Shown here in pieces: positions 1 through 19,233 of a DNA stretch of 19,233 nt; the first letter of the stretch is position 1; every line of letters begins with the position of its first letter. The stretch comes from Gemmatimonadota bacterium (GTDB lineage Bacteria > Gemmatimonadota > Gemmatimonadetes > Palauibacterales > Palauibacteraceae). The position numbers and the translations under genes were made by a program. The notes below the pieces were generated by a model that was not told the origin of the DNA, did no database searches, and was given only the letters and a program-made list of their open reading frames with translations. The stretch spans positions 1 to 19,233 of the forward strand of contig JBHIAV010000050.1 of NCBI GenBank assembly GCA_046758745.1. Direction: 5' to 3'.

Positions 1-2
1 GG

Positions 3-251
3 CTTCGCCTCGTGGCGATCACGGCGGAGCCGCCTTCCCCGGAGCTGGATGGATTTCTTCGCGAGCAGGGCGCGGATCTCCCGATCTATTACGACCCGCT
101 GAACGAGATTGAGGGCGCCTTCCATTCCTGGAGAGCGCCGTGGCTCTTCGTCGCCGACAGGTGGGGCAGGATCCGCTTCGAGCCCGACGATCTCGATGAT
201 GCCGCACGGCAGCTAGAGGTGCTCCAGATGGAGAGGAACATGGCCGCCTGA
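3..251 (+). CDS. TlpA/redoxin (thioredoxin-fold) protein, 3' part; 5' end outside the window
   Basis: Frame is open from the window edge: LRLVAITAE...FLREQGADLPIYYDPLNEIEGAFHSWRAPWLFVADRWGRIRF. This matches the C-terminal half of TlpA-like redoxins (cis-Pro loop followed by hhhD-x-x-G-x-I). The CxxC site is not in the window. Confidence 0.6.
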   Translation, partial: LRLVAITAEPPSPELDGFLREQGADLPIYYDPLNEIEGAFHSWRAPWLFVADRWGRIRFEPDDLDDAARQLEVLQMERNMAA

Positions 252-455
252 TTGCCTGGCGCTCAGCCGACCATCATCGCTTCCTGCTGTTCCCTCCGAC
301 GTCTGAATCCGCCACCGGTCGCAGCACCCGAACGTGGCGTTTCTGCTATTCGTCAGCTTTACCGAAACCGTTCACCGAGGAGCTTTCGGTCTCTTAGAGC
401 AGGAGGCGGGGCGAAGTCAGCTCTTAACGAGCCCATCCACAATGGGGAGGAGATC

Positions 456-662
456 ATGAATTCGAAGAGGATCCGCTGGGGCGGGGTCGCACTGATCGTC
501 GCACTACTTTCGCTCACACCGCTCACCTTCTCGCCCGCCGATGGGGTGGCGGAGAACCAGGTGTGCGGCACGAAGACCGGCGGCGGGACGTGCATCCGGG
601 AGACAGCTTCGGTGTGTGCCGGGAAGGGTCTGGAGATGTGGGATTACTACTACGAGCCTTAG
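456..662 (+). CDS. Small secreted Cys-containing peptide (68 aa)
   Basis: GGAGG at 446-450 precedes ATG 456. N-terminus is basic then hydrophobic (MNSKRIRWGGVALIVALLSLTPLTFSPADG). Predicted mature part has 3 Cys and ends WDYYYEP. Confidence 0.8.
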   Translation: MNSKRIRWGGVALIVALLSLTPLTFSPADGVAENQVCGTKTGGGTCIRETASVCAGKGLEMWDYYYEP

Positions 663-688
663 GTCGCGCCTCGGAGCCGACCTGAGGC
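656..688 (+). other. 11-bp RNA hairpin overlapping the peptide stop codon (no U-tract)
   Basis: GCCTTAGGTCG (656-666) pairs with CGACCTGAGGC (678-688), including one G-U pair. Confidence 0.55.
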
Positions 689-793
689 CACCCCGATACG
701 GCCCGGATAGCGGGCGCTTTTATCGCTGATCGCTCGTGCTGCTTCGCCCCGCCACCTGAACGTTGCACGACTCATCAGCGAGGAGAACGAGAA

Positions 794-1885
794 ATGAGAA
801 TCATCAAGCTCAGCACCGTACTGTTGGTGACCACGGCGTGGATGGTCTTCGCCGTGTCGCCCAAGACGAAGAGATCCGGAGGACCCCTCAGCCTCGACCA
901 TTCGTCTCTTCACGTGACCGAGCTGCAGGGTACCGTTCTGAGCGAGAGCGACCTGTTCGCTCTCCCCACCGCGATCGCCGTCGTCGAAGATCATCTGGTT
1001 CTCGTGGACCGGTTCGGCGAACACGTCGTGCACGTGCTCAGCAGAGCGACCGGCGAGATCATGGACTCCTTCGGCAGACATGGCGAGGGTCCGGGCGAGT
1101 TCAAGGTCGCGTACTCGATCGATCCCGTTCCCGGCGAGGAGCCGGTCTTCTGGATCTTCGACGCGGGATTGCAACGGCTCACCTGCGTCCGCCTGCATGA
1201 CGCCGACCGAAGGGAGCGACCGTGGGAGAGCCCGATCCTCGAGCTCCATGCTCGAGGCACCGTGACCAATCCGGTATGGGTGAGCGACGACGCGCTGATT
1301 TCCCTGGGCTTCTTCCTGGAGGGACGGCTCGCCAAGCTCGACGCGGCCGGCAACGTCACGGCGATGCTCGGGTCCCTTCCGGAGGCCGACCGCGAGGTTC
1401 CGCCGAACGTCCTGCTTCATGCGTATCAGGGCACGATGAAACCGAGTCCGGATCGCTCCCGTCTCGCCGTCGTCACGAGGCATGCCGGATTCGTTGAGAT
1501 CTACGGCGCGGGCGGAGAGCTCGTGAACCGGACGGGTGGTCCGTTCCCGTTCGAGCCGCGATTCGAGGTGAAGCCCGGCCCCGAAGGCCCGGTGATGGGG
1601 AGCGGCCGGGACCTCAGGTTCGGGTACCTGGACGTCGCGACTACGGGCGACCGCATCTACGCGCTGTTCTCCGGAAGGACGCGCGAAGGATTTCCGGGTC
1701 GGGCCAACTATGGCGAGTACGTCCACCTCTTCAACTGGTCGGGGGAATTCGAAGGCGCGCTCAGGCTCGACGCGGAAGCGATCGCGATCGCCGTCGATGC
1801 GGAAAAGCGAAGGCTGTACGCTGTGCGTCACCTTCCGCAGCCCGGAGTGCTCGCATACCGGCTTCCAGCGGCGGGCCGCCTGTGA
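794..1885 (+). CDS. Exported 6-bladed beta-propeller protein (TolB-like/BF3164-like, NHL-type blades)
   Basis: 363 aa with GAGGAG RBS and an N-terminal signal/anchor. Carries the FGRHGEGPGEF motif and repeated beta-blade patterns (YLDVATTGDRIYALFSGR, VHLFNWSGE, IAVDAEKRRLYAV). Confidence 0.8.
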   Translation: MRIIKLSTVLLVTTAWMVFAVSPKTKRSGGPLSLDHSSLHVTELQGTVLSESDLFALPTAIAVVEDHLVLVDRFGEHVVHVLSRATGEIMDSFGRHGEGPGEFKVAYSIDPVPGEEPVFWIFDAGLQRLTCVRLHDADRRERPWESPILELHARGTVTNPVWVSDDALISLGFFLEGRLAKLDAAGNVTAMLGSLPEADREVPPNVLLHAYQGTMKPSPDRSRLAVVTRHAGFVEIYGAGGELVNRTGGPFPFEPRFEVKPGPEGPVMGSGRDLRFGYLDVATTGDRIYALFSGRTREGFPGRANYGEYVHLFNWSGEFEGALRLDAEAIAIAVDAEKRRLYAVRHLPQPGVLAYRLPAAGRL

Positions 1886-2102
1886 GCTCGCGGCGACCGC
1901 GCGGGGCCGGGAGCTTCCTGCGGATTCCGGGCCTGGCCAGGGCACCGGCACACCCGTATGCAAGATCGGAGTCCTTTGTGGCATCTGTATGATAGGGAGG
2001 TGGGGTCCGAAAGCGTGGACGGCTCGCGCAACACCGCAGGTCTTGCGCGTCAGCCACGCAACTGGTGGGAGCGCCGGTGAAAGAGCCTGGGAAGTAGGAC
2101 GC

Positions 2103-2345
2103 ATGGACTTCAAGACGGCCGTCGAGGAGACCGCCCGAGGGGTCAGGCTGGAGGACATCGCGCAGGAGCTTATGGTTCCAGAGGCGCAGATCCGGCAGGC
2201 TCTGCTCGATCCCTCGGACCGCTTCTACCGGCCTCCGCCGCCTACCTGGAAGCGGGCGGTGGCGCGACTGGCGTGGGAGCGCGGCGGGCTGCTGCACGCC
2301 CTGGCGCGCAAGCTGGAGCAAGAGGCTGAGGTAGCGATCACATAG
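2103..2345 (+). CDS. Small hypothetical protein with possible HTH (80 aa)
   Basis: AGGA precedes ATG 2103. Segment VRLEDIAQELMVPEAQIRQA has an HTH-like pattern, and the C-terminus is an amphipathic helix. Confidence 0.7.
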   Translation: MDFKTAVEETARGVRLEDIAQELMVPEAQIRQALLDPSDRFYRPPPPTWKRAVARLAWERGGLLHALARKLEQEAEVAIT

Positions 2346-2465
2346 ATGTGACAGCGAGCCGCTGCCCGGTGGGCGAGGCGCGTTCCGCGGGTGTCTTTGC
2401 TCGGACCCGACGTGCCGGTGACCCTGCCGGGCACGGCTCGCTGTTCGGATTGACGGACTACGTCT

Positions 2466-2648
2466 TCAGCAGGTGAAGAGACCGGGGACATTCACCTCGA
2501 ACTGACGCTCCCAGCCTTCGTCGGACAACTCGAGAGCCGGGGCCATCGCCAGCACGCCGGCGTTGGCCACCAGGCCGTCCAGCTCCCAAACTCCTCGGCG
2601 CCCTCCGGATCCAGGTCCGTCGAGATGACGTCCGCCCGCAGCCTCCGC
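2466..2648 (-). pseudogene. Short-chain dehydrogenase/reductase (SDR, FabG-like) remnant
   Basis: Allowing two frameshifts, the minus strand reads AEAG/ADVISTDLDPEGAEEFG/ELDGLVANAGVLAMAPALELSDEGWERQFEVNVPGLFTC*. This contains the SDR 'LDxLVxNAG' and 'W...F.VNV.G.F' motifs. The TGxxxGIG and YxxxK motifs are absent. Confidence 0.8.
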
Positions 2649-2778
2649 TGGGGGGTGGAAGCACCGTCTCCGATGGGGAATCGAGTGGGTCCCTCCTCTT
2701 CTCGCCAGAGCCGGGCGTGCCTCTGCCGGGGTGGACGGTCCAACTTTAATTTACCGTCGACCTCGGAAGAACGGTGAC

Positions 2779-5700
2779 ATGTCCGACTCCAAGCCCGATA
2801 TGGAGTGGAAGCAAGGTATTTGTGGCATTTGCCCGGCAGGCTGCTGGGTGGAAGTAGGCCTCCGCGGCGGCAGGTTGGAGGACATCCGCGCCGACACAGG
2901 CCACCCCCTGGGGTTGATCTGCCGGCGGGGCCAGCACGCCCCCGAGATCGTCTACTCCGAGCGCCGGCTGCGGTATCCCATGAAGCGGGTGGGCCCACGG
3001 GGCACGCTGGAGTTCGAACGTGTTTCGTGGGATGAGGCGTATGACCTGATCGTGGCGAGCCTGAACCGCATCAAGGCGGAATCCGGTCCGGAGGCCGTCT
3101 CCATCTACACGGGTCGCGGGGCCTTCGAGCTCTCCCTGTGCGACATGTTCCAACCCAGGGGCGTGGCGGTCTCCTCGGCCTCCAACATTCTGTTTCCCTT
3201 CGGCTCGCCCAACACCATGGGGGTGGGGGCGTTGTGCTACGTCTCCTTCGCCATGATCGCCCCCCACGTCACCATGGGGCGGATGCTCATTGACATGTTC
3301 ACCGACATGGAGCATGCGGAGTTGCTGGTGGTGTGGGGTGCCAATCCGGCCACCGACTCGCCGCCACTGGACATGCACCGTCTGGAAGCGGCCGCCAGAC
3401 GCGGCGCCCGGGTGTCAGTCATCGATCCGCGCCGTACCGAGACCGTGATGCGGACCGGAGCCGAGTGGATCCCCATCCGCCCCGGCACCGACGCCGCCCT
3501 GGCCCTGGCCATGCTGCAGGTGATGATCGATGAAGAACTTTACGACGAGGACTTCGCCGAGAACTGGTGCCATGGCTTCGGTGAGCTGCGCACGTATGTC
3601 CAGCACTTTCGCCCGGAGGTGGTGGAGACCATCACCGGCGTGCCGGCCAAGATCATCCGCAGCCTGGCGCGGCGCATCGCCAAGGCCACCGGGGCTTGTC
3701 CGGTCATGTATACCGGCCTGGAGTATTCCGACAGCGGTGTTCAAGCCATCCGCGCCGTGCTGACGGTATTTGCGTTGGCCGGACAACTGGATGTCCCAGG
3801 CGGCATCGGACTGGCGGCGCGGGACGCGCACTTCCCCATCAACCGCGCCTGCAATCAGGAAAACCCCGATCCGGATCGGGCCGTGGCGCGCGACAGGTTT
3901 CCCATCTATAGCCGCTACCGCGGGGAGGGCCACGCCAGCGGGCTCGTGCACTCGGTGCTGGCAGGGGAGCCATATTCCATTCGGGCACTCATTATCCACG
4001 GCGCTTCCCTGCTGACCTCCTGGCCGCAGACCGCGCTGTGGCGGGCGACCCTCTCGAAGCTGGATTTCATCGCGTGTATCGACCGTCAGCTGACCGCGGA
4101 CGCCGCGTACGCCGATGTCGTGCTGCCCGCCACGACCATGTTCGAGATCCAGTCCTACATGGTCTACGGGCCCATTTTCCGCATCCGCGAAAAACTCATT
4201 GAGCCGGTGGGTGAGGCGCGCAACGACTACCTGATCATGGCCGAGCTGGCCGAGCGACTGGGGTATGGTCACCTGTATCCTCGCAGCGAAGAGGCCCTGC
4301 TGCGTTTCGTCCTGGACGGCTCGGGCTACACCGTGGAACGGGTGCGGGAGGCAGGCGGCTGGGTGAAGCTCCCCACTCCGTTGATGGAGTACGTGAAGTG
4401 GGAGAAGGGCCTTCTGCGCTCGGACGGGAAACCAGGCTTCGATACACCCACGGGCAAGTTCGAGATCTGGTCCACCATCCTGGAAGAGTACGGCTATGAG
4501 CCACTGCCCAAGTACACGGAGCCGAAGGAAGGCCCCCTCGGCAGCCCCGAGCTCGCTCGGCAGTATCCGCTGGTCTTCAATTCCGGCGCCCGCCCCAACA
4601 CCGATTTCCGCTCGCAACACCACGGCGTCGACGGCCTGCTGCGGGACAACCCGGAACCCACCATCGAGATGAACGCCGCCGATGCCGCCGAGCGCGGAGT
4701 CGAGACCGGCGATCGGGTGGAGGTGCGCTCACCGCGGGGCGCGGTGCCGTTCCGCGCCCGGGTCACCGAAGACATCGTCGAGGGCGCTGTGGAGATCAAC
4801 ATGGGCGGCGGCACGCCCGTGGGCCCCGAGGCCTGGCAGGAATGGAACGTCAACGAACTCACCAGTCTTGCAGCCTACGACGAGATCTCCGGCTTTCCGG
4901 TGTTCAAGGCCTTGCTGTGCGACGTGGTCAAGGTAGGCCAAGCGACCGAGCAGACCCGCGCCAGCGCGGCCGCGGCCGCAGGCGTATGCGCCCCGCCCAC
5001 ATCTCCCGTCCACGGTGACTCCCGCCGACCCGGTAGACGGATCTATCTGGACAACAATGCCACCAGCCGCCTTGCCGATACGGTGCGCGAGGCCATGCTG
5101 CCATTCCTGGAAACCGGCTACGGTAATCCCTCCAGCATCTACACCCAGGGGCGTCGCGCGCACGAGGCCATCGAGAACGCCCGCCGCCGAGTGGGCCGGC
5201 TCATCAATGCCCGTCCACGCCGCATCCTGTTCACCGGCGGCGGCTCGGAATCCAACAACCTGGCGCTGAAGGGCATCGCCTTCGCGCGCGGTGCCCAGGG
5301 CGATCACATCATCACCACCGCGATCGAACACCCCGCCATCCTCCAGACCTGCCGGTTCCTGGAGCGTATGGGCTTCCGTCTCACCTACCTGCCGGTGGAT
5401 AGCGACGGATTGGTAGACCCGGAGGCGCTGCACGGTGCCATCGATGACCACACCCTCGTGGTCTCCATCATGATGGCCAACAACGAGGTGGGCACCATCC
5501 AGCCGATAAAAGAGCTTCGCGACATCACACATGAGCGTGGCGTGTTGTTCCACACCGACGCAGTACAGGCAGTGGGCAAGATCCCGGTGGACGTGGAGGA
5601 GCTGGGGGCGGATCTGCTAAGCCTCTCGGGGCATAAGTTCCACGGTCCAAAGGGGGTGGGCGCGCTCTACGTTCGCAAGGGCGTGGAACTCGAGCCGTTG

Positions 5701-6192
5701 ATTCACGGCGGCAAGCAGGAACAAGGCCTGCGTGCGGGCACTGAGAACGTCGCGGCCATCGTGGGGCTCGGCAGGGCGGCCGAACTGGCCATTCAGGCTC
5801 TGCCGCTATCGCAGGAGACAGGGAGGCTGCGCGACCGTCTGGAGGCCGGCATTCGCGAGCTTATCCCGGACGCCCGGCTGAACGGCCACCGGATGCGGCG
5901 TCTATCCAACACGCTGAACCTGACGCTGCCCCGACTGCGCGGCGAGAGCCTGGTCGTAGCGCTGGATCAGCATGGCATCGCAGCGTCCTCGGGCTCGGCG
6001 TGCAAGTCGGGGTCACCCGACCCCACCCACGTGCTGATCGCCATGGGTCGCAGCACGGCGGACGCCCACTCCGCCGTGCGCTTCTCCCTCAGCCACGATA
6101 CCACGGCGGAGGAGATTGATCAGGTGCTCCATGCCTTGGAGGAGGTGTTGGAAGAGATGGAGACCACGGTACGCTTTCTACCGTGCAAGTAG
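2779..6192 (+). CDS. Fusion of a molybdopterin (Mo/W-bisPGD, DMSO reductase superfamily) oxidoreductase and a group I NifS/IscS-type cysteine desulfurase
   Basis: N-terminal domain has CGICPAGC...C (C15/18/22/48, 4Fe-4S), VWGANP, VIDPRRT, PIRPGTD, ADVVLPA and a MopB C-terminal domain (EMNAADAAERGVETGDRVEVRSPRG). After a linker come IYLDNNAT, HTDAVQAVGK, SGHKFHGPKG (PLP Lys) and SSGSAC. Start is ATG 2779 (ATG 2800 possible). Confidence 0.93.
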   Translation: MSDSKPDMEWKQGICGICPAGCWVEVGLRGGRLEDIRADTGHPLGLICRRGQHAPEIVYSERRLRYPMKRVGPRGTLEFERVSWDEAYDLIVASLNRIKAESGPEAVSIYTGRGAFELSLCDMFQPRGVAVSSASNILFPFGSPNTMGVGALCYVSFAMIAPHVTMGRMLIDMFTDMEHAELLVVWGANPATDSPPLDMHRLEAAARRGARVSVIDPRRTETVMRTGAEWIPIRPGTDAALALAMLQVMIDEELYDEDFAENWCHGFGELRTYVQHFRPEVVETITGVPAKIIRSLARRIAKATGACPVMYTGLEYSDSGVQAIRAVLTVFALAGQLDVPGGIGLAARDAHFPINRACNQENPDPDRAVARDRFPIYSRYRGEGHASGLVHSVLAGEPYSIRALIIHGASLLTSWPQTALWRATLSKLDFIACIDRQLTADAAYADVVLPATTMFEIQSYMVYGPIFRIREKLIEPVGEARNDYLIMAELAERLGYGHLYPRSEEALLRFVLDGSGYTVERVREAGGWVKLPTPLMEYVKWEKGLLRSDGKPGFDTPTGKFEIWSTILEEYGYEPLPKYTEPKEGPLGSPELARQYPLVFNSGARPNTDFRSQHHGVDGLLRDNPEPTIEMNAADAAERGVETGDRVEVRSPRGAVPFRARVTEDIVEGAVEINMGGGTPVGPEAWQEWNVNELTSLAAYDEISGFPVFKALLCDVVKVGQATEQTRASAAAAAGVCAPPTSPVHGDSRRPGRRIYLDNNATSRLADTVREAMLPFLETGYGNPSSIYTQGRRAHEAIENARRRVGRLINARPRRILFTGGGSESNNLALKGIAFARGAQGDHIITTAIEHPAILQTCRFLERMGFRLTYLPVDSDGLVDPEALHGAIDDHTLVVSIMMANNEVGTIQPIKELRDITHERGVLFHTDAVQAVGKIPVDVEELGADLLSLSGHKFHGPKGVGALYVRKGVELEPLIHGGKQEQGLRAGTENVAAIVGLGRAAELAIQALPLSQETGRLRDRLEAGIRELIPDARLNGHRMRRLSNTLNLTLPRLRGESLVVALDQHGIAASSGSACKSGSPDPTHVLIAMGRSTADAHSAVRFSLSHDTTAEEIDQVLHALEEVLEEMETTVRFLPCK

Positions 6193-6394
6193 CCGGACGA
6201 AGCGGCGGGCGGCGCCTGGAACCGTGATGGTGGCCGCCCTGGAGACGCCGCAAAGGTGGCGGCAGCCGGTCACGGGGCGGTCAGAGGCCCGTCAGCGAGA
6301 CGTGACGCGCGAACTTCGAGGCTATCCTATTCTCGGTGCCGAGGGGACCGTTGGCGGGGAATGCGCAATCCCTTAGATGTCGGGATCCCGAAAG

Positions 6395-6467
6395 AGCGGG
6401 CGACCGGTCTCGAACCGGCGACCTTCAGCTTGGGAAGCTGACGCTCTGCCTGCTGAGCTACGCCCGC
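6395..6467 (-). tRNA. tRNA-Gly (anticodon CCC)
   Basis: Acceptor GCGGGCG/CGCCCGC, discriminator U, anticodon arm TCAGC-TTCCCAA-GCTGA, T arm GCCGG-TTCGAGA-CCGGT. CCA is not encoded. Confidence 0.97.
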
Positions 6468-6592
6468 GCGTCACCGGCGCGTCCGAGCCGGTGTTTTCCA
6501 TCCGTCCAGTGCTGCAGCCGCGACACCGCCGGGGCGCCGCCTGCGAGCAGGGGTCTTTCCGCACTCCCCGCCCGACGGTGGTGCGTGCGGTA

Positions 6593-6666
6593 TGGGGCGG
6601 GAGGGACTCGAACCCCCGACCTCTGCGATGTGAGCGCAGCGCTCTGGCCGGCTGAGCTACCGCCCC
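6593..6666 (-). tRNA. tRNA-Val (anticodon CAC)
   Basis: Acceptor GGGGCGG/CCGCCCC, discriminator A, anticodon arm CTGCG-CTCACAT-CGCAG, T arm GGGGG-TTCGAGT-CCCTC. CCA is not encoded. Confidence 0.95.
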
Positions 6667-6773
6667 GGATCTTCGCGCCCGCGCCGGAGAAACGATCCGC
6701 CCCAGGCCACGCTGCTCCCGGCGGGCAAGGCACAAAACGGAGCCACGCCCGGGGGCCGGCTCCGCACGCCTCG

Positions 6774-6803
6774 ATTCTACCCTGCGCCGGGAGGGGGTGT
6801 CAA
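6774..6803 (-). promoter_or_regulatory. sigma70-type promoter for the tRNA-Val/tRNA-Gly pair
   Basis: TTGACA (6803-6798), 18-nt spacer, TAGAAT (6779-6774), about 100 nt upstream of tRNA-Val. Confidence 0.85.
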
Positions 6804-6831
6804 CCGAGCGCCGCCCGGGCGCCACGCCAGG

Positions 6832-7836
6832 CTAGTGCCTCCACGGGGTGAGCATCTTCCTCACGATCGCACCGTTGTCCGACAGGAACTCGCCCAAGGT
6901 CTTCTCCGTGTTGGCCCGGGTGCTGATGTAGCAGGCGGTGCACGTGTTCTGCTTGGTGAACTGCTCCAGCATGTCCTGCTGCTTCTCGAAATACGCCATC
7001 ACCATGGCGCAGGGTGTGAGACGACCGTCCGGATTGATGACGAGAAAGCGGCGCCCGGCCTGGCAACCGGAGATCCCGTCCTCGGTCATGAAGCGGTAGA
7101 ACTTCCACAGCACACGCGGCTGGGTGTAGACGGGATAGCCTTGCCGCCGGAGATCGATCACCTCCTCGATCTTCTCCTTGAGACCGGCGAGCGCCTCCTC
7201 GCCCTGAACGAGACCGCTCCGATCCTGCACTCGGAGGTGCGTGTACACCGAGAAGTTGACCGGCAGACCCCACTCCTTCGCCAGGCGGACGATGTCCGGC
7301 AGATCTCTGTAGTTCCAGTCCGTGATGCACACGTTGAGCAGCACGTCGTCCTTCTCGGTCGCCCGGGCCAGCTCGGGGAGCACCTCGGACATGCGGCCGA
7401 ACAGCCCCGGGATGCGCCGGAACTCGCTGTGGCGATCGTCGGGGAAGTCGAGGGAGACGGAGAGCTGATGCATCCCGGCCCTCTTCAGCCTGAAGAAGCG
7501 CTCCGAGGTGAGATTCGAGGCGTTGGTGACGACGATCATCCAGGGAAGTCCGCCCTTGTTCGTCATCTTCTCTACGATCTCGTAGACGTCGCCGCGCGCG
7601 AGCGGCTCCCCGCCGGAGACGTGCGACACGACGGGCCGGAGCTCCCGACAGATCTCGGCGTACTCGTCCGCCGTGAGGCGAGTCTCCTTGATCGGCCCTC
7701 CCCAGTTGCAGTGCCAGCAGTTCGCCGTGCAGGAATGGGTGATCTCGAACGAGACGGAGAGCGGCTTGTTCCGGAAGCGGTTGCGGATCCCGCGCGCAAG
7801 CATCTTGAGACCCATCGAGCCGGACACGTTCGGCAT
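6832..7836 (-). CDS. Radical SAM protein with C-terminal SPASM/Twitch-like Cys motif (334 aa)
   Basis: CTANCWHC (CxxxCxxC), SGGEP, VTNA, GCQAGRRFLVINPDGRLTPC and CTAC. AGGAGG RBS precedes ATG 7836. Confidence 0.92.
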   Translation of the reverse strand: MPNVSGSMGLKMLARGIRNRFRNKPLSVSFEITHSCTANCWHCNWGGPIKETRLTADEYAEICRELRPVVSHVSGGEPLARGDVYEIVEKMTNKGGLPWMIVVTNASNLTSERFFRLKRAGMHQLSVSLDFPDDRHSEFRRIPGLFGRMSEVLPELARATEKDDVLLNVCITDWNYRDLPDIVRLAKEWGLPVNFSVYTHLRVQDRSGLVQGEEALAGLKEKIEEVIDLRRQGYPVYTQPRVLWKFYRFMTEDGISGCQAGRRFLVINPDGRLTPCAMVMAYFEKQQDMLEQFTKQNTCTACYISTRANTEKTLGEFLSDNGAIVRKMLTPWRH

Positions 7837-7859
7837 GCGGACGCCCCTCCTCTCGCTCC

Positions 7860-8678
7860 TCAGCTCGTCCGGCGTTGCCCGGCTGCTTCGGCTCGCCGGG
7901 CGAGGAGGCGGCGAGCCACCTTCGGTCCTGCCTTGATGGCGTAAGCCAGTATGACGAGCCCGAAAAACCCGAAAAGCAGCCAGTTGGGGATCTCGAGCAC
8001 CGAGCCCGCCCACGCGAGCAGGAGGTAGCGCGGAAACCGCGCCGTGAGCAGGGCGGCCAGGTACTTCCACATCGGATAACGAATCGAGAAGCTCAGGAAC
8101 TTGAACGGGAAAAAGGGAACCGGCACGAAGCCGGTCGCCGTCAGGGTGAGGTACGGGTACCGCATGAACCAGCGCACCGCCGTCGCGTACCACGACTTCT
8201 CTTTGTAGCCCTGGAGGGACTTCAGGTTGAGAATCGGAACGAAGACCGTGTGGTCCATGAACCCGGCGACGAGCGTCCCGACGCTCGCCGCGGCGGCCGT
8301 CATCCACATGCTCCCGTACTTGCCGAAGTAGAGCACCACGGGCTCGTGCGGAAAGACGGAGATCGCGGCATTGGATGGGATCGCGTAGAAGGCCAGGTAC
8401 AGGTAGCTCTGCGAGCTGAAGTCGCGCAGCATAAGAACGAGCGTCACCGCGGCGGTGACGACCATGAGGGCGCCGAAGATCCATACCACGGGACTGAGGC
8501 GCTCCTCCGCCGGCGTGGCCGTTGCGAGCGCCACCCTCGAGGGCCCCGAGCGGCCAGGGATCGGGCTGGATGGCCGGACCGCCTCCGACCGCCCGGTGGC
8601 GGGGCTCTCGCCCTTCACGCCGATCTCCGCGCCGGCGGACTCCGTCCTCCGCTCCCGCGGTGCGCCCAGCTCATGCAT
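7860..8678 (-). CDS. VTT/DedA (SNARE-associated, YqaA-like) membrane protein
   Basis: Multiple hydrophobic helices, plus FPHEPVVLYFG, GFVPVPFFPFKF and ARFPRY motifs typical of the DedA/VTT superfamily. Start is uncertain (ATG 8678, or GTG 8618 with GGAG). Confidence 0.8.
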   Translation of the reverse strand: MHELGAPRERRTESAGAEIGVKGESPATGRSEAVRPSSPIPGRSGPSRVALATATPAEERLSPVVWIFGALMVVTAAVTLVLMLRDFSSQSYLYLAFYAIPSNAAISVFPHEPVVLYFGKYGSMWMTAAAASVGTLVAGFMDHTVFVPILNLKSLQGYKEKSWYATAVRWFMRYPYLTLTATGFVPVPFFPFKFLSFSIRYPMWKYLAALLTARFPRYLLLAWAGSVLEIPNWLLFGFFGLVILAYAIKAGPKVARRLLARRAEAAGQRRTS

Positions 8679-8807
8679 TCGCGAACGTTACGGCTCGCCG
8701 AGGAAGCGCGCTACCCGGAGCGATCCGCTGGCCCACCCGGCGAGGAGTCGGCTAGTTTCAAGCCGCATCCGGTCGGATCCACAGCTCCCACAGGAGGTCG
8801 CGAAGAG

Positions 8808-9059
8808 GTGAGCAGAGCCACGGTGTGTCCGGCTTGCGAGACGCCGCTGAAGCCTGGTGAGCAGACGTGCCAGAAGTGCGGCAAGCCTCTCCCGTACGAC
8901 TTCGACGAGACGGGCGTAGTGTGCACGGTGTGCGGGGCCGAGATCACCGCGTATACCGAGACCTGCCCCGCTTGCGGGGAGACGGGCTACCCCGCGCTCC
9001 GCCCCCGGAAGGGCAAGGGATTCAAGGGCTCTCCGGCGCGGGAGGCGGAGAGGGAGTGA
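8808..9059 (+). CDS. Double zinc ribbon protein (83 aa)
   Basis: AGGAGG at 8792-8797 precedes GTG 8808. Four CxxC motifs (CPAC, CQKC, CTVC, CPAC) and a basic tail. The stop overlaps the next start (GTGA). Confidence 0.85.
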   Translation: MSRATVCPACETPLKPGEQTCQKCGKPLPYDFDETGVVCTVCGAEITAYTETCPACGETGYPALRPRKGKGFKGSPAREAERE

Positions 9060-9922
9060 GCAAACCGACGGGGCCGCCGACCCGGACAGGCCGGACCGGA
9101 CCGAACGCAACCGCCCGCACGACGGGCCCCGCCGCCGGCGAGGCCATTCTCGGTCGCTTCGTCGTGGTCCTGCACGAGACCCGCGACATCGTCAACATCG
9201 CGCTGGTCGTGCGAGCGATGAAGAACATGGGCCTTCGTCGGCTCCGCCTCGTCTCTCCGGCCGAGTTCGACCCGTACCGAGTCGAGGGGATCGCCCACGA
9301 CACGGAGGAGATCGTGGCCGAAGCCGGGATCTTCGACACGCTCGACGAGGCGCTCGCCGACGTGGCGCACGTGGCGTGCACGACGGCCCGTCGGCGCGCC
9401 AGCCGGCAGGCCTGGAGCACCCCGGCCGAGGCGGCCCGGCTCCTCGTCCGCGAGACCGGCGGCGGCGATGTGGCGCTGGTATTCGGCCGGGAGGACCGAG
9501 GCCTCCCGAACAGCGCGCTCGACCGCTGCCACCGGGCGATCTGCATCCCGACCGCCCCATCCCACGCTTCGCTGAACCTCTCGCACGCCGCCATCCTCCT
9601 CTTCTACGAGGTGCGACGGGCCGTGGAGGAGGAGCACGGACTTGTCGGGCGGGATCTCTCGCCCAAGCGCCGCGACCGATCACCGCCCGTCACGGCGGCC
9701 GATCTCGAGGCGTTCTACCCGGTGTGGGAGGAGGCGATGGAGACGGTGGGGTTGTTCGGGGGAGTCGATGCCGAGTCGAAGATGCGCACCTTCCGCCACG
9801 TCTTCCAGCGCGCCGGGCTCGACCGGCGAGAGCTCCGTCTCCTCACGGCGGCGGCGTACGAGATCGTGCACTATGCCCGCCGGCTCTCCGCGCGGCTGGA
9901 GGGAGAGGCGGCCGAGGAGTAG
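9056..9922 (+). CDS. trmJ: TrmJ/LasT family SPOUT RNA methyltransferase (tRNA 32 2'-O-methyltransferase-like)
   Basis: VVVLHE...NIALVVRAMKNMGLRRLRLVSP, TTARRR, VALVFGREDRGL and SLNLSHA motifs. GTG start overlaps the upstream TGA. Confidence 0.88.
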   Translation: MSKPTGPPTRTGRTGPNATARTTGPAAGEAILGRFVVVLHETRDIVNIALVVRAMKNMGLRRLRLVSPAEFDPYRVEGIAHDTEEIVAEAGIFDTLDEALADVAHVACTTARRRASRQAWSTPAEAARLLVRETGGGDVALVFGREDRGLPNSALDRCHRAICIPTAPSHASLNLSHAAILLFYEVRRAVEEEHGLVGRDLSPKRRDRSPPVTAADLEAFYPVWEEAMETVGLFGGVDAESKMRTFRHVFQRAGLDRRELRLLTAAAYEIVHYARRLSARLEGEAAEE

Positions 9923-9949
9923 GCACCTCCGCGCGCTGCGCGGCGTTCC

Positions 9950-12100
9950 CTACTTTTCGGCCGCGGCCCGGGCGGCGGGGGAGTAGAACCGCTCGCAGTA
10001 CTCCCTCACCATCCGCCGGGCCGAGAACCGCACCCCACCGGTCCGGATCGCCTGCTTCATCGTGCGTACCCAGCCGCGCGGGATACCGTCCGCGTCCTGC
10101 CGGTAGTACAGCTCCCGCACCTCCTCCTCGAGAATCCGGTAGAGCGACTCGGCATCCGCCTCGTCGCGCGCCTCGGGATCGGGGTCCTCCGCCACCGATG
10201 TATCGGTCCCCACCGCCCACCCGTTCCGCCGTGTGAAGCCTTCGGCCCACCAGCCGTCGAGCGTGGAGAGGTGGGGTACGCCGTTGACGGCCGCCTTCTG
10301 CCCGCTCGTTCCGCTGGCCTCCATGGGCGGGCGCGGCAGGTTCACCCACACATCCACCCCTGCCACGAGCTCCTTCGCCACGTGCATCTCGTAGTCCTCG
10401 ACGAACGCGATCCGTCCCCCGAACTGCGGGTCGCTCGCCGCCCGATAGATCTCGGAGATGAGTCGCCGCCCCGGCTCATCGGCCGGGTGCGCCTTGCCGG
10501 CGAAGATGATCTGGACCGGCTTCCACGGGTCGAGGAGAAGGCTGCGCAGCCGCTCGGGATCTCGAAACAGGAGAGCGGCTCGCTTGTACGTGGCGAAGCG
10601 CCTTGCGAAGCCGAGCGTGAGGGCCTCCGGATCGAGAAGCGTCCCCGAAGCGACGACCTGCCTGGCTTCGGACCTCCTGTCCATCCATCGGCTCGAGGCG
10701 CGCTCTCGCAGGACCGCGAAGAGGCGGCGCTTGCAGGCGGCGTGCGCCGTCCATACGGCCTCGTCGGGCAGGTCCAGCGCGCGTTCCCACAGAGCCGCAT
10801 CGGCCTGCCGCAGCTCCCACTTCGGCCCCAGATAGCGGTCGAACAGCTCCCGGAACTCGGGGGCGACCCAGGTTGGAAGGTGGACGCCGTTCGTCACGTG
10901 GCCGATCGGCACCTCGGCCTCCTCACGGTCCGGCCACAGGCCGGCCCACATCCGCCGCGCCACCTCGCCGTGGCGCTCGCTCACACCGTTACGGTAGTCG
11001 GAGAGGCGCAGCGCGAGGGCCGTCATGTGAAACCGGCCGTCGTCGCAAGGGTGGCTTCCGAGGGCGTAGAACCCCGCTCTGTCGAGCCCCAGCTCGGGCC
11101 AGAAGGAGGAAAAGTAGTGGTCGATGCACTCGGCGGGGAAGGCGTCGTGGCCGGCCGGTACGGGTGTGTGAGTGGTGAACACGGTGGTCGCCGCGACCCG
11201 CCGACGCGCCTCCTCGAACGAGAAGCCCGAGCGAACCCACTCCCGCAGGCGCTCGAGGAGGAGGAAGGCGGCGTGCCCCTCGTTGGCGTGCCACACGACC
11301 GGCGCGTGGCCCAGGGCCCGCAGCACGCGCACTCCCCCGATACCGAGGACGATCTCCTGCCGGAGCCGGATCTCCAGATCCCCCCCGTACAGCTGGTGGG
11401 AGAGGAATCGGTCGGCGGGATCGTTCTGCTCGATGTCTGTGTCCAGCAGGTATATGGACGTGTGACCGAGCCGCAGCCGCCATACGCGGATGTGAACCAG
11501 CCGGCTGTCGAGCTGGACGTTCGCACGCACGCCGTCGTCTCCATCACCGTGCCCGACCAGCTCGATCGGCATGCTCGCCGCATCGAAGGGCTCTTCCACC
11601 GCGTACTGCTCGCCTTCCGTCCCGATGCGCTGCCGGAAGTATCCCTTCTGGTACAGGAGGCCGCAGCCGATCAGAGGCATCCCGAGGTCGGTCGCCTCCT
11701 TGAAGTGGTCGCCGGCGAGGATCCCGAGCCCGCCCGAATAGATCGGGATCGAGGCGTGCACGCCGAACTCGGCGCAGAAGTAGCCGATCTCGGCCTGCGC
11801 GATCTCCGAGTGCCGCTCCCTGTACCAGCTCCGCCGGTCGGAGAGGACGGCCTCGAGCTCCGCCATGATCGCGTCGTACTCGCGGAGGAAGAGGGGGTCG
11901 CGGGCTGCCGCCTGTAGCTTCTCCGGCTCGACGCGGCGGAGCATGGCGACCGCGTTGTGGTTGGTCATTCGCCACAGGGGGTAGTCCAGCCGACGGAAGA
12001 GGGCTCGCGCGGCGGGCTGCCAGGTCCACCACAGGTTCATGGCGAGATCCAGCAGCCCCCCGATCCGCTCCGGGATGGCGGTGGTGGGATCGTCCCTCAC
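9950..12100 (-). CDS. glgP: Alpha-glucan (glycogen/maltodextrin) phosphorylase
   Basis: YFCAEFG, YSGGLGILAGDH, NEGH, FTTHTPVPAGHD, VTNGVH, GFARRFATYKRA, FAGKAHP and EASGTSGQKA (PLP Lys) motifs. Confidence 0.96.
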   Translation of the reverse strand: MRDDPTTAIPERIGGLLDLAMNLWWTWQPAARALFRRLDYPLWRMTNHNAVAMLRRVEPEKLQAAARDPLFLREYDAIMAELEAVLSDRRSWYRERHSEIAQAEIGYFCAEFGVHASIPIYSGGLGILAGDHFKEATDLGMPLIGCGLLYQKGYFRQRIGTEGEQYAVEEPFDAASMPIELVGHGDGDDGVRANVQLDSRLVHIRVWRLRLGHTSIYLLDTDIEQNDPADRFLSHQLYGGDLEIRLRQEIVLGIGGVRVLRALGHAPVVWHANEGHAAFLLLERLREWVRSGFSFEEARRRVAATTVFTTHTPVPAGHDAFPAECIDHYFSSFWPELGLDRAGFYALGSHPCDDGRFHMTALALRLSDYRNGVSERHGEVARRMWAGLWPDREEAEVPIGHVTNGVHLPTWVAPEFRELFDRYLGPKWELRQADAALWERALDLPDEAVWTAHAACKRRLFAVLRERASSRWMDRRSEARQVVASGTLLDPEALTLGFARRFATYKRAALLFRDPERLRSLLLDPWKPVQIIFAGKAHPADEPGRRLISEIYRAASDPQFGGRIAFVEDYEMHVAKELVAGVDVWVNLPRPPMEASGTSGQKAAVNGVPHLSTLDGWWAEGFTRRNGWAVGTDTSVAEDPDPEARDEADAESLYRILEEEVRELYYRQDADGIPRGWVRTMKQAIRTGGVRFSARRMVREYCERFYSPAARAAAEK

Positions 12101-12185
12101 CCGTGGGTCTCGACGCTCCGGTTCACTTGACAGCGGAGGGCGTGAGAATCGGTCGGTCGGGAGCGCCGCCGGCCCGATCCCGCCC

Positions 12186-13328
12186 TCAGATCTTGGCCGC
12201 CACTTTTTCCAGGAGCTTGGCGTTCGAGGCGGTTCGGCGCATGAGGCCGAGCACCTCCGACATCGCCTCCACGGGCGACATGCTGCTCAGCTCGCGCCGC
12301 ATGGCATGCGAGCAGGCGAGCGCCGCGTCCGAGAGAATCAGCTCCTCGCGCCGCGTGGAGCTCGCGTTGAGATCGATGGCCGGCCAGACGCGCCGCTCCG
12401 CGAGCTCACGGCTGAGCACGAGCTCGCTGTTCCCGGTCCCCTTGAACTCCTCGAAGATCACCTGGTCCATGCGCGACCCGGTGTCCACGAGGGCCGTCGA
12501 GATGATGGTGAGCGATCCGCCCCCCTGTCCCGGGTCGATTCGCCGCGCGCTGCCGAGGAACCGTTTGGGCTTCTCGAGGGAGTTCGCGTCCAGGCCGCCG
12601 GTGAGCGTACGGCCGCTTCCCTCCTCCACGGTGTTGTAAGCGCGGGCGAGGCGAGTGATCGAGTCCAGGATGAGCACCACGTCCTCCCCCATCTCGACGC
12701 GGCGGCGGGCGCGCTCGAGAGTGATCTCGGCCACCGCAACATGGCGGTCGGCCGGGAAGTCGAAGCTCGAGGCGATCACCTCCCCGAAGCCGCATATCTC
12801 CATCTCGGTCACCTCCTCCGGTCGCTCGTCCACCAGGAGGATCAGCAGGATCGCGTCCGGATAGTTCTTCACGATCCCCTCGGCGATCGCCTGCAGCACC
12901 ATCGTCTTCCCGACCTTGGCCGGCGAGACGATCATGGCGCGCTGTCCTTTCCCGAGCGGGCAGAAGAGGTCGATCAGCCGGTTGGTGGGATCACGCTCGC
13001 CGAGGCGGGTGAGACCGCACTCGAGCACGAGCTGCTCGTTCGGATGCACGGCCGAGAGGCGATGAAAGTGCGGGCGGCGCTCTAGGGACTCGACCGGAAC
13101 CCCGTTCACGGCATGGAGCCGGGTGAGCGGAGGGCTCTTCCCGTTGCCGGGCGCCTTCCCCACAGTGCCCGCGATCTCGTCTCCCGTGCGGAGATCGAAC
13201 TTCTGGATCAGGCGCTGGCCGACGTAGATGTCGCCGTCCCCGGGGATGTAGCCGGATTCGCGCCGCCGGATGAACCCCGAGCCGCTCCCCAGCACTTCGA
13301 GGAGGCCGAGAGATGCTTCGTTCGTCAC
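12186..13328 (-). CDS. rho: Transcription termination factor Rho, short form lacking the N-terminal helical bundle (380 aa)
   Basis: OB fold (GLLEVL..GSGFIR, DIYV, LRTGD), Walker A SPAKVGKT, LLVDERPEEVT, LDSITRLARAYN, GRTLTGG, TGSRMDQVIFEEFKGTGNSEL and STRREE. Confidence 0.93.
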   Translation of the reverse strand: MTNEASLGLLEVLGSGSGFIRRRESGYIPGDGDIYVGQRLIQKFDLRTGDEIAGTVGKAPGNGKSPPLTRLHAVNGVPVESLERRPHFHRLSAVHPNEQLVLECGLTRLGERDPTNRLIDLFCPLGKGQRAMIVSPAKVGKTMVLQAIAEGIVKNYPDAILLILLVDERPEEVTEMEICGFGEVIASSFDFPADRHVAVAEITLERARRRVEMGEDVVLILDSITRLARAYNTVEEGSGRTLTGGLDANSLEKPKRFLGSARRIDPGQGGGSLTIISTALVDTGSRMDQVIFEEFKGTGNSELVLSRELAERRVWPAIDLNASSTRREELILSDAALACSHAMRRELSSMSPVEAMSEVLGLMRRTASNAKLLEKVAAKI

Positions 13329-13462
13329 GGTTCCATCACATTCAGCGGGTGGGTCGGTTGGTTGTCTGGATGCCGAGCCAGGTCCGAGTCGTCACGGACG
13401 CCGCAGGAGCAGAACCCTATGGACCGGTCCGATGTCTCGGAACGGTGGGGAGAGATCCGGCC

Positions 13463-13515
13463 GTGCCTCGAACCCTTCCCCCTCGGCGATTTGTCCGCCG
13501 CGGGGTGCCTCGAAC
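13463..13515. repeat. 11-bp direct repeat GTGCCTCGAAC x2 flanking a GC hairpin, upstream of rho
   Basis: Exact copies at 13463-13473 and 13505-13515 (42-bp period). Hairpin 13479-13488/13496-13505 lies between them. Confidence 0.7.
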
Positions 13516-13784
13516 TGATCTTCTAACTCCCGGAGCTCTCCAAAGGTTCCGTTTGCGTAGAGGGCCGCCGCGTCCGCCGCGAGTCCGCCCATCCTGCAAC
13601 CCATCTGCAATCCGTGCGCCCGAGGGCACCGTGGAAGTGCCGCCGGCCCGGGAATCGAGCCTCTACCTCGACGGAGTCCCCCGGCCGGTCGAGATCGACG
13701 GCAGAGGACACTACACAGACAGCGTCGGACGGCGAGCGAGACAGCGTGTGGCAGGAAAAAAGTTGCACATTGAGCGGTCGCGGT

Positions 13785-13850
13785 CAAGTGCGGCCGCCTG
13801 CCTGCTCTCAGCAGGTGTGGCTGCCTGCCTGCTCTCGGCAAGTGCGTGCT
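13785..13850. repeat. 27-bp tandem repeat, about 2.4 copies
   Basis: CAAGTGCGGCCGCCTGCCTGCTCTCAG (13785-13811), CAGGTGTGGCTGCCTGCCTGCTCTCGG (13812-13838; 23/27 identical), and partial CAAGTGCG from 13839. Confidence 0.85.
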
Positions 13851-13907
13851 TCGCATGTCCACCGCGCGGGAGCCGCGAAGATGGCGCTCGCGCGAAGCGG
13901 CTCGGTC

Positions 13908-14747
13908 TCATCCGACGCGAGCCCGCACGGGCAGCGCTCTGCGCGCGAGCCACACCGCCACCAGCAGGAGGCCGAAGACGCACACCACGAGGGGACCGGT
14001 CGGCAGATCGAAGGTGAACGAGAGACCGAGCCCCGCCGCGGAGGCTACCGCCGAGACGGCCCAGCTGATCCCGATCAGACCTGCAGTCGAGCGAGTGAAG
14101 AGGAAGGCGACCACGGCGGGAACGACGAGGAAGGTGAACACGAGCAGCACGCCCGCAAGCGGCACGGCCAGCGTGATGACCACGCCGAACGACAAATAGA
14201 AGAGGAAATCCCACCACCGGATCTTCCAGCCGCCCTCCTCCGCCCTCTCTTCATGCAGCGAGATCGTGAGGAACCTATCCCGGAGCTTCCACTGGAAGAC
14301 GCCCACAACCGCGTACACCGCGGCGACCTTCGCGATCGTCCCCCAGTTCACCCACAGCAGGCTTCCCACCAGCACCTCGTGGATCGCCTCACCCCCGCCC
14401 GGCGTGCGGTCGGCCACCAGGATCGCCGCGGCCGTGGCCACGATGTACACGATCCCGATGATCGCCTCCTGCGGCACGCGCTGGCTCCCCCGGCGCTCAC
14501 GGGTGAAAGCGAAGACCAGCGCTCCGAGGGTCGTGAAGCCGAGGGCGAAGGCGTAGGCGAGGGGCGAGTCCCCGCCGACGTGGAAGAGGAGAGCGATCGT
14601 GCTCCCGAGCGCCGCCATCTGTGCCAGTGCCAGATCCACGAAGATCACGCCCCGCGCGATGACGTGTACACCCAGGTAGGCGAGCATCGCCACCAGCACC
14701 ATGGAGGCGACGAAGGGGGCGACCATCAGCTGCAACAGATCGGACAT
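13908..14747 (-). CDS. Metal ABC transporter permease (ZnuB/ABC-3-like)
   Basis: Highly hydrophobic, 279 aa. Motifs YLGVHVIARGVIFVDLALAQMAALG, EAIIGIVY, GVLLVFTFLVVPA and DLPTGP. GGAG RBS. Confidence 0.9.
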   Translation of the reverse strand: MSDLLQLMVAPFVASMVLVAMLAYLGVHVIARGVIFVDLALAQMAALGSTIALLFHVGGDSPLAYAFALGFTTLGALVFAFTRERRGSQRVPQEAIIGIVYIVATAAAILVADRTPGGGEAIHEVLVGSLLWVNWGTIAKVAAVYAVVGVFQWKLRDRFLTISLHEERAEEGGWKIRWWDFLFYLSFGVVITLAVPLAGVLLVFTFLVVPAVVAFLFTRSTAGLIGISWAVSAVASAAGLGLSFTFDLPTGPLVVCVFGLLLVAVWLARRALPVRARVG

Positions 14748-14860
14748 GTGTTCGACTCCGCTGACTCAGAGGTGGCCCGCCGTGCGGCGTTCGCGCTGTG
14801 CCACGCGGGCTGACGCGCTCGCCTCCCCTTCCCCGGTCGGGCGGAGCGTCGCGCCGGCCA

Positions 14861-15988
14861 TCAGCCGGTGGCGTAGGCGGCGGCGAGCTCCCGTATCCAC
14901 AGGCCCACCAGATCCGTGTAGGTCTTTGTTCCCGGCGCCCCATCCGTGTTGGAGGGAACGATCACCGGCGTAGCTCCCGTGCGCGCGGCCACGGACTGTA
15001 CCTGATTGTGGTCGTAGTAGTTGGTGGAGAAGAGTACCCGGATCCCCTCATCCTGCATGAGCCGGATGACCCGCGCTACATGTTGGGGCGTCGGCGGGAT
15101 GCCCGGTTTCGGCTCTACGTACTCGACGCACGACACGTCGAAAGCCCGGTTCAGGTAGTCCCATTCCTTGTGGTAGCACACCATCCGCTCACCGCGGAAC
15201 GCCTCCGCCTGCTTCAGCCACCCACCCAGCCGTTGGGACAGCGGCCGCCCTTGATAACTCTGGGTGGAGACGAACTCGAGCAGACGGTACTCTCTCGCGA
15301 GGTTGAATACCGCATCCACCCCGAGCAGCTCCACCAGCTCGTCCCCCGCGAAGGCCCGCATGATCCGCTCCTTCCAGGCGGCGAAGCGTCGCTCGAAGTA
15401 AGAGGCGTTTTCAGGCGAGACGCGCTTCAGGCCGGCCAGGATGTTCTGCCCTATCTGAACCGCGTTGGCGGGGGCGGTCCAGATGTGGGGGTTTCCGAAC
15501 AGGTGAATGTCGCCCTGGGACCGGCTGACGGACTCCGGGATATCGAGAAGCTTGATGCCTCTGTAGGCGGTCACATGACCCGGATTCCCCGGCCGGATCT
15601 TCTGGTTGTTCGCCTTGTCGAGGAGCGTCGGGACCCACAGCTCCAGGTCCAGGCCCGTCACCACGAACAGGTCGGCGCGCCGGAGCTTGAGCAGCAGGCT
15701 CGGGCGCGGAGTCACGAAATGCGGGTTCTCCGCGCCGTCGGCGATGGCAGAGACCTCGGCGCGGTCGCCAGCGATCTCACGCGCGATCGCGGCGTACGTG
15801 GTGAGGGAAGTCACGACGCGTACGGCGGCTTGCCCGTCCCCTTCGGAGGGGGCCGCGGCGGCCGACACGCTGCTCGCGGTCGCCGAGGCGACCGAAGTCT
15901 CCGACTCTGCAGGGGGGACGGCCCCCGCGAAGGCCGGCGCGACGGCTCCGGAGAAGGCGGTGAGGAGGACGGCGATATCGCGAAACAT
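14861..15988 (-). CDS. Metal ABC transporter substrate-binding protein (ZnuA/TroA family)
   Basis: Signal peptide from ATG 15988. Motifs VVTSLT, ENPHFV, GLDLELW, GDIHLFGNPHIW, YHKEWDY and EPKPGIPPTPQH. Confidence 0.92.
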   Translation of the reverse strand: MFRDIAVLLTAFSGAVAPAFAGAVPPAESETSVASATASSVSAAAAPSEGDGQAAVRVVTSLTTYAAIAREIAGDRAEVSAIADGAENPHFVTPRPSLLLKLRRADLFVVTGLDLELWVPTLLDKANNQKIRPGNPGHVTAYRGIKLLDIPESVSRSQGDIHLFGNPHIWTAPANAVQIGQNILAGLKRVSPENASYFERRFAAWKERIMRAFAGDELVELLGVDAVFNLAREYRLLEFVSTQSYQGRPLSQRLGGWLKQAEAFRGERMVCYHKEWDYLNRAFDVSCVEYVEPKPGIPPTPQHVARVIRLMQDEGIRVLFSTNYYDHNQVQSVAARTGATPVIVPSNTDGAPGTKTYTDLVGLWIRELAAAYATG

Positions 15989-16005
15989 ATCAGATAGCTC
16001 TCTGT

Positions 16006-17283
16006 CTAATAGCTCTCGTGTTTGTGAGGACCGACGGCCCAAACGGCCTGGATCAGCCAGCGGTCCGACGTATCCCTCTCCCCGACGAGGTCCGGGGTCG
16101 AGCTGTGCTGCCACTCGGCGCGGAGCATCACCCACTCGCTCTGCCACCAGGTTATGCGGGGTACGATCGCCCACTCGTGCCGCCCGGAGGGTCCCTCCAA
16201 CAGCTCCACGTAATCGAAGCGTGCACCGGCGAACCAGCTCCGGCCGAGCTGATATTCCGCGCCGAGGTACGCCCCATACCGGGTGCCACCGATTCCGCCG
16301 CGCTCCTGGTGCACGGCGTATGCCTCGCCCCGCAGGGTGAACGAGCGGTACAGCCCTCGCCCCGGAGGCCGCCAGGTGTAACGCAGGTCTGCGCCGAACA
16401 GCCTCGCCTTCAGCTCCTCATCGGGGTTCTCCCCGTACGCCACGGTGCCGCCGACCTGGAAGAAGGAGGAGCGGCCGAGCTGCCAGAAGTTGTTGAGGTG
16501 ACCGAGCACGGAGAGCCGGTCCCCCTTCTGGAACAGCTCCTCGCTCTCGCCGACGGTGAGCTCCCCCCACAGCTCGTGAGTGGCGCCGCCAGGGCCGTCG
16601 AACGGGGCTAGCCAGTACACGCGCAGGCCGTTCCCGACAAGGCCCTCCTCCCCGAAATAGGTACGATACACGAGTGGGTACTCGCTCTCGGGAAGGGCGT
16701 GCAGGTGCACCCGGTTCAGATCCCCGACCTGCTGGCGGAGGCGCCCGAGGTCGACCCGGAAGCCGCCGGGCAGGCCGCTCCAGTAGGCGTAACCCTCCTC
16801 CAGGTCCAGCTCGCCTTCCTCGAACGAGAGGAAGATCTTCGTGCTGGCGTACGGGTCGAGCGCCGCCTGGAAAGCGAACTCGAACTCCCGGAGGTCGACG
16901 TTGTCGGCTTGCGGGCCCGGTCGAACGGCCGCCAGCCGAACGTCGCCCGTGATGCTGATCTCGGGGTTGAGCCGGTTCAGGCTGCCCACCGGCGGCCCGC
17001 CCTGCGTCCCCTCCGCCGCCGTCGTGTCAGCCTGCTCTCCAGCCGCGGCCGCCGCAGCGCGCAGCGCCGCCAGCTCATCCACGACCTCGAGCGTGTCGGC
17101 CCGTGCGGTACGCAGCGAGTCGACGAGCCATGCCAGCGAGTCGAGCCGCGCGTTGAGAGCGTGGACTTCGGCGATCAGCGAGTCGGTGGTGGACGTGGGG
17201 CGCTCCTGGGCCCGGACGGTGGCCGGTCCGGCCAGACCGGCCGCCACCCCTGCGACTGCACACCAAGTTGTCGACGTTCGCAA
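16006..17283 (-). CDS. Outer-membrane beta-barrel (porin-like) protein linked to metal uptake
   Basis: TTG start with AGGAGG 8 nt upstream. Signal peptide, coiled-coil segment, then NPEISITGD, REFEFAFQAALDPY, LNRVHLH and alternating beta-strands. His-containing C-terminus GPHKHESY. Confidence 0.8.
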   Translation of the reverse strand: MRTSTTWCAVAGVAAGLAGPATVRAQERPTSTTDSLIAEVHALNARLDSLAWLVDSLRTARADTLEVVDELAALRAAAAAAGEQADTTAAEGTQGGPPVGSLNRLNPEISITGDVRLAAVRPGPQADNVDLREFEFAFQAALDPYASTKIFLSFEEGELDLEEGYAYWSGLPGGFRVDLGRLRQQVGDLNRVHLHALPESEYPLVYRTYFGEEGLVGNGLRVYWLAPFDGPGGATHELWGELTVGESEELFQKGDRLSVLGHLNNFWQLGRSSFFQVGGTVAYGENPDEELKARLFGADLRYTWRPPGRGLYRSFTLRGEAYAVHQERGGIGGTRYGAYLGAEYQLGRSWFAGARFDYVELLEGPSGRHEWAIVPRITWWQSEWVMLRAEWQHSSTPDLVGERDTSDRWLIQAVWAVGPHKHESY

Positions 17284-17291
17284 TGCGGAAA

Positions 17292-17387
17292 CCTCCTGCT
17301 CTGAGGCTACTCTGTGGCGTCGAGCGACGGCCGCGCTGCGCGGACGCCGGCGGGACGCGAATCAGATCGTTTGCCTCAGGCCGGAGG
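17292..17387 (-). promoter_or_regulatory. SD-sequestering stem between the RAPP codons of the uORF and the RBS of the beta-barrel gene
   Basis: mRNA CCUCCGGCCUGAGGC (17387-17373) pairs with GCCUCAGAGCAGGAGG (17307-17292): 14 Watson-Crick pairs, one mismatch, one bulge. An inner GGCGUC/GACGCC helix is also present. Confidence 0.75.
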
Positions 17388-17678
17388 GGCGCGGGAGAGC
17401 TTGGATTCGAGGTGTCGGAGGATCGGAGGCCGCTTGGCGATCTCGGCCTCGGGCGTGCGCTCGATCGTCGGAGGTGGCGAGGGCGCGAGGGCGGGGGGAG
17501 CCTGGCGGTCCGGCAGGTGACCAACGTGGCAGACGGCGCAGGCTTGCGGATACTCCGCGCCGCCGTGGTGGCCGTGCCCGCTCGATATGCCGACCCTCAC
17601 GAAGAGCGCCGCCGCCAGGATAAGCGGTACGGCGCGACCGATGCGCCACTCCCGAATCGTCCGAATCCGCATTCTCAC
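17376..17678 (-). CDS. DUF2946-like (CruR/CutF-type) upstream regulatory ORF with His-rich/CxxC segment and C-terminal RAPP arrest motif
   Basis: Basic N-terminus plus hydrophobic stretch, then HGHH, CAVCH, a Pro-rich linker and SRAPPA*. Lies directly upstream of the metal uptake genes. Start is GTG 17678 or ATG 17672. Confidence 0.85.
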   Translation of the reverse strand: MRMRIRTIREWRIGRAVPLILAAALFVRVGISSGHGHHGGAEYPQACAVCHVGHLPDRQAPPALAPSPPPTIERTPEAEIAKRPPILRHLESKLSRAPPA

Positions 17679-17853
17679 GCCACTTCCCTACCACTCACCG
17701 ATCCGGGAGGTTCCATTGGAGAGGCTCCTCGGGCGTCCCGCCCGCGCCCGGTGCCCCATGATGGAGCTGGACGTACGGCGCGCCCGGCAGTCGGTCCGAA
17801 AGGGGCGAGCCTCGACCGTTGGAGCCTCGAGCGCGTCGCCAGTGGCCGAAGAG

Positions 17854-18858
17854 TCACTCCGACACCCTCAGCACGCCGGTCCCGGCGATCTCATCCCGCT
17901 TGAGCCTGAGCAGCGCCTCGTTCGCCTTCTCCAGGGAGAAGGTCGTGACCTCCGGCCGGATGGGGATCTCCGCCGCCTCCTCGAGCAGCCGCCTCCCATC
18001 CTCGCGGGTGTTCGCCTCCACGCTCCGCAGGTTCTTCTCATGGAAGAGATACTCTTCGTAACTCATCTCGGGGATGGGGCTCATGTGAATCCCGGCCAGG
18101 GCGACCGTCCCGCCCTTGCCGAGAGCTCGCAGGGCCCGCGGCACGATCTCGCCCGCCGGCGCGAAGACGATCGCGCTGTCCACCGGCACCGGCGGTTCCT
18201 CTCCGGCTCCGCCGACCCAGGCTGCGCCCATGCGCCGGGCGAGCTCTTGGTGGCCCTCTCCGCGGGTCACCACGAACACCTCGCAGCCGCGGTGCAGGGC
18301 GAGCTGGATCACCACGTGGGCCGAGGAGCCGAAGCCGTACAGTGCCAGGCGACCGCGGTCCGGGACTTCACTCCTGCGCAGAGCGCGGTAGCCGATGATT
18401 CCCGCGCACAGGAGCGGGGCCGCTTCGAGGTCCGAGAAGCCGCCGGGGATCCGGTAGGCGAAATCCTCCGCCACGACGGCCAGCTCGGCGTACCCGCCGT
18501 CCTCGTGATATCCCGTGTAGCCGGAGGCCTCACACAGGTTCTCCCTTCCGCTCCGGCAAAAGCCGCAGGTTCCGCATGTCCGGCGGAGCCATGCGATCCC
18601 GACGCGCTCCCCCGGACGCAACGTCCGGCTCCCCTCGCCACACTTCTCCACGACGCCCACCGCCTGATGCCCCGGCACGATCGGCAGGCGGCGCGTTGGA
18701 AGGTCGCCCTCGATGACGTGGAGGTCCGTTCGACAGATGGCGCACGCCCGGACGCGCACCAGAATCTCGCCCGGGCCGGGAGTGGGATCCGGGAGGGTGA
18801 CCGGCTCGAGGGGACGCGTCTCGATCGGCGCGATCCGTCCCAGGAGCATCGCTCTCAC
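17854..18858 (-). CDS. Zinc-binding alcohol dehydrogenase family protein (MDR, 334 aa)
   Basis: GGAG plus GTG 18858. Motifs CRTDLH, PGHQ, GERVG, CGTCGFCRSGRENLC, AAPLLCAG and GFGSSA. Confidence 0.93.
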   Translation of the reverse strand: MRAMLLGRIAPIETRPLEPVTLPDPTPGPGEILVRVRACAICRTDLHVIEGDLPTRRLPIVPGHQAVGVVEKCGEGSRTLRPGERVGIAWLRRTCGTCGFCRSGRENLCEASGYTGYHEDGGYAELAVVAEDFAYRIPGGFSDLEAAPLLCAGIIGYRALRRSEVPDRGRLALYGFGSSAHVVIQLALHRGCEVFVVTRGEGHQELARRMGAAWVGGAGEEPPVPVDSAIVFAPAGEIVPRALRALGKGGTVALAGIHMSPIPEMSYEEYLFHEKNLRSVEANTREDGRRLLEEAAEIPIRPEVTTFSLEKANEALLRLKRDEIAGTGVLRVSE

Positions 18859-18948
18859 GCTGTCATCTCCACATACGGTCCTCTTGACGGCCACGGCTCG
18901 CCCCACGGCAGGGGGCGCCTCGCGGCGGCCGGCGTGCGCAGCGGGTTG

Positions 18949-19150
18949 CCGGACACACTCGGCGTGCTGCACCTCGAACTGTATCAGAACCTGCATGCCT
19001 CGGGCGCTGCCCGCCACGAACCGGTGGAAGTGACGGGTGGGGTGGTGCTGCGCCGGGTCGCGGCACCCGGGAGCTTCAACGAGAACGTGGCGGAGGACGA
19101 GTTCTTCCCGGCTTGCACCACGAGATCGAGGACAGGGATCGGTACGTAGC
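18949..19150 (+). pseudogene. Probable remnant of an M1-family metallopeptidase gene
   Basis: PDTLGVLHLELYQNLHASGAARHEPVEVTGGVVLRRVA resembles the M1 N-terminal 'PDTL..L.L.LYQN' segment. It is joined directly to SFNENVAEDEFFP, resembling the helix after the 'WMDEG' Zn ligand. No start, HEXXH or intact frame. Recognition is from memory of the family. Confidence 0.45.
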
Positions 19151-19233
19151 TGCGCCGGTGCACGAGCGAGGGCCCGACGGGGCACGAGGGAGAAGGCCGC
19201 TCCCCGCGGCAGAGCACGTCTTCGACCCCTAGG

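Follow-up and report, generated by a model that had tools for sequence, protein, structure and literature searches.

A metallopterin-dependent ergothioneine synthase predicted in a Gemmatimonadota-like genome that also carries an EgtB cluster

Introduction

The 19,233-nucleotide stretch of Gemmatimonadota DNA analysed here (the window) contains one gene that joins a molybdopterin (MopB) enzyme to a cysteine desulfurase, raising the question of which reaction this protein catalyses. The original prediction, made from the DNA letters alone, proposed that the enzyme might sulfurate its own cofactor or use cysteine-derived persulfide for sulfur insertion or persulfide reduction, and knew of no characterised example. 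Such an example has in fact been available since 2022, when Beliaeva and Seebeck described MES, a metallopterin-dependent ergothioneine synthase, which makes the antioxidant ergothioneine without oxygen, characterising CaMES of Caldithrix abyssi and testing the homologues AbMES, EaMES and hvMES (PMC9516567). From sequence comparison we assign the gene at 2779-6192 to MES with a probability of about 0.9. The gene represents neither a new type of enzyme nor a new mechanism, the family having been known since that report; the substrate trimethylhistidine, the product ergothioneine and an essential relay cysteine, C1136, were missed by the original prediction.

Results

Gene and domain architecture

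A frame scan gave a single open frame at 2731-6192 on the forward strand, opening with the GTG at 2731, in which the ATG at 2779 is preceded about 10 nt upstream by the Shine-Dalgarno-like word GGAAG. The database copy of the protein (P0002) has 1130 aa and begins at Met8, and the true start is therefore 2779 or the alternative 2800. Domains were called with Pfam and family scores were compared with the curated NCBIfam cut-offs, giving the following features.

2779-6192, forward: putative MES gene, 1137 aa from ATG 2779, stop TAG 6190-6192
2800-2958, forward: Fe4S4 domain Molybdop_Fe4S4 (PF04879), residues 8-60, E 2.6e-6
2821-2823, 2830-2832, 2842-2844 and 2920-2922, forward: C15, C18, C22 and C48, predicted 4Fe-4S cysteines
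2965-4257, forward: Molybdopterin (MopB) catalytic domain (PF00384), residues 63-493, E 1.7e-44
3235-3237, forward: C153 in GALCY, predicted Mo/W ligand, within the Molybdopterin domain
4591-4911, forward: Molydop_binding domain (PF01568), residues 605-711, E 3.4e-21
4927-5034, forward: Ala/Pro-rich linker, about residues 717-752, without Met
5041-6126, forward: NifS/IscS-type cysteine desulfurase, Aminotran_5 (PF00266), residues 755-1116, E 2.4e-86
5635-5637, forward: K953, PLP lysine of the desulfurase domain
6001-6003, forward: C1075, persulfide cysteine of the desulfurase domain
6070-6072, forward: S1098 (TCC), at the position of CaMES Cys1097
6184-6186, forward: C1136, penultimate residue (ending ...LPCK), predicted C-terminal sulfur-relay cysteine

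Pfam and NCBIfam thus bear out the original description of one stop-free frame, here of 1137 aa, joining a complete Mo/W-bisPGD (MopB) enzyme to a complete NifS/IscS domain, and C153, K953, C1075 and the Met-free linker of about 35 aa all lie where they had been placed. Direct reading of the translation also agrees that a Tat signal is lacking, the N-terminus MSDSKPDMEWKQGICGIC containing no twin-arginine motif, and the MopB module is cytoplasmic. The desulfurase domain scored 515 bits with the NifS model TIGR03402 (cut-off 530.75) and 386 bits with the IscS model (cut-off 643), and it differs from stand-alone NifS or IscS both in these scores under the equivalog cut-offs and in its fusion to a 750-aa MopB module. 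Named MopB models likewise remained under their cut-offs (Fdh-alpha 268/666, PhsA 259/694 and DmsA 245/778 bits). The closest solved MopB structure is acetylene hydratase 2e7z (238 bits), and NifS/IscS chains matched at about 350 bits. AlphaFold2 modelling of the full protein from a 24-row alignment (73-81% identity, too shallow) gave a mean pLDDT of 51.9 and a pTM of 0.39, too poor for distances from the cysteines to the metal site to be measured on the model.

Correspondence with CaMES

CaMES has the same arrangement as the window protein, with a MopB module in three parts, then a linker and lastly a NifS-type desulfurase, and the two proteins differ by a single residue in length (1136 and 1137 aa), with key residues at the same number or one higher. 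What is known of activity, relay residues and intramolecular sulfur transfer comes from the work on CaMES, in which C153S made almost no ergothioneine, and K952A, C1074S and C1135S each gave 2000-fold less product (PMC9516567). That study relied on expression and LC-MS, with a Δmtn derivative of E. coli K-12 as host; the yield in BL21 was about 17-fold lower (22 compared with 370 µM, its Table 1). Every CaMES residue proven essential has a collinear counterpart in the window protein, namely C15/18/22/48, C153, K953, C1075 and C1136, the cluster cysteines being matched to CaMES Cys14/17/21/48 by the published residue numbers. CaMES Cys1097 was termed strictly conserved, yet C1097S lost only 2-fold (PMC9516567); this non-essential position is Ser in the window protein and was not treated as defining. 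By analogy, the window protein presumably has the same activity as CaMES, and C153 would coordinate the Mo/W centre.

Conservation of the fusion among homologues

Relatives are encoded by 517/595 candidate stretches in a search of genome contigs, and 80 related loci were fetched, giving an alignment and a FastTree phylogeny of 81 rows. All 80 loci carry the MopB-desulfurase fusion in one frame, as one tblastn segment across both modules with 68-80% identity to the window protein, and PF00384 and PF00266 occur together in 115 of the best 120 proteins from a large protein database, the other five being truncated. The cluster cysteines C15, C18, C22 and C48 are kept in 80-81 of the 81 aligned proteins, C153 and K953 in all 81, and C1075 in 80. 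C1136 is present in 79/81 rows, the remaining two being gaps; two loci, L032 and L075, are truncated by the end of their contig. The position of CaMES Cys1097 holds Cys in 78/81 rows and Ser in two, the window protein and L057, and the linker, though its position is kept, differs among the 81 rows both in how long it is and in its sequence.

In the tree, the window protein lies within a supported 14-row set that includes three EgtD-adjacent members. By sequence identity, the closest relatives with a name come from Calditrichia and Caldithrix sp. MAGs (about 72%). In public records, proteins of this kind are labelled just "IscS subfamily cysteine desulfurase" or "aminotransferase class V". As a separate observation, 1491-aa open frames in L052 and L061 suggested an EgtD::MES triple fusion, which was rejected because Pfam found no methyltransferase within those frames and the sequence matching EgtD is read in a different one, just upstream.

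Association with EgtD

EgtD is the histidine-specific methyltransferase that makes trimethylhistidine, the substrate of MES. It was found by tblastn in the flank of 28/80 loci and by clustering of flanking ORFs in 24, where the next family reached at most 7 loci, making EgtD the sole recurrent neighbour. Of 50 further MES genomes whose flank lacks EgtD, 48 carry it elsewhere, over the family cut-off, and in a phylum sample EgtD was present in 15/15 MES genomes compared with 110/286 genomes without MES. Published counts place EgtD next to MES in 55 of about 80 genomes (PMC9516567). A profile search found no EgtD in the window or on contig C50; since the gene is next to EgtB on contig C13, the MES assignment draws no direct support from linkage in this genome.

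This absence of linkage bears on the possibility that lineages unlinked to EgtD hold an MES-like paralogue with the same chemistry and another heterocycle or small molecule as substrate. None of the 15 Gemmatimonadota-labelled loci has EgtD in its flank, EgtB could account for EgtD in the window genome, and sulfurisation of heterocycles by other Mo enzymes has been raised as speculation by the authors of the CaMES study (PMC9516567). We nevertheless consider such a paralogue improbable, as the window protein shares 68-80% identity over its full length with EgtD-adjacent members and the EgtD-unlinked members form no distinct clade. Internal branches are very short and adjacency to EgtD is spread over the whole tree with 9-10 changes, a scatter that argues for one family. 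Moreover, the clade with the Calditrichia and Caldithrix MAGs (6 loci) has no EgtD in any flank, yet the Caldithrix abyssi enzyme is an active MES, and EgtB exceeds its cut-off in only 12 of the 50 unlinked genomes, of which 48 carry EgtD.

Gene neighbourhood and the role of the desulfurase

The neighbours of the MES gene encode a TolB-like propeller, two tRNAs, a radical SAM protein, a SpoU methylase, a glucan phosphorylase and Rho. Inspection of the window ORFs confirmed that no electron-transfer or membrane-anchor subunit gene is near, and, save for single matches in L008 and L042, none of the 12 neighbouring ORFs has a counterpart next to MES in the 80 loci. An Rfam search of the whole window returned only the two tRNAs and, ahead of the gene, neither a Moco riboswitch nor another cis element. 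The radical SAM gene at 6832-8484 was considered as a maturase for the Moco or W cofactor and set aside, its matches to MoaA (56-62 bits) and to a W-cofactor radical SAM maturase (35 bits) being generic, weak and all far below cut-offs.

An alternative role for the fused desulfurase would be to mature its own cofactor once, in the manner of FdhD/IscS or a Moco sulfurase, for an unrelated redox reaction, or else the MopB module might reduce persulfide as polysulfide and thiosulfate reductases do. Desulfurases are known to sulfurate Mo cofactors (PMC9516567), and the partial PhsA and Fdh-alpha matches, far under their cut-offs, point in the same direction. However, CaMES K952A still exchanges sulfur isotopes between ergothioneine and trimethylhistidine, showing sulfur transfer by the metal centre itself and a need for the desulfurase in turnover, not in activation (PMC9516567). 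With no electron-transfer partner encoded nearby, and with the tight co-occurrence of EgtD left unexplained, we regard both versions as very improbable. Of the mechanisms originally envisaged, delivery of cysteine-derived sulfur to the enzyme's own metal centre for insertion into a substrate agrees with what was shown or proposed for CaMES; persulfide reduction is unsupported.

An artefactual fusion of two genes, whether a stop codon was lost, the frame shifted or the assembly chimeric, which the original prediction had linked to homologues encoded as two genes, is refuted, as nothing was found in its favour, the same single-frame fusion recurs in 80/80 loci from many phyla, and both the C-terminal relay Cys and the position of the linker are conserved.

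A possible second route in the host genome

The EgtD of the window genome (PF10017, 352 bits; TIGR03438, 358 bits, cut-off 291) sits on contig C13 within an EgtB-EgtD-EgtA-like cluster, in which EgtB scored 365 bits (cut-off 360). As this O2-dependent EgtB is already present, the occurrence of EgtD can be explained without MES. No EgtC was found in this genome (19 bits), leaving the steps of the EgtB route past the sulfoxide unassigned. The genome also contains four COX1 (heme-copper oxidase) matches, two MoaA matches over cut-off and other MopB enzymes; MoeA_N was not found in this 87%-complete assembly. EgtD and MES are on different contigs of the MAG, and tetranucleotide correlations (r 0.996 and 0.993) are consistent with the binning, although they do not prove a single organism.

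Given the EgtB-EgtD-EgtA-like cluster and the four COX1 matches, the Gemmatimonadota-like MAG seems to have two ergothioneine routes, one O2-dependent and the other O2-independent. Among the MES genomes searched, EgtB was over cut-off in 13/51, and heme-copper oxidase subunit I was found in 45/50. MES hosts have been described as "exclusively anaerobic" (PMC9516567). We see an even chance that MES extends beyond strict anaerobes and works here beside a complete-looking EgtB/EgtD cluster and aerobic oxidases, with one shared EgtD. A literature search, with the supplementary genome table of PMC9516567 outside its scope, found no paper reporting this distribution of MES with EgtB and oxidases. 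A dual-route genome would be a modest extension of the published statement.

Discussion

Combining the domain architecture with the published work on CaMES, it is likely that the C-terminal PLP domain of the window protein, through K953, draws sulfur from L-cysteine to form a persulfide on C1075. The sulfur would then move within the same polypeptide, from C1075 to the C-terminal C1136 and on to a Mo/W-bis-MGD centre held by C153 alongside the N-terminal 4Fe-4S cluster. The metal-sulfido species so formed may hand its sulfur to the imidazole C2 of trimethylhistidine (hercynine), presumably supplied by the genome's single EgtD from another contig, to give ergothioneine without O2. In CaMES, the metal centre has been shown or proposed to be re-sulfurised at each turnover by a persulfide relay that is both obligatory and intramolecular, the sulfur then passing to the substrate (PMC9516567).

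If this assignment is right, hundreds of MAGs lack the correct name, ergothioneine synthase, and an oxygen-independent route is placed in a Gemmatimonadota-like genome alongside an O2-dependent route and aerobic oxidases. The published view of MES as a marker of strict anaerobes would be softened accordingly, and a cell with both routes could continue ergothioneine synthesis through oxic/anoxic shifts. The presence of both routes would also suggest that ergothioneine is wanted under both oxygen regimes.

Compared with the CaMES system, the window genome shares the presence of EgtD, which is here unlinked and inside an EgtB-EgtD-EgtA-like cluster, and its four heme-copper oxidase matches set the host apart from the strict anaerobes published as MES hosts. 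Acetylene hydratase (2e7z), to which CaMES is about 27% identical with the same structural relationships stated, resembles the MES MopB module in being cytoplasmic without a Tat signal and in having an N-terminal 4Fe-4S cluster and a Cys metal ligand (PMC9516567); it has no desulfurase domain, hydrates acetylene and forms no C-S bond. In the eukaryotic Moco sulfurases (ABA3/MOCOS) and the bacterial pairs of IscS with FdhD or XdhC, a NifS-like desulfurase provides a sulfido ligand on the molybdenum cofactor, as in MES (PMC9516567). These systems sulfurate the cofactor once, before its insertion into a separate enzyme, whereas in MES the enzyme's own bound cofactor is sulfurated anew at every turnover and the sulfur goes on to the substrate. 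Finally, the rhodanese-type ergothioneine synthase EanB and the non-haem-iron sulfoxide synthase EgtB share with MES the substrate, trimethylhistidine from EgtD, and the product, but their folds and chemistry are unrelated to those of MES, and EgtB depends on O2.

The probable MES gene and its protein

The gene at 2779-6192 is very probably (probability about 0.9) an orthologue of metallopterin-dependent ergothioneine synthase (MES). A GGAAG word lies ~10 nt 5' of its ATG, and the public protein record uses an alternative start at Met8 (1130 aa).

Features of the gene and its protein
2731-6192, forward strand: single uninterrupted open frame
2779-6192, forward strand: MES gene, ATG 2779 to TAG 6190-6192, 1137 residues
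Residues 8-60: Molybdop_Fe4S4 (Pfam)
Residues 63-493: Molybdopterin (Pfam, E 1.7e-44)
Residues 605-711: Molydop_binding (Pfam, E 3.4e-21)
Residues 755-1116: Aminotran_5 (Pfam, E 2.4e-86)

The open frame and the four domains confirm the fusion of a molybdopterin (MopB) module to a NifS-type cysteine desulfurase described in the original prediction, and C153, K953 and C1075 sit where it had placed them. The Met-free linker was likewise found in the window protein sequence, and the N-terminus carries no twin-arginine motif, in line with the predicted lack of a Tat signal. For the C-terminal part, NCBIfam ranks NifS TIGR03402 highest (515 bits; cut-off 530.75); the Fdh-alpha, PhsA and DmsA models match the MopB part only far under their cut-offs. 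In the PDB copy searched, the closest solved chains were acetylene hydratase (2e7z, 238 bits) for the MopB part and NifS/IscS chains (~350 bits) for the desulfurase, and no full-length MES was found. The predicted structure of the window MES was too poor for use (mean pLDDT 51.9).

Conservation of the fusion

A large protein database, limited to proteins of 625-1990 aa, was searched with the NifS part, giving 3950 matches at E ≤ 1e-3 among 8000 scored proteins. The best 120 of these 3950 are 67-100% identical in the NifS part (mostly ~70%); 115 contain both PF00384 and PF00266, and the remaining five are N-terminally truncated with PF01568 and PF00266 retained. Source annotations go no further than "IscS subfamily cysteine desulfurase", "aminotransferase class V" or "cysteine desulfurase NifS". 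Within the genome_contigs collection, 517/595 candidate stretches encode a relative, of which the best 80 were taken as the locus set. Their host MAGs are labelled as many phyla, Gemmatimonadota, Aminicenantes, Chloroflexota, Calditrichota, Acidobacteriota, Planctomycetota, Latescibacterota and Pseudomonadota among them. A lost stop codon, which the original prediction had coupled with homologues that are always two genes, and an assembly chimera are both excluded as sources of the fusion, since one tblastn segment spans both modules in one frame in 80/80 loci (68-80% identity). The last residue is reached in 78/80, contig ends cutting L032 and L075. The MopB-NifS fusion is thus a conserved, widespread architecture. 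The 1491-aa frames at L052:328-4800 and L061:2311-6783 were considered as EgtD::MES triple fusions and rejected, as EgtD lies immediately upstream in another frame and the long frames are GC-rich read-through.

Genomic neighbourhood

Features flanking MES in the window
794-1885, forward strand: TolB-like propeller
6394-6467, reverse strand: tRNA-Gly(CCC), just downstream of MES, convergent
6593-6666, reverse strand: tRNA-Val(CAC), just downstream of MES, convergent
6803-6774, reverse strand: putative strong sigma-70-like site (TTGACA, 18 nt, TAGAAT; 11/12), upstream of tRNA-Val
6832-8484, reverse strand: radical SAM protein, 550-aa ORF, radical SAM core at residues 247-401 only
13908-17283, reverse strand: metal ABC transporter permease (ABC-3), ZnuA-like binding protein and 425-aa ORF

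The ~890-nt stretch that separates MES from the TolB-like gene (1886-2778) gave no Pfam match for the ORFs tested and no Rfam match, including no Moco riboswitch. The ORFs listed across the two tRNAs, 6336-6851 among them, are probably spurious. Besides its core, the radical SAM ORF gave generic, weak SPASM, AhbD or MoaA-like matches, and its apparent N-terminal part may be a separate gene in another frame (7860-8678, reverse strand), as third-position GC suggests. Also among the neighbours are a SpoU methylase, glucan phosphorylase, Rho, a Zn/Mn ABC transporter and a Zn-dependent alcohol dehydrogenase; no neighbour encodes a ferredoxin-like or membrane subunit, as the original prediction had observed. 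The 425-aa ORF (16006-17283, reverse strand) has no Pfam or NCBIfam match. A single related locus, L042, has matches to the permease, the ZnuA-like protein and this ORF, with identities of 35-41%. No recurrence of the window's MES neighbours beside MES elsewhere was found.

Linkage with EgtD

The substrate that MES requires, trimethylhistidine, is the product of EgtD (PMC9516567). With the EgtD of the host genome as tblastn query, EgtD was found within the 6-kb flanks of 28/80 loci (best 80 of 517), and unsupervised clustering of 1708 flank ORFs gave EgtD as the sole widely recurrent family (24 loci), the next families reaching at most 7 loci each. Fifty of the 52 genomes without flanking EgtD were searched (L075 and L079 left out), and 48/50 encode EgtD elsewhere above the Pfam cut-off. 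As a control, 301 genomes were drawn from the window's phylum; 15 carry MES, full-length or contig-truncated (the host G000, G346, G331, G113, G162, G199, G282, G177, G226, G159, G120, G110, G099, G166 and G068). EgtD is present in 15/15 of these versus 110/286 without MES, the genomes being related and so not independent. Three genomes in the background tallies (G107, G147 and G207) and 0/15 MES genomes are flagged unpublished. EgtD is not beside MES in the window and adjoins it in 0/15 Gemmatimonadota-labelled genome_contigs loci. Two members of the phylum sample have EgtD directly beside MES (G166:C21:43882-48045 and G068:C395:2-2504).

Phylogeny and distribution

In a FastTree phylogeny of 81 proteins, the window protein is sister to that of a Gemmatimonadota MAG (L002, support 95), and a supported 14-row set includes it with three EgtD-adjacent members. 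With very short internal branches and 9-10 changes needed to explain EgtD adjacency, the tree shows one orthologous family rather than an EgtD-linked clade with a separate paralogue. The six loci of the clade with Calditrichia and Caldithrix MAGs have no flanking EgtD, and the Caldithrix abyssi enzyme is active (PMC9516567), so non-adjacency is no argument against function. A search of 23 further genomes of the window's own family gave no MES, suggesting a patchy, probably horizontal distribution.

Two probable ergothioneine routes in one genome

The host MAG (3.08 Mb, 130 contigs, 68% GC, 87% complete) also appears to encode the O2-dependent route, on contig C13; the composition of C13 and of the window's contig is consistent with the bin.

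Ergothioneine genes on C13
L082:5961-10313, reverse strand: EgtB, EgtD and EgtA-like cluster
EgtD: PF10017 352 bits; TIGR03438 358 bits (cut-off 291)
EgtB, adjoining EgtD: 656-aa ORF, DinB_2 and FGE-sulfatase; TIGR03440 365 bits (cut-off 360)
EgtA-like glutamate-cysteine ligase (GCS2), adjoining EgtD: TIGR03444 197 bits, under cut-off

The SenA model scores 309 on this EgtB, under its cut-off, and a genome-wide search for EgtC was negative (19 bits). Two MoaA matches above cut-off, a MobA-like NTP_transf_3 protein and several other MopB enzymes are present; MoeA_N (PF03453) was not found in this 87% complete assembly, which may be an assembly gap. COX1 has four matches.

EgtB scores above the curated cut-off in 13/51 MES genomes, the host included, and adjoins EgtD in 10 of the other 12. 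Heme-copper oxidase subunit I, a family that also takes in NO reductases, was found at E ≤ 1e-30 in 45/50 MES genomes. The 50 genomes used for both counts are a selected sample without EgtD next to MES; such co-occurrences are to be read knowing that MAGs may be chimeric and that many anaerobes keep oxidases for detoxification. PMC9516567 describes MES hosts as strict anaerobes and identified them via genomes having EgtD but neither EgtB nor EanB, and a review (PMC10903977) also frames it as anaerobe-linked. Literature searches on this co-occurrence gave only PMC9516567, reviews and unrelated citing papers, the supplementary genome table of PMC9516567 lying outside their scope; EgtB and oxidases in MES genomes modestly extend the published picture.

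Comparison with the Caldithrix abyssi enzyme

PMC9516567 reports that four homologues formed ergothioneine from trimethylhistidine in E. coli. In the C. abyssi enzyme (CaMES, 1136 aa), production was abolished in the K952A, C1074S, C1135S and C153S variants, with only a 2-fold loss in C1097S. Co-expression of K952A and C153S did not rescue activity, indicating intramolecular sulfur transfer, and 34S exchange between trimethylhistidine and ergothioneine persisted in K952A, placing sulfur transfer at the metal centre (PMC9516567). The mechanism in the original prediction was largely correct, but its novelty is not upheld: the gene is very probably a new member of this already known family. The window protein (1137 aa) is collinear with the published description of CaMES, its C15/18/22/48 corresponding to 14/17/21/48, C153 to 153, K953 to 952, C1075 to 1074 and C1136 to 1135, and these residues are kept in 79-81 of 81 alignment rows. 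Its one departure is S1098 (TCC), which is Cys in 78/81 rows and Ser also in L057, at the CaMES site whose Ser variant retained half activity.

Follow-up and report, generated by a model that had tools for sequence, protein, structure and literature searches.

The question raised by this locus is whether a short open reading frame at the head of a putative metal-uptake operon is a ribosome-arrest peptide whose stalling controls translation of the gene behind it, and which metal would then be sensed. The locus lies in a Gemmatimonadota MAG, within a stretch of 19,233 nucleotides referred to here as the window. To our knowledge, metal sensing by an arrest peptide has been characterised only for CruR and CutF, both responding to copper; they differ in output (Rho for CruR, unmasking of a Shine-Dalgarno sequence, SD, for CutF) and in polarity. 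For the present locus we think it fairly likely that a divergent leader of the CruR/DUF2946 class controls initiation on a porin-ZnuA-ZnuB-type operon by SD unmasking, the operon being ON when the ribosome stalls and OFF when metal releases it. The features on which the argument draws are the following, given from the leader towards the permease gene:

17376 to 17678, minus strand: leader ORF (uORF), CruR/DUF2946-like arrest-peptide candidate (ORF list, weak Pfam DUF2946 match, homologues)
17598 to 17633, minus strand: hydrophobic segment, residues 16-27 of the leader, putative export signal or membrane anchor (Kyte-Doolittle profile)
17565 to 17576, minus strand: HGHH, residues 35-38 (HxH kept across the family)
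17529 to 17540, minus strand: CAVC, residues 47-50, predicted CxxC metal-binding motif (both Cys invariant; a hallmark of CruR, PMC9426467)
17366 to 17545, minus strand: C-rich, G-poor mRNA tract, possible rut site (sliding-window composition)
17382 to 17393, minus strand: RAPP, residues 96-99, predicted stall site (S-R-A-P-P invariant in the alignment of eight sequences; spacing from CxxC)
17373 to 17387, minus strand: helix 5' arm (anti-SD), made up of the Pro-Pro-Ala codons, the stop codon and the next 3 nt (MFE fold; duplex -30.4 kcal/mol)
17311 to 17366, minus strand: GC-rich inner hairpin, lying inside the anti-SD:SD helix within the 92-nt intergenic region (MFE fold)
17292 to 17307, minus strand: helix 3' arm with the SD AGGAGG at 17292-17297 (MFE fold)
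16006 to 17283, minus strand: porin-like outer-membrane protein, 425 aa, TTG start, signal peptide, N-terminal coiled coil and beta-barrel (AF2 model, Foldseek)
14861 to 16018, minus strand: ZnuA-family (cluster A-I) substrate-binding protein, 385 aa (Pfam ZnuA, 1.6e-44)
13908 to 14747, minus strand: ABC-3 (ZnuB-type) permease, 279 aa (Pfam ABC-3, 8.1e-32)

The leader comprises 100 residues when counted from the GTG at 17678 (an alternative ATG lies at 17672) and ends with a TGA stop at 17376-17378. Six Arg fall within residues 1-15 and are followed by the hydrophobic stretch, which reaches a Kyte-Doolittle maximum of 2.3; this layout is common to all aligned homologues. CAVC is extended by a further His (CAVCH, residues 47-51), a Pro-rich linker joins it to RAPP, and a single Ala stands between RAPP and the stop, such that the C-terminus lies one residue past the motif. 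The uORF of about 100 residues described by the sequence-only reading, with an export-type N-terminus, HGHH, CAVCH, a Pro-rich linker and RAPPA, was recovered with every element in place on the minus strand. Using the stall geometry of PMC10951233 and PMC12992588, the ribosome is predicted to halt when Pro98, encoded by CCU at 17385-17387, occupies the P site and Pro99 the A site.

Kinship with CruR, the prototype of DUF2946, was assessed with the Pfam profile (PF11162). The leader scores 15.9 bits (E 0.023), under the gathering cut-off of 23.7, with residues 33-99 aligned to positions 50-117 of a profile of length 117; the suggested membership did not hold by score, but CxxC, the C-terminal RAPP and the exact 45-residue spacing published for CruR were all found. 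Among 87 representatives of the wider family, 38 match DUF2946 at E <= 0.01, the best with E 3.4e-5. A word-index homologue search using the leader retrieved only the leader itself; homologues were obtained by profile and genome searches, and a profile search with the leader family returned 360 representative proteins at E <= 1e-3. The spacer from CxxC to RAPP is 45 residues long in the window's leader and in seven of eight close homologues, and 44-45 residues long in 77 of the 86 representatives that were scored from the set of 87. RAPP occurs in 83 of these 86 (57 with a tail of 1-2 residues behind it) and HxH in 84, placed 8-9 residues ahead of CxxC in 66. In the alignment of eight sequences H35, H37, C47, C50 and S-R-A-P-P are invariant and otherwise only R15, L25 and P66, with no conserved stretch of 7-10 columns, whilst the alignment of 87 sequences keeps one His, the two Cys and the two Pro without exception. 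Its columns have a mean identity of 24%, which indicates that the rest of the leader peptide drifts, and ligand residues and RAPP conserved amid such drift form the pattern expected of a regulatory leader. The R-A-P-P core stands at the end of a small, putatively exported protein upstream of a candidate target, as in arrest peptides of the RAPP type; the CxxxC and C-terminal PPP of CutF are absent, with CxxC and RAPP-Ala-stop found instead. Taken together, the leader is probably a candidate ribosome-arrest peptide of a divergent CruR/DUF2946 type.

The genes downstream were then characterised. The porin-like product gave no Pfam or NCBIfam match; its AF2 model (pLDDT 76) exhibits an N-terminal coiled coil and a barrel of 16-18 strands, and in a Foldseek search the folds closest to this model were porins, with E values of 1e-12 to 1e-8, OprP and OprO reaching a TMq of 0.56. 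Conserved His motifs were also observed in this porin family. The start of the ZnuA-family gene overlaps the end of the porin gene. In the encoded protein the ligand positions His116, His194 and His299 are kept in 36-37 of 37 homologues, the third of them aligning with what we take to be the Glu ligand position of MntC. Neither the window nor the related loci have an ATPase ORF (ZnuC) between or after the operon genes: a ZnuC-like ATPase occurs only in the second system of this genome, on contig C4, and the genome holds a separate canonical set of His3-type ZnuA, ZnuC and ZnuB. With the porin protein as query, 53 related porin loci were gathered. The order leader, porin, ZnuA and ABC-3 is repeated in six of eight close loci, and of the 47 loci whose porin homologue has 400 nt or more of sequence ahead of it, 45 carry a leader ending in RxPP upstream. 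Both the Pfam matches and this recurring synteny show that the porin-ZnuA-ZnuB-type target, initially proposed from the sequence, is real and conserved. The synteny of copper homeostasis is absent, the downstream genes encoding the porin-like outer-membrane protein, ZnuA and ABC-3. In Gemmatimonadota the same leader family also precedes genes of TonB-dependent receptors.

On the upstream side, an ADH gene on the same strand ends 175 nt ahead of the leader. Of the 36 loci scanned, 12 have a same-strand gene upstream, often close by, which encodes alkaline phosphatase in 7 of them and AP_endonuc_2 in 5. No inverted repeat of at least 8 nt within 30 nt was detected in 17660-17880, which agrees with the earlier remark that no Zur/Fur-like palindrome lies upstream and is weak negative evidence; a promoter/terminator scan gave neither sigma-70-like nor terminator-like sites. 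A known riboswitch or leader RNA was rejected as a candidate, the Rfam scan of 13300-18000 having returned no match at E <= 1. The locus was present in four DNA runs from one hydrothermal-vent metagenome study, one of which may derive from the source sample, and there was no RNA sequencing run among those listed as containing it.

Between leader and porin gene lies a structured intergenic region of 92 nt, with the SD placed 8 nt ahead of the porin start, TTG 17283. In the MFE fold of 17270-17400 (minus strand), 17373-17387 pairs with 17292-17307 in a helix of 5+2+7 = 14 bp, and the same helix is retained when 221 nt are folded: the 14-bp stem between the last codons and stop of the leader and the AGGAGG ribosome-binding site of the TTG gene, as drawn by the sequence-only reading, is present. 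Measured against shuffles, the 131-nt fold has a z-score of -1.75 (10 of 200 shuffles equally stable) and the 221-nt fold one of -0.62. The duplex between the two arms reaches -30.4 kcal/mol compared to -17.5 +/- 3.8 kcal/mol with shuffled SD windows, 1 of 200 shuffles being as good, and among 32 SD windows tried against the window's anti-SD its own SD gave the best duplex. From the window alone the significance of the helix is modest, and its real support comes from the related loci. The intergenic hairpin was discounted as an intrinsic terminator, since it lacks a T run on its 3' side.

In order to judge the pairing across related loci, porin start codons were picked by eye, and support for covariation was taken from cognate versus swapped duplexes together with a chimera control, which replaced pair counts from an alignment. 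At least five pairs between leader end and SD were present in the MFE fold of 38 of the 46 distinct loci, compared to 61% of 368 chimeras carrying a foreign SD window, and the mean number of such pairs was 11.8 for cognate combinations and 7.7 for chimeras. Mean duplex energy over the 46 loci was -18.44 kcal/mol for cognate and -15.14 kcal/mol for swapped arms; the permutation null was -15.21 +/- 0.45 kcal/mol and none of 20000 permutations reached the cognate mean, a count that overstates independence because the loci are phylogenetically related. The helix is built from unrelated sequences in different clades and often includes the stop codon. Counted from the first Pro codon, the anti-SD is paired most often at +7 to +16 nt. 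Of the 46 loci, 17 have the rare CCU as this codon and 11 have CCA, against backgrounds of 7.1% and 8.2% in porin genes. Much of the pairing potential is generic, since C-rich Pro codons complement purine-rich SDs, and the 61% of chimeras noted above pair as well. Eight of the 46 loci show fewer than five pairs in the MFE fold, and in some (such as L053, L061 and L099) the cognate duplex is no better than shuffles. In sister operons, which carry TonB receptor or ABC-2 genes, 12 of 13 loci have a duplex of -13.2 kcal/mol or stronger, mostly tail:SD helices of 9-10 bp, with one locus (L050) lacking any. RNAalifold on a MAFFT alignment of a 12-locus subclade recovered only the inner hairpin, with 7 pairs of which 2 show compensatory changes; the outer helix is out of register between the rows of this alignment. 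Translational coupling or reinitiation was dismissed, because the intergenic regions run from 44 to 164 nt. The anti-SD:SD pairing, for which conservation of the stem had been the point at issue, is conserved and covaries across loci. On both counts, kinship with CruR/DUF2946 and conservation of the stem, the interpretation given by the sequence-only reading is supported.

These observations can be joined into a mechanism in which we infer arrest, metal-driven release, polarity and the identity of the metal. A ribosome translating the leader would stall at RAPP and hold inside its mRNA channel the part of the message that starts at the first Pro codon and reaches about +15 nt. The stretch so held would be exactly the helix 5' arm (Pro-Pro-Ala, stop and 3 nt), which therefore could not pair with the porin SD, and a second ribosome could initiate at the porin TTG (ON). 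When metal is available it would bind the nascent HxH...CxxC site, 45 residues behind RAPP and thus at about the tunnel exit, and the induced folding or pull would end the arrest; the ribosome would terminate one codon further on and depart, the 14-bp helix would re-form and the SD would be masked (OFF). A second, non-exclusive output appears likely, in which the C-rich half of the leader serves as a rut site and release of the ribosome permits Rho termination.

It is also possible, though somewhat unlikely, that this CruR-type output is the only one: the stalled ribosome would shield the rut site and block Rho, and the helix would be secondary, for instance an RNA polymerase pause or structural element (the two outputs being non-exclusive). 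The tract at 17366-17545 spans the second half of the leader over 180 nt, with C at 42-55%, G at 20-28% and a C/G ratio of 1.5-2.5, and resembles the C>G bubble mapped as the cruR rut site (PMC9426467); the CxxC-45-RAPP layout is identical to that of CruR, the intergenic region is long and structured like that of cruR, and the genome encodes Rho, its gene lying 580 nt beyond the permease gene in the downstream direction. However, the C-richness is due in part to a Pro/Ala-rich linker in a high-GC genome, and an exclusive action through Rho leaves unexplained both the cognate complementarity between tail/stop and SD, with its covariation across clades, and the peak of pairing within the footprint of a RAPP-stalled ribosome. 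A polarity like that of CutF, with periplasmic metal binding inducing or prolonging the stall and the operon ON under metal excess, would suit the export-type N-terminus and a helix that shields the SD across the leader end, as in the architecture of CutF-cutO (10.1101/2022.11.11.516240). We hold it to be improbable: the targets are of the importer type (ZnuA-family binding protein, ABC-3 permease, porin), RAPP is described as an intrinsic, EF-P-resistant arrest (PMC12992588) as opposed to the PPP of CutF, and the leader spacing equals that of CruR. In a further reading the product of the small ORF is a stable metal-binding protein, either secreted or anchored in the membrane (a chaperone, for example), which has no part in regulation, and the helix is incidental; we regard this as highly improbable. 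Its signal-like N-terminus and conserved Cys and His would fit such a protein, and CutF was itself initially taken for a chaperone (PMC9426467), but conservation is confined to the ligand residues and S-R-A-P-P at the low mean identity given above, RAPP/RGPP is among the most avoided bacterial tetrapeptides and clusters at the C-termini of small leaders (PMC12992588), and neither the fixed spacer nor the covarying anti-SD would have a rationale.

Regulation by SD unmasking, which we favour, can be compared with several known systems. CruR (Bp2923 of Bordetella pertussis; Roy et al. 2022, PMC9426467) shares with the leader CxxC followed after exactly 45 residues by a near-C-terminal RAPP, a C-rich second half and a long structured intergenic region, and the leader may also resemble it in having an export-type N-terminus and in heading an uptake-type operon. 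As reported, it acts through Rho, senses copper and can dispense with its signal peptide (PMC9426467), and its arrest in vitro maps to the RAPP position (PMC12992588). The Gemmatimonadota leader, with its Pfam score under the cut-off, differs in exhibiting an extra invariant HxH 8-9 residues before CxxC, in placing RAPP one residue from the C-terminus (three in CruR), in a 3' end that doubles as anti-SD for the next gene and would make the output translational, where the output shown for CruR is Rho-dependent termination, and in its target, a porin with ZnuA and ZnuB in place of a copper-linked TonB receptor. CutF-cutO of Rhodobacter capsulatus (Ozturk et al. 2021, 2023, 2025) likewise combines a DUF2946-like leader bearing a Sec signal (putative in the present leader) with a stem-loop that begins in its last codons, shields the next SD and is melted by the stalled ribosome (10.1101/2022.11.11.516240, 10.1101/2025.02.05.636593). 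CutF, however, carries CxxxC and an EF-P-dependent PPP, whereas the leader has CxxC and RAPP in a CruR-like layout; copper induces the CutF stall and so turns a detoxifying oxidase ON, whereas the target here is an importer, and the opposite polarity is therefore expected.

SecM-secA, ApdA and ApdP (Morici 2024, PMC10951233; Fujiwara 2024, PMC10987492) stall at a C-terminal R-A-(P/G)-P whose final Pro occupies the A site; as here proposed, the arrest exposes a downstream SD and is released by force on the nascent chain. These peptides monitor Sec or YidC activity, whereas metal binding is the force proposed here, and the homology does not extend beyond the motif. The survey of RAPP/RGPP uORFs (EMBO J 2025, PMC12992588) describes, for many phyla, small exported proteins that end in RAPP and are encoded ahead of metal-related genes; the classes it names include TonB receptors, YcnI, PCuAC, PepSY, DsbA/thioredoxin and sec genes, with ZnuA/ABC-3 or an unannotated porin not among these. 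In the literature we found no report joining DUF2946 with Gemmatimonadota or an arrest peptide with ZnuA, although published supplementary neighbour tables may list such cases. The logic proposed for the leader is that of the engineered ADR1a zinc finger-SecM sensor (Nilsson 2015, PMC4571824), in which Zn-dependent folding of a Cys2His2 finger releases an R-A-G-P arrest that persists without Zn. That construct is artificial, it works best with a tether of 24-26 residues (within the tunnel) compared to 45 here (at about the tunnel exit), and its ligand order is CxxC...HxxxH as opposed to HxH...CxxC.

As to the metal, we infer zinc at about even chances, and copper or some other metal each at distinctly lower ones. 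The His ligands of the ZnuA protein, ZIP and alkaline-phosphatase neighbours and sister operons of the znuGHI kind suggest zinc over copper. Our neighbour survey used the largest upstream ORF of each of the 36 loci; ten of these ORFs gave no Pfam match, and some of the ten are perhaps spurious. Alkaline phosphatase was returned for 7 loci and a ZIP transporter for 3, while a Zn-type ADH was returned for a single locus in addition to the window itself. The sister operons are similar to znuK and znuGHI of Caulobacter, which are under Zur control (PMC4176598), and DUF3526 matches were found only in Caulobacter among 14 control genomes. The canonical ZnuACB set elsewhere in the genome, together with an operon lacking an ATPase, was counted against assigning zinc as the substrate. 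Rather doubtful in our estimation is the same SD-unmasking mechanism with copper as ligand, as in CruR and CutF, and an operon for copper acquisition. It would accord with CxxC at 45-residue spacing, which is the copper-sensing configuration of CruR (PMC9426467), with the TonB-dependent receptor genes headed by the leader family in this phylum, the canonical context of CruR, and with the ZnuACB set that the genome already holds. Against copper stand the cluster A-I binding protein with its three conserved His, the ZIP, alkaline phosphatase and Zn-ADH neighbours, and the invariant HxH, which beside CxxC makes a Cys2His2-like set and is not among the hallmarks named for CruR (PMC9426467); nor was any copper family present among the 36 upstream neighbours scanned.

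The novelty claimed in the sequence-only reading was overrated, as a C-terminal RAPP is already the defining motif of CruR and melting of an SD-shielding stem-loop was already shown for CutF-cutO and SecM-secA. What the locus joins is the sensor layout of CruR with a predicted SD-unmasking output; the predicted stall codon and the anti-SD are identical nucleotides, and dozens of natural covarying variants define the anti-SD:SD helix. An unannotated porin family and an ATPase-less ZnuA-ZnuB pair can thereby be annotated as one predicted regulated module in a poorly studied phylum. Tentatively, the leader might be the first natural zinc-responsive arrest peptide: a Zn-folded HxH...CxxC at the tunnel exit would pull the chain from the RAPP arrest, making it the natural equivalent of the ADR1a-SecM sensor, SD masking would gate an undescribed ATPase-less porin-ZnuA-ZnuB zinc-uptake module widespread in Gemmatimonadota, and TonB-receptor and znuGHI-like operons under leaders of this family would form a zinc regulon independent of Zur. 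The discussion of Roy et al. 2022 states that no riboswitch had been described for Cu or Zn (PMC9426467); if zinc is the true ligand, the leader would fill this gap and offer a natural setting in which the forces of metal-driven co-translational folding could be studied.

The leader upstream of the porin gene was claimed by the sequence-only reading to be a uORF of about 100 codons with HGHH and CxxC motifs, a Pro-rich linker and a terminal RAPPA, and all of these are in place. An Arg-rich stretch at the N-terminus is followed by a 12-residue hydrophobic segment (aa 16–27), HGHH (aa 35–38) and CAVC (aa 47–50), after which a Pro/Ala-rich linker leads to S-R-A-P-P-A and the stop codon. The TTG at 17283 lies 92 nt beyond the leader and 8 nt behind an AGGAGG Shine-Dalgarno sequence (SD, 17292–17297), and opens a 425-aa ORF whose start resembles a signal peptide. 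The annotated features are:

17376–17678, minus strand: leader ORF, 100 aa, from GTG 17678 (alternative ATG 17672) to TGA 17376–17378 (ORF list)
16006–17283, minus strand: porin-like gene, 425 aa, from TTG 17283
14861–16018, minus strand: ZnuA-family gene (Pfam ZnuA, 1.6e-44), whose start overlaps the porin stop
13908–14747, minus strand: ABC-3 permease gene (Pfam ABC-3, 8.1e-32)
12186–13328, minus strand: rho, 380 aa, the next gene past the permease gene
6394–6467 and 6593–6666, minus strand: tRNA-Gly(CCC) and tRNA-Val(CAC) genes (tRNA scan)

According to Roy et al. 2022 (PMC9426467), the hallmarks of the CruR/DUF2946 family are a CxxC motif, RAPP at the C-terminus and, between the two, 45 residues conserved to within 1–2. 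The proposed kinship with this family was supported, the leader being divergent: the Pfam DUF2946 profile scores the leader at 15.9 bits, below its threshold of 23.7 (E 0.023, the match reaching the profile's C-terminal end), whilst CxxC, RAPP and the spacer are as in CruR, the latter being exactly 45 residues in the window and in 7/8 close homologues (47 in the remaining one). Of 61 relatives whose genomes were searched, 12 carry the leader, as do 55 of 401 genomes from a phylum-wide sample. When a profile was run against 1.84 billion representatives, 360 matched at E ≤ 1e-3, of which 12 reached 1e-10 and 2 reached 1e-30. In an alignment of 87 family representatives with a mean column identity of only 24%, the two Cys, the two Pro and one His never vary, and the second His, the Arg and the Ala are each at least 90% conserved. 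Motif layout was scored in 86 of these: RAPP is present in 83 and HxH in 84 (8–9 residues N-terminal of CxxC in 66), the spacer is 44–45 residues in 77, and a tail of 1–2 residues follows RAPP in 57. DUF2946 itself matches 38/87 representatives at E ≤ 0.01. We file the leader, from these motifs, as a divergent branch of the CruR/DUF2946 class, a below-threshold rather than a threshold-passing member.

The predicted target, a porin-ZnuA-ZnuB operon, was likewise borne out, by the Pfam matches, by a porin-like fold and by the leader-porin-ZnuA-ABC-3 order, which recurs in 6/8 close loci; in the remaining two the leader precedes an ABC ATPase and ABC-2 permeases. A Pfam search of the 425-aa protein gave no match, and its AlphaFold2 model (28 homologues, pLDDT 76) exhibits an N-terminal coiled coil and a barrel of 16–18 strands, for which Foldseek returned porins (E 1e-12 to 1e-8; top TMq 0.56 for OprP and OprO). 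Two His-rich motifs, N-R-x-H-x-H (residues 190–195) and the C-terminal G-P-H-K-H-E (418–423), are invariant in 28/28 aligned homologues and may form a metal-selective site. No ATPase gene was found in the operon, either in the window or in related loci; a canonical ZnuA-ZnuC-ZnuB set, likewise of the His3 type, lies on another contig of the same genome (C4, ~103100–105600; L106, L109) and could lend its ATPase. Pfam, tRNA and Rfam scans of the 580-nt gap between the permease gene and rho (13329–13907) gave no match. Elsewhere in the window (2731–6192, plus strand), a 1153-aa ORF combines a molybdopterin oxidoreductase, recognised by its Fe4S4, Molybdopterin and Molydop_binding domains, with a domain resembling a class-V aminotransferase or cysteine desulfurase at its C-terminus.

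Across 53 related loci the system is placed in Gemmatimonadota, with three carrying the labels Akkermansiaceae, Marinacidobacterales and Kiritimatiellia. The first of these, L055, is a leader-porin locus on a 7.6-kb MAG contig with a porin 64% identical to that of the window, and is probably mis-binned Gemmatimonadota. The assembly that holds the window is 87% complete. A CxxC...RxPP leader with a spacer of 41–45 lies at most 500 nt upstream in 33/53 porin-homologue loci; when the criterion was loosened to any ORF of 60 aa or more that ends in R[AGSP]PP followed by 0–8 residues, a leader was present in 45/47 loci with 400 nt or more upstream, one of the two exceptions containing a masked N run. 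Leaders without CxxC (L058, L059, L087, L088, L090–L098, L100) keep an R[AGS]PP end and SD pairing and carry alternative Cys/His-rich motifs, e.g. C-x-x-x-H-D-H-x-x-C; they may represent sub-types that bind another ligand. The leader family also precedes TonB-dependent receptors (CarboxypepD_reg + Plug), and in another context an ABC ATPase and three ABC2_membrane_2/DUF3526 permeases lie downstream.

The stem that had been read between the last leader codons and the AGGAGG ahead of the TTG is recovered in the MFE fold of 17270–17400, where 17373–17387 pairs with 17292–17307 (5+2+7 bp) around a GC-rich hairpin: the 5' arm covers the codons for Pro-Pro-Ala, the stop codon and the 3 nt after it, and the 3' arm includes the SD. 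The same helix forms in a 221-nt fold. On its own this fold is barely above chance (z -1.75, 10/200 shuffles equal; 221-nt piece z -0.62), and the arm duplex reaches -30.4 kcal/mol versus -17.5 ± 3.8 in shuffled SD windows, of which 1/200 equals the real one.

In order to compare loci, duplexes were computed between 39 nt around the leader stop (-27 to +12) and 28 nt leading up to the porin start (-25 to +3), with start codons picked by eye. Cognate pairs averaged -18.85 versus -14.82 kcal/mol for swapped pairs in 32 distinct loci, and -18.44 versus -15.14 (null -15.21 ± 0.45) in 46; none of 20000 permutations was as strong in either set, a figure that is not a true probability because the loci are kin. 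Whole-region MFE folds place at least 5 leader-end:SD pairs in 38/46 loci and at least 10 in 33/46, as compared to 61% and 44% of 368 chimeric folds with a foreign SD window (mean pairs 11.8 versus 7.7). The expected conservation of the stem was found; the chimeras show that pairing is in good part generic, since the C-rich codons for Pro are complementary to SDs rich in purines. What cognate pairs gain beyond this is real but moderate. Single loci tell more: perfect helices of 7–11 bp arise from unrelated sequences in different clades, frequently extending over the stop codon into the bases that follow; sister operons reach -13.2 kcal/mol or stronger in 12/13 loci, mostly through 9–10 bp tail:SD helices (L050 has none), and their tails '...ISL' and '...VSL' are one A-U to G-C switch apart. 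Little or no pairing appears in the MFE fold of 8/46 loci, and some cognate duplexes (e.g. L053, L061, L099) are no better than shuffles.

With the opening base of the first Pro codon as position 0, paired anti-SD positions peak at +7 to +16 across 46 loci, the 5' arm in the window covering 0 to +14. The mRNA channel of the ribosome ends at about +15/16, and the peak falls inside the stretch that it holds. In 17/46 loci the rare CCU serves as the first Pro codon, and in 11/46 CCA does (background in the porin genes of these loci 7.1% and 8.2%); CCU followed by CC yields a CCUCC anti-SD core.

CruR arrests in vitro at RAPP, and RAPP arrest is described as EF-P-resistant (PMC12992588). Most likely, a ribosome stalled at RAPP would occupy the anti-SD and leave the SD free, so that translation of the porin, and probably of the coupled ZnuA, would proceed. 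Metal bound to the nascent HxH...CxxC site, which would lie near the tunnel exit since it is 45 residues behind the peptidyl-transferase centre, would release the arrest; the ribosome would terminate one codon on, the helix re-form and expression cease. This polarity, the same as in CruR, would suit an importer, and the SD-unmasking output resembles SecM-secA and CutF-cutO (10.1101/2022.11.11.516240; 10.1101/2025.02.05.636593). Release by metal is physically possible because Zn-dependent folding of a Cys2His2 finger is reported to abolish SecM arrest (Nilsson 2015, PMC4571824). A C-rich, G-poor tract of 180 nt (17366–17545, C/G 1.5–2.5) over the second half of the leader resembles the 'C>G bubble' of the cruR rut, and Rho termination may therefore add to the effect.

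As to the ligand, zinc stands at about even chances, whilst copper is rather unlikely and another metal equally so. In favour of zinc, HxH and CxxC make up a Cys2His2 set, and each of the binding protein's three His ligand positions is kept in 36–37 of 37 homologues, the third aligning with a Glu that is a ligand in MntC, a Mn protein. Against zinc, CruR has the identical layout and senses copper, the genome already holds its canonical His3-type set on C4, and the specificity of cluster A-I binding proteins is beyond assignment by sequence alone. The neighbours speak for zinc as well. Among 38 loci with sufficient flank, 36 were scanned for the largest ORF on the upstream side of the leader (L088 and L098 left out). 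It is an alkaline phosphatase, immediately upstream on the same strand, in 7 (L056, L057, L060, L067, L093, L095, L096), a divergent ZIP-family transporter in 3 (L091, L094, L097), a TIM barrel of the AP_endonuc_2 family in 5, a sensor kinase/GAF protein in 4, and a Zn-type ADH and a MerR in 1 each, with other families in 5 and no Pfam match in 10; in the window it is a Zn-type ADH. Also in favour of zinc, the sister operons resemble Caulobacter znuK (TonB receptor) and znuGHI (ABC-2), both reported to be Zur-repressed (PMC4176598), and DUF3526 matches only Caulobacter among 14 control genomes.

The CruR hallmarks and the SD-shielding stem-loop of CutF are already known, as are, in different phyla, metal-homeostasis leaders with RAPP at the C-terminus (PMC12992588) and the proposal that some CutF-like leaders sense non-copper metals, with Ni or Co for His-only clusters (Ozturk 2023). 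Full-text searches found no paper that joins DUF2946 with a Gemmatimonad or an arrest peptide with ZnuA, and none of those returned for DUF2946 and zinc describes such a leader, although supplementary tables of the key papers may list such neighbours. Computation, as far as it reaches, supports the predicted stalling switch. What is new is a sensor of the CruR type whose proposed output is SD unmasking, its stall codon lying inside the anti-SD, together with natural covariation supporting the anti-SD:SD helix, the added HxH, the Gemmatimonadota clade, the zinc lead, and an ATPase-less porin-ZnuA-ZnuB operon as the target.
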